Below the pieces are notes generated by a model. The model saw only the letters and a program-made list of their open reading frames with translations. It searched no databases and was not told the origin of the DNA. Positions 1-64,000 of a stretch of 64,000 nucleotides of DNA are shown here, in pieces. The translations under genes and the position numbers were made by a program. Source of the DNA: Mobula hypostoma (taxonomy: Eukaryota); the NCBI RefSeq assembly GCF_963921235.1, contig NC_086108.1, positions 58,344,001-58,408,000 of the forward strand. Reading direction: 5' to 3'. How positions within the stretch are numbered: the first letter of the stretch is position 1; each line of letters opens with the position of its first letter.

Positions 1-56
1 TTTGTATAATTCATATTCTTTTGCTGAGTATTCAACAAAGTGCTTTTTTAAAACAG

Positions 57-185
57 GCGTTCCAGGAGTAGGTCTAGAAGGCGTTCACATTCAAAGTCTA
101 GAAGCAGGCGGCGATCACGAAGTCCAAGACGAAGGAGGTCACGCTCAAGGGAGCGGAGGAGGTCTAGGAGTATATCAAAGCCAAG
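57..185 (+). CDS. SRSF11: SRSF11 internal coding exon (RS domain)
   Basis: Acceptor aaacag|G at 56/57. Translates RSRSRSRRRSHSKSRSRRRSRSPRRRRSRSRERRRSRSISKPR, matching the vertebrate SRSF11 RS region as I recall it. Phase-2 donor AG|gtcttt is weak but frame-consistent. Confidence 0.88.
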
Positions 186-324
186 GTCTTTAATCTTGCA
201 ATATTCTTGTCATGTATTGATTTTCTTTATTATATATTACTGAATCAGTAATAATTTTCAGATGGTTTTGTGTAATACAAGCTATTTTTGAGCATGAGCT
301 TTGTATTTCTTGCATATGTTTTAG

Positions 325-408
325 GGAAAAAAAGAAGGAAGAGAAGAAAAGATCCAAAACACCACCTAAAAGCTACAGCACAGCCAGGCGGTCTCGCAGC
401 CCCAGTAG
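325..408 (+). CDS. SRSF11: SRSF11 coding exon
   Basis: ttttag|G ... AG|gtatgc, 84 nt. EKKKEEKKRSKTPPKSYSTARRSRSPSR; KRSKTPPKSYSTARRSRS is an SRSF11 signature. Confidence 0.95.
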
Positions 409-1052
409 GTATGCATGAATGTGTACTTTATGGAAAGCTACTTTTGTTTTGGAAATGCTGGTAAAGAGGAAGAGGATTTGGCTCTTCCTGCAGTTTAGTT
501 GGCTTTTGGTCTATGCAGCACTTCTCGCTTCACAAGATGAAGGCAAAGTACCACAGTATTTAGTAGACTTCTAAGAAATGTGTCACGATTATATACAACA
601 AAATTCAGTTGAGTCTTACTTTGCACTGTTTTGGCATAGGATATTGAGGTTTCAGTGTGTAAGAGAGTATATTTTCCAGAGTGCTTTTAAATTGAATATT
701 TATAGAAATGCTATCTTCTCATAAACCTAAACAACTAAACTCCCTTCCTTTTCAATCTTAATTTTTAAATCTGAAATATTTTGAAATAACAATTCATGGC
801 ATAATTGTAGAAATGATGCATTTCAAATGAAGAAGTAGGTTTATTTTTGAAACAATCATTGATAATTTCTATTATTCTTAGATTTAATTTTACAGCATTT
901 CTTTAATCGGTTTCAGTTTTTTAAAAGATACTTTGCTCCAAGAAAACTTGATAGATTTAGAAGCTATTTAATATATGGCAGTTCAAATAAATGGAGATTT
1001 ATTTTAATGGTTGTTGAATTGTATAATTAAGATGTTTCCTTTATTTTGTCAG

Positions 1053-1172
1053 AGACAGAGAACGAGAGCGAGAAAGAGAACGGAGACGTAGAAGAAGTAG
1101 ATCTATTTCAAGGTCTCCAAAGAAATCAAGATCGCCTAAACGTAAACTTTCACGGTCACCATCTCCTCGAAG
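1053..1172 (+). CDS. SRSF11: SRSF11 coding exon
   Basis: ttttgtcag|A ... AG|gtaaat, 120 nt. DRERERERERRRRRSRSISRSPKKSRSPKRKLSRSPSPRR. An in-frame alternative CAG ends at 1058. Confidence 0.9.
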
Positions 1173-1496
1173 GTAAATTTTTGAGACTTGACTTTGAGCT
1201 TTCTATGGCTTTTATAACGTGTTACTTGTTGACATAGTGATGTGTCTAAACTGTTTACCACGGCAAATCTTTGTGAAACTCTACTTTTGTTGCGGTTTGG
1301 ATTAACAGTGGAATTGTTGATTGTGGGGCAGTACTGAATTGCAGTAATGCTACTTCACGTGAGCTAACATTTTTCAATATATTTCTCCAAATGATTGGAG
1401 AAATCTTTTTGAATGATAGATTAAGGACTTAACCTCTTCTGCTTTCCTTTACCTCTTTCTCCTGTGCTTGAAGATGTTCATTGACTTATTTTCCAG

Positions 1497-1650
1497 GCAT
1501 AAGAAAGAAAAGAAGAAGGACAAAGACAGAGACCGGAGCAGGGAAGTAGAGGAGAGGGAGAGGTCATCAAGCAAAAAGAAAAAGAGCAAGGATAAAGAGC
1601 GGGAGAAAGAAAAGGAAAAAAAGGCAGAAGGTGAAAAGGGTGATGTGAAG
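1497..1650 (+). CDS. SRSF11: SRSF11 penultimate coding exon
   Basis: ttccag|G ... AAG|gtaaat. HKKEKKKDKDRDRSREVEERERSSSKKKKSKDKEREKEKEKKAEGEKGDVK (part of ORF 1468..1689). Confidence 0.93.
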
Positions 1651-1754
1651 GTAAATTTAAATTTGGAACTATACCGTATTAGAAGGTGAACTACACTAGG
1701 CCAAGTAATTGGGTACATGTTTGTTAATGTAAATATCTAATCTGTCGATTATTT

Positions 1755-2190
1755 ACAGCCAGTCAGTGCATAAAAGCATGCAGATATGATTGAGGTTTAG
1801 TTGTCTAGACCAAGCATCAGAATGGGGAAGAACTGTGATCTAAGGGACTTTAACTGTGGAATTGTTGGTGCCAGATGGGGTGGTTTGAATCTCAAAAATT
1901 GTTGATCACTTAGGATTTACACACATAACTATCTGTAATTTACAGAGCCTCTTGTGAAAAATAAAAGGCATCTAGTGAGCAACAGTTCAGTGGGTAAAAA
2001 TGTCTTATTAACAAGAGAGGTCAGAGGAGAATGGCCAGACTGTTTCGAGCTGACACAGATGACAGTAGCTCAGATAATCACACTTTACAACAGTGGTGTG
2101 CAGTAAAACATCTCTGACTGGATGGGCTGCACCAGCAGAACAACACACTGGATTCAATGCCTGTACCTAATAAAGTGGCCACTGAGTGTA
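1755..2190 (+). mobile_element. Tc1-like DNA transposon remnant in the last SRSF11 intron
   Basis: Decayed transposase-like start (ATGGGGAAGAACTGTGATCTAAGGGACTTT, MGKNCDLRDF) and a TIR-like end TGTACCTAATAAAGTGGCCACTGAGTG followed by TA. No left TIR seen. Confidence 0.7.
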
Positions 2191-2305
2191 GTTTTATATG
2201 CTTACCTTGTTTTTATCATTCCAGTTCTATGGGGAATGCAGATATCAAAGCAGATGTTTTTACCTGGGTTGGTTTATTGAATTTGAGTGTTCTCCACTGA
2301 TGCAG

Positions 2306-2509
2306 GTGACAAGAGATTATGATGAAGAGGAGCAAGGATATGACAGTGAAAAAGAAAAAAAGGAAGAACAGCGAGTTTCAGAATCTGGGACATCCCCAAA
2401 GCTGAAAGAGTTAGCACAAGAAACTGACAAGGGAAGTACAGATATAGTGAAAGAGTCAAAAGTCAATGGTGATGATCATCATGAAGAAGATATGGACATG
2501 AGTGAATAA
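2306..2509 (+). CDS. SRSF11: SRSF11 terminal coding exon
   Basis: tgcag|GTG. VTRDYDEEEQGYDSEKEKKEE...KESKVNGDDHHEEDMDMSE*, the characteristic SRSF11 C-terminus. Confidence 0.96.
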   Translation: MTRDYDEEEQGYDSEKEKKEEQRVSESGTSPKLKELAQETDKGSTDIVKESKVNGDDHHEEDMDMSE

Positions 2510-3200
2510 ATTTAGTGTAACCTGATTTATATTCCTAATGTGAAGTGATTATTTTTAGCAGTGCTTTCTCTCAGAATTGAAGTGTCGCCCTTCTATTATA
2601 TTTTCTACAGTTACAGAAAGTGGTGACATTGGCACCTGCCTTGCCACAGTTTGTGAAAGAGGTGTACAGATAACTTGGTTCAGGAAGTGAACTGCACTTC
2701 TTATAGCATCAGATTGGTGTGCCAGTAAGAAGCTTTTTTTCTGAAATGTATGCAGGGATCTCCTTTGACAAGAGTAGGAACCTCAGAAATGTGTAATTTT
2801 TGTTTAAAGAGACTCAATCAATATTGATGTAGATAGTTATATATCCTATGAACCTTGTGACTGTAGATTTGAGTTCCAGTAGTTAACTGTTTATTTGCTT
2901 TTAATTATAAGTGACTGTCTGCTTTTTGTATGTACCTTTACTAAATAAAGTTCTTTGGTATTCCCTGCTCTTCAACTTATCACTTGTATCACCCATTGTT
3001 CACAAAAGATGGCATTTGCCCAACTTGATTTATTGTGCAACGTCTTGTGAAGAAAAATAAGCTTTCTTTATCTTGATGCTGACAGGTCTACCAGGTTAGC
3101 AATTTTGCCTGCAGTATGTGCTGTTGTCTTGTACAGTTTATGAGAACAATTTCTGTTTTACATGGTAGCTTTCATAATAAAAGCTGTTTTAAAGCCTGGG
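2510..3200 (+). other. SRSF11: SRSF11 3' UTR with candidate poly(A) signals AATAAA at 2944-2949 and 3176-3181
   Basis: Repeat-free AT-rich stretch after the stop; both hexamers are followed by T-rich sequence. The true end is not determinable. Confidence 0.6.
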
Positions 3201-3574
3201 TTTGATCCCCATTATTTTACTTCAGATTTTTTTTGATCCTTCAAGGGGGAATTCAATGTCTTGAATTTAAATACAGAAAATTTAGAAATTTTTCATTTTG
3301 AACATTCACATTTTAAATGTTTTATTTTCAGCCTCCAATCTTTGTTTCTTTTGAGACTGAAGCTGTAGGGAGCAATATGCTGGCCCGCATATTAACAGAA
3401 CCACGCTACTGTTTATCATTCCTTGGATTCCAGAAATTGAGCTGCTAGTTACAGCAGAATTCTAACTTGGCCCACCCTCTCCTGTCAGCATTACTCTCCA
3501 CAAACTAGATGTTAATACTTCTCTAGCAGGCAGGCAAACCCACATTCATCTGATTAAATGTTAGGTCTTAAGCA

Positions 3575-4265
3575 ACAGACATAGCAGAATTAGGTAATTC
3601 AATCCATCAATTCTGTCATTTCCCTCAACTATTTGATGTCCTCACAACCTATTGACCTCTGCTTTAAATTGTAGGGAATGGCTTAGCACCCACAATTTAT
3701 TATTTTTATTTAGATAAGAGCACAGAACAGACCCAATGAGTCGCAGTACCCAACATCAACTTATTATAACTAGCCTAATCACAGGACTATTTACAATGAC
3801 CAATTAACCTACTAGCAGGTACATCTGGACTGGGGAGAAAACTCACATGGTCACAGGAGAATATATAAACTTAACACTAGAATTGAACTTCAACTCCTGT
3901 GCTGTACTAACATGACACAATGCACAGATTCACTGCCCTGTGGCTGAAGATATTGCTCATCTGTTCTAAAGGACTGTAATCTGGTCCTAGACTCTCCCAC
4001 TATTGGAAGTGTCTTCTCCACATCCATACCATCTAGCCTTCCAATATTCTGTATTATTCAATGAGATCCACCCCACCCCAGCAAGTACAGCCCAGAACCA
4101 TCAAATGCTCCTCGTACATTCTATTCCTGGAATTCTCAAACTTCCTCTGGAGACTCCAATTAACTCACCATTTAGAAAATAATCTACCATTATTTCTTCT
4201 ACCAAAGTGATAACCATACACTTTGCCACTGTATTCCATCTGCCACTTTGCAGACTTCACTTCCT
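3575..4265 (-). mobile_element. Old CR1 3' fragment interrupted by a decayed V-SINE-like insertion (~3700-3920)
   Basis: Flanks resemble the 3' ends of other CR1 copies in the window. The insert contains ACTCACATGGTCACAGGAGAATATATAAACT, resembling a V-SINE central domain. Confidence 0.5.
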
Positions 4266-4540
4266 CATTCTTTCATGTAACTTATTCATAAAAGGGAATA
4301 TATTGAAATTTCAAAATCCACATTCTTTAACTTGGCCTCAGCTGCTTAACTTTTTTTGTGCAGCTGTAGATTTCCTATCATACAATTTTATTTTATGTGC
4401 CTCTTGCAGCATCTTTTAAATATATATGAAAAATATAACTTCACTTTCATAAATGTTTGTCTACATCTTTTTTTGGACAGCAAAACTATCTTGATGTATT
4501 TTACATTGGTAAGCTTAGCAATTTTTATTAGTTTTTTTTT

Positions 4541-7400
4541 CAATAGACAATAGGTGCAGTAGGCCATTCGACCCTTCAAGCCAGCACCGCCATTCACTGT
4601 GATCGTGGCTGATCATCCACAATCAGTATCCAGTTCCTGCCTTATCCCCATAACCATTGATTCTGCTATCTTTAGAGCTCTCTCCATCTCTTTCTTGAAA
4701 GCATCCAGAGACTTGGCCTCCACAGCCTTCTGGGGCAGAGCATTCCATATATCCACCATTCTCTGGGTGAAAAAGTTTTTCCTCAACTCCGTTCTAAATG
4801 GCCTACCCCTTATTAAACTGTGGCCTCTGGTTCTGGACTCACCCATCAGCGGGAACATGCTTCCTGCCTCCAGTGTGTCCAATCCCTTAATAATCTTATA
4901 TGTTTCAATAATATCCCCTCTCAGCCTTCTAAATTCCAGAGTATACAAGCCCAGTCGCTCCGATCTTTTGACATATGACAGTCCCGCCATTCCGAGAATT
5001 AACCTTGTGAACCTATGCTGCACTCCCTCAATAGCAAGAATGTCCTTCCTCAAATTTGGAGACCAAAACTGCACACAGTACTCCAGGTGTGGTCTCACCA
5101 GGGCCCTGTACAGCTGCAGAAGGATCTCTTTGCTCTTATACTCAATTCCCCTTGATATGAAGGCCAGCATGCCAGCTTTCTTCACTGGCTGCTGTACTTG
5201 CATCCTTGCTTTCAGTGACTTGTGTACAAGAACACCTAGATCTCATAGTTCCCCTTTCCCTAACTTGACTCCATTTAGATAGTAATCTGCCTTCCTGTTC
5301 TTACTACCAAAGTGGATAACCTCACATTTATCCACATTAAACTGCATCTGCCCACTTACCCAGCCTGTCCAAGTCACCCTGCATTCTCGTAACATCCTCC
5401 TCACATTTCACACTGCCACCCAGTTTTGTGTCATCGGCAAATTTGCTAATGTTACTAAATCATTAATATATATTGTAAACAGCTGCGGTCCCAGCACTGA
5501 ACCCTGCGGTACCCCACTGGTCACCCCTGCCATTCTGAAAGGGACGCATTAATCGCTACTCTTTGTTTTCTGTCAGCCAGCCAATTTTCAATCCATGTCA
5601 GTATTCTGCCCCCAAAACCATGTGCCCTAATTTTGCTCACTAATCTCCTATGTGGGACTTTATCAAAGGCTTTCTGAAAGTCCAGGTACACTACACCCAC
5701 TGGCCCTCCCTTGTCCATTTTCATAGTTAAATCCTCAAAAAATTCCAGATTAGTCAAGCACGATTTCCCCTTCGTAAATCCATGCTGACTCAGACTGATC
5801 CTGTTACTGCTATCCAGATGTGTTGTAATTTCCACATTTTATAATTGACTCCAGCATCTTTCCCACCACCAATGTCAGGCTAACTGGTCTATAATTCTGT
5901 TTTTTCTCTTCCTCCCTTCTTGAAGAGAGGGACATTAGCCACCCTCCAATCCACAGGAACTGGTCTTGAATCTATAGAACATTGGAAAATGATTACCAAT
6001 GCATCCACGATTTCTAAAGCCAGCTCCTTAAGTACCCTTGGATGCAGACCATCAGGTCCTGGGGACTTATCAGCCTTCAGACCCAACAGTCAATCCAACA
6101 CCATTTCCTGCCTAATATAAATTTCCTTCAGTTCATCCATTACCCTAGGTCCTTTGGCCACTAATATATCTGGGAGATTAGATCTGTCTTCACCAGGGAA
6201 GACACAAAGTACCTGTTCAACGCATCTGCCATTTCCTTGTTCCCCATAATAAATTCACCCGCTTCTGTCTTCAAGGGCCCAATTTTGGTTTTAACTATTT
6301 TTTTCCTTTTCACATACCTAAAGAAGCTTTTACTATCCTCCTTCATATTTTTGGCTAGTTTACCTTTGTACCTCATTTTTTCTCCACGTATTGCCTTTTT
6401 AGTTACCTTCTGTTGCTCTTTAAAAGTTTCCCAATCCTCCAGCTTCCCACTCATCTTTGCTATGTTATACTACTCTTTTATTTTTATACTGTCCATTGCT
6501 TCCCTCGTCAGCCACAGCCTCCCCTTAGGATCTTTCTTCCTCTTTGGAATGAACTGATCCTGCACCTTCCGCATTATTCCCAGAAACACTTGCCATTGCT
6601 GTTCCACTGTCATCCCTGCTAGGGTATTGTGCCATTGAACTTTGGCCAGCTCCTCTCTCACAGCAACACAGTTCCCTTTGTTCAACTGTAATACTGACAC
6701 TTCCGAGTTTCCCTTCTCCCTCTCAAATTGTAGATTAAAACTTACCATATTATGGTAACTAACTCCTAATGGCTCCTTTACCTTGAGGTCCCTGATCAAA
6801 TCCAGTTCATTGCACAACACTAAATCTAGAATTGCATTCTCTCTGGTAGGCTCCAGTACAAGCTGTTCTGAGAATCCATCTCAGAGGGACTCCACAAACT
6901 CCCTTTCTTGGGGTTCAGTACCAACCTGATTCCTCCAGTCTACCTGCATGTTGAAATCCCCCATAACAACCGTAGCATTACCTTTGCGACATGCCAATTT
7001 TAACTCTTGATTCAACTTACACCCTACATCCAGACTACTGTTTGGGGGCCTGTAGATAACTCCCATTAGGGTCTTTCTACCCTTAGAATTTCTCAGTTCT
7101 ATCCATACTGACTCTACGTCTCCTGATTCTATGTCCCCCCTCACAAGGGACTGAATATCATTCCTCACCCACAGCGCCACCCCACCCCCTCTGCCCATCA
7201 GTTTGTCCTTTCAATAGGACGTATACCCTCGAACATTCATTTCTCAGGCCCTGTCTACTTGAAGCCATGTCTCTGTTATTCCCGCAACATCATACTTACC
7301 AATTTCCAACTGTGCCTCAAGCTCATCCACTTTATTTCTTATACTCCGCGCATTCATATATACTTTTAATTCATTACTCCCCTCACCTCCCATATTAATT
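4541..7400 (-). mobile_element. CR1 LINE ORF2 (endonuclease + RT), frameshifted, intergenic
   Basis: Minus-strand ORF pieces: YMNARSIRNK..ITETWL, GVIYRPPNS..MGDFN, KSPGPDGLHPRVLKE, YLDFQKAFDKVPH, RPHLEYCVQFWSP. Ends in a short (CTATTGT) tandem tail. Confidence 0.93.
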
Positions 7401-7766
7401 CCTGTTAACTGGTAGCATAATACCTTGAGTTTCACTTCACTGCACCTATAGACATTCACTCTTGCATACAAATTAGCTAGGCATCCTCTTAATCTGTGCT
7501 GTATCACTAAATAAATTGGGATACTGATAATATGGATAAGTAACAAGGCCTTTACATTATCCATGTAATGACTGACTCATTCCACAAAACTTAGTACTGA
7601 ACTGCAAAAGGGACAGTGAATATTGTTTTAATAGATCTTTGTGCATTTAGGAAATACAATTTGTATTGCATTAGAAGATGTGATGGACACATCATGATGA
7701 TTGAGGGTCAATAAGTGTTGATGACTGCAACCAAATTAGATTTCCAAAGTTTTAACCTAAATGATA

Positions 7767-7905
7767 TACACAAAATTCTGCAGATGCTGCCACCCAGAGT
7801 TACACAAAATTCTGGAGCAACTCAGCAGGTCAAATTCTATGGAAAGGAATAAGCAGTCAACATTTTGGGCTAAGACTCATCAGGACTGGAAAGAAAGGAA
7901 GATGC
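7767..7905 (-). mobile_element. Penelope-like terminal fragment with decayed hammerhead motif (7854-7888)
   Basis: Reverse complement reads CAGTC-CTGATGA-GTCTTAGCCC-AAAAT-GTT-GACTG; flanks match the 3' end of the Penelope element at 38700-38847. Confidence 0.75.
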
Positions 7906-9629
7906 AGCTAAATTTCTGAACCAACAAAGGGGGGTGGAAATGCCTTGCCCCTCAACATCTCCTATAACTCCATCTTTATAGATGTATGTCTTCTATTTTT
8001 ATTCACTGTACCTTGGTGTAAACGACAAATTAATCTGAAATGCAGAGAAATGAAGTGGGATGCTTCATTAGTATTACTACCCACACCAATGTAGCTTTGG
8101 GGCACATCAGTCCTTCCCAAATCAGTTACTTAGTACTTGTAAATAGCAGGACAGCAGACAAATGAAGCAATCTTGAGGCACAGACCCCAAATTGGATTAC
8201 ACATATTTTATTGTTGCAGGAACTATATGACCAATAAAATTCTCAATCATAAAATGGAGACAGCTAAAATGAATACCTGGGACAAAATGCTCAAACAGGC
8301 TGAAATTATTAAAAGCAGTAGATTGTGGCAGTATAACACTTTTTAGCATCCAAGGGATTAAGGCAGCAATTTCAGGGAACATATGTTTACAGAGTGAATG
8401 GAAATCATATTATTTAAGGATATAAACTGTGGTTTGGTCTATTCGATGACTTAAATACATATAATTCCATATGAAATTTTAGTTAAGAACCAGTTATGAA
8501 ACTTTTCCAGGAAAAATCCAACATTGTTTCAAAGGTGACCCAAGTCCAAGCAGATCAACCAAGATATTTTTGTGAACATGATCCAAAGGCAAGTACCCAG
8601 CTGAGTATAAATGACAGCGCAGATGCTGTCCAATGTTAGTCACTGGAAATGGCAAAGTATTCCAACCATGCATGATTTTGATAAGCACAAATACTCATTT
8701 AAAGAAATTTATGACAAGAGTATGATATCTGATGCTTTAATATATTGCTTGTAACATTAGAGGATTGATAAAGTTGATTGGATAAACTGTGGAAAGTGTT
8801 CAAATACCAGGCAATCCGAAGGAGTAGAATAGAAACCGATCAGAATTTTAAAAAAAAACCAATAGAGTAAATGCAAGTGATAATAAACCTGATTCTGAAA
8901 ATGTAAATTAGCTTGAGGGTCAATAAGATGCATTTTTCAAGTCCAAGGAGAGAGAGAAAAGATACATAATGATCAGGTAAGGAGATTGATTATTGGGTGT
9001 GACAAACTGTATTGCTGCAAGTTCTATAATAAACAGAGACTGCATGAACAACAAAAAAATCTAACAGATAGATGCAGACGGATTACTTACCAATAATACT
9101 GATTGTTTCTACAAACAGGGATCTAAATCAGGCCAAAGGTTTTTTATTCCTTTCTACTTTTGGTGCAAGTATCTATGCATTATTTGTTCCTCCTCATTCA
9201 CACCTAATAAAACAAAGTAAATGGTCTATTCCAAAGTTTGTTACTTAAAGTCAAACAGATGCACCAGACTACACTCAAGAGTCTTAAAGTGCTCCTTTTT
9301 CCTTATATGGAAAAGCTTTTAGGATTGGCTTATATACTTCTCCACAACTACCCATTGTGAATATAAGACACTTCGCCACAAGGCATCAACTTCATAGACC
9401 CAGTGGATTAATTTAGTTCAATTAAGAAAAAAGCAGCAACAAGCAAGTCTAATTATATAATTTTTTTAATGGTAAATACAATTAGGAAAAATACAATTAG
9501 ATGAAAAAAATCACTCAAAATGAATCATAACTGAACAAGTCTTCGATAGTAACAATAGTTACTAAATTTATGCTAATTTCTCAGTCTTTATAAAAGTTCT
9601 AAAAACAATTTAAAGAAAACAAGCACAAA

Positions 9630-11302
9630 TGCACTGGATTTTTAAACTATATTTATTTGTACAAAGCACATTTGGTAAACAACTTTGCTAGATCATATCA
9701 ATACCATAAGATATTGATATATAATAATATGATACTTTATCTTTAAAAACTCTAGTCATCCAATTTAATATTTTCATATCATGACGTGTTTAATCATTGC
9801 TTCATGCTCCCATCTTTGTAAGTATTGAGGAAAGATTCTAATAATTTTTGAAATGTTATTTTTTTACACAACCTTTCAAGTAAAGAGTACAATAAAATTC
9901 CCTGCAATTAACTTGTAATGTCTAAGACTTGAAGGGAATTGCAAACCTCACACGGTCAGCAGTCATGAATAAGACAAATATATCAATTAAAAGGTAAGAA
10001 ATGTCACATAACTCAGGCTATAAATGAGTCACATTTCTCTGTTCCACAAGTGAGGTAGCCTTCAGACAATTCTCACCTGGATAATCCTATTTCATCTTTC
10101 AATGTGGTTATACAAGCTTCTAACTTTAAAACTGAAAAGAGTATTTTGAAAGAAATATTTACTTTTGTGGTTATATACAGTGCATCAATTAAACTGGAAC
10201 AATTCTATTCACCACAAAACAATTGTTTGGATGAACAGTAACTGCAAAACATTTGGATTTTATTAGTTTTTAAAAAATATTTTATACAAAAAATACTTCA
10301 AAATTGTGTAGAGTTGTGAATTGAATTGAATACAACAACATTTCCCATCAGCTGAAGCCTAGCTGTGTATTTACACAAAGTTTTCCCCACATGGAAAAGG
10401 TTAGGAATCATCACTATTCAACAGAAATTGACTGGCCATTTGTGTTGTCATCAGGGATAATTATCATCAGACATAGCTAAACAATGTAGTACTACATTAT
10501 ATCCAAACAGACTTTTAAATCTTGCTGGAAGTTCCATGCAATTCCAGTTGAAGTAGTCCATTTGTGAGTACCACTACTTTGAAATCTTGCTGCACATTGA
10601 TTCTTTTTAAATACAGTAATTGCTGTTACATCAAAAACTATGTTTCCCTTATGGAATCTTGTAATGCTAATTAAACAAAATTCAACTGTAAAACAAACCA
10701 TCATCTTTCCCTGGACAACCATCATATAGTACACTGAACATTCCCTCTGACTGAAGGATATTCTTTAAGAACAGATCTTCTGTTTTTGCTGAAACTTGTA
10801 AAACTAAAATAATGTAGTTATAATAGTGTTTTAAAAAACTAATATCACAAAAAGTACACAAAAATGGAGTGACAAATAAATATAAAAATCATAACAGACC
10901 AATTCTGGAAACAAGTGAAGCAGCAGCTTGATGTTTTAGGAAGTAACTGGCATGCATTCTCTAATAGTTTCCTCTTTTCATGTAGTCAATTTTTCAGGGT
11001 ATATATTCTCTGAAAATTTTAGCAACCAGATGATATTTATATGTATAGTGAAGAGTTATTTTACAAATAGAACATTTTGAATTTAAAATCAGGAATTTAA
11101 TAAAAGGACTTTACAAATTAACAAAAAGCCATATAATCTATTTCTGTAAGACTTTACATTCTTCCACTTAGGAATGCTCTAAAACTTCTCCAAATGATAG
11201 CTTTGTATCACCAAGGAAGAAAGATGTTAAATTCATGAAGGGGGAAAATAAGCACACAGCACCTTGTACTTCTCTTCATCCAATCATAACCAGGCTGCCA
11301 GA
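9630..11302 (-). other. ANKRD13C: ANKRD13C 3' UTR; candidate poly(A) signal AATAAA at 9652-9657 (minus), possible distal ATTAAA at 9465-9470
   Basis: Repeat-free AU-rich stretch after the TGA; minus strand reads TGTACAAATAAA followed by TG-rich sequence. Confidence 0.6.
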
Positions 11303-11433
11303 TCAAAGTTCAGGGAAACGGCTGGGGTCCTCAGTATAGTCTCTTGGAATATTGAAGATTGAGTCATCAAACCCATCATAACGGAATTCCTGAAATGTCA
11401 CAGTGGCAGTGATGGTTGGAAACACAGGTATGT
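11303..11433 (-). CDS. ANKRD13C: ANKRD13C terminal coding exon
   Basis: gtccag|AC ATA CCT... (D)IPVFPTITATVTFQEFRYDGFDDSIFNIPRDYTEDPSRFPEL*, matching the ANKRD13C C-terminus. Confidence 0.95.
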
Positions 11434-11516
11434 CTGGACAAAAACAAAGCAGATTAGTTCACATTGATCATCTGTAAGTAAAATTGTTCGATCCAAATTC
11501 AGATTTGTTATAAGAG

Positions 11517-14452
11517 CATAAGACATAGAACATAGAACAGTACAGCACAGTACAGGCCCTTCATCCCACAATGTTGTGCCGACCCTCAGACCCTGCCTCC
11601 CATATAACCCCCCCACCTTAAATTCCTCCATATACCTGTCTAGTAGTCTCTTAAATTTCACTAGTGTATCTGCCTCCACTACTGACTCAGGCAGTGCATT
11701 CCACGCACCAACCACTCTCTGAGTAAAAAACCTTCCTCTAATATCCCCCTTGAACTTCCCACTCCTTACCTTAAAGCCACGTCCTCTTGTATTGAGCAGT
11801 GGTGCCCTGGGGAAGAGGCGCTGGCTATCCACTCTATCTATTCCTCTTATTATCTTGTACACCTCTATCATGTCTTCTCTTATCCTCCTTCTCTCCAAAG
11901 CGTAAAGCCCTAGCTCCCTTAATCTCTGATCATAATCCATACTCTCTAAACCAGGCAGCATCCTGGTAAATCTCCTGTGTACCCTTTTCAATGCTTCCAC
12001 ATCCTTCCTATAGTGAGGTGATCAGAACTGGACACAGAACTCCAAGTGTAACCTAACCAGAGTTTAAGGAGCTGCATCATTACCTCGTGACTCTTAAACT
12101 CTATCCCTCGACTTATGAAAGCTAACACCCCATAAGCTTTCTTAACTACCCTATCCACCTGTGAGGCAACCTTCAGGGATCTGTGGAAATGTATCCCCAG
12201 ATCCCTCTGCTCCTCCACACTACCAAGTATCCTGCCATTTACTTTGTACTCTGCCTTGGAGTTTGTCCTTCCAAAGTGTACCACCTCACACTTCTCTGGG
12301 TTGAACTCCATCTGCCACTTCTCAGCCCACTTCTGCATCCTATCAATGTCTTTCTGCAATCTTCGACAATCCTCTACACTATCCACAACAGCACCAACCT
12401 TTGTGTCGTCTGCAAACTTGCCAACCCACCCTTCTACACCCACATCCAGGTCGTTAATAAAAATCACGAAAAGTAGAGGTCCCAGAACAGATCCTTGTGG
12501 GACACCACTAGTCACAACCCTCAAGTCTGAATGTACTCCCTCCACCACGACCCTCTGCCTTCTGCAGGCAAGCCAATTCTGAATCCACCTGGCCAAACTT
12601 CCCTGGATCCCATGCCTTCTTTCTGAATAAGCCTACCATGTGGAACCTTGTCAAATGCCTTACTAAAATCCATATAGATCATATCCACTGCACTACCCTC
12701 ATCTATATGCCTGGTCACCTCCTCAAAGAACTCTATCAGGCTTGTTAGACACGATCTGCCCTTCACAAAGCCATGCTGAATGTCCCTGATCAGACCATGA
12801 TTCTCTAAGGGTCCATAGATCCTATTTCTAAGAATCTTTTCCAACAGCTTTCCCACCACAGATGTAAGGCTCACTGGTCTATAATTACCCGGACTATCCC
12901 TACTACCTTTTTTGAACAAGGGGACAACATTCGCCTTCCTCCAATTCTCTGGTACCATTCCAGTGGACAACGAGGACAAAGATCCTAGCCAGAGGTTTAG
13001 CAATCTCTTCCCTTGCCTCGTGGAGCAGCCTGGGGAATATTCCGTCAGGCCCCGGGGACTTATCCATCCTAATGTACTTTAACAACTCCAACACCTCCTC
13101 TCCCTTAATATCAACATGCTCCAGAACATCAACCTCACTCATATTGTCCTCATCGTCAAGTTCCCTTTCATTGGTGAATACCGAAGAGAAGTATTCATTG
13201 AGGACCTCGCTCACTTCCACAGCCTCCAGGCACATCTTCCCACCTTTATCTCTGATCGGTCCTACCTTCACTCCTGTCATCCTTTTTTTTCTTCACATAA
13301 TTGAAGAATGTCTTGGAGTTTTCCTTTACCCTACTCACCAAGGCCTTCTCATGCCCCTTTCTTACTCTCCTCAGCCCCTTCTGAAGCTCCTTTCTTGCTT
13401 CCCTATATTCCTCAATAGACCCATCTGATCCTTGCTTACTAAACCTCATGTATGCTGCCTTCTTCCACCTGACTAGATTTTCCATCTCACTTGTCACCCA
13501 TGGTTCCTTCACCCTACCATTCTTTATCTTCCTCACCAGGACAAATTTATCCCTAACATCCTGCAAGAGATCTCTAAACATCGACCACATGTCCATAGTA
13601 CATTTCCCTGCAAAACATCATCCCAATTCACACACGCAAGTTCCAGCCTTATAGCCTCATAATTTGCCCTTCCCAAATTAAAATTTTTCCTGTCCTCTCT
13701 GATTCTATCATTTTCCATGATAATGCTAAAGGCCAGGGAGCAGTGGTCACTGTCCCCCAGATGCTCACCCACTGAGAGATCTGTGACCTGACCCGGTTCA
13801 TTGCCTAATACTAGATCCAGTATGGCATTCCCCCGAGTCGGCCTGTCAACATACTGTGACAGGAATCCATCCTGGACACACTTAACAAACTCTGCCCCAT
13901 CTAAACCCTTGGAACTAATCAGGTGCCAATCAATATTAGGGAAGTTAAAGTCACCCATGATAACAACCCTGTTAGTTTTGCACCTTTCCAAAATCTGCCT
14001 CCCAATCTGCCCCTCGGTATCTCTGCCGCTACCAGGGGGCCTGCAGTATACTCCCAATAGAGTAACTGCTCCCTTCCTGTTCCTGACTTCCACCCATACT
14101 GACTCAAAAGAGGATCCTGTTACATTACCCACCCTTTCTGTAGCTGTAATAGTAACTCTGATCAGTAATGCCAACCCTCCTCCCCTTTTCCCCCCTCTCT
14201 CCCTTTTAAAGCACTGAAATCCAGGAATATTGAGAATCCATTCCTGCCCTGGTGCCAGCCAAGTCTCTGTAATGGCCACTACATCATAATTCCAAGCTCT
14301 CAGTTCATCACCTTTGTTCCTGATGCTTTGAAGTACACGCACTTTAGCCCTTCTACCTTACTACCTTTTCACCCTTTATTCTGCTTCTCTTTCCTCAAAG
14401 CCTCTCTATATATTAGATCTGGCTTTACTCCATGCACTTTTTTCATTGCTCT
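11517..14452 (-). mobile_element. CR1 LINE, near-complete ORF2 with frameshifts
   Basis: Overlapping minus ORFs 13533-14342 (APE endonuclease), 12521-13596, 11988-12596 ([18 protein letters not shown]) and 11398-12000. (TTCTATG)n tail. Confidence 0.95.
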
Positions 14453-15041
14453 ATCTAGAAGAATTAGGCCATTCAGGCTATCAAGTCTGCTCAACCATTT
14501 CATCATGGCCGATCTACTTCTCTCTCAACCCATTCTCCTGACTTCTCTCTTTAACTTTCCACACCCCGACTAATCAAAAAACTATCAACCTCTGCCTTAA
14601 ATACACCCAATGACCTGGCCTCCATAGCTGCCTGTGGCAACAAATTCCACTAATTCTCCACCCTCTGGCTAAAGAAATTCCTGCACCTCCATTCTAAATG
14701 GACGTCCCTCTATTCTGAGGTTGTGCTCTCTGATCCTAGCCTCCCCTACCACAGAAAACATCCTCTTCACAGCCACTCGATCAAGGCCTTCAACATTCAA
14801 TAAGTTTCAATGAGATTCCCCCTCATTTTTCTAAACCTTGGCGAGTACGGCCCAGACCCATCAAACACTCCTCATATGATGATCCTCTCATTCCTGGGAT
14901 CATTCTTATGAATCTCCTCTGAAATCCTCTTCAATGTCAGCACATCCTTTCTTAGATAAGGGACCCAAAACTGCTCTAAGTGAGGCCTTGCCAGTGCCTT
15001 ATAAAGCCTCAGCTTTTAGAAGCTTATCATCCTTGCTTTTA

Positions 15042-15670
15042 CAGACATCCCACCCTGCAAAAACTCATTTCAGGGAGGTAGCACCCCTGCCCCCTGCAAT
15101 CCCATATCCCCCCTACCCCCGGTCGACCTCCAGGGGTGTATGTAATACTTTGTTTAGTGATTTTGTATAATCTGTAAACCAAGTTGGGTATATGCAGAAA
15201 ATGTGGCATTAAAATATGTACTTATATTATGTTTATTCTATTACAACTTTAAATCTACAGGGTGTTTGGCCTCAACATGTAGGACATCAATCGCATAGCT
15301 CCTTAGCAGCTAGCTAGCTAGTTTAAATAACGTTAGCTATGCTAATGAACGAATGACACTTGTTAAACTCACCTCAACACGTCTTTTAGTCTTAACCCAC
15401 CATGGGCAATAGAAAAGTCACTGTTGCAAACAGTGCAGCGAACAACACTGTCATTATTTTTGAGGTCGACTGTAAAGCCCACCCATGGAGAAAACTGATT
15501 GATCTCTCTTCGTGCTAAGTAGACCTATCAGAATGCTCGCTCTCGCCCTCCCTCTTTAAAAAAAAAAAAAAAATCGATTTCTGGGATATTGTATATAATT
15601 GCCGGGCATCAGGGAGCCGCTATCAATATGCGGGAGACTCCCAGAACTTCCGGGAGAGGTGGGATGTCTG
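15042..15670 (-). mobile_element. Non-autonomous hAT-like DNA transposon, 6-bp TSD CTTTTA
   Basis: TIRs CAGACATCCCACC / GGTGGGATGTCTG; CTTTTA at 15036-15041 and 15671-15676; second copy at 24620-26048. Strand taken from the transposase-like remnant. Confidence 0.85.
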
Positions 15671-16357
15671 CTTTTATATTCTAGTCCACTTGAAATGAAT
15701 GCCAACATTGCATTTGCTTTCCTCACCACCAACCCAACCTGCAAGTTAACTGCATGAGGACTCCCAAGACCGTTTGCACCTCTGAATTTTGAATTTTCTC
15801 CCCATTTAGAAATAGTCTGCGGCTTTATTCCTTCTACCAAAGTGCATGACCATACACTTCCTGACACTGCATTCCATCTGCTACTTTTGTCTATTCTCCT
15901 AATTCAAGTCCTTCTGCTTTCTCAACACTACCTGCCCCTCCACCTATCTTTGTATCATCCGAAACTTGGCCACAAACCCATCAACTCCATTATCCAAATC
16001 ATTGACATACAGCTTAAAGTGGTCCCAACATCCACCCCTGCAGAAATCTGCTAGTCACTGGCAGAAAAGGCTCCCTTTATACCTACTCTTTACCTCCTGC
16101 CAATCAGCTAATGTTCTGTCCTTGCTGGTATCTTTCCTGCAACACCATGGGCCCTCATGTGCAGCACCTTGTCAAAGGCCTTCTGAAAATCCAAGTAAAC
16201 ATCCACTGGCTCTCCTTTGTTTCTTTTGCCTGTTGTATCCTCAAAGATTTCTAACAGATTTGTCAGGTAACATTTTCCCTCAAGGAAACCATGCTGCGTT
16301 TGGCCTATTTTAATCATGTGCCTCCAAGTACCCTGAAACCTCATCATTAACATCAAC

Positions 16358-16921
16358 ATAGGAGGGAGGATAAGATGGCGACGCGATGCAGCGCACGCAG
16401 CCATTCTGAATGAATATCGATATGTGTAACTAGGGGCCGTGCATCAATCCAGATTTGATGGGGACAGCCGTGAAAGCGCAGAGGAACATCTGGAGCAACT
16501 TCTGAAATGCCTGCTTCGCTGCTGCTACTGTGTGATCGAGAATCTCCAGAGACGTAGGCCCCAAATCCTCCGCTTTGTGTATGGCCTGTTGCCGGGGCTG
16601 GGGTTGAAACGCTCAGCAGAGATGGTACTCAGCCAGACTCGGAATCGGACTGTGGTTGGATGCTTCCGGGATGCTGCATCAGCAAGTTGGCGGCGCTGGG
16701 GGTTTACCGTCTGCGTGAAATGATGGGATGGTCTGTTCTTATCAAATTACGGTATTGCTTTGCACTGTTGTAACTATATGTTATAATTATGTGGTTTTTG
16801 TTAGTTTTTAAGTCGGTATGTCGTGTTTCGTGATAGCATTCTGGAAAAACATTTTTATCATTTCTTAATGCATGCATTACTAAATGACAATAAAAGAGGA
16901 CTGCGTGTCCTCATAATCATA
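16358..16921 (+). mobile_element. Non-coding, probably non-autonomous retroposon nested in CR1
   Basis: CpG-rich head with AAGATGGCG (16372-16380), T-rich 3' part, AATAAA and a short (CATAAT) tail; interrupts CR1. Confidence 0.55.
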
Positions 16922-17944
16922 ACTCCAACATCTTCCCAGCTACTGAGGTTAGGCTAACTGGCCTACAATTTCTTTTCTTCTGCCTCCCTCCTTTCTTGAA
17001 GAGTGGAATGCTATTTGCAATTTTCCAGAGGTTCTTGAAAGATCATTACTAAAAACTCCACAATCGCAAATTGCAGGGTGAATTCTATCATATTATGATC
17101 ACTGTCTCCTGAGCGTTCTTTTACCTTAAGCTCTCTATCAAACCTGATAAATTCTTTCTCTTGGGATCCAGCACCAACCTGACATTCTCCAATCAACCTT
17201 CATATTGAAATTCTCCATCACGATCATAATATCGTCCTTCTGACATTCCTTTTCTATTTCTCATTGTAATTTGTAATCCACACCTTGGGATTATAAATCC
17301 AAGGATTTGATTTAATCTTTCACCATCAGAGCCATGCCACCCCCTATCTGCCTGTTCTTTTGATATAACCTGTATCCTCAGATGTTAAGCTCCCAACTAC
17401 AATCTTCTTTCAGCCATGACTCAGTGATGTCCACATCATACCTGCCAACACTGAACTGTGCAACAAGATCACCCATCCTCTTCTATATACTGCATCCATT
17501 CAAATATAACACTTTCAGTCCTGCATTCATCACCCCTTTCAATTTTGCCCCGTTACACTGCATCTCATCCCACTGACTTTTTTCCTATTACTATTCTACG
17601 TTATTTCTATTAAAATGTTTATTGTTTCTCAGCTTTCATTTTATACATTTCTTCTGGAACCAAAAGTTTTAGGCCATGTTATATATTTTATTTCAATATA
17701 TAAAATATTGAAGTGAATTCAATGGAGAAAAGAACTAATTAAAACTGAGCTTTTCCACACCAAATACCATTTAAAATTAGGTGACATTCTCTTGTACCAA
17801 AGACTACATTAGTTATAGATTATTCTTAATCAATGAAAGGAAGACTTGCTCTTGAATAAATTCTTAAATTTTATGACATTAGGCAATTCAGTAAGAGTAG
17901 AAGTTTGCAGTAAATCATAAACATTGTAGTAAAGATTTAGTCTA

Positions 17945-20418
17945 CAAACAGTAGTAAGGATGTGGTCTACAAATTACAAAACGAGATAGAAAATGCATGT
18001 CAAAAGAGCAATGTCACGATAGTCATGGGGGATTTCAATATGCAGGTGGATTAGAAAAATCAGGTTGGTCCTGAATCCTAAGAAGGGAATTTTCTAGAAT
18101 GCCTACGAGATAGCTTTTTAGAGCAGTTAAAGGCTGAGCCCACTAGGGGATCAGCTACTCTGGACTGGGTGCTGTGCAATAAACTGGAATTGAGTTTAAG
18201 GTAAAGGAACCCTTAGGGCCAGTGATCATAATATCATAGCATTCACCCTGCAGATTGAGGGGAAGAAGTTAAAATCAGATGTATCAGTGATACAGTGGAG
18301 TAAAGGGAATTGCAGACACATGAGAGGAGAGCTGGCCAAAATTGATTGGAAAGGAATACTAGCAGGGATGACAGCAGAACAGCAATGGCTGGAATTTCTG
18401 GGAGCAATTCAGAATATATACTTTGCAAAGTAGTATTCCATACAGGATAACAACCATAGCTGACAAGAGAAGTCAAAGTCAAGATAAAAGCCAAGGAGAT
18501 GGCATATAATAGAGCAAAAATTAGTGGGAAGTTAGAAGACTAGGAAGATTCAAAAACCAACAGAAGGCAACTAAAAAAGTCATAGAGGAAAAGGGGGAAC
18601 ACCAAGTTAGATTAGCCAATAATATTAGAGGATACCAAAAGATATACAAAGTGTACAAGAGAGGGAAGAGTAGATATTGGACCTCTGGAAGATGATGCTG
18701 GAGAGGTAGTAATGAGGACAAGGAAATGGCAGATAAACTAAGTATTTTGCATCAGTCTTCACTGTGGAAGACACTAGCAGTATGCCGGAAGTTCGAGAGT
18801 GTCAGGGAACAGAAGCGTGTGAAGTTACCATTACTAGGGAGAAAGCTCTTGGAAGACTGAATGGTCTGAAGGTAGATAAGTCACTTGGACCAGTTGGTCT
18901 ACACCCCAGGGTTTTGGAAAGAGGTAGCTGAAGGGATTAGAGGCATTTGTAATGATCTTTCAAGAATCCATTGATTTTGGCATGGTTTTAGGTACTGAAA
19001 AATTGCAAATGTCACTGCACTCTTCAAGAACGGAAGAGAGGCAGAAGGAAGGAAATTATTCTGACCTCAGTTGGGAAGATGTTGGAGTTGATTGTTAAGG
19101 ATGTGGTTTTTGGGGTACTTGAAAGCATATGATAAAAAAAGGCATAAGATAAAAAAATGGTTTCTTCAAGAGAAAATCTTGTCTGACAAATCTGTTGGAA
19201 TTCTTTGAAGAAATAACAAGCAGGATAGACAAAGGAGAATTTGTTGATTTGGATTTTCAGAAGGCCTTTGACAAGATGCCATACATAAGGCTGCTTAACG
19301 AGTTAAGAGCCCATGGTGTTACAAGAAAGATGCTAGTATGGATAAAGCAGCGGCTGATTAGCAAGAGGCAAAGAGTGGGAATAAAAGGAGCCTTTTCTGG
19401 TTGTCTACCTGTGACTAGTGGTGCTCGACAGGGGTCTGTTTTGGGACCACTTCTTTTTAAGCTGTACATCAATGATTTGGATAATGGAATTGATGGCTTT
19501 GTTGCAAAGTTTGTAATTGATATGAAGGCAGGTGGAGGGGCAGGTGGTTTTGAGGAAGTAGAGGGGTTTCTGGCCAGGTTTTGGATGATACAAAGATAGG
19601 TGGAGGTACAGACAGTGTTGAGGAAGCAGAAGGACTTGGATTCGGAGAATGGGCAAAGTACCCATGGAGTAGTGTCAGGAAGTGTACAGTCATGCACTTC
19701 GGTAGAAGAAATAAAAGCATATATTATTTTTTAAATGAAGAGAAAATTTATAAAAATCTGAGGTGCAGTCAGACTTGGGAAGGCAAATGCAGTGCTAGCA
19801 TTCATTTCAAGAGGACTAGAGTATTAAGCATGGATGTAACATTGAGGCTTTATAAAGCACAGGTGAGCCCTCACTTGGGAGTTTTCTGAGCAGTTTTGTG
19901 CCCCTTAACTAAGAAAAGATGTACTGACACTGGACAGGATTCAAAGGAGGTTCACAAAAATTATTCTGTGAAAGGCTCATCATATGAGGTATATTTTATG
20001 GCTCTGGGCCTCTGCTCATGGGAATTCAGAAAAAATGAGGGGCGACCTCATTGAAAACTAACAAATGTTGAAAGGCCTCGCTAGCGTGGATGTGGAGAGG
20101 ATGTTTCCTATGGTGGGGGAGTCCAAGGCCAGAGGTCACAGCCTCAGAATACAAGGACATCCTTTTAGAATGGGGAGGATGATTTTTTTTTTCCTGTCAG
20201 AGTGGTGAATCAGTGGAATTCATTGTCACAGGCAGCTGTGGAGGCCAAGTTATTGGGTATATTTAAGGCAGAGGGTGATGGATTCTGGATTCGTCAGGGC
20301 ATGAAGGGATACTGGAGGAGATTGGGGCTGAGAGGGGAAATGGATCAGCCGTTATGAAATGGCAGCGCAGACTTGATGGGCTAAATGGCCTAATTCTGCT
20401 CCTGTATCTTATGGTCTA
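17945..20418 (+). mobile_element. Decayed CR1 LINE ORF2
   Basis: VMGDFNMQVD-like endonuclease segment, LDFQKAFDK, QGSVLGPLLF; CR1-type 3' end ...TCTTATGGTCT. Confidence 0.88.
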
Positions 20419-20640
20419 AACACAAGATTCTGCAGATAATGGAAATCTACAGCAATACACACACAAAATGCTGAAGGAACTCAGTAAATCAGGCAGCATC
20501 TATGGAGGGGAATAAACAATTGACATTTTAGGCCAAGACTCTTCATTGGGACTGGAAAAGAAAGGAGCAGACTCCATAGATGCTGCCTGACCTGAGTTTC
20601 TCCACCATTTTGTGTATGTTGCTCAGAATTTTGCAGCAGT
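20419..20640. mobile_element. Hairpin mini-element made of two inverted Penelope termini
   Basis: Arms 20461-20507 and 20572-20615 are imperfect reverse complements; the loop holds a decayed hammerhead (20517-20554, minus). Confidence 0.75.
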
Positions 20641-21219
20641 CCATTCAGCCTGACAAATTTCAGGTTTTGTTTAATATCTTACACAAGCCTCCTTACTCTG
20701 AATAAATTAATCTATTTAATTCATCATAAATAAAAAGTGGAACAAGTTTCATGGCAACATGTCAGCAAGTAGAACAACAGTTATGTATAACATTTCAAGG
20801 ATGCACCGTCACTTAGCAAAAAAAACTACAGGAGGGACAGTCAACATGTACTAATGAAGAGTCTTAAACACAGACACTGATCATTTCTCTGCCTGACCTG
20901 CGTTCCTTCAGCAGATTGTTTTTCTTTGCTCCAGATTGCAGCATCTACAATCACTTGTGTCTGTACTATTTACCTAGCTGTTTGGCAAAATAAAGATGCA
21001 CCATTGGGCTGTATTTCTCTGACAGAATGGTGTTGATAAACCTTAAATTTCCTTGATATTCTATCATGTGTAAATATTTGTTATATTTACACCATCTCAA
21101 TGGCAGAAAGTCAAGGAAATTCAGAAACATCCATCATAAGAACTCAAATACTCTAGATCTTTTCAAAAAACATAGCTAGCCCTCTATATTTTTATATTTT
21201 GGCAGATGGAACTTGTCAT

Positions 21220-22535
21220 CTTGCATATGACAAGATAGGCAGAACTCAGCATGGTTTCCTTAAAGGAAAATCCTGCCTGACAAACCTATTGCAATTTTTT
21301 GAGGAAATTACCAGTAGGCTAGACAAGGGAGATGCAGTGGATGTTGTATATTTGGATTTTCAGAAGGCCTTTGACAAGGTGCCGCACATGAGGCTGCTAA
21401 ACAAGAGCCCATGGAATTACGAGAAAGTTACATACGTGGATAGGGCGTTGGCTGATTGGCAGGAAACACAGGGGGAATAAAAGGGATCCCATTCTGGTTG
21501 GCTGCCGGTTACCAGTGGTGTTCCACAGGGGTCCGTGTTGGGGCCGCTTCTTTTTACATTGTACATCAACGATTTGAATTATGGAATAGATGGCTTTGTG
21601 GCTAAGTTTGCTGATGATACAAAGATAGGTGGAGGGGCCGGAAGTGCTGAGGAAACAGAGAGTCTGCAGAGAGACTTGGACAGATTGGGAGAATGGGCAA
21701 AGAAGTGGCAAATGGAATACAATGTTGAAAAGTGTATGGTTATGCACTTTGGCAGAAGAAATAAATGGGCAGACTATTATTTAAATGGGGAAAGAATTCA
21801 AAGTTCTGAGATGCAATGGGACTTGGGAGTCCTCGTGCAGGATACCCTTAAGGTTAACCTCCAGGTTGAGTCGGTGGTGAAGAAGGCGAATGCAATGTTG
21901 GCATTCATTTCTAGAGGAACAGAGTATAGAAGCAGGGATGTGATGTTGAGGCTCTGTAAGGCACTGGTAAGACCTCACTTGGAGTACTGTGTGCAGTTTT
22001 GGGCTCCTTATTTAAGGAAGGATGTGCTGACGTTGGAGAGGGTTCAGAGAAAACTCACTAGAATGATTCCGGGAATGAGAGGGTTAACATATGAGGAATG
22101 TTTGACCGCTCTTGGACTGTACTCCTTGGAGTTTAGAAGAATGAGGGGAGACGTCATAGAAACATTTCGAATGTTGAAAGGCATGGACAGAGTGAATGTG
22201 GCAAAGTTGTTTCCCATGGTGGGGGAGTCTAGTACGAGAGGGCATGACTTAAGGATTGAAGGGCGTCCATTCAGAACAGAGATGTGAAGAAACTTTTTTA
22301 GCCAGAGGGTGGTGAATCTGTGGAATATGTTGCCATGGGCAGCAGTCGAAGTCATGTCATTGGGTGTATTTAAGGCAGAGAGTGATAGGTATCTGAGTTG
22401 CCAGGGCATCAAAGGTTATGGTGAGAAGGCGGAGAAGTGGGACTAAATGGGAGAATGGATCAGCTCATGATAAAATGGCAGAGCAGACTCGATGGGCTGA
22501 ATAGCCAACTTCTGCTCCTTTGTCTTATGGTCTTA
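21220..22535 (+). mobile_element. 5'-truncated, relatively young CR1 LINE
   Basis: ORFs 21199-21480 and 21535-22287 (YLDFQKAFDKVPH, KFADDTK, RPHLEYCVQFW); TCTTATGGTCTTA end. Confidence 0.93.
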
Positions 22536-22539
22536 ATAC

Positions 22540-23305
22540 AGACAGGTGAGAGTACAAACCAGGGTAGGACTTGCACAGCAAATGGTAGGACAGTAAGGTG
22601 TGTAGTAGAATAAAGGGATATGGAAATACAGATCTATTCTATAATTCCTTAAAAGTAGCATCACAGGTAAATAGGGTCGTAAGGAAAGATTCTGATACAT
22701 TGCCCTTCATAAACTAAGAGTGTTGAGTACAGTCATTGGAATGTTGAAGTTGTACAAAATGTTGGTGAGGCCAAATTTTGAGTATTGTGCACAGTTCTGG
22801 TCACCTACCTTCAGGAAATATATCAATAAGCTTGGAGAGTGCAGAGGAAATTTACAAGGATGTTGCTAAGACTTGAACACCAGAGTTATCAGGAAAGATT
22901 GATTAGGTTAGAACTTTATTTCCTGGAGTGTAGGAGAAGGAGGGGAGATCTTCAAGGCATATAAAATTATGTGGAGTATAAATAGGGTAAATGCAAGCTG
23001 GTTTTCCCCCTGTGGTTGGGTGAGACTGGAACTAGAGGTCATAGGCTTAAGGATGAAAGGTGAAATATTGAAGGGTAACCTGAGGGAAACTTCTTTACTC
23101 AGAGGGTGGTATGATAGTGGAATGAGCTGCCAACCTAAGTAGTTGATACTGGTTTGATTGCAATATTTATGAGAAGTTTGGATAGGTACAAGGCTAAGAG
23201 GGCTACAGTCCAGGTGCAGGTAGATGGGACTAGACAGCAAAAGAAAAGGTTGGCATGTACTAGATGGGCTGAAGGGTCTTTGCTGCTTTGTAGTTCTCAG
23301 TGACC
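22540..23305 (+). mobile_element. Older CR1 3' fragment
   Basis: GAGTATTGTGCACAGTTCTGGTCACC (EYCAQFWSP) and FFTQRVV-like segments. Confidence 0.8.
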
Positions 23306-23877
23306 ATTTTCCTCTTAAAAAAAAATACCAGCATGCATGGAGGGATTAGAGAAATTTAATAATTAGTGACAGATGTCATATTGGACAACGGAATCATTTG
23401 GGCCAACAGGTTTGAGTTTTTTTTGCAATTAAAAAAAGTGAAGTTCATAATATGGGAGAGAGATTAATAAGACAATGGGATCCTTCCACACAAAGATTTG
23501 TAAACTCATGATAAATCAGATGAACAACTGCATAATAGTGGCAGAAATTTAAGGTATTAACAGTGAACATTCAATAATTTAGTCTTAGAAGTATAGCATG
23601 CAAGCCGAAGTCTTTTTATTGCTTCCTAATGACATTTAGAACCCAGCAGAGAAATATGAAATAAATATCAAACAACACATTAAAATTAGTGTATCTCATG
23701 GTGGGGATGATTTTGGTTGATAAATTTGTTGATTTTGTCATTTCAAATCTTATGCCACTTTATCAATTATGAAGCACATGCACCAAGTACTAAAGGAAGT
23801 TACACCTGAAGAATCCAAACACCTGCTTTGTTTATTCACTAAACTAGCAATTCCTTTACATCATCAAGGCTGCTTAC

Positions 23878-23978
23878 CTAATTTAACAGGAAATCCTGGT
23901 GGAAGTTTCATCTGAACAAATTCTCTGAGTTTATTAAAGTGCTTGAAGGGTGCTATGACTTCTAAAACATTCAGTAAT
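23878..23978 (-). CDS. ANKRD13C: ANKRD13C coding exon
   Basis: gatag|A ... G|gtaagc. LLNVLEVIAPFKHFNKLREFVQMKLPPGFPVKL. Confidence 0.95.
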
Positions 23979-24428
23979 CTATCAGTAAGAGACAAAAACA
24001 ATGAAAAAATTAGGCAATATGAATCAATTTAGCTCTAAAATAACAGAAAAGACACAGAATCAACTCATAAGTTGCTTCTGTGAGATGGATAAGCAAATTT
24101 TGATACTGGGTGCCGATATCTACATAGAACACCTTATAAACAATGGATAAGCTCACTTAAAATACATACTTCTAAAATCATATGATTATTAAAGTTTTGG
24201 TACAGAAATCTCAAGAGAGGAATGGAATAGGAAAATTGCACAATTTTCCTGCAAAAGAAAAATTTATTAAAAAACTGCAATATGTGGAAAGTCATTAAGC
24301 AAAACAAAGGCTTTGTAGAAAATTATAAACTACGCAATTTTCTAAACAAATACTTTCAGTTACAAATACACAAGTTGTATATTTGCATCATATTTCCAGC
24401 TAGTACACATCCATACAAAGCTACTCAC

Positions 24429-24527
24429 GAGTCAATGCCCAGAGGAAACTCTTGGCTCATGGCTATTGTGGCTTTGAATGTCTTTTTGCTCTCTTTGCAG
24501 ACTAGTTCTCTTCCAAGATGTGGAGCC
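24429..24527 (-). CDS. ANKRD13C: ANKRD13C coding exon
   Basis: cctag|G ... TC|gtgagt. APHLGRELVCKESKKTFKATIAMSQEFPLGIDS. Confidence 0.95.
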
Positions 24528-24619
24528 CTAGGTGAAAATTGAACTTACATTTATTAATCAGTTGTGACAGCATAATTACAACATTTTCCCATGCCAAATT
24601 CAAGTGACCATAACATTGT

Positions 24620-26048
24620 CAGACATCCCACCCTGCAAAAACTCATTTCAGAGAGGTAGCACCCCTGCCACCACATATCCCCTCCCCCCCAGGTCAGTTG
24701 ACCTCCAAGAGTGTATGTAATACTTTGTTTAGTGATTTTGTCTAATCTGTAAACCAAGTTGGGTACATGCAGAAAATGTGACATTAAAATATGTACTTAT
24801 ATTATACATTATCATGTTTATTCTATTACAACTTTAAGCAAGTCTACAGGGAGTTTGGTCTCATCACGTAGGTCATCAATAGTGTAGCTCCTTAGCAGCC
24901 AGCCAGCTAGTTTAAATAACGTTAGCTTATGCTAATGAACAAATGACACCTGTTAAACTCACCTCAACATGTCTTTTACAGTCTTAACCCATCACAGGCA
25001 ATAGAAAAGTCACTGTTGCAAACAGTGCAGCGAGCAACATTGTCATTATTTGTGAGGTCGACCGTAAAGTCCGTCCACAGAGAAAACTGATAGGTCTGCT
25101 TAGCAGGGGTCCCCAACCTTTTTTGCACCGCAGACTGGTTTAATATTGACAATATTCTTGCGGACCGGCTGACGGGGGTGGGGGGGGGGGTGTTAATCCC
25201 CACCGGAATATAGATGGTAAGTCAACTATAAGTCATTTATAGGTGGCTAATACACTCAATTTCATTTCTAAAGGGGTTTATCTAACGGATTTAATATTAG
25301 ACACACAGCATCTATCTTCCTCACATGAATATAGTGATAAGTCAATAGCATCATAACATTTTAAGTAACGTTTGGATATTAAACACACAGCGCATATTTT
25401 CCTCGTATGAACATATAAAATCATTGCAACACACCAATATCACTGAATCAGTGGGAGCCCTGGGCTTAATTCCCTGCAACAAGACGGTCCCATTGAGGGG
25501 TGATGGGAGACAGCGATACTCAAAGGGGGTTCCTTATGTCCAGTCTATTTCGCAATTTAGTTTTTGTTGCATTCCTTGTTGAAAACCCCACTTCGCAGAG
25601 ATATGATGTTGGAAATGGAAGCAACGTTTTCAATGCTTCCGTGGCTATCTCAGGATATTCAGCCTTTACTTTGATCCGGAATACCAGTAGAGATGTTACG
25701 TCAAACATACTTTTCAGCCTGTCACTTGCAAGCTCGAGGAGTTGATCTTCTTCCCGCGCTGACATGGATGACGCGTGGGTAATGACCTCGCGTGTGTTCA
25801 AGTTCAACAGTGCATGACAGAGAATGAGGAAAGGTGCAGCTGACTCATATTGTTTCATATCGCCAAATCATATTGTTTCCTCAGTTGGGGACCACTCTTA
25901 GCACGAAGAGAGACCAAGCAGAATGCTCGCTCTCCCTCTCAAAAAAAAAAATCAATTTCTGAGATATTGTATATAATTTCCGGGTGTCAGGGTGCCACTA
26001 TCAATATGCGGGAGACTCCCGGAACTTCCGGGAGAGGTGGGATGTCTG
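24620..26048 (-). mobile_element. Second copy of the 6-bp-TSD hAT-like element (TSD CATTGT), hosting a nested Charlie-type element
   Basis: Same TIRs as 15042-15670; CATTGT at 24614-24619 and 26049-26054. Minus-strand remnant ARCTVCNSDFSIA resembles a BED-finger start. Confidence 0.85.
25104..25896 (-). mobile_element. hAT Charlie/Buster-type non-autonomous element with transposase C-terminal fragment
   Basis: Ends CAGGGGTCCCCAAC / GTTGGGGACCACT with CTTAG on both sides. ORF 25520-25858 EYPEIATEALKTLLPFPTSYLCEVGFS..KTKLRNRLD is a hAT dimerisation-domain motif. Confidence 0.87.
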
Positions 26049-26236
26049 CATTGTTGAGAAGTGAAATGCATTTTTCCAGGATTCTAAAGTTGCTTTGGAA
26101 AATAGTGGCAGAAACCTGATTTGTTAAAACAATGTGAATACACAAGTAAGTTTAGTGACTGCCCCAGATCACCACTGCTTGAAATCTTTGCTTCTCCATG
26201 GCTACATGGAATATTCAGTGTCAGAAGGAAAAATAC

Positions 26237-26726
26237 TATGGACTGATGAACATTCAGGTCTTTAGAAATGCTTTTGTAGCCTTTTCCAGCTTCATGCATC
26301 TTTACAATTCCTTTTCTAAAGTTCTCTGAAAGTTGTTTTGATCGAGGCATGGGGCACATAAACAGATCTTTCTTGATAAGAGCAGGCCCTGTCAGTAACT
26401 TGACTGTGTCTTTTTTTAAAAATATAGGGCAGGGTACCTCTACAACCCACATCTTCAATCTCATCTCATTGACTGGAACACCTGATGCCAAATAGCTTTT
26501 GTAGAAGGCATCATCCCAGAGGTTCACATACTTTTTTGAACCTAGACTGATTGTTTAAATGATGTACTCAGTATTGACGAGAAGTACAATTGTTTGTGTG
26601 TTATTAGCTTAGGCAGATTGCGTTTGTCTATTATCGTGAATAGATGAAGATCAAACCACATTCTATGAGTAATTAATGCAGAAAACAGGTAATTGTAAGA
26701 GGCTCTCAAACTTTCTTGCAACTGTA
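26237..26726 (-). mobile_element. Tc1 transposon 5' fragment
   Basis: TA-CAGTTGCAAGAAAGTTTG terminus on the minus strand; MPRSKQLSENFRKGIVKMHEAGKGYKSISKDLNVHQS is a Tc1 transposase N-terminal HTH. Confidence 0.85.
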
Positions 26727-26989
26727 TTCTTCAGTAAATATTTTTAATCCTTTAACCAGTTTTAAAACTTACCTGATGCCCTTGATGTATTGTATGAAAG
26801 TGGTATCATGAAAAGTATCAAAAACAGTTCTCCTTGCTAAACATTCCCAAATGTTGAAGAATGCAGGAAGGTCATTGAAGAGTGAAGTCACATCAGTCAG
26901 ATACAGTCAATTTTATTTAAAATCATTTTAGTGTTGTGACTGACATAGAAATTTGACTAAAATAAACTCAAAACAGGGACTTGCCAAAA

Positions 26990-28030
26990 AGATGTGGCAG
27001 ACCTAAACTTGGGAGCTTTGACACCTGAGGATATTGGAAAGGATAAAGAAAATTGCTTAAGGGATACTGGTACGGAAATACAGCAAGTATGGGTTGTTTT
27101 TGAGGAGTTGTCCTAATTGCAATGGATTTGAAAAAAACAAGGAGAGAGATGGCACCCAAAGGAAAACCACAACTTAAGGTAGTATGCAAGCTTATGGAAG
27201 CAATATTGATGGAGAAGTTGAAAATGAGGAGAATATAAGATACATTTAAGTGATCATAAGTTTCTAAAGTGATCTTTGGCAATTTTGGCAGGAATCTAAG
27301 CGATGAAGCAGAATATGCAAGAGTGAGCCAATTGATCTGGTGCATTTGGTCCTTCAGAAGATCTTTGTTTAATAAGCTTGTGTGGCACCTTTAAGTTAGA
27401 AAGTATGGGACTGACTTCATGAACCAAGGATTGGTTAATGGAATGAAAATGGCGAGTGAGAATAAATGGCTCAATTGTAGTTTAAGAGATCGTAACCCGA
27501 GGATTGGTGTTGCAGTCCCACAGTCCCAATTGTTTCCAATTTATACTGATAACTTGGATTAGAGGACCAAGTATAATATACACAATGCTGCTGATAAAAG
27601 AAACCTGCACTGTAGTAAGAACTAAGTTTGCAGCGCAAGAACTTAAGGGGATGTAGAGTGAGTAAATGTGCAAGGACGTGGCAAACTGAATTTAAAATGC
27701 AGAAAAGTTGGTATGTCAATCAATGTTGAAGAACAAAGTACATTAATTTTTTAACCAAGTTGAGAGGCCATAACTATTGGTGTTCAAAGGGAACTATGCG
27801 GTTTAGTACACAAACCACTGAAAATTATCATGCATGTACAGAATGCATCTATTCAGATAAATGGCATGTTGGTCTTTACTACAAGAGGATTTGAGTACAA
27901 GTACAAGAAATCTTACTGCAACTATAGAGGGCGCCAATGATTTTGTTTAGGTATCTTGTCACCCTACCCAGGGATACATTTATGACAGAGAGAATGCAAA
28001 GAAAGTTTACCAGATTGATCCTTGAGAAGA
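26990..28030 (+). mobile_element. Very old CR1-like RT remnant
   Basis: Scattered similarity to CR1 ORF2, e.g. GCATGTTGGTCTTTACTACAAGAGGATTTGAGTACAAG and ERMQRKFTRLI. Confidence 0.55.
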
Positions 28031-28418
28031 TCTGCAATTTTTCATTGAACAGTTCACTGAGCAGGAATACGTCAGCTCCACATCTTATGCCACCATACTC
28101 CTACTCCAGTTACTGTGTTATGTTATGGTAACATGCATAATGGAACAGCTGAATAATAACAGTAGTGGCTTTTTTTTATGTTGAACCATAAATACTTTTA
28201 TATTTAAGAGATTGAATTTAATTCATATTGTTGACACAAAACAAAAATCTTTAAAACTTGCTATAATTTATCTACCAATATAAGTCTATTGCCTAGTACA
28301 CATTGAACAGGAGAGAAAGAGTGCCTTTGTTAAGATATGGAAATTAAAATCAAAGAGCAATTGAAGTATTGTTCCATGATGAAAACAAGTTACATTGCTG
28401 CAATTCCAAAGTACTTAC

Positions 28419-28498
28419 TTTCCAGATTCAGCTGAGATGTATTCTTCCCAAGTGATTGTGTTGGCAGGGGGAGCACTGAGTGACTGTCTTCGAACAGG
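28419..28498 (-). CDS. ANKRD13C: ANKRD13C coding exon
   Basis: ttcag|CCT ... AA|gtaagt. PVRRQSLSAPPANTITWEEYISAESGK. Confidence 0.95.
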
Positions 28499-28554
28499 CT
28501 GAATATGGAAAAATGTAATTTATCAGGTTTAAACTTGTCAATCTAGAATTTCAG

Positions 28555-30230
28555 AATGATTACAACGTGGGAGTTTTAAGTCTATAATGGTGCAATGCAA
28601 GAGCAATCTAGTTTCTCTCTTCTCTACTAGCTCCCCGTAGCTTTGAAAATTATTTCCTTTCCAATATTTTCCCACTCCCTTTTGAACATTATAATTGATC
28701 TGTTTCCACAATTATCCCTGCTAATGCATCCCAGACTGAATCACCTGCTGTGCAAATTCACTTTTCCCTCGATATTCCCAATTTGTTTTTTTTGTCAAAT
28801 CACTTTCACTCTATGTCCTTTAATGCAACACAAATGGGAACAAGTTCTCATCTTATTCTCTCTCCATTCATTCAATACTACTCCCTCTTGGGTATGATTG
28901 CAACCTCTTCAGTTCCAGGGAGAACAACTTAAGTGTCTATCTGGGTAAATAAATCCCTGGAATGATTTTGATAAACCTCAGCAAATTAACTAATGCATAC
29001 TCAAATGCAGCAAGACTAGACAGTTCAGACTTCAACTGACATATGGCAAGTGTCAGAGATATATCAAAAAGATTATCACCTTCCAAAGGATAGACTAACA
29101 ATCTGCATCTAATAGTGCCAATTTACCCATTATCAACATCCTGGGAGGTCACTGTTGACACAAAGCTCAACTGAACTAATATAGAGTAAGAGTCATGCAG
29201 CAAAGCAAAAGGCCCTTTAGCCCAATTGGTCCAAAGGAACCAAGATGCCCATCCAAGCTAGACAAATATTATTCTAAAACTTTCCTTTCCATGCACTGAT
29301 CCAACAGTCTATTAGAAGTTGTTATTGTACTTGCCTCAACCACTTACTCTTCAGTTCATTCCATGTATGTACCAGCCTCTGCGTAAAAGAAGCTGCTCAT
29401 CAAGTTATTCTTCAATCTTCTCCCTCTAATACTCAATTCCCCAACACTGGGGAAAAGACAGCGTATATTTGTTTATGTTTGTCCCTCATGATTTTACAAG
29501 ACCACCCCATAGTCCCCTGCACTCCAAGGAAAAAAAAGTCTTACCTTGTCCCAACTCTCCCTAAAACTTAATCCCTCCATTCATGACAATATCTTTGTAA
29601 ATTTCAGATGTTGTTTATTTCAGATTTCCAGTTTATTAACATTTTCCTGTAGTCAGGTGATCAAATGTAAACAATACTTCAAATGTAACCTCCCAACCTC
29701 TACGCACAGTACTCTGACTGATGAAAGCCAGTGTGCCTAAAGTTTTGTTCACCACCCTGTCTACTTGTGACTCCACTTCCAAGGAACGATGCACCTCAAA
29801 AATCCAAGGTCTCTCTGTTCTACAATACTCCCCTGGGACCTATTTACTATTTATTGTGAAAGCCCTGCCTTGATTTGACTTTTCAAAATTCAATATTTTT
29901 CACCTCTCTGCATTAAATTTCATTTGCTATTTCCTCGGCCCCTTTACCCAACTGCTCAAGATCCCATAGTAATCTTTGATAAATGTCTTCACTGTCAACA
30001 CCTGTTTTATAAATACATTGGCTGTAAGAAAGATGAAAGGCTGGGTTCCGTGCATGTGACTCATCTTCTGACAAGCCAAAACCTTTCCATGTACAAGAAC
30101 ATTTAAGAGACTGATGGAACAATAATATACCCACATCTTTTTAAATGGACAGAAAGGGTATATATATTTTGCAATTTTCCATTCCTCAGAAACTATCCCA
30201 GAAGCTTTAGAGGAAGAAAAATTATAGCCA
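28555..30230 (-). mobile_element. Cluster of old CR1-like fragments
   Basis: Degenerate matches to the reverse complement of CR1 3' and RT regions seen elsewhere in the window. Confidence 0.55.
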
Positions 30231-31099
30231 GAGCAAGGTGACTTGTCCATTTTGTGTAACTAAACTATTTATCACTATCTCCACCAATTTTCAACCCATC
30301 CTGAATCTCAATTAAATCTTACTTTGTTGAAATAATTCATGTAGTATTGGTCTTGCCCTCTGCCATTAATACTTATTTACTTTTCAGTTTTTGATCAGCT
30401 CCAGTTATCCTCTTACAACCATTTTCCTGTTCATGTAGAGAATTCCCACAAACATCAGGCTCCTTGGTTCCCAAGTTTAGAGATTTTAATATTTGTTCTC
30501 AAAATTAACTAAAGGCATGCTGACATTGCTGCTAATGCAAGATTTTAATGCCCAGTACAATTTGTGGCAGATACAGGTGAGCTATCCTTTTGAATTAGAA
30601 ACTCAAGGGTCATTGTCCTAAAATGTCAAATCTACTTCTCACTCCATAAATATGCCTGAGCCACAAAGTATTAACATAATTTTCTATTATTTCAGATTTC
30701 CAGCACCACAGTATCATTTAAGTTTTAACATGACTCCTGTTAATGACTAAAGATTTACTGCATAGTTGTTTTGAACCATTTTAAATACTTTTCCACTCAA
30801 AAGTTTCGCCACAGACTTCCATTCAAAGTCAGTTGAAATTGGCTCACAGATGAACATTTACTCTTTGATAAATGATCTGCAGATGTTCTTTATTTCCTCT
30901 GCCATATGTTGACCTTGGACACTTTAGCACCAACATAAATATTAAGCTATTTAGAATTCAAATATTATTCTATTAAATTTTAGCTTCATTAGACCTACCA
31001 ATAAGTTCTTTCTTAAACAAAACTCAATTTACAATCAAATCACCAAATGAGCAACAATTTTTAAGCATAAAGGAAAGAAACATCAAATCAATTTGCTGA

Positions 31100-31280
31100 G
31101 ACACAAGAGATTCTGTAGATGCTAGAAATCCAGAGTAACACACACAAAATGCTGGAGGAACTTAGCAGGTCAGGTAGCATCTAAGGACGGAAATAAACAA
31201 TTGACATTTCGGGCTGAGACCCAACTATTTCTGTCCATAAATGCTGCCTGAGTTGCTGAGTTCCTCCAGTGTTTTGCATA
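31100..31280. mobile_element. Second hairpin mini-element of inverted Penelope termini
   Basis: Arms 31143-31194 and 31226-31276 are imperfect reverse complements; the loop holds the 3' half of the hammerhead (minus: GGGTCTCAGCCC-GAAAT-GTC-AATTG). Confidence 0.75.
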
Positions 31281-32850
31281 TTTATAAATCAATTTGCTAA
31301 GTCCTGTTTCAGACATTACGTTTGGAATTTTGGATCTATAAGCTACGTAACTAAAAGAATTGCTGAGCATATCATGCATCAGATTAAGTTAAGAACAAAA
31401 AAGCTGAGTGGGCCAACTATATGCCCGTAAAAAAAAAGTTAATAATGAAGTCTGCCATGATCAATTTAAAACTGAAACTTAATCGCTAACCTAAACTTTC
31501 AAAATTTAACCTTATTTACAATCAATGGACAAATGGAATATCAACGTGTGCATTCTTACATTCTTATAACACTGAATGGTGAAGAATGTTTTCTCAATTA
31601 GATTACTGTCTGAAAAGATGCAGAGAATAGCTATAGTACAAAGACTTTGCATCTTGATGGTGAATCACTTAACATAACCATATCATGGCTGCTAAAGTGT
31701 ACAGTTCAGAAATAGAAACCTGATTTTGTGCTTAACAGGATTTCAAATACATTAAAGATACTTAGACTATATAGAATAGAGAAAGGAATCAAAACTGCTG
31801 TTCTGGTCAGAAGTAGACAAGATGAACACTTGACAACATGTTGATGCCACTGTGAATTCAAAATATGGACTTCAATTTAGAACAATTGCGCTCAATTTAA
31901 AGCTCGAGGAATTTGCTATTATTTATCTCTGAGCTGTATGCAACTTAAGCTTTATAATGTACAGGTCAGCTCAATCAAACAGCTGCAGAAATGTGAAAAA
32001 GACTGTTCGCTTTGCTTCCATTCTTCTCTCCACCTCATCCCCCCCACCACAAACTACTTCAGTTCTCTACATTAACCTCTTCTTGCAGATGTTGCTAAGT
32101 TAAATTGGAATTTCAAGCTACAAACCATCTACAGATATGATCCCAAACTATGCCTCCACCTTCCAATTCTTACTAACTTCTATTTATTATCTCATTAAGA
32201 ATTAAAGATCGTAACGTATTATTTTGCTACCTATTCCCTCACCAGGATATTTTTGTACATACTTTTGGATAACACATTAAAGTAAGGCTCATCTGCTTTC
32301 GCACGTGGATGTACTCGCTCCTATGACACTAATCCACTGTCTTGTCTGCCTAGTGCGCTTCAGGATGCACACATCTAGTTCTTGGCATGCTGATAGGCAG
32401 CATCTAATGCATACAGACATTCCAGAAAGAACATTCATTTTTAGTTCACTCGTACTAATGAGGTGTGATGGGATTTCATTCACATATAATTATGTGGAAT
32501 AAAAAGATTGGTGATGATGAGGGAAGCCACAAGATCTTTTTCAACACATTGACAAGATTTCAAGTAATACATTGCCAGAAATATTTTAAAACAAATTCCT
32601 TACAATAAAAAGAATTTTTGTATCAGATACATGACCTTAGCTTTGATGTGATTTAACTATAACTATTTCTGAACATTATTTGTAAAGTAATGGAATACAA
32701 ATCAGCGGGTATATTTATGAATATCATCATGCACTGTTACTCCATATAATTCACAGTAAAGAAAATTATCAAATGTCCCTTAAAATTCCAAACCCTACAG
32801 TGCTCCTACTTACCCCTCAAAACAAAACCCCAGAATAGAATAAAACTTAC

Positions 32851-33012
32851 CTCAAAATTTTGCTCCATTAAGTTTCCTCCTTTGCTCAGACTTTCCATGA
32901 TAGCCTTATTTCTTAGAATATCCTCTTCGCTAAGGTGCTCACGCCGTTTTCGGGATTCCAAAACAAGCCCATTTACAGAATAAAAGTCTGCCAAGAAGTT
33001 CCCAACTCGCTC
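32851..33012 (-). CDS. ANKRD13C: ANKRD13C coding exon
   Basis: tctag|GAG ... GAG|gtaagt, 162 nt. ERVGNFLADFYSVNGLVLESRKRREHLSEEDILRNKAIMESLSKGGNLMEQNFE. Confidence 0.96.
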
Positions 33013-33099
33013 CTAGAGAATATTTTCCCCAAAATTAGTCAGTGACCTTATTTGTGTACAGTTCATATTAGCCAAGTCTTTTTTGCATACACATACTAA

Positions 33100-33465
33100 T
33101 ACAGCACAGTAAAAGGGCCTTTGTTCCATGACATCTGTACCAAGCATAATGCAAAGTTAAGCTAATCCATTCTACCTGAATGATTCATACCCTTCTACCC
33201 CCTGCATATTCATGTGCCTATCTACAAGTCTCTTGAAAACCACTATTTTAACTGCCTGCACTACTACTCCTGGCAGTGTAGTCCAGGCAACAGCCACTCT
33301 CAGGTGTAAAAAAAAACTTGCTCTGCACATCCCATTTAAACTTTCCCTGTTTCACCTTAAAGCCAAGACCTCTAGTACTCAATCCTGGGAAAGTGATTAA
33401 CAGGCTATGCTTCTCAGAAGCTTATAAAATTTATTAGGTTTCCCCCATCTCCAATGCTTCAGAGA
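33100..33465 (-). mobile_element. Old CR1 3' fragment
   Basis: Resembles 11530-11900 (CCACTCTCAGGTGTAAAAAAAAACTTG etc.). Confidence 0.6.
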
Positions 33466-34737
33466 ATCTTAATCTTTAGAAAATAGTAACTAGTAAGCTT
33501 CTATTCTTATACTTGCAGGCAAAAATGTAAAAAGCTTCACACTTGTTCTTGTCCAATTAAAAAGCAATCAGTTTTAAAATTTTCATTCTAGTCTACAAGC
33601 AATCATGAAAATATCTTTTCCTAGATGTAATCTCTTTCAGCACAAGAATCTCAGTTTCTTCAATTCCAGCCTATTTTCTCTTTAACAGCCAAATCACTAA
33701 ACTGTGGATGAAATTCCTTCTCTTGCTTCCTTTGTGACCTTTCTTAAGTTATCGCTGAAGAACTTTATAGCTTTTTTTAAAATTAAGAATTCTGCACAAA
33801 TGCAAGATTTTGCTAGACCAATGTCTTTTATTATGTGGAGGGCAGGATCCTATCACGGTACTGTATGCTTCAAATCACAAACTGCAGAATAATAAAGGTC
33901 AAGACAACAGTACAGAGATAAATGGCAGAAATGGACAGGTAGGTGGATACAACACAGAAAGAACACTTTTGGGGGAGAAGGGCAATTATACAAAATTTAA
34001 GGTAGGAAATAGGGTCACACAAGGATCAGAATTTATATCAATATGCAAATAAAAATTATTTAAGTGGGAGGAATAATCTACAAACGTTTGTACATGAAAT
34101 GTAACATTACAGAGATACATTAATAAAACTGTAAAATGAGCAAATAATTTGTATTGGATTTCTACAAGATTTTCCAACATTATTTTGAAAAGTAAAACTG
34201 AGAATCTGTTACTTGGATAAAAATATTGAGCAGCAAAGAAATTCTAAAGTACAAGACAATCTAAGATCACAAATACATAACTCATTTCAATGCAGATAAA
34301 TAGGCAAAAATAAAGCAAATTAGGGCTTACTTTTTAAACACAAAATTGCCAAACTTACATTATGTATAAGCAAGGAGTACCATGTACGTACATTTCTCCT
34401 CTGTATATGGTCAAAGGCAAGGGAAAGGGAAATGAATTAGGTTACCCAAGAAGTGTTAGGCCATACCCAGCAGGAAACTGATCAGGCACAATCTCTTCAC
34501 TTGAAAGGAGAAGGCCATGTCTCTAGTCTATGTGCCCTTCAACTGGTTACCAAATGATTAAAAAAGGGGTGCAGGAAAAAAAAACTTATATGCAATGAAG
34601 CAAGAAAATGGGAACCTCTACTACAAGTAGTTGTTGAGAAGAGTACTTCAGCCAGTCAGATGCTAAAGGACAGGAAGAGGTTTAAATGGTATGCTGAAGC
34701 AATGACACCAACACGGATGATGCCAACAGACTCAATG

Positions 34738-35140
34738 TACTAATTAGAGAGGCTGGCTCTGTTATAGGAATCAAACTGGACCCCTGCAGGCTGTGTTAGA
34801 ACAAAGAACCCTATGGAAAATCCTGGCAATTCTGAAAAATGTTTCTCACCCCCGCATGCCACCTTGGCTGAACAGAGGAGCACTTTTAGTAATAGACTAA
34901 GACAACTGGTGGCTCTGAAGAGCACTATATGAGGTCATTCTTGCCCTCGGCCATTAGGCTCTATAATGAATCAACATATAGCTGGGAAGTAATGACCCCC
35001 TCCTGTTAGACTGTTCGAGGTAACATTTTTTATTCTTTCTTACTTCTCTTCCAATATTTGTACATTTGTATATCTGTGCACTTGTAACGCTACCGTCACA
35101 CTGCAATTACCTTTGGGATGAATACAGTATCTATTTATAT
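34738..35140 (+). mobile_element. Rex1/Babar-type LINE 3' fragment
   Basis: RSFLPSAIRLYN-like C-terminal coding remnant; same family as 46069-46739. Confidence 0.65.
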
Positions 35141-35282
35141 CTGTACAGAGTGGGTTAAATGATCTAATGCTCATTGAAATATCCAGCTTTGATCCAATAT
35201 AAAATTGAATATATTGGAAAGCTTTATTTATATACCACAGAGCTTATTTAGTTAAAAGGTCACAACACAAAAACCATCACAC

Positions 35283-35414
35283 CGTTTTATCTTCTCGGAA
35301 AAGCCAGCCAGTCTGTGCTCGTGCAAAGGTAATCGACTTTGTAGATAATGTTGCTGAGTAAATATCACTGCTCATCAAGATATCCACCTCTTCTTCAGTT
35401 TCCATCTCTGATTC
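35283..35414 (-). CDS. ANKRD13C: ANKRD13C coding exon
   Basis: ttcag|GAA ... ACG|gtgtga, 132 nt. ESEMETEEEVDILMSSDIYSATLSTKSITFARAQTGWLFREDKT. Confidence 0.95.
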
Positions 35415-35764
35415 CTGAAATAAAACCATAAGAAAGGAACTAGAATTATTGTTCACTCAATTAATCTGCTAAAGATAAAGTATGTTCATGTAGTATTAAG
35501 ATTCCAATTCTCTATGTGCACTGAAAAAGTAACTTATTTACAGCATAAATGAACAGCTAGTCATATTTGACAGCTGTACAAATTATTTAAAATTATTTCA
35601 TTTTCTGGACCCTGAGCTTCCAATTACTTATCATTAATTCACTACTCATTTCCACTCTGACCCTTCTTTCCATGGATTCTTGCACTATTACAATGAGGCT
35701 AAATACAAGTTTGAGGTACAATACCTCATCTTCAGTATAGGCACACTGCAGTTTCTGACTCAAT

Positions 35765-36206
35765 ACTAGGAGGGGTTATTGATAAGTTTGTGGCCTAAGG
35801 TAGGAGGAGTCAATTTTAGAAAACCTAGCACATTTTTCAACATAGTCCCCTCCAACATTTACACACTTAGTCCAGCGGTCGTGGAGCATACGGATCTTGG
35901 ACCTCCAGAAAGTGTCTACAGCAGGGGTGATTGATAAATTTGTGACCTAAGGCGGAAGGAGATGAGTCTCATAACATGCACATGCAGTTCAACTCTGAGT
36001 GATTATGCAGAAAGTTTGAAGTAATAACTCATCAGGGGTGATTGATAAGTTCGTGGCCGAAGGTAGAAGGAGATAAGTTATTAACTTCAAACTTCCTGCA
36101 TAATCACTCAAAGAGCTGAACTGCATGTGCATGTAAGAAGAGTTGTACAACTCACCTCCCTTCTGCCTTAGGCCACGAACTTATCAATCAACCCAACTTA
36201 TCAATC
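35765..36206. mobile_element. Mariner-like MITE with internally repeated TIR units
   Basis: Unit AGGGGTGATTGATAAGTTYGTGGCCTAAGGTAGAAGGAG at ~35771, ~35923 and ~36034, plus an inverted copy at ~36155-36194. Confidence 0.7.
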
Positions 36207-36473
36207 TTTCTGCACCAGAACTAGCTATTTATGTCTGTCATTACTTTGGCTGAGTTTTCCTTAATCAACACTGGCATGCATATCCCACAGCTGCACTATT
36301 TGCAATACATTACATGGAGAAAAACACAAATTGCTTATAACTGCCCTATTAAATCATTTGAATTGACTCAGTCAGAGATACTTCCTTTGTTGTACCCATC
36401 CCTCCTATACACATTTCATATATAGACAGACCTGCTATCAGGTTGAATAGTATTAAAATAGCATAAAACTCAC

Positions 36474-36618
36474 CTCATGGTGTATTCGCTGATAAACTTT
36501 TTGCTCGTTGTCTAATACTACGAAAGATTCAGAAGGTGCAGAATCACCATTGAAAATGAAGCTTAAATCTCCACGTTGGCATTTCATATCAGTAAAGTCT
36601 ATTAGAGTTGTATCAAGC
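36474..36618 (-). CDS. ANKRD13C: ANKRD13C coding exon
   Basis: ttcag|G ... GAG|gtgagt. LDTTLIDFTDMKCQRGDLSFIFNGDSAPSESFVVLDNEQKVYQRIHHE. Confidence 0.96.
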
Positions 36619-36828
36619 CTGAAAATGCATGTTAAAATCATAACTGTTAACTCTATATTTATCTGCCAAGCAACCCAGTTACACTGAAACACTTTGAAGT
36701 AATGGTTCTCAGGGGTAGCAGGGAAGAAAAAGGCTAGTCTTGACAATGATATCAAGATCTTAATGACTACATAAAAAAGAACCATGACGAATCTTGTATT
36801 CTTAAGTGCACGTGCTTCATAGCACTGA

Positions 36829-38847
36829 TCCACAAACCTGCTTGTCCAGGAAGACCCACTGTTTCAGTTTGCTCCTGCCCCACTGAACTCACAGGCATAC
36901 CTTGACTCTGTTTTATCCCCCCAGTTCAGTCCCTTCCCACCAACATCCATAACACCTCACATGCTCTTGATCTTTTCAAGGATTTAAAGTTCCCTGGCCT
37001 CCATCTTATTTGTATCATGGATGTCCAGTCCCTATACACCTCCATCCCCCACCAGGAAGGCCTCAAGACTCTCCATCTTTTTCTGGACACCAGACTTAAC
37101 CACTTCCTCTCCCCCATCACTCTCCTCTGCCTAGCGGAACATCCTTGCTCCAAATAATTTATTCTTTGGCTCCTCCCACTTCCTTCAAACAAAAGGGGTA
37201 GCCATGGGCACTCACATGGGTCTCAGCTATGCCTGCCTGGTTGTCGGCTACATGGAACAGTCTATGTTCCAAACCTACACTGCTGAATGACCCACACTTT
37301 TCCTACGCTACATCGACAACTGCATTGGTGCTGCTTCCTATACCCATGCTGAACTAGTCGATTTCATCCACTTTGCCTCCAGCTTCCACTGTGCCCTCAA
37401 ACTCACCTGGTCCATTTCTAATACCTCCCTTCACTTTCTCAATCTCACTGTCTCTATCTCCAGAGACAGCTTATCCACTTATGTCTATTAGAAACCCATG
37501 GACTCAGCTACCTGGACCATACCTCATTCCACCCTGCTACTTGTAAAAACTTCATCCCCTTCTCTCAATCCCTCCGTCTCCGCTGCATCGGCTCTCAGGA
37601 TTAGGCTTTTCATTCTAGAATGAAGGAGATGTCCTCCTTTTTCAAAGAAAGGTGCTTCCCTTCCTCCACCATCAACGCTGCCCTCAACTGCATCTCTTAC
37701 ATTTCACACATTCATAGCACTGTCTAATGTCCACAAGATTGACAAACCCGCTTGTCCAGGTAGACCCACTGTTTCATCTTGTTCCTGCCTCACTGAAGTC
37801 ACATCAGCATACATCCATTTCCATTGTTACCCACCCTCCCGCCACTCTACCAGAGATAGGGTTCCTCTTGTCCTCACCTACCACCCCATCAGTCTCCTTG
37901 GCCAGCATATAATTCTTCAAAACTTTAGTCACCTCCAACAGGATCTCACTATCAAGCATATCTTTCCCTCCCCCCCACCACTTTTTGCTTTCCACAGGGA
38001 TCACTCCCTACACGACTCCCTTGTTCATTCGTCCCTCCCCACCATCTCCCTCCTGACACTTATCCTTGCAAGCAGAACAAGTGCTACACATGTCCCTACA
38101 CCACCTCCCTCACTACCATTCAGGGCCCTAAACAGTCCTTCCAGGTGAGGCGACACTTCACCTGCAAGTCTGTTGGGGTCATTTACTGTATTTGGTGCTC
38201 CCGGTGTGGCCTCTGTATATCGGTGAGACCCGACGTAGACTGGGAGACGGCTTTGCCGAGCATCTACGCTCAGCCTGCCAGAAAAAGCGGGATCTCCCAG
38301 TGGCCACCCATTTTAATTCCACTTCCCATTCTGATATGTCCATCCATGGCCGCCTCCACTGTCATAATGAGGCCACACTTAGGTTGGAGGAGCAACACCT
38401 TATATTCCATTGGGGAGCCTCCAAATTGATGGCATGAACATCGATTTCTCAAACTTCCAGTAATGACCCCCCCACTCACCATTTCCCATCTCCCTTTCCC
38501 TCTCTCACCTTATCTCCTTGCCCACCCTTTGCCTCCCTCTGGTGCTCCTTAGCGTTTCCCCACAACTTTTCTTTCTTCTATGGTCTTCCATCTCTTTCAC
38601 CAAGACTTCCCAGCTCTTTGCTTCATCCCTTCCCCTCCAAGTCTCATCTATCACAGTGTTTCTCTCTCCCCTCCCCCCACCTTTAAAATCTACTCCTCAG
38701 CATTTTTTCTCCAGTTCTGCCAAAGGGTTTTGGCCCGAAACGTTGACTGTTCTTTTTTCCCCATAGATGCTGCCTAACCTGCTGAGTTCCTCCAGCATTG
38801 TGTGTGTTTGCTCAGATTTCCAGCATCTGCAGATTTTCCCTTGTTTG
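36829..38847 (+). mobile_element. Penelope-like retroelement (RT + GIY-YIG endonuclease), decayed, with a terminal hammerhead remnant
   Basis: MDVQSLYTSIP (~37018), GVAMGTHMG (~37195), LRYIDN (~37303), FTCKSVGVIYCIWCSRCG..YIGETRRRLGDGFAEH (~38150-38265); hammerhead-like motif at 38712-38749. Confidence 0.9.
38712..38749 (+). ncRNA. Decayed minimal type I hammerhead ribozyme motif
   Basis: CAGTT-CTGCCAA-A-GGGTTTTGGCCC-GAAAC-GTT-GACTG: stems I and II and GAAAC are retained, the CUGANGA box is mutated. Confidence 0.65.
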
Positions 38848-38897
38848 TAATGCTTATACCATTTTTATTAAGAAATTAGGACACATGACAAACATAC

Positions 38898-38964
38898 CTG
38901 ATGTTTATACCCTGTTTGTAAATTTTACAAGCATCTGAAGGCAGAATTCTGGAGAGTAAAGGCA
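38898..38964 (-). CDS. ANKRD13C: ANKRD13C coding exon
   Basis: tatag|TG ... AG|gtatgt. (V)PLLSRILPSDACKIYKQGINIR. Confidence 0.95.
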
Positions 38965-39310
38965 CTATAATATAGAAAAGATAAAACAAGAACAATGAAT
39001 CTAGCAACTGCTACACTTAAATTTTATATATACAATAATCAATAGTAACTGAAGAACAGTATGGTTTTCAGTCTCTTTAATTCATTGACAAACAGGTTAA
39101 GTAACAAAGAAAACAAAACATTAAATTTTAAAAACTCAAACAAAATTTTTACACGTTAATTAAATCAGCGTGATTGATCACCAATTGAGGCTTTAGGAAT
39201 TTGAGTATTTAAATTCTGCCTGAAAGTTGTGCTCACATTACACAAGCATAGCATTTAACACAAGGACCACCACTAAACCAGGACCATGACTCATGAGCAG
39301 CACTAACTAA

Positions 39311-41749
39311 GGCTACGTCCAAACTAGACCGGATAATTTTGAAAACACCGGTTTCGAGTAAAAACAACAGGCGTCCACACCAAGCGTTTTTCAAAATATC
39401 TCTGTCCATATTAGAACAGATATTTGGGCGAATTTCCTCCTACTGGGCATGCACAGAACACACAGAAAACAAGCAAAGAGGAAACAGTATACTTGGAGCG
39501 CGTTTGTCCAGTTACAGACTAGAAAAACTGTAAAGGAATTGCTGTTGGCTCTCGTGCAGGAGGACTTAAAACTAAAAAACAACAAATACTGGACTGTATG
39601 GAGGCAACCGACACGGCCAGTATGACCCGGCTGACGACGGACATTAAAAAACTGACTTACTCTGTTGCATTAATAAAGCACCTTGTTAAATGTATAAAAC
39701 ATGTCTGCATTATACCTTATGTATTTGGTTTCAATTCTGAAAATTTTTCGATCTTAATCAATTTGGGCTAGCAATTCCTATTTTAGGCAACATATTCTTT
39801 CCCCCCCCTCTTCTACGGACCGTGCCTTTCAAATTTGGAAGGCCAATGGTATATCACGGTTTTTGGATTTATTTTTAGATGGCTCCTTTATGTCTTTTGA
39901 ACAATTATCTAACAAATGTAACTTACCAAGAATACATTTTTTTTTAGATATCTCCAAGTTAGAAATTTCCTAAGTACCATACTTTCTTCTTTTCTGGCAT
40001 TACCCCCTACATATATTTTAGATACTGTAATTAACCTTAACCCATCTCAGAAAGGTGTAATGGCTATTATTTATAATACTATCATGAAACTTAGGAAAGC
40101 TCCATTCGATAAGATTAGGTCAGATTGGAAAAAGGAATTGGGCTTCACTATTTTGGCAGATGATTGGGCGCATATTTTACAACTAGTCAATACTTCCTCT
40201 ATCTGTTCCAAACATTCCCTAATTCAATTTAAAGTTGTTCATAGAGCACATACGTCTAAAGATAAATTAGCTCGTTTTTATTCTCATATTAACCCTCTTT
40301 GTGACAGATGTCATGGGGAGATAGCTTCCTTAACTCATATGTTTTGGTCCTGTCCTACTTTGAAAACTTTTCGGAAAGACATTTTTAATATTATCTCAAA
40401 GGTATTGAATACAGATATTTCTCCCCATCCTATTACTGCTATCTTTGGATTACCTAAAACTTCCAGTATTTTTTCCTCTTCAGCCTGTAGAATGATTGCA
40501 TTTCTTACTTTAAAGGCAAAAAGATGTATTTTACAACACTGGAAGGAGATTAATGCCCCAACTACGTTTTTTTGGTTTTCTCAGACGATACTATGTTTAA
40601 ATTTGGAAAAAATCAGAAGTAATCTTTATGATACTTCAGTTAAATTTGAACAGACCTGGAGATCTTTTATTCAACATTTTCATTTAATGTAACTTTTTTT
40701 TCTCTTTGACCATATTTACATTCCTTTCTTGGTTTTTAACTGTTTTTAATGGAGGTTGGGTTTGAGGATGTGATTGTTTTAAGTTGTTTAAGTCTACTTG
40801 ATACCTAGTTAGCCCATTGCTTTGCTTTGCTTTTTAGATTAGTTGCACGGTGGGGTTTTTTTTGGGGTCTTTTTTTGGGTTTTTTCTTCTCTTTATTGAT
40901 ATATATGGAAAATTAGTATACTATTATATTACCTCGTTATTTTATAACTAAACTGCACTGTTTGTACTACTGTTTTTGTGTATTAATATCTCTTGTAAAT
41001 TTATATCACAACAGTGTACTAGTTTCTACGTTTTAACTTTTGTGTACTAATTCAATAAAAAGATTTAAAAAGAAAAGAAAGGAAGAAAGAAAACATGTCT
41101 GCATCAGTGTTATCTTGTATTTCCATACAACGTTACATTAGGCTGTTACACAGCTATTGTCAGAGAAGTACTAGCATAAATAGGTAATCTACCTTCATAC
41201 GAGCAAGGACAGAAAACAGGGCAAAGTGAGTATACTTATTTATTCAGTAAGCTATGGGTCAAAGTATTTGGTGAGTACATTTATAACTCTTCTGGCTTCA
41301 GTCTCGTTGCCGTCCGTTCTGAAATTGTTAGGTTGTGTGGAGGGTTGCGTTCAAGAAAACAATGAAATGCCGCGCTGCCGCCATCTGTTCCAGCACGTCA
41401 TGACAGCGTATTTAAATAGTCAAAAAAGCTCACTTTACAATTTAACTCTCACGCCCTTCACACCAACTGCGCGTTATAACAGCCGTCCGACAGTGCTTGC
41501 GCAGTACCAAGCAGAAGCAGAAAAAGCATTGTTGTTGTGGTGTTGACATGACAGCGTTTCAAAATATCTCAGTTTACCCCATCCACACTACAACGCGCAA
41601 CAATCATTTTCAACTTTATACACTCTGGAGAGTGTTTTAGGAAAGCTCCGTTTTTGGGGGATGAAAATGCCGTTTCAATGTGGACGGAGGGTCAAAACAA
41701 AGAGAAAAATCTTTGTTTTCAAAATTATTCGGCATAGCGGGATGTGGCC
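39311..41749. mobile_element. PIF/Harbinger-type non-autonomous element (TAA TSD) split by an L1 insertion
   Basis: TAA|GGCTACGTCCAAACTA...ATAATTTTGAAAAC at the left; GTTTTCAAAATTAT...TAGCGGGATGTGGCC|TAA at the right. Confidence 0.8.
39711..41089 (+). mobile_element. 5'-truncated L1, same family as the full-length copy; 15-bp TSD AAAACATGTCTGCAT
   Basis: ORF 40060-40692 closely matches the C-terminus of ORF2 53068-56844 (CDRC..HMFWSC). AATAAA plus (AAAG)n tail; TSD at 39696-39710 and 41090-41104. Confidence 0.95.
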
Positions 41750-41951
41750 TAATGCAGCACCCATTTGAACGCTAGACCTAATCTGTTCCCGTACCTCCTG
41801 GCACTGCATTACATACTCCAACTTTACCAGAAACCTCCATTCCAAGTTCAAGTTCTCTGGCTCTTGGCCTTCCCATTAATTAGAACAGTTACTTTCTTTC
41901 CTGTCTGTCTATACTTCATTTGATCCCCTACTACCACCTGTATTCTTAGAA

Positions 41952-43225
41952 GAACAGAATCAGAATAAAGTTTATCACTGACACGTCATGAAATTTGTTG
42001 TTTTGCAGCAGCTCAGTGCAAGATATAAAATTATGATAAATCACAATAATCAAATAAATAAAGCACAAAAAGAACAGCGAAGTAGTGTTCACAGATTCAT
42101 TGACTGTTTAGAAATCTGATGGTGGAGAAGAAACCATTTCTAAAACATTGAGTGTGGGCTTTCAGCCTTCTGTACCTCTTCCTCAATAGTAGTTACAAGA
42201 AGGCAGCATGTCCCAGATGGTGAAGGCCCTTAATAATGGATGCCACTTTCTTGGACGTCTTGAAAAGACGATGCCTCTCGACCATGCTGAGAGCTCTATC
42301 CATGATGGAGCTGGCTTAATCGACAACCCTCTGTAACCTCTTGTGATCCGATCCTGCACATTGGAGCTTCCATAGCAGGCACTGACACAACCAGTTAGAA
42401 TTCTCTCCATGGTACGTCTGTAGAAATTTGTTAAAATCCTTGGTGACATACCTAACCACCTCAAACGCCTAATGAGGTCAGGCTGCTGGCATGCCTACTT
42501 TGCGATAGTATTAGTATTAGGTCCAGGATAGATCCTCTGAAGCCCAGGACCTTGAAGCTGCTCACCCTTTCCACTGCTACCACCTCAATATGAACTGGTG
42601 TGTGTTCTCCTAACCTCCCCTTCCTGAAGTCCACAATCAATTCCTTGGTCTTGTTGATGTGTCCAAGGTTGTTGAGGCACCACTTAACCAGCCAATTTAT
42701 CTCACTCCTGTACACCACTTCGATACCATCTGAGATTCTACCAACGTTAGACTGTTGACTGTCAATTTGCACTGACTGTGGTCTACCTAAAAGGAAATAA
42801 AATTGCAGTAAGGCATACAGAGGCCCTGGAATCGGAGCTTGTTGATAGGCTGTTGGTGTCGAACGCTGAGCTGTAATCAATAAATAATAGCTGAATACAC
42901 ATTTAGATGCTGCAAAGCTGAGTGAAGAACCAGAAAGATTAAGTCAACATAGACCTGTTGTAGTGGAAGGCAAATTGCTACGGATCTACATTCTTCCTTA
43001 AGCAGGAGTTAACCCTAGTTATGACCGATTCTTCAAAGCATTTCATCCCAGTAGGTGTGAGGTCTACCAGGCAACAGTCGATGAGGCAGTGCACCTTGCT
43101 CTTCTTGGGCACTGACATGACAGATGCCCTATTCAAGCAAGAGGAAACCTCAACTGCAAACAGAGGTTGAAAATGTCCATGAATATTCCGGCCAGCTGGT
43201 TGGCATAGGTTTTCAGTACCCTGCC
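41952..43225 (-). mobile_element. Decayed Rex1/Babar-type LINE
   Basis: KTKELIVDFRK..VERVSSFKVLG and LTNFYRRTMERILTGCVSACYG motifs; (ATTCTG)-type tail. Confidence 0.75.
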
Positions 43226-44587
43226 AGATAGATAGACAATGTTGTACCTTTAAGATGGGTTATTCAAGAAGAATAACCAGGGAACTACATGCTGATGAGC
43301 CCAACATCAGTGGTGGAAAAGTTACTCCAATAGATGGACATCATCTACCAGCACTTAAAAAGGCAAGGGCTGAATCTCTGATCAAGTTTCCCTTTAAGAG
43401 GTGTACTTTTAAACCATTCTAACAAACTGCTAATTTTATGATACCCTGAAGGATTCAGTGAACTCAATTCTCAGGATACAGGTGATGGAACTTTTAAGTG
43501 GATGAAAGTACAACTTTACGACTCTAAGTGAGACTGAAATGCTGAGGTGTAAAACCTCCTCTACCCAATATTTTGTTAGCAAATGTACAGTCACAGTAGG
43601 ATAAAATTGAGGACCAAATGGTAAGATTGCTGTAATGGAGCGAAACAAGGGATTGCTGCATTCTATGTTTCATGGAGGCATGGTTCACTCCGGCCAAGCC
43701 ACTTACGTCAGTAAGACCCAAGGGCTTCTCAATACACTGGATGGACTGGACTGCAGATTTGAAGAGGGCAAGAAGTAGGGGGTGTGTTTCATGATAAACT
43801 CTTTGTGGTGCTCAGACATAGTGGTCTTGTTGCACTCTTGTTCCTCCAACCTGGAACATCCAAAAGCCTGTTCTACTTACCAAGAGAGTTCTCCTCCGTG
43901 ATCCTGACTGCAGTTTACATACCACCAATGGTAAACAAGCTCAAGGTATTCAGTACAGTGGTAAGTAAACAAGAAACAGCCTACGCTGATACCGCTGATA
44001 GGCTTGTTTGAAGAAATCTCCGCCCAATTATTATCAGCGCAGCACAAGCAGTCCCAACCAACTTGATCACTGTTATACTACGATTAGGAACGCCTATCTA
44101 GATCCATCCCTAGATCACATACTGGGAAATCTAACAATCTGGCTGTCCACCTTTTATCTGTATACAGGCAAGGGATAAAGAGCAAGGCTCCAGAAGTAAG
44201 GACAACGAAGAAGTGTTCATGAGAGGAAGAACAGCAGCTATGGAACTGCTTTGAGTCACTGGACTGAGCCGTGTTCAAGGACTCAGACTCTGAACAAATA
44301 TGCCACTGTTGTCATAGACTTTATAAAGTCAGTCATGGACGAGTACATCCCCACAATATCATTTCGAGTCTTCCTCAACCAGAAGCCCTGGATAAACCAA
44401 GAATTTCAAAATCTCATGAAGGCTAGATCAGTGGTGTTCAGATCTGGTGACCAAGTAGAAGAGATTCAGGTACGACCTGCATAAAGCCATCTCACATGCA
44501 ATTCCGGACTAAACTGGAATCAGATGATGCTCAATGGCTGTGGCACAACTTGAATGCCATCACCTCCTCCAAAGTAAGACCAAGTGA

Positions 44588-45488
44588 CATCTTCCGGTTT
44601 AAGATGGCACTGGTGAAGCACAGCGACTTCCTGGCAGCAAACAACTATTACTTTATTAATCACAGCTTCTCAAAAATGATCACTGCAATCAATAGCCTGT
44701 AATGACCCTTTTGAAAAAGAGCTTTGGAACTGCCGGCAAGCCTGGCATTCTTGTGGTGTGAACTGAAGTCTTGAAGGTGCAAGATGGTTATGGCGTGGCG
44801 TGTATGGGTCGAATTGAGGCAACGGGGCCTAGGCCCAAGAGCAGGAAACAAGCCAATGTTTGACTGCTGGGGCAGACTTGGAGGCGATTGGAAGCAGCAG
44901 AACCAAGGTGAAGCAGAGTTGAGTCGGCAGAGCCCTGGCTTGAGAGAAAGGAACAAGTCAAGATATGACAGATTTAAGCATTAGGCCAAATTGGAAGGGT
45001 TGGGTATCGGTCAAATCGAGGCGGTGGGTCCCGATCGCGGTAGGGTATCAAAGCGGCAAGGCCCAGATCTGAGGGCAAGGGATGACCTGCTGTTTGGCTG
45101 ATTTAAGTGCTGAAGGAGGAGGAGGTCAGGGTGTTGTGGCCAGAGGCGAGGGATGGACCAGTGTACAGTTCACTGCTCCATGAGATTTATTTGTCTCTGC
45201 TGTAAACTGAGGCTGTGGCCTGCAACTAACTGACTCCTGGATCGACTGTAACTGGCTTCGTGGCTGTGGACCCACTTTTGTTAACTTCAATTCTGAATGT
45301 TATTTGCTTTCTTTTATAGTTTGCACTATTTGATTTTTCTCCCCTGTAAACTAGATGTTTGAAAGGATTTTTTTTTTAAAAATGGGTTCTATTGGGTTTC
45401 TTTATTTTGTGGCTGCCTGTAAGGAGATGAATCTCAAGGTTGTATATAGTCCACATTCTTTGATAATAAATGTACTTCAAACTTTGAT
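44588..45488 (+). mobile_element. Non-coding retroposon sharing the Rex/Babar 3' tail
   Basis: Head CTTCCGG..AAGATGGC (44591-44608); tail GTTGTATATAGT..TTTGATAATAAATGTACTTCAAACTTTGA resembles the host LINE tail. Confidence 0.6.
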
Positions 45489-46068
45489 ACGCGGTGGAAA
45501 GCACACTGACTGGTTGTATCAGGGCCTGGTAGGGAAACACCAATGCCCTTGAATGGAAAAGCCCACAAGTAGTACTGAATACAACCCAGTCCATCATGGG
45601 TAAAGCCCTCCCCACACTGAGCACATCTACAAGGAGTGCTGTTGCAGGAAAGCAGCATTCATCAAGAACCCCCACAACCCAGGCTATGCTCTCTTCTCAG
45701 AGCTACCATCAGGAAGGAGGAATAGGCGCCTCAGGACCCATATCACCAGGTTCAGGAACAGTTATAATATACCCCACAACCATCAGGCTCTCAAACCAAA
45801 GTGAATAATCTCACTCAACCTCAATCACACTATTACCAAACTGTTCTCACAGCCTATGAATTCAATTTCAATGACTCTTCATATCAGGTTCAAGATTTAT
45901 TGCTTATTTATTATTATCTTTACATTTTGCATTTGCGCAGTTTGTCGTCTTTGGCACACTGGTTGTCTGTCTTATGTGCAGTTTTTCATTGATTTTATTG
46001 CATTTTTTTGTATTTACTGTGAATTCCCACAAGAAAATAAATTTTAAAGTTGTATATGGTGACATACA

Positions 46069-46739
46069 GATAAATAGATAGACACTTCAATGATCCCAAA
46101 AGTAATTAGTGTCAGAGTAGTATTACAAGTGCACTGATATACAAACGTTAGAAGAGAAGAAAGAAATAATACAAAAAAAAGTTACACGTAACAGTCTGGG
46201 GTTATCACTTCCCTGGCTGCAGGTTGACTCATTATAGAGCCTAATGGACAAGGGTAAGAATGACCTCATATAGCACTCTTTGGAACAGCACAGTTGTCTT
46301 ACAAACGTAGTTTATTACTAAAAGTGCTCCTCTGTTAAGCCAAGGTGGCATGCAGAGGGTGAGAAACATTGCCAGGATTTTCCAGAGGGTCTTTTGAGCC
46401 TGTTGGCATAACCTGTGTTGATGTCATTGCCCCAACAGACCACCACATAGAAGATTGTACTGGCAACAACAGGCTGGTAGAACATGTGAAGGAGAGGCCT
46501 GCATACTCCAAAGGACCTCACTCTCCTCAGAAAGTAGTGGCGATTCTGGCCCTTCTTGTACACAGCCTCTGTGCTGATACTCCACTCAAGTGGGTTATCC
46601 AGATGCACCCCCAGGTACTTGAACGTCCTCATCATCAATAGTAACAGTGAGCAGTGCAGGCTTAGTCTTCCTAAAGTCCATCATCATCTCCTTTGTCTTC
46701 TGATGTTGAGCTGCAGATGGTTCAGCTTGCACCATTAGA
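46069..46739 (-). mobile_element. Rex1-type LINE 3' fragment nested in the Rex/Babar 3' UTR
   Basis: ORF 46318-46638 FKYLGVHLDNPLEWS..VYKKGQNRHYFLRRVRSFGV..FYQPVVAS; (TATC)n-like tail. Confidence 0.8.
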
Positions 46740-48087
46740 CAAAGTACATGTACTTTAATAATGAATTTACTTTGAACTTTGATTAGGGACAGTCATTATG
46801 GCTTTCATCACGAATTTGGTGTGTTTTTTTTAAAAAAAAGGGTGACCAAGATGATTGATGAAAGCAAGGTGGTAGATGCAACTACATGGACTTTCGCAAG
46901 TTTTGACAAGGTCCCACGTGATAGGTTGATCCGAATGTTAGATCACATGGGATCAGGGTAAGATGGCCAACTGGATATAAAATTGGCTTGCTGGAAGTCA
47001 AAGAGTTGGTGGAAGGTGACTTTTCAGATTGGAAGTCTGATCAGCAGTGTCCTGCAGGGTGTTGGGTTCACTGCAGCTCATCATCTATTAATGATTCTGG
47101 ATGAGAATGTAGGTGGCATGGTTAGGTGATTTGCAGATGACACTAAATTACTGGAATAGTGGGCAGTGAAGGTGGTTATTTAAGATTACAATGGGATCTA
47201 GATAAATTTGGAAAATGAGCTAAAGGAATGTTAGGTGGAATCTAACTTTGGCAAATGTGAAGTGTTGCTTTCTTACAAGAATAATAGGTTAAACCAGAAC
47301 CGGGCCCAATGCTATAGAACAGCTAGAACAAGGGGTATAAGTATACCAGGGTTACCAGGACTAGAGGGTTTGAATTACCTGAAGAGACTGAATACACTGG
47401 GGCTTTTCCCCCCATAGAGTGTAGAAGCATGAGGAGTAACCTTTGAGGTATATAAAAACATGAGGGGCATAGATAAACAACTGTCACATCTTTTTTTCAG
47501 GGCAGGGAATCTAAAACTAGAAGGCGTAAGTTTAAGATGAAAGGGGAAAAATTTAAGAAAACCCTGGGGAAACTTCCACGCAGGGTGATGGACATGTGGA
47601 ACATGCTACCAGAGGAAGTGCTAAAGGTGGATACAACTACATTTAAATGGCATTTAGAAAAGAACATGAATACAGCAAGTAAAAAGGATACTGGCCAAAC
47701 ATAGGCAACTAGCTTAGGTAGACAACTTGGTTGGTATAGATGAAGTGCCCATTTCCAAGTTGGGTATCTCAGTGATAATCTAGCTGCAGCTGAATATTAT
47801 ACTCCAGTAGCAACTGAACAATGCTTTGAAGATTTATCATGATCAGCTACTTTTAATTAACTGACTTGTTGTTTCCTTTTTTAAAAAAATGAAGCCAGGT
47901 ATCCTGCTGTTCGTTTTAATATTTGTTTCCTTTTTCAGAAATGTTTCCTCTATTGTATACTACCATTCATGATTTACTATTTAATATTTGCAAACTGCAA
48001 AACAAATATATTCCACACAATAATTCTAAGCATGTTAGAATATTAATAATACATTTTAAAAGTACAGAAAATATACAAATCACTTAC

Positions 48088-48133
48088 CCCAGCTTTGAAA
48101 ATCCCAGTGAAGCTCTAAGTAAAAATCTCCCAG
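48088..48133 (-). CDS. ANKRD13C: ANKRD13C 46-nt coding exon
   Basis: tttag|CTG ... G|gtaagt. LGDFYLELHWDFQSW(V); phases fit both neighbours. Confidence 0.94.
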
Positions 48134-48487
48134 CTAAAAGAGATAAAAGCAATGTTACCTGTTAAGTAACAAATTTATTATCTTTTTCATTTGTGAATAG
48201 GGGAAACTTAAGATTGCCTGCCGTCATTGTATGTCAATTTACTATCATGTTTTGAGCTATAGCATTCAATACGTTTATTTAGTAGTTCTCCAATTTGCAA
48301 ATTAAGAGTGCTCAGAAGCAACCTGAATCATGCCATTAATAACAATTAATTTACTAAGAAAGCAAAAGTACTGATAAAATTGCTCTACCAAAAACCAGCA
48401 AAGATTAGATTGTTGACATCTAATCACGTGCACCCTTCTTGTACCTTAATGATTCTAAAGCATTAGAATAGAGAGACAATAAAAGAT

Positions 48488-48590
48488 AAACAGAAAATAC
48501 TGCAGCATTCATCTGGTCTAACAGCATCTGTGGAAAGAGAAACAGTTGATAGTTCAGGTTCAAGACCCTTCATCATACCTGGGAGAAGTT
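48488..48590 (-). mobile_element. Old Penelope-like terminus with a heavily decayed hammerhead motif
   Basis: Minus strand 48543-48581: CAGGT-ATGATGA-A-GGGTCTTGAACCT-GAACT-ATC-AACTG. Confidence 0.5.
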
Positions 48591-48779
48591 TTTTTTAATA
48601 GCAGAGAAAGAGAAAGATGAGTAGAAAAAGGGAATATCTCCCAGTTGATTTCTTTTTTTGTTGCAAATGGCCTGACTGAGATACACCAACAAGTTATACT
48701 AACTGAGTGAAGTTAAACAGTGCAGTTTTAAAGGAGAAGCAAGACAGAAAGCTGGAGTAGGTAAACGAGTTTTTAAGTG

Positions 48780-49640
48780 GCATAACTTAAACTACACTGC
48801 TGTTCTCCATGTACACTCATGCCAGAATCTGTTCTAACTCCATCAACAAGATGATATCACTGTAGTGGTCTACATCTCAAATAATGACGGTTTGGAGTAC
48901 AGAAAGGAGATAAGAAAGTTTAGCAACATGGTGTCATGACAATAACCCTTGTCTCAATGTCAACAAAAGTGCTGGTCATTGACTTCAGAAAGGGAGTGGC
49001 GCACATAACCCAGTCTACATCAACAGTGTTAAGGTTTATGGGGTTGAGTGCTTCACGTTCTTAGGTGTGAATAATATCAATACCCTGCCCGGTCCAACCA
49101 TGTTGATGTCACAGCAAAAAATAACTTACTAACGTTCTGGATGCATAATGGCTTGAAATGGCAACTGCTCTGCATGCGTTCGCAAGGAACTGCAGAGTTG
49201 TGGATACAACTCAGCACATCACTAGAACCAGCTTTCTCCTCGATGGACTCTGTCTATAGTTCTTGCTGCCTCAGTAAAGCAGCCAGCATAATCAAGACAC
49301 CAAACCGAGACATTCTCTCTTCTTTCCTCTCTCATCAGGAAGAAGATACAAATGCCTGAAAGCACATACCATCAGACTCAAGGACAGCTCCTATTCCACT
49401 GTTATCAGATTCTCGAATGGACCTATTGTATAATAGTTGGACTCTTGGCCTCAATCTACCTCATGAACTTGCACTTTGTTTTCCTGCACTACGCTTTTAC
49501 AGTAACTTTTACACTTCACTCTGCATTGTTATTGTTATACCTTATTCTAGCTCAATGCACTGTATAATGAATTGATCTGTATAAGCAGTATGCAAGACAG
49601 GCTTTCACTGTACCTTGGTACATGAAATAATAAACCAATG
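48780..49640 (+). mobile_element. Decayed Rex/Babar-like LINE 3' part
   Basis: LVIDFRK-like segment and SCCLSKAASIIK motif; AATAATAAACCAAT end. Confidence 0.65.
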
Positions 49641-50547
49641 CAACAGGTTAATAAAGCATATGGAATTCTGGGCTTTATAAGCCAACACAAAGAGTACAAT
49701 AGCCAGGAAGTCATACAAAATGCATAAATTATTTGTTCAACACCACCTGATATATTGCATCTAATTACATACACCATAGTCCAGGGTATACAAAGGTTGA
49801 AACAGCTAGAGTAATTCCCCCTATAGTAGGTCAAGCCAAGACAAAAAAAAGAGGACATAAAATTCCAGAAAAGACAGGCTCACATCAAATGGAAAAATTA
49901 CAAGAGATGACCCTAGAGTGGACAGGTATTCAGTATTTATAATACAGTTTGACAGGATGATCAAAAGGGAATTGGACACATCACACAGGAAAAAAGATAA
50001 CTGGCAGGAGAACAGTACCAACTGAAATGCTTTTGTTGTAGAAACACTGCACTGAGCTGTTCTCTCTTTAATGACTATAATGATTTTTCTCAACTGCCTG
50101 AACCCAATGTCAATTATTTCAAGTTTCAGGTACACTAAACAAATGTACAGACTTATCAAATCATTCATTTAATACCTATTTTTTGTCTTTTCATTAAACA
50201 ATCCACTTGACCCACAGATGGAGTTGCCTGGTGAAACTGAGAAAAACTGAAGCAAACCCTAAGACAGTAGGATAGGAAGAGAATGTGAAAGAAATATACT
50301 AATCTAACTTCCTGTAAGTTTTTTTAAAATGACCTTTCCAGCAGCGTACACATTTATTAACATTCCAGCACAAGGGTGTTACTGGCAAGCAAGTATTTAT
50401 AGCACATTTCTAAATCTCCCTAAGGTAGGTGGTGAGCGAACAATCTGAATAGCTGGAGTCCTTCTGAAGGTACTTCAACAATGCTTTTAGGAAGGGTGTG
50501 CCAGGATTTAGACCCAGAAACAAAGCAGTGGCAAAATATTTCCAAGT

Positions 50548-51010
50548 AGGAATCAGGCTTAATATTACTGTCCTACATGTGAAATTTGTCTTGTGGCAGC
50601 AACAGTGCAAAAACAGAATTACTACAAACTACAAAATAAATAAATCCTGCAAACAAAAAATGACTGAAGTGGTGTTTAGGTACTGTTGATGACAGAGGGA
50701 AGAAGCTGCTCCTGAATCACTGAAAGTGGGTCTGAAGATAGTAATGATGAGAAAAGGTCAAGTACTAGATATTGAGGCACTGCCTTCAAAATATTCTTCA
50801 GGATGGGAAGGGTTGTGCCAGTGATGGAATCTACAATCTTCCTCAGCTTTTGTGATCCTGTGCATTGGAGACTCCATATCGGACTCTGCTGCAACCAGTT
50901 AGAATGCTCTCCATCATACACCTATGCAAAGGACCTTTGGTGACAACTCACATCTCCACAAACTCCTAACAAAACTGAGTTCATTGGCATGACATGTTTG
51001 TAATTGCAAG
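50548..51010 (-). mobile_element. Decayed Rex/Babar-like 3' fragment
   Basis: Similar to 41952-42480 (LRKIVDSITGTTLP). Confidence 0.55.
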
Positions 51011-53067
51011 TCAGAAAGATATGCAATTTAGAGGGCAATATGCATGTGGTGACTGGGATTCTCATTTGGCTGAAGTGCTTGCCCCTCACTGGTCAGAATT
51101 TTCAGGTGCCACAGCAGCTAAAGCTAGTAAATATATACATTTTGCAGGTGGTACACATTGCAGCAACTAGGCACCAGTAGTGGATGCAAATGTTTTGGAT
51201 GATGGATGACGTGTCAAAGAAAAAAAAAAGTTTGCTAGATGGTGTGACTTAAAAAGTTGAGTGAAAGAAATTATTAACATTAAAAATAATAAATCAAAAC
51301 GATTAAAATATTAAACTATTTTCATTTGACTTGGTACTGGAAAATTAATTACAGCCTCATAACATCATCTCCCCATTCAACATAGACATCTTCTATGCCT
51401 TTAGATGTTAATTTGATGTTGTGTCACCATCAACTGTACTTCAATGAACTACTATTTAAAAATATTTTCCTAACAAAGAACAGAATTAATTTCCTCCCCC
51501 ACCCCAAAGTAATCTCGTTTCATGGTGTATTATATTAAGTATTCAGCTCTAAAGAATAATGAAAGAAGCCAAATTTGAAAACAAAATGATTATAAATACT
51601 TACGAACAGTGCTAAGCCTTTACTGGTATCAATAGTGGATTTTTTGATCATATATAAACACAATGTTTTATATTTAGCTTAGAACTATAAAGTTTCTAGG
51701 CCAGCCCCAAACTGAAAATCTGTTCATTAAATTTCTGTGCTCAATGTAAGGAACTTACTCAGTCTTGGGTACACGAGCATCTTGTGCACCCTGTAATTAG
51801 AAATACATTAAAGGGCTATGGCTGCTAATTGGATTCTTTAGTAGGTGAAAATGTTTCTGCAAGGAAAGGCAAGCTTCCATTCTTTTGGACCAAAGAGGAA
51901 ACATTAAAATTAAAATACACAAGTAAAAATATTAATATTTTAGTAGCTAGTGAGTTGCATCCTCAGGCTAATAAACAGGTAACCAATAAACATTGGACTA
52001 TTGACTTAAAGATGAAAGGCATTCCTAGACAGTGTAAAGGTAGTGCGATAGTTGTTAATAAGGATAGCGATAGTGAAGTAGATTTGGATAATCCATCATA
52101 TTGGAGTTCGCAAATTTCATGAGGATGTGTCCAAGCGTATTGGTCAGGAATGTGTTGTATCATTAGTAATATGGCAGGTGATCACCTCAGTACAAGATTT
52201 TAGTTTGTCATTTTCTGAATCAGAGTCAGGTTTAATATCACTATGTTGTGAAATTTGAGGAAGCAGCACAAGGCACAAAAAAAGTGAGGTAATGTGCATG
52301 GGTTTATTGTCCATTCAGAGATGAAGCTGTTCTTTTATTGTATTGGAATATGTCAAAGGTAGAAATAATAATATTTTAGATAAAGTTGTGGATATTTTAT
52401 TAACACAAGTGAAAATGATTCAAAGGTGAATTATAAAAGCAGTGCTGTTAGCAAGAAGGTGAAGAAGTTGAATGGTTTTAATTCTAATGATAAAAGAGAG
52501 GAGCTAGGAAGAAGAGTAAAGAAACACCAGCATGGACATACCCATGGCCATTGTTCCATGGTTATGGATAACCTAAAAGAGAATCTTAAATCTTGTTCTG
52601 CGATTTTTAAAGAAAAAAGTAGATATTAGTAAATGTAGCCCAAGCTTATCACAGGCTATTAATGACAATCTTAAAGGCTCTTGTGGCAGGTGAGAGTTGA
52701 AACCTTTTCTTTCTTTTCTTTTTAAATCTTTTTATTGAGTAAGTATACAAAAAAGGTAAGCCATATAAACATTAATACAATGTTAAAGTATAATAAAATT
52801 CCAAAAGATAACAATACCAAAAAGAAAATACTACAAACAATGTAATTTAAGCATAAGAAACCAAGATAACATAATAGTATACTAGATTTTATATATATCA
52901 ATGGAAAAAAAGAAAAAAAAAACCCAAAAAAAAAACCCACCGTGCAACTAACTAAAAGCAAAGCAAAGCAATGGGCTAACTTGAAACCAAACAGAGTTAA
53001 ACTTAAAATCACGTCCTCAATCCCGACCTCCATTAAAACAGAGAAAAAAAAACAAGAAGGGTAAATA

Positions 53068-56000
53068 TTACATTAAATGAAAATATCGAATAAAAGGTCC
53101 CCAAATCTGTTCAAATTTAAATGAAGAATCATAAAGATTACTTCTAATTTTCTCCAGATTCAAACATAAAATCGTCTGAGAAAACCAAAAAAAGGTAGTT
53201 GGAGCATTAAGCTCTTTCCAATGTTGCAAAATACATCTTTTTGCCATTAAAGTAAGAAATGCAATCATTCTACGGGCTGAAGGGGAAAGATTACTAGAAA
53301 TTTTAGGTAGTCCAAAGATAGCAGTAATAGGGTGAGGAGAGATATCTATATTTAATACCTTAGAAATAATATTGAAAATATCTCTCCAAAAAGTTTCCAA
53401 AGTAGGGCAAGACCAAAACATATGAGTTAAAGAGGCTATCTGCCCCGAACATCTATCACAGAAAGGATTAATATGCGAGTAAAAACACGCTAACTTATCT
53501 TTGGACATATGTGCTCTATGAACCACTTTAAATTGAATTAGGGAATGTTTAACACAAATAGAGGAAGTATTAACTAATTGTAAAATCTGCCCCCAATCAT
53601 CCACAGAAATGGTAAGTCCCAATTCCTGTTCCCAATCTACCCTAATCTTATCAAATGGAGCTTTCCTAAGTTTCATAATAATATTATAAATCATAGCCGA
53701 TGCACCTTTCTGACATGGATTAAGGTTAATTATCGAATCTAAAATATATATAGGAGGAAGCATTGGAAAGGAAGAAAGTATAGTACTTAGGAAATTTCTA
53801 ACTTGTAAATATCTAAAAAAATGTATTCTTGATAAGTTATATTTATTAGATAATTGTTCAAAAGACATAAGGGAACCATCTAAAAATAAATCCAAAAACC
53901 GTAAAATACCCTTAGTCTTCCAAGTTTGAAAAGCGCGATCCGTAAAAGAGGGAGGAAAAAATATGTTACCTAAAATAGGAATCGCTAACCCGAATTGATT
54001 AAGATCAAAAAATTTTCTGAATTGAAACCAAATACGCAAAGCATATTTAACGATCGGGTTAGAGACCTGCTTAAGGCGTTTCGAATCAAAAGGAAGAGAT
54101 GAACCTAAAATAGAACCAAGTGTATAACCCTGAACAGATTGTAATTCCAATGCTACCCATTTAGGAATAGATAGTATGTCCCGGTCAAGTAACCAAAATT
54201 TCATATGTCGAATATTAATAGCCCAATAATAAAATCTAAAGTTAGGTAATGCTAAACCTCCATCTCTCTTAGCTTTCTGTAAATGTATTTTACCCAGTCT
54301 CGGATTCTTATTCTGCCAAATAAATGAAGAAATTTTAGAGTCGACTTTATCAAAAAAAGATTTAGGAACGAAAATTGGTAATGCCTGAAACACATATAAA
54401 AATTTTGGCAAAAAAAACATCTTAACTGCATTAATACGACCAATCAAAGTTAAATATAAGGGAAACCATTTAGATGAAAGTTGAGTGATATGGTCTATTA
54501 ATGGTAAAAAGTTAGTCTTAAATAAATCTTTATGTTTACAAGTAATTTTAATCCCAAGATATGAAAGGTAATTATTAATCAATTTAAATGGAAATTTATA
54601 ATATAAGGGAAGATGTTTATTAATCGGAAAAAGTTCACTCTTACTAAGATTTAATTTATAACCTGAGAAAAGACCAAATTGTGCTAATAACTCTAAAACA
54701 GCAGGAATAGATCTCTCAGGATTAGAAATATATAAAAGTAAATCATCAGCATAGAGTGATAATTTATGGGACTTTAATCCCCGAGTTATCCCAGTAATAT
54801 TTGAAGATTCTCGAATAGCAATTGCAAGAGGTTCTAATGCAATATCAAATAATAGGGGACTAAGAGGACAGCCTTGTCGAGTACCACGAAAGAGAGGAAA
54901 AAAAGGTGAGTTTAAAGAGTTAGTACGAACCGAGGCTACAGGGGAGTGATATAACAATTTAATCCAGGATATAAATTTCAAACTAAAATTAAACATTTCA
55001 AGCACCTTAAATAAATAAGGCCATTCTACTCTATCAAAAGCTTTCTCGGCATCTAAAGAAATAACACACTCAGGAACATTTTGTGAGGGAGTATAAACGA
55101 TATTTAACAATGTACGAATATTATAAAAAGAGTAACGACCTTTAATAAAACCCGTTTGGTCTTCCGAAATAATAGAAGGAAGTACTTTTTCTAGTCTATT
55201 TGCTAATAACTTAGAAAAAACTTTAGAATCAACATTTAATAAAGATATTGGTCTATAAGATGCACATTGAGCAGGGTCTTTATCCTTCTTTAGTATTAAA
55301 GAAATTGATGCTCTATTAAAAGATTCCGGAAGTTTACCAAGTTTCAAAGAAGCCTCAAAAACCTTATAGAGCCATGGAATCAATAAAGAAGCAAAACATT
55401 TATAAAATTCAACGGTAAACCCATCAGGGCCAGGAGCTTTCCCCAGATTCATAGAAAAAATAACATTCTTAATCTCATCCATTGTAATGGAAGTATCTAA
55501 TAAAGAAGACATATCCTGTGAAATCTGAGGGAAGTCTAACTTATCTAAAAAATCATTCATATATTTAGAATCTCGAGGAGACTCTGATTGATATAAAGAA
55601 GAATAAAAATCACAAAAGGTTTGATTAATCCCCACATGATCCAATATCAATCGATCATTTTGGTTATAAATCTGATTGATTTGAGATTTAACATAATTAG
55701 ATTTCAATTGATTAGCCAGCAGCTTGCCAATTTTATCACTGTGAACATAAAAATCACTTCTTGTTTTCTTTAATTGGTTTACAATCGAGGACGAGAGTAG
55801 TAAACTGTGTTCCATTTGAAGTTCAGTTCTTTGTTTGTATAGCTCCTCAGAAGGAGCCATAACATATTTCTTATCAATTTCTTTAATCTTGTCCACAATT
55901 GCCATCTCCTCCTGCTTCTGTTTCTTCCTCAAAGCAATGGAATACGAAATAATCTGACCCCGAATATAGGCTTTAAAAGTGTCCCAAAGAGTGTTAACCG

Positions 56001-56844
56001 AAATATCTTCTGTATGGTTAATTGTAAAAAAAAGCTCAATCTGTTCATTCATAAAATTAACAAAGTCCGAGTCCTGAAGCAACAGCGAATTAAAACGCCA
56101 TTGTCTATTGTTTGGTATATTGGCCATAATTTTAATAGAAAGCTTAAGTGGAGCATGATCCGAAATGGTTATAGAATCATAATCACATTTAATCACTGAA
56201 GGAATAAGACGAGAATCAATAAAAAAATAATCAATTCTTGAATAGGAATGATGAACATGTGAAAAAAAGGAAAAATCTTTTTCCTGAAGATGCAGAAAAC
56301 GCCAAATGTCCGTCGACCCAGAATCAGAAAGGAAAGAATTAATCAAATTTGCAGATTTATTAGGTAAAGTCCGTAAAGGAGCCGAACGGTCCAAAGCTGG
56401 AGATAAACAGGTATTAAGATCTCCGCCCCAAATCAATGAAAACTCGTTCAAATTCGGAAACTGATCAAACAATGATTTATAAAATTCCGGACAATCCATA
56501 TTAGGAGCATAAACATTAACCAAAACTACTTTTTTATTAAATAGTAAACCACTAACCAATAAAAATCTACCATTCGGATCAGAGATAATATCCTGTTGTA
56601 TAAAAGTAACTGAGGAATCTATAAAAATAGAGACGCCTCGAATCTTAGCATTGGAGTTCGAATGAAATTGTTGTCCCTTCCAGAATTTGAAAAAACGTAG
56701 TCTGTCCCCCCTCCGTACATGGGTCTCTTGTAAAAATAAAATTTGTGCTTTAAGTCTCCGGAACACTTTAAAAACTTTTTTTCTTTTAATAGGATGATTA
56801 AGACCATTAGTATTCCAGGAGACAAAATTAATAATAGACTCCAT
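53068..56844 (-). CDS. L1 ORF2p: APE endonuclease, reverse transcriptase, CCHC zinc knuckle (1258 aa from the first ATG)
   Basis: SWNTNGL, LQETH, GGDLN, YSRIDYFF, SDH; APGPDGF, SLDAEKAFDRVEW, GTRQGCPLSPLLF, YADD; CDRC-x8-H-x4-C. No internal stop. Confidence 0.96.
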   Translation of the reverse strand: MESIINFVSWNTNGLNHPIKRKKVFKVFRRLKAQILFLQETHVRRGDRLRFFKFWKGQQFHSNSNAKIRGVSIFIDSSVTFIQQDIISDPNGRFLLVSGLLFNKKVVLVNVYAPNMDCPEFYKSLFDQFPNLNEFSLIWGGDLNTCLSPALDRSAPLRTLPNKSANLINSFLSDSGSTDIWRFLHLQEKDFSFFSHVHHSYSRIDYFFIDSRLIPSVIKCDYDSITISDHAPLKLSIKIMANIPNNRQWRFNSLLLQDSDFVNFMNEQIELFFTINHTEDISVNTLWDTFKAYIRGQIISYSIALRKKQKQEEMAIVDKIKEIDKKYVMAPSEELYKQRTELQMEHSLLLSSSIVNQLKKTRSDFYVHSDKIGKLLANQLKSNYVKSQINQIYNQNDRLILDHVGINQTFCDFYSSLYQSESPRDSKYMNDFLDKLDFPQISQDMSSLLDTSITMDEIKNVIFSMNLGKAPGPDGFTVEFYKCFASLLIPWLYKVFEASLKLGKLPESFNRASISLILKKDKDPAQCASYRPISLLNVDSKVFSKLLANRLEKVLPSIISEDQTGFIKGRYSFYNIRTLLNIVYTPSQNVPECVISLDAEKAFDRVEWPYLFKVLEMFNFSLKFISWIKLLYHSPVASVRTNSLNSPFFPLFRGTRQGCPLSPLLFDIALEPLAIAIRESSNITGITRGLKSHKLSLYADDLLLYISNPERSIPAVLELLAQFGLFSGYKLNLSKSELFPINKHLPLYYKFPFKLINNYLSYLGIKITCKHKDLFKTNFLPLIDHITQLSSKWFPLYLTLIGRINAVKMFFLPKFLYVFQALPIFVPKSFFDKVDSKISSFIWQNKNPRLGKIHLQKAKRDGGLALPNFRFYYWAINIRHMKFWLLDRDILSIPKWVALELQSVQGYTLGSILGSSLPFDSKRLKQVSNPIVKYALRIWFQFRKFFDLNQFGLAIPILGNIFFPPSFTDRAFQTWKTKGILRFLDLFLDGSLMSFEQLSNKYNLSRIHFFRYLQVRNFLSTILSSFPMLPPIYILDSIINLNPCQKGASAMIYNIIMKLRKAPFDKIRVDWEQELGLTISVDDWGQILQLVNTSSICVKHSLIQFKVVHRAHMSKDKLACFYSHINPFCDRCSGQIASLTHMFWSCPTLETFWRDIFNIISKVLNIDISPHPITAIFGLPKISSNLSPSARRMIAFLTLMAKRCILQHWKELNAPTTFFWFSQTILCLNLEKIRSNLYDSSFKFEQIWGPFIRYFHLM

Positions 56845-57567
56845 AAATCCTAAAGTCAACCCACAACAAGGAGGATTGACAATAGGCGCGACCCACAAAC
56901 CCGGAGAGGAAACAGAACATACAAAAGATACCGGGGAAAAGGACGCAACCAGTACTTCAATAATGTATATAGCCCAAAGAAAAACAAACTAAAACGTGAA
57001 GCCCCTCCCACCCCCCCCCACCCCAAGACCCCAAGGCAAAATCTAAAGCAGACCCGCCAGAAAGAAGCAAGCACTAAAACTACCCCCATGACTTCCGGTA
57101 TACGCTCCCTAAAAAAAAGGTATAAATATGAAAAGGATCAGCTAATTGTAAAACAGTAAAAAAATAAGTAAAAAAAAAGTTAGCTCAATTAGAATACACA
57201 CAGAACAGAACAAAAGCCGGAAAATATATATTAAAAAAAACCACAATAAACCTCAAACTCATGAATAGACACAGCAACAAAAAAAAATAGGATTATTAAC
57301 ATAAAGTGATTATAAAAAGCAAAACAGAACAAAATTTTAAAAAAAACTACAAAATTTAAGGCCGCACAGGAAATACGTAAGATGACAAAAGGGAAGTAAC
57401 CACCCAGAATCCCCTGGGAAAAGAAAGAAATGACGCAGTTAAAAAAAAAGTTTAGCAGCCATATTAAGAAATCAAAAGTAAACTTTTCTGCCCAAATAGG
57501 GCACAGAAAAGTTAAAACCAACCAATTCACAGCCTCCGATCAACGGAGAAAATTAAAAAAAAGGCAA

Positions 57568-58467
57568 TTAAGATGTTGAAGATGAAAGTTGATCCAGATA
57601 ACTCTGGGCATCCGATGGAGAATCAAAAAAACGAAGGGCTCCATCTAACATGCGAATCCTTAGACGTGCAGGGTACAGCAGCGCTGGTCTTAAATCCATC
57701 TTATAGAATTCCGACATCATGGATCTGTAACGGACCCGTTGGTCCCAGATTGGTTTACTGAAATCTTCCACGAATCGGAACTTAAGATCCGAAAAATCAA
57801 TGAAACCTTTAGATCGAGCGAATCGAAACAGTCTCTCCTTGTCTTGAAAGTAATGAAAACGTAAGATAACATGCCTAGGTCTATCTGACCTAGACGAGTA
57901 TGATGGGATTCTGTGAACACGATCCAGTAGCGGTGGTTGGTCAGGAAATACAGTAGGGAATGCATCTTTTAAAAGTTGAGAGAAATATTTCATGGGGTTG
58001 TTAGCTTCAACGGCTTCCCTCACGCCAATCATTCGTAAATTCTGCCGTCGCATTCTAGATTCCAAGTCAGAGTTTTTAAAAGTCAAAAAGTCAAGTTTCT
58101 TCTTCATTACATTAATTGTTTCTTCGATTTTCCCCATCTTAAGCTCACTTTGTTGCGCGAATTTTTGAAGATCAGATATAGCCGACTGATGTTCCGCAAT
58201 ACATGTTTGCATCTTATCAATTAAATCGGCAATTTTCTGGAAATTAGTTGAGATTTCCGTATGAATCAGGTCTTTAACAAAGCCTGCAATTTCCGTACGA
58301 ATCATCTCCCTAACAGAGGTTGAAATTTCCCTCTGAATTAACTCCGATATCGCTTTCAAAGTCACCGGTGATTCAGTCGGAGGGAGATCCGTAGCTTTCG
58401 GTTTAACCGGAGGTTTACCATCCTTGCCGTTTTTCCCGTTCTTAGACATAGCAGATCTAAGTATCAT
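57568..58467 (-). CDS. L1 ORF1p RNA-binding protein (coiled coil, RRM, CTD), 299 aa
   Basis: Heptad-rich N-terminal half, DLESRMRRQNLRMIGVRE, DRVHR..PRHVILRF, LLYPARLRI. Confidence 0.93.
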   Translation of the reverse strand: MILRSAMSKNGKNGKDGKPPVKPKATDLPPTESPVTLKAISELIQREISTSVREMIRTEIAGFVKDLIHTEISTNFQKIADLIDKMQTCIAEHQSAISDLQKFAQQSELKMGKIEETINVMKKKLDFLTFKNSDLESRMRRQNLRMIGVREAVEANNPMKYFSQLLKDAFPTVFPDQPPLLDRVHRIPSYSSRSDRPRHVILRFHYFQDKERLFRFARSKGFIDFSDLKFRFVEDFSKPIWDQRVRYRSMMSEFYKMDLRPALLYPARLRIRMLDGALRFFDSPSDAQSYLDQLSSSTS

Positions 58468-58828
58468 CCAATTGTCAGAGAATTCAGTTTAATTCAAAGT
58501 ATTGTAAAAATTGATGCCTTAATGGTTAATTAAAGTATAGCTGACCATAGAGAAAAAAAAACTCAGAGGTAATGGAGCGAGTCAAGAACGCGACTTCACT
58601 CCATGAGCGCTACCGGAAGTCTCGAAACCTTTTCAACTGTGTTTTAAAAAAAAAGGACACTGCTGCTAAATAGGGCAGCATGCCTCTGAATAGAATTCAT
58701 AAACTGGCCATGTTAGCTAGAATATATTCTTACTGGGGTTGATGAGGTAAAATTACAACCAGTGTCAAGAACAGGCACATACTTATTCCAAAGTTGGACG
58801 ATCCAATTATGTGTCAAAAAAATTGAGC

Positions 58829-59290
58829 AGTTCAAGTTCAATTGTCATTCAACCATACAGGAACCCAGCCAAGTGAAATAATTATTCCTCCAGGGCCAAG
58901 GTGTAAAACACAGTACACAACAGCACACAACACATATAGTTACAAGAGCAAAAAAAGCATATAGTCATGAACAAAATATAGCCCAAATCCCTGAGTAGCA
59001 GGTCGACAGATTGACGGTGCATAGGATATTGTCCTAGTTCAGTTTGTCTTCCACTTGACACCAGCACCAACAGGAGGAGACAGCCATCAACCTAGAATGG
59101 ATGCCAGCACACCAACAGAAGCCTCTGCTCTCTTGCACACTGCCTCGGCATCTCCTCTCCTGGGTGGCTGAAACAGGTGAGACCAAGGCACAAGGGTCTG
59201 GTTTGGAAAACAACTGAGGCAGTGCAACTTCTCTGCAGGTCTCGCCAATAAATCAATAAATTGAATATGTCAAAAGGGTCTTGCAATCGC
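58829..59290 (-). mobile_element. Non-coding retroposon-like fragment
   Basis: (GAACTT)-type tail and a TG-rich 3' region on the minus strand, like other Rex-associated repeats here. Confidence 0.4.
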
Positions 59291-59429
59291 AATAAAAATA
59301 TCGAAGACAATCATTTGCACCATTTGTTGGACCATGCACTGCCTCGACACAACAAGCCCAAGCAATACCAGTATGCATTTCCATCACTATCGAGCAACAC
59401 AATGATGGGTAGACCTGTAGTACTTGATG

Positions 59430-59970
59430 TTCCTAATATCTTACTGTATTGTGATCATAAAAAATATGTAAATGACAAGCAATTACACCTTTGGTTGGAG
59501 CAGGAAAGGCTGCTGCAACCATGCACATCGCCATCTTATCAGAATATTACCACAGTATGCATACTGTGATATTGAGTCAATATCTTTGAGTGCATTTTCT
59601 AAAATTCCAGCTAAAACATTGGCAGAGTCTACCATCCCTACAGTCAGATGGAAAAGATTCATTGTGGCTACTCCAAATGAATGAAAATATAGCTATTCTT
59701 AATCATCTGATGTCAGAGGCCAAGAGGAATGAAAACGATTTAGCAGTCATTTTGATTGACTTAGCCAAAGATTCTGACCGTCAGTCAAAAGCTAAATTTT
59801 AATGTTTTAGTTAGGACTAATTAGTTAATCTAGTTTTGGATTGGTATATTGCTAAACATTACAGTAATATATAATAAAATAGTGCAAAAAGCAAAATAGT
59901 GAGGATCCATTGCTGTCTTGAGGGGAGTAAAGCAGGATGACCTAATTTCTTCTATTTAACACAGCCATTC
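59430..59970 (+). pseudogene. Fossil reverse-transcriptase fragment resembling R2-type (RLE-clade) non-LTR retrotransposons
   Basis: Collinear pieces IESISLSAFSKIPAKTLAES..RWKRFI, ENIAILNHLMSEAKRNENDLAVILIDLAKD, IAVLRGVKQDD and LFNTA. Confidence 0.6.
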
Positions 59971-60109
59971 TATTATGTTCTGTAGACAGGGATAGATACA
60001 AATTCAATTTGGAGATAATTGTTATTATAGAATGAGTTACTTATTAATGAATGAAATTAATAGGCATTAAGTAACCTCAGGTCAGCTGTTGACAACATCA
60101 CTTATAGGG

Positions 60110-60475
60110 CAGCAGTCCGCAACCACTGGGCCACGGATCGGTACCGGGCCGCAAAGCATGTGCTACCAGCCGCGAGGAAACGATATGATTTGGTGATATG
60201 AGTCAGCTGCACCTTTCCTCATTCCCTGTCATGCACTGTTGAGCTTGAACACGCGAGGTCATTAAGCACGCGTCATCCATGTCAGCGCAGGAAGATCAAC
60301 TCCTCGAGCTTGCAAATGACGACGGGCTGAAAAGTAAGTTTGACATAACATCTCTGCCAGCATTCTGGATCAAAGTCAAGGCAAAATATCTTGAGTTAGC
60401 CACGAAAGCACTGAAAACACTGCTTCCATTTCCAACATATCTCTGCAATGAATGCAACGAAAACTAAATCGCGGA
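60110..60475 (+). mobile_element. Truncated hAT Charlie/Buster-type element, same family as 25104-25896
   Basis: ORF 60279-60467 EDQLLELANDDGLKSKFDITSLPAFWIKVKAKYLELATKALKTLLPFPTYLC. Confidence 0.85.
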
Positions 60476-60684
60476 AGTTTCCAAATCAACAGTTAGGCTT
60501 CCATTTAATCTCAAAGGTTTTACCACATTTCTAGCCACTGTCATTTATAATATCTAAATGAACAAACATCCCACAAGTAAAAATATCTGACATTCTTAAC
60601 AAGAGCAATAATGTAAAATTAGCCTCACTTACAGCATTAAAATCGTCTCGCCAACATAAACATTTCAAAATTTCCATAACTTAC

Positions 60685-60770
60685 CTCTTTTAGAGCTTTG
60701 AGTAATCGAGGTCGTTTCTCCTCTACATTTTCTCTTGACTGTTGCTTAAGTTTTCGCAACAAAGCTGTAA
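60685..60770 (-). CDS. ANKRD13C: ANKRD13C coding exon
   Basis: tatag|TT ... GAG|gtaagt. (I)TALLRKLKQQSRENVEEKRPRLLKALKE. Confidence 0.95.
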
Positions 60771-61269
60771 CTATACGTAAACCACAAAAACGAATTAGAT
60801 TAGCAACGCAACGAATCTTGTTTACTTGACATTAAACTTTTCAGAGACTTTCAGATTAAGATCTCCCTCTCCGATTTCATAACATTGTTGACTGGCAATC
60901 AGGTATGTGGATTACTAACACTGTCCCCACACATCTTGGAAAGCTATTTAAAGCACACCATAACTTACATGGCCGGAAGTCCATTGTAACATTTCATAAA
61001 GTTACAACGATTTTTGCCAGTTTTAGCAGCTTTTCCTCTTTCACCTGGTATTAAGTTCTTTCATGCTACCTTGTCACCCATCCTCATCGGCCTACAATTG
61101 TTTACAAAGACAATGAAACTAAGTAGGTCCCTACATACATTAAAAATGTTCCATCCAATTAAAATTACTTAACTAATTAATTAATTGCAGAACAATTTAG
61201 TGTCAGTATTCTGTTGAAAGCCATTCTAAAGCAACTTCAAACTTAAATGTGTGAACTTGCTAAAAGTAA

Positions 61270-62896
61270 CACAGTTATACACAAAAATGAAAGAGGAACT
61301 CAGCAGGTCAGGCAGCAACTATGGAGGGAAACGAACAGTCTCCTCACCATCAAGGACATCTTCAAAAGGCAGCATCGATCATGAAGGACACTCACCATCC
61401 AAGCCGTGCCCTATTCTCATTGCTACCATCAGAGAGGGGGGTAATTTATAGAAATTTTTATGTATTGCATTGTAATGCTGCCACCAAACAACAAATTTCG
61501 TGACATTATGTCAGTGATAATAAACCTGATTTTTATTTTGACAGGAAATAGTTGAGTCCAGGTGAGAGGGGAAAAGGTAGGTAGGCGGCGTAGGGGGCAA
61601 TGAAATGGAATGATGTGAGAAACTTGGCTATAGGTCAAAGAAGCAAAAAGCTGAAGAAGGAGGAATCTCAGAGAGGACCGTAGATCATGGAATAAAGGGT
61701 AGGGGGTAGGGAACCAGAGGAAGTGATGGCCAGGTCGTGAAGGCAAGAGAGGGGAAGAAAACAGGTGAGAGTGCCACTGGGATGAGAAAAAAAAAAGGAC
61801 AAAAGAGGGATGGGGTTACTGAAAGTTATAGAAATCTATTTTCTGTCGTCAGGTTGTAGGCTACCAAATAGAATGAGTGGTTGCTTCTCCAATCTGTGTC
61901 TGGCCCCATCATGGGAGTAGAGGAGATTGTGTATAGACATATATATCATAGACAGCAGTGGATTAAGTGAAGGTGTTTGATATGCAGCAGTCCCCAATCT
62001 GAGTCGAGTCTCACTGATGTAGAGGCCACCACACCAGATGCAATAGATGACCCCAAATCGCATGTAAAGCACCGCTTCACCTGGAAGGATTATTTTGGGC
62101 TATGAATAATGCTGAGAGAGGTGGTGTAGAGGCAGATGCAGCACTTAGCAAAGTTGCAGTGAAGAGGGACATCAGTGAGGAGGGATGAGAAGATAAGGGA
62201 GTTGCAGAGAAAGCCATCCCTTCAGAAAGCAGAGGTGAGGGGAGTAGAAGGGAAAGATTTGTGTGGTGCTGGAATCTCTTTGGGGGGTGGGGTGGGGGAG
62301 GATCATTGTCAAAAGTTTTGCTGTCTGCCACAATTTCCAGGATCTTCCAGTAATTTGGACATGTCTGGCCAGGACCTCCTCTACTGCCATGAAATCAGAA
62401 GCAGGTTGAAGGAGCAACACTTTATGTTCCATTTTGGTAGTCTCCAAGTTGATGGCATGAACACTGATTTCTCCCACCCCACCTTTGTTTTCCCTCATCA
62501 AGGAGGTCATTGCATCCTTTCTCATCCTCCACCCTCACAACCTACCCATCACCCCTCTATGGTTCCCCACCCTCCTTCCCTTCACTACTGTCCTCTCCAA
62601 TTAGATATCTTCAGCTCTTTGCCTCTTCAACCCATCACCTTCTAGCTTCCCACATCATTCCCTTCCATCCCTTTCCCCCACCACCTACATTCCCTCCTCA
62701 TCTGAACTTGCCCATTTCTTGCAGTTTGTGTTCATTCCCCTACCTTTTTATTTTGGCTTCTGCTCCCTTCGCTTTCAATCCTGATGATGGGTCTCACCCT
62801 GAAATGTCAACTGTATGGATGCTGATGACCTGCTGAATTCTTCGAGCATTTTGTGGGTATTGCTCAAGAATTCCAGCATCTACAGAATCTCGTGTC
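61270..62896. mobile_element. Two divergently oriented Penelope-like 3' fragments, with a small Rex/Babar insert at ~61341-61540
   Basis: Minus arm with GIY-YIG remnant GVIYCIWCGGLYISETRLRLG; plus arm RSRLKEQHFMFHFGSLQVDGMNTDFS ending in the hammerhead-bearing terminus. Confidence 0.8.
62776..62813 (+). ncRNA. Minimal hammerhead ribozyme motif, best-preserved core in the window
   Basis: CAATC-CTGATGA-T-GGGTCTCACCCT-GAAAT-GTC-AACTG: CUGAUGA 62781-62787, GAAA 62801-62804, GUC 62806-62808. Stem I is weakened. Confidence 0.7.
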
Positions 62897-63339
62897 AGCA
62901 GCAACAGTCTGCTGTTCAGAGAATCTCAGAATCTGATTTGCCCAACATCTAAACTCAGCATTATTCAAAGACTGCAAGGCCTGATGTAAATTAATTTACA
63001 ATAGTGGGAGATAGAAGATGGAAATTTCCTTTGTGGCAGGCAAGTTTACTCAATGCATTAAAGCTTTATACTAGAATTGATCAAACTACACAAGTTAATG
63101 GTCCTATAATGTCAATTGCATAAAAAGCAACTTGGTTACAATGTTGTGGAGATTATATATCAACTGATTTTCTTCAACTATTTGTTTTTCTATAGCCCAA
63201 TATAAAGAATTTAACAGCTAATAACTATACAGAATGCCAAATTATCCATCTTTTGAACATTCACAGACAGAATGGGAGGGAGTAGTAATAATACATTATG
63301 TAGTAATCCAAACTCGCTTAAAAGGAAAAACATCCATAC

Positions 63340-63444
63340 TCATTTGTCGGTCGCCATAGCTGATGGCTTCTGCAAGAGGGCTCCATCCCTGAGCATTTTT
63401 CACCTTTACAAGCGCGTTGTGAGCTAAAAGTAAATGGGCACACT
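63340..63444 (-). CDS. ANKRD13C: ANKRD13C coding exon (ankyrin repeat region); gene continues beyond the window
   Basis: ttcag|AG ... A|gtatgg. (E)CAHLLLAHNALVKVKNAQGWSPLAEAISYGDRQM(I). Confidence 0.95.
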
Positions 63445-63754
63445 CTGAAAATGAAAAAAAAAGAAATGAGTCAAGCTACAATGATATTTTCCAGCTTCAC
63501 ATGAATGGCAAATATTCACTCGCACTATTCATTACTTTCAATTTAAAAGAATGGAACCACAGAAGTATTTCAGTTTAAATATATAAAAAGCGGTTCAATG
63601 CATCTAGCAATGTTTAAGTATATGCATGTCTTTCAGATTAAGGGTGCATAATACAGAGGAAACTAAAGTCTGTGTGGTGTGTTGATGTGACATGCGACAA
63701 AAGAAGACAACATTCAACAATTAGAAGAATGAAGAACTATATAAAAAGTAAATA

Positions 63755-64000
63755 AATAGACAATAGGTGCAGGAGTAGGCCATTCAGCCCTTTGAGCCAG
63801 CACCGCCATTCACTGTGATCATGGCTGATCATCCATAATCAGTACCCCGTTCCTGCCTTCTCTCCATATCCCTTGACTCCACTATCTTTAAGAGCTCTAT
63901 CTAACCCTTTCTTGAAAGCATCCAGAGAATTGGCCTCCACTGCTTTCTGAGGCAGAGCATTCCACAGATCCACAACTCTCTGGGTGAAAAAGTTTTTCCT
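63755..64000 (-). mobile_element. CR1 3' end, same family as 4541-7400, running off the window
   Basis: Very similar to 4542-4780 (AATAGACAATAGGTGCAG..AGGCCATTC..GCCAGCACCGCCATTCACTGTGATC). Confidence 0.92.

Follow-up and report, generated by a model that had tools for sequence, protein, structure and literature searches.

Decayed minimal type I hammerhead motifs in the pseudo-LTR of a probably Neptune-type Penelope-like element of a ray genome

The 64,000-nucleotide stretch of Mobula hypostoma DNA analysed here (contig NC_086108.1; hereafter the window) carries isolated, 5'-truncated and CpG-decayed relics of the hammerhead of a Penelope-like element (PLE). The explanation that we favor, and hold as a whole to be highly probable, is that a PLE of a ray-like cartilaginous fish, highly amplified and probably of Neptune type, carries a minimal type I hammerhead in its pseudo-LTR, and that the copies seen in the window have decayed. 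Hammerheads of this kind have been known since 2014 from the pseudo-LTRs of metazoan PLEs, which include the Xena, Poseidon and Neptune elements of fishes as well as elements of coelacanth and Xenopus (Cervera and De la Peña, 2014, PMC4209133). The present case extends the association of minimal hammerheads with PLE pseudo-LTRs to a ray genome.

Hammerhead relics in the window

A first-pass annotation had listed six hammerhead-like stretches. All six are found at the positions and on the strands given there (Table 1) and can be aligned as one family, in which the 38-base hammerhead-like motif is part of one larger repeat. Five of the copies are linked model-free by pairwise blastn, for instance 20420-20539 with 31101-31220 (80%, E 1.6e-23) and 31103-31223 with 62895-62788 (74%, E 2.7e-14). 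The sixth, at 48543, has no blastn match within the window at E 1e-4; its family membership is given by profile and pairwise alignments, and its tail differs from the majority by 34%. A profile of the six copies (nhmmer), from which three weaker rows (E 1.9-3.5) were discarded, recovers five further fragments outside the model. The earlier list had missed these: two bear the hammerhead (20849 and 30605, both on the plus strand) and three consist only of the element's end (20573(+), 31227(+) and 61340(-)). Eight motif-bearing fragments per 64 kb amount to one per 8 kb. Same-strand copies are spaced 8-24 kb apart, none is complete and none has a tandem partner. The statement that no copy is fully intact is borne out by the six copies and by the strict hammerhead descriptor, which has no match in the 64-kb window. 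The copy at 62776 had also been said to possess the best core, and it is indeed the only one of the six without a core defect.

Contigs from four public sequencing runs (106,227, 92,412, 99,520 and 10,622 contigs, respectively) were aligned to positions 38300-38900 (601 bases). The hammerhead-bearing family is very abundant, the summed contig depth not being taken as copy number. The first-pass suggestion that this genome holds many such ribozymes stands as far as motif relics are concerned, which are many in a very abundant family, whereas none of the six listed copies is intact and self-cleavage of the family is putative. Fold-back contigs, in which 38723 is joined to 38761 on opposite strands with the main arm starting near A9, were seen in three of the runs (5, 1 and 3 contigs), and their layout matches that of the 31198/31227 insertion.

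Table 1. Features of the PLE family in the window
Feature	Position	Strand	Remarks
Longest PLE remnant	36828..38848	+	frameshifted RT, thumb, C-x4-C-x2-C linker, GIY-YIG, pseudo-LTR, hammerhead, long 3' end
Hammerhead relic	38712..38749	+	nine of nine stem pairs possible, stem III palindrome kept; core changes A6C, G8A
Hammerhead relic	7854..7888	-	G12A, 3-nt deletion at stem II base; fragment about 7939-7770
Hammerhead relic	20517..20554	-	U4C, G5A, G12A; arm 20575-20420
Inverted end-only arm paired with 20517 copy	20573-20631	+	begins about +13 to +15
Half hammerhead, from stem II on	31198..31222	-	arm 31225-31101
Inverted end-only arm paired with 31198 copy	31227-31276	+	short 3' end
Older hammerhead relic	48543..48581	-	C3A, A15.1C, one inserted base
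Strongly decayed hammerhead and end fragment	20849..20962	+	nhmmer E 9.7e-9, outside model
Half hammerhead and end fragment	30605..30718	+	nhmmer E 9e-4, outside model
PLE nuclease domain, C-terminal remnant, start of plus arm	62343..62474	+	tblastn with P0007 residues 404-448, E 8e-6
Pyrimidine-rich pseudo-LTR between ORF end and hammerhead	62475..62775	+	alignment
Decayed minimal hammerhead	62776..62813	+	predicted cut site between 62808 and 62809
Element 3' end behind hammerhead, long form	62814..62897	+	profile/alignment
Inverted 5'-truncated second arm: Cys linker, GIY-YIG remnant, pseudo-LTR	61542..62289	-	E 4e-14; stops about 86-87 nt before cut site
Foreign repeat fragment within inverted arm	61341..61540	+	matches 3 other window places, E 8e-8 or better; presumably a LINE-like 3' end
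End-only fragment, about 64 nt	61277..61340	-	from +1 of predicted cut site to short 3' end; one base of microhomology possible

The restored motif and the element that carries it

The reconstructed hammerhead passes the strict descriptor after C-G has been restored at four sites, but the plain majority of the six copies fails at the closing pair of stem I. At these four sites the copies show TG and CA, the decay products of CpG, and 25 of the 43 differences from the CpG-restored motif are of CpG type. The sites were chosen by hand; an automatic CpG rule was left unused, as it over-called core sites (U4-G5, N7-G8) from single copies. The consensus core CUGANGA/GAAA that had been claimed is kept by the majority of the copies, and its 3' half is also found in the public contigs. 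C3, U4, G5, A6, U7 and G8 are each present in four of the five covering copies and A9 in all five; in the 3' core, G12 is found in 4/6 copies, A15.1 in 5/6 and A13, A14 and U16.1 in 6/6. The family majority retains all 11 core bases together. Stem I, stem II, the G10.1-C11.1 pair and the extra base after A9 are present, complete only after CpG restoration. At 15.2-16.2, the stem III palindrome reads C-G in one of the six copies and TG in four, C-G being the likely ancestral state. Once restored, the motif agrees with the published minimal hammerhead consensus in every feature listed for it, including the extra base after A9, G10.1-C11.1 and the palindromic 15.2-16.2 (PMC4209133).

The public contigs cover the 3' half of the motif, the 5' half of the core, which falls outside the 40 of 152 rows listed, being documented by the window copies. 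Among the nine loose-end consensus rows listed, C15.2 and C17 are each found in eight and G1.1 and G12 in seven, and one row is intact throughout the 3' half. C2.1 represents ~90% of depth in all four runs. Position 16.2 is A, not G, in 8/9 of the listed loose-end rows, with CA at 15.2-16.2 in 7/9 and C-G in 1/9; these rows are biased, since they come from contigs failing to align to a reference that carries C-G at 15.2-16.2. The predominance of A16.2 is explained by CpG decay together with this bias against the reference, and a subfamily devoid of the stem III palindrome is possible.

The strict descriptor gives 14 matches per 214 Mb of order-2 Markov sequence, a background of about 1 in 4000 per 4-kb element. 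RNAalifold, applied to five copies, predicts a 5-bp stem I and a 4-bp stem II around an unpaired core, and 84% of cells pair in the proposed register vs 13-43% in slid registers, a control that favors a structure derived from the tested sequences themselves. Stem covariation, set beforehand as a test, does not rise above shuffles in the five decayed copies of this one family (449 of 500 shuffles as high), a sample in which it is not to be anticipated. None of seven stretches outperforms its shuffled versions in folding (z -0.5 to +0.9), and the bare core pattern is not enriched in the window (2 matches vs 0.39 expected; 6 of 100 shuffles as high). A Rfam scan of the window at E 5 returned four matches, none of them a hammerhead, and the viral contigs scanned contain no independent copy of the motif. 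Two motif matches in metagenome contigs were rejected as chance, there being no core upstream and a GC content of 54% and 61%. All in all, the first-pass identification of the family motif is supported: the element is a PLE with an endonuclease, and its pseudo-LTR contains a minimal type I hammerhead.

The motif is on the sense strand, in the pseudo-LTR behind the RT-EN ORF. In the longest remnant (36828-38848), about 250 nt of pyrimidine-rich pseudo-LTR separate it from the nuclease, whose GIY-YIG has a C-x2-C inside the motif and two His behind it; the Cys linker C-x4-C-x2-C is located at 38061-38095. The order RT then C-terminal GIY-YIG with CCHH was obtained by tblastn and alignment with proteins P0007, P0028 and P0029. 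P0028 and P0029 carry Pfam RVT_1 and GIY-YIG, P0029 has no matching solved structure, and the window's own short PLE pieces give no RT or GIY-YIG Pfam match. The RT piece has 33 relatives among 54 candidates; none of the 33 extends into the pseudo-LTR. The best five are Hypanus and Mobula proteins (70-74% identity), and the seven best are 65-74% identical, six of them being named as Hypanus, Mobula or Rhincodon proteins. Sharks and a skate follow (58-66%), then invertebrate and other proteins (42-45%). The Cys linker is incompatible with the Penelope/Poseidon clade and indicates Neptune or Nematis, which share it (Craig et al., 2021, PMC8557442), and the vertebrate host argues for Neptune rather than Nematis. 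Thus, the element is probably of Neptune type, the clade being read from the linker and the host. The Neptune clade (Arkhipova, 2006, in Craig et al., 2021, PMC8557442) shares with the ray element the RT followed by a C-terminal GIY-YIG with CCHH, a CX2-5CxxC linker, the 5' truncation, an inverted 5' arm and a tail on one end.

The motif had been placed at the element terminus; it is actually separated from the 3' end by about 63 or 104 nt. Contig loose ends at 38807 and 38848, 41 nt apart, fall 63 and 104 nt behind the cut site, the one at 38807 partly reflecting a difference in the reference. The window holds three inverted pairs, with a long and a short end in two of them and an intermediate one in the third. 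One long and one short end per insertion fits the known PLE 'tail'. Two copies had also been described as sitting at the 3' end of GIY-YIG-encoding Penelope sequence. This is correct for 38712, whereas the plus arm of 62776 contains only the C-terminus of the nuclease and GIY-YIG is found in the inverted arm. In the latter, the foreign ~200-nt repeat occupies the place of the 5' part of the hammerhead.

Several other features of the PLE sequences were observed. A duplicate of about 110 nt of the element's own RT N-terminal region (36828-36900) is inserted in the thumb region at 37725-37835(+), and 35617-35751(+) is another remnant of a PLE nuclease C-terminus, with no detectable hammerhead. 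Pyrimidine-tract-plus-AG signals flank the hammerhead, as at 62760-62778(+) and 38700-38714(+), one of them ending inside stem I; a second one follows the cut site at a distance of about 12-24 nt and immediately precedes an ATG, from which a frame runs to the element end. The two signals and the ATG are candidate splice acceptors and a candidate ORF start. Ray gene models absorb the repeat: PLE ORF pieces bear host gene names in Mobula and Hypanus (P0002, P0005), and an antisense end fragment is part of an ALPK2 isoform (P0034 residues about 1419-1465). An opposite-strand protein search across the motif matched one of 156 candidates. This is a Hemitrygon ALPK2 isoform in which a decayed copy has been exonised, too little for a test of the core.

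Function of the motif and possible traces of cleavage

In an active ancestor, 250-300 nt would have separated the motif from the nuclease stop upstream, and 63 or 104 nt from the two alternative 3' ends downstream, which is the layout observed. The fragments and the work on the anole element PAc (Frangieh et al., 2024, PMC11167929) suggest that reverse transcription would start behind the motif and usually stop early; nearly every insertion, however short, would then carry the motif or part of it. By analogy with published relatives, two motifs of a tandem transcript may pair via the ACGU palindrome into stem III and cut after GUC, and cutting may be slow or helped by the element's protein. 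Minimal PLE hammerheads are reported to have no activity as monomers and low activity as dimers (PMC4209133), and dimers were also studied by Lünse et al. (cited through the review PMC6765202). One of nine Xenopus dimers is active (Li, Clavereau and Pollet, 2026, bioRxiv 2026.07.22.740005). In PAc, cutting is protein-assisted and dispensable for insertion, and two 3' ends from two RT start sites explain the PLE tail (PMC11167929).

Such results leave room for another reading, which we consider rather unlikely and which is partly compatible with the favored explanation, from which it differs on the function of the ancestor. The hammerhead-descended motif would be kept at the junction of pseudo-LTR and ORF as a signal for protein binding, splicing or translation, elements with a dead core still spreading. 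Core mutants of the anole PLE did not affect insertion in vitro, and no RNA-seq ends were detected at the anole cut site (PMC11167929); the eight other Xenopus dimer elements are uncut (bioRxiv 2026.07.22.740005). In four of five window copies, the 5' strand of stem I is formed by a pyrimidine tract ending in CAG, which resembles the intron end at helix I of the D. virilis Penelope (PMC4209133). The frequency of A16.2 in the listed loose-end rows and copy 38712, with perfect stems yet A6C, point in the same direction. It should, however, be noted that a binding or splice signal would have no need for all 11 core bases, which the family majority retains simultaneously. Moreover, no splice into stem I occurs among the 15 contig joints listed of 645.

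It is very unlikely that the short copies form a separate non-autonomous retrozyme or SINE family spreading as RNA circles. Six of the eight hammerhead-bearing fragments are without coding sequence, and one cartilaginous fish is reported to carry retrozymes (Li, Clavereau and Pollet, 2026, bioRxiv 10.64898/2026.07.22.740005). However, the 5' ends of the copies are scattered (about -72, -55, -20, -21, -33, -74, +1, +10 and +15), the window shows no fixed unit and no head-to-tail array, and two copies combine this same end sequence with RT/EN remnants. Non-LTR retrozymes, as described in that preprint, share with the ray family the derivation from a PLE pseudo-LTR and the type I hammerhead, but they are defined by two or more tandem units each with a complete hammerhead, none of which is present in the window.

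Copy 62776 raises the question of a preserved working ribozyme, perhaps host-used, that would cut with a partner in trans, a highly improbable case. It has all 11 invariant core bases and C17, and is the sole copy of the six with a whole core. However, stem I keeps 3/5 pairs, the closing pair 2.1-1.1 and the pair 2.3-1.3 being broken, stem II keeps 3/4, its basal pair being G-U, and a U at 15.2 abolishes the palindrome of stem III. The stem III self-duplex is computed at -0.3 kcal/mol vs -3.1 kcal/mol for the restored motif, and the hammerhead fold at +3.3 kcal/mol vs -5.0 kcal/mol for an alternative hairpin, with stem pair probabilities <=0.03. Seven of its 38 bases are off the restored motif, the same number as in 38712, its mirror case with whole stems and a core altered at A6 and G8. 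In addition, 62776 lies on the strand opposite the host gene, its nearest same-strand copy is 24 kb away, and one intact core in six at this decay rate would need no selection; the core was presumably retained by luck. Copy 62776 is predicted neither to fold as a hammerhead nor to cut. It is a poor substrate for a cleavage assay and has no special standing.

A likeness due to chance and generous reconstruction is hardly credible: the failure of the plain majority in the descriptor, the restoration of four CpG sites, the lack of covariation and the non-enriched bare core pattern would allow it, but C-G, or the pair of decay products, is found at each restored site in copies or public contigs, the descriptor background is as low as stated above, and the place and strand of the motif are those predicted for PLEs.

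If the motif is, as we favor, the hammerhead of a once active PLE, traces of cleavage might be preserved. Fragment 61340-61277, one of the three end-only fragments of the window, starts exactly at the predicted cut site (+1), which is a weak hint of cutting in vivo. Of the other two, 31227 starts at +1 only with an assumed 4-nt deletion and a CpG change, and 20573 has 3 nt of microhomology and begins at +13 to +15. The 61340 junction lies next to the foreign repeat, and its simplest interpretation is the edge of a deletion. The cut site is the centre of a 6-bp palindrome and stem I forms an inverted match of its own, so that fold-back junctions at this place are not countable as evidence of cutting. 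No pile-up of 5' ends at the cut site is visible among the contig rows listed (24 of 2839), a type of data unable to reveal such ends; the loose ends at 38761-4 continue as family sequence through the cut site. It is conceivable, though doubtful, that the ribozyme of the ray element cuts in the germ line and that the cut RNA is copied into DNA as distinct insertions of ~63 nt, running from +1 to the short RT start like 61340-61277. If true, ray genomes, where relics number in the order of 100,000 per gigabase, would preserve a fossil record of in vivo cleavage by PLE hammerheads, which RNA-seq did not reveal for the anole element, and the choice between spliced and unspliced RNA, made at a splice acceptor in the 5' strand of stem I, could act as a switch for the ribozyme. 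Given its copy number, the family lends itself to a statistical treatment of two questions of PLE biology: do insertions start at the cut site, and is the core retained in successful subfamilies?

Known relatives and the host locus

The ray motif shares with the published minimal hammerheads (PMC4209133) the type I topology, CUGANGA with an extra base, G10.1-C11.1, a 5-bp stem I, GAAA directly followed by the palindromic C-G-U and C17, a U-rich upstream flank, and an occurrence as thousands of dispersed single copies from truncated elements. Its 4-bp stem II is at the short end of the published range, and the alignment of 56 motifs from 40 species in Fig. S3 of that work includes no shark or ray. 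The eight relics per 64 kb of the window seem far above the 4,000-9,000 copies of coelacanth and Xenopus, but the published counts refer to intact motifs (PMC4209133). PAc, a Poseidon element of Anolis carolinensis, also has a hammerhead near the pseudo-LTR/ORF junction, and its two 3' ends are separated by some 30-40 nt (Frangieh et al., 2024, PMC11167929). However, it belongs to the Penelope/Poseidon clade without Cys linker, whereas the ray element has the linker, and its protein-assisted cutting was assayed, whereas the ray element is known here from its sequence. In the literature searched, including the accessible parts of PMC6155905 and bioRxiv 2025.06.08.657570 and extending to the 2026 preprint apart from its tables, no named shark or ray PLE hammerhead was found.

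A minus-strand exon at 36456-36863 matches Pfam ANKRD13_C (E 1.3e-10), and more minus-strand exons are found near 63.4, 60.7, 35.3 and 32.9 kb, which we take to belong to ANKRD13C. Exons of this ANKRD13-family gene extend from about 11300 to beyond 63475(-), with the last coding exon near 11.3 kb. Since minus-strand exons surround it, 62776 is located in an intron of this gene, in antisense orientation. The copies on the host strand, 20517, 31198 and 48543, are all without a working core. The last coding exon of another gene, tail to tail with the ANKRD13 gene and without Pfam match, is at 2192-2509(+); presumably, it is SRSF11-like.

The window also contains other mobile elements. A near-intact L1/Tx1-type LINE occupies 53068-58488(-), with an ORF1 of the Transposase_22 type and an open ORF2 of 1306 aa comprising endonuclease, RT and zf-RVT; a second LINE piece at 39721-41084 is 82% identical to it. 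The imperfect palindrome of about 270 bp at 35924-36194 is probably a MITE, and it produced an Rfam match to MIR5048 that was rejected as spurious. Finally, the intervals 26084-26554(-) and 25520-25867(-) comprise a Tc1/Sleeping Beauty-type transposase remnant (HTH_SB) and, adjoining it, a second DNA-transposon-like remnant, which is repeated at 60174-60476.
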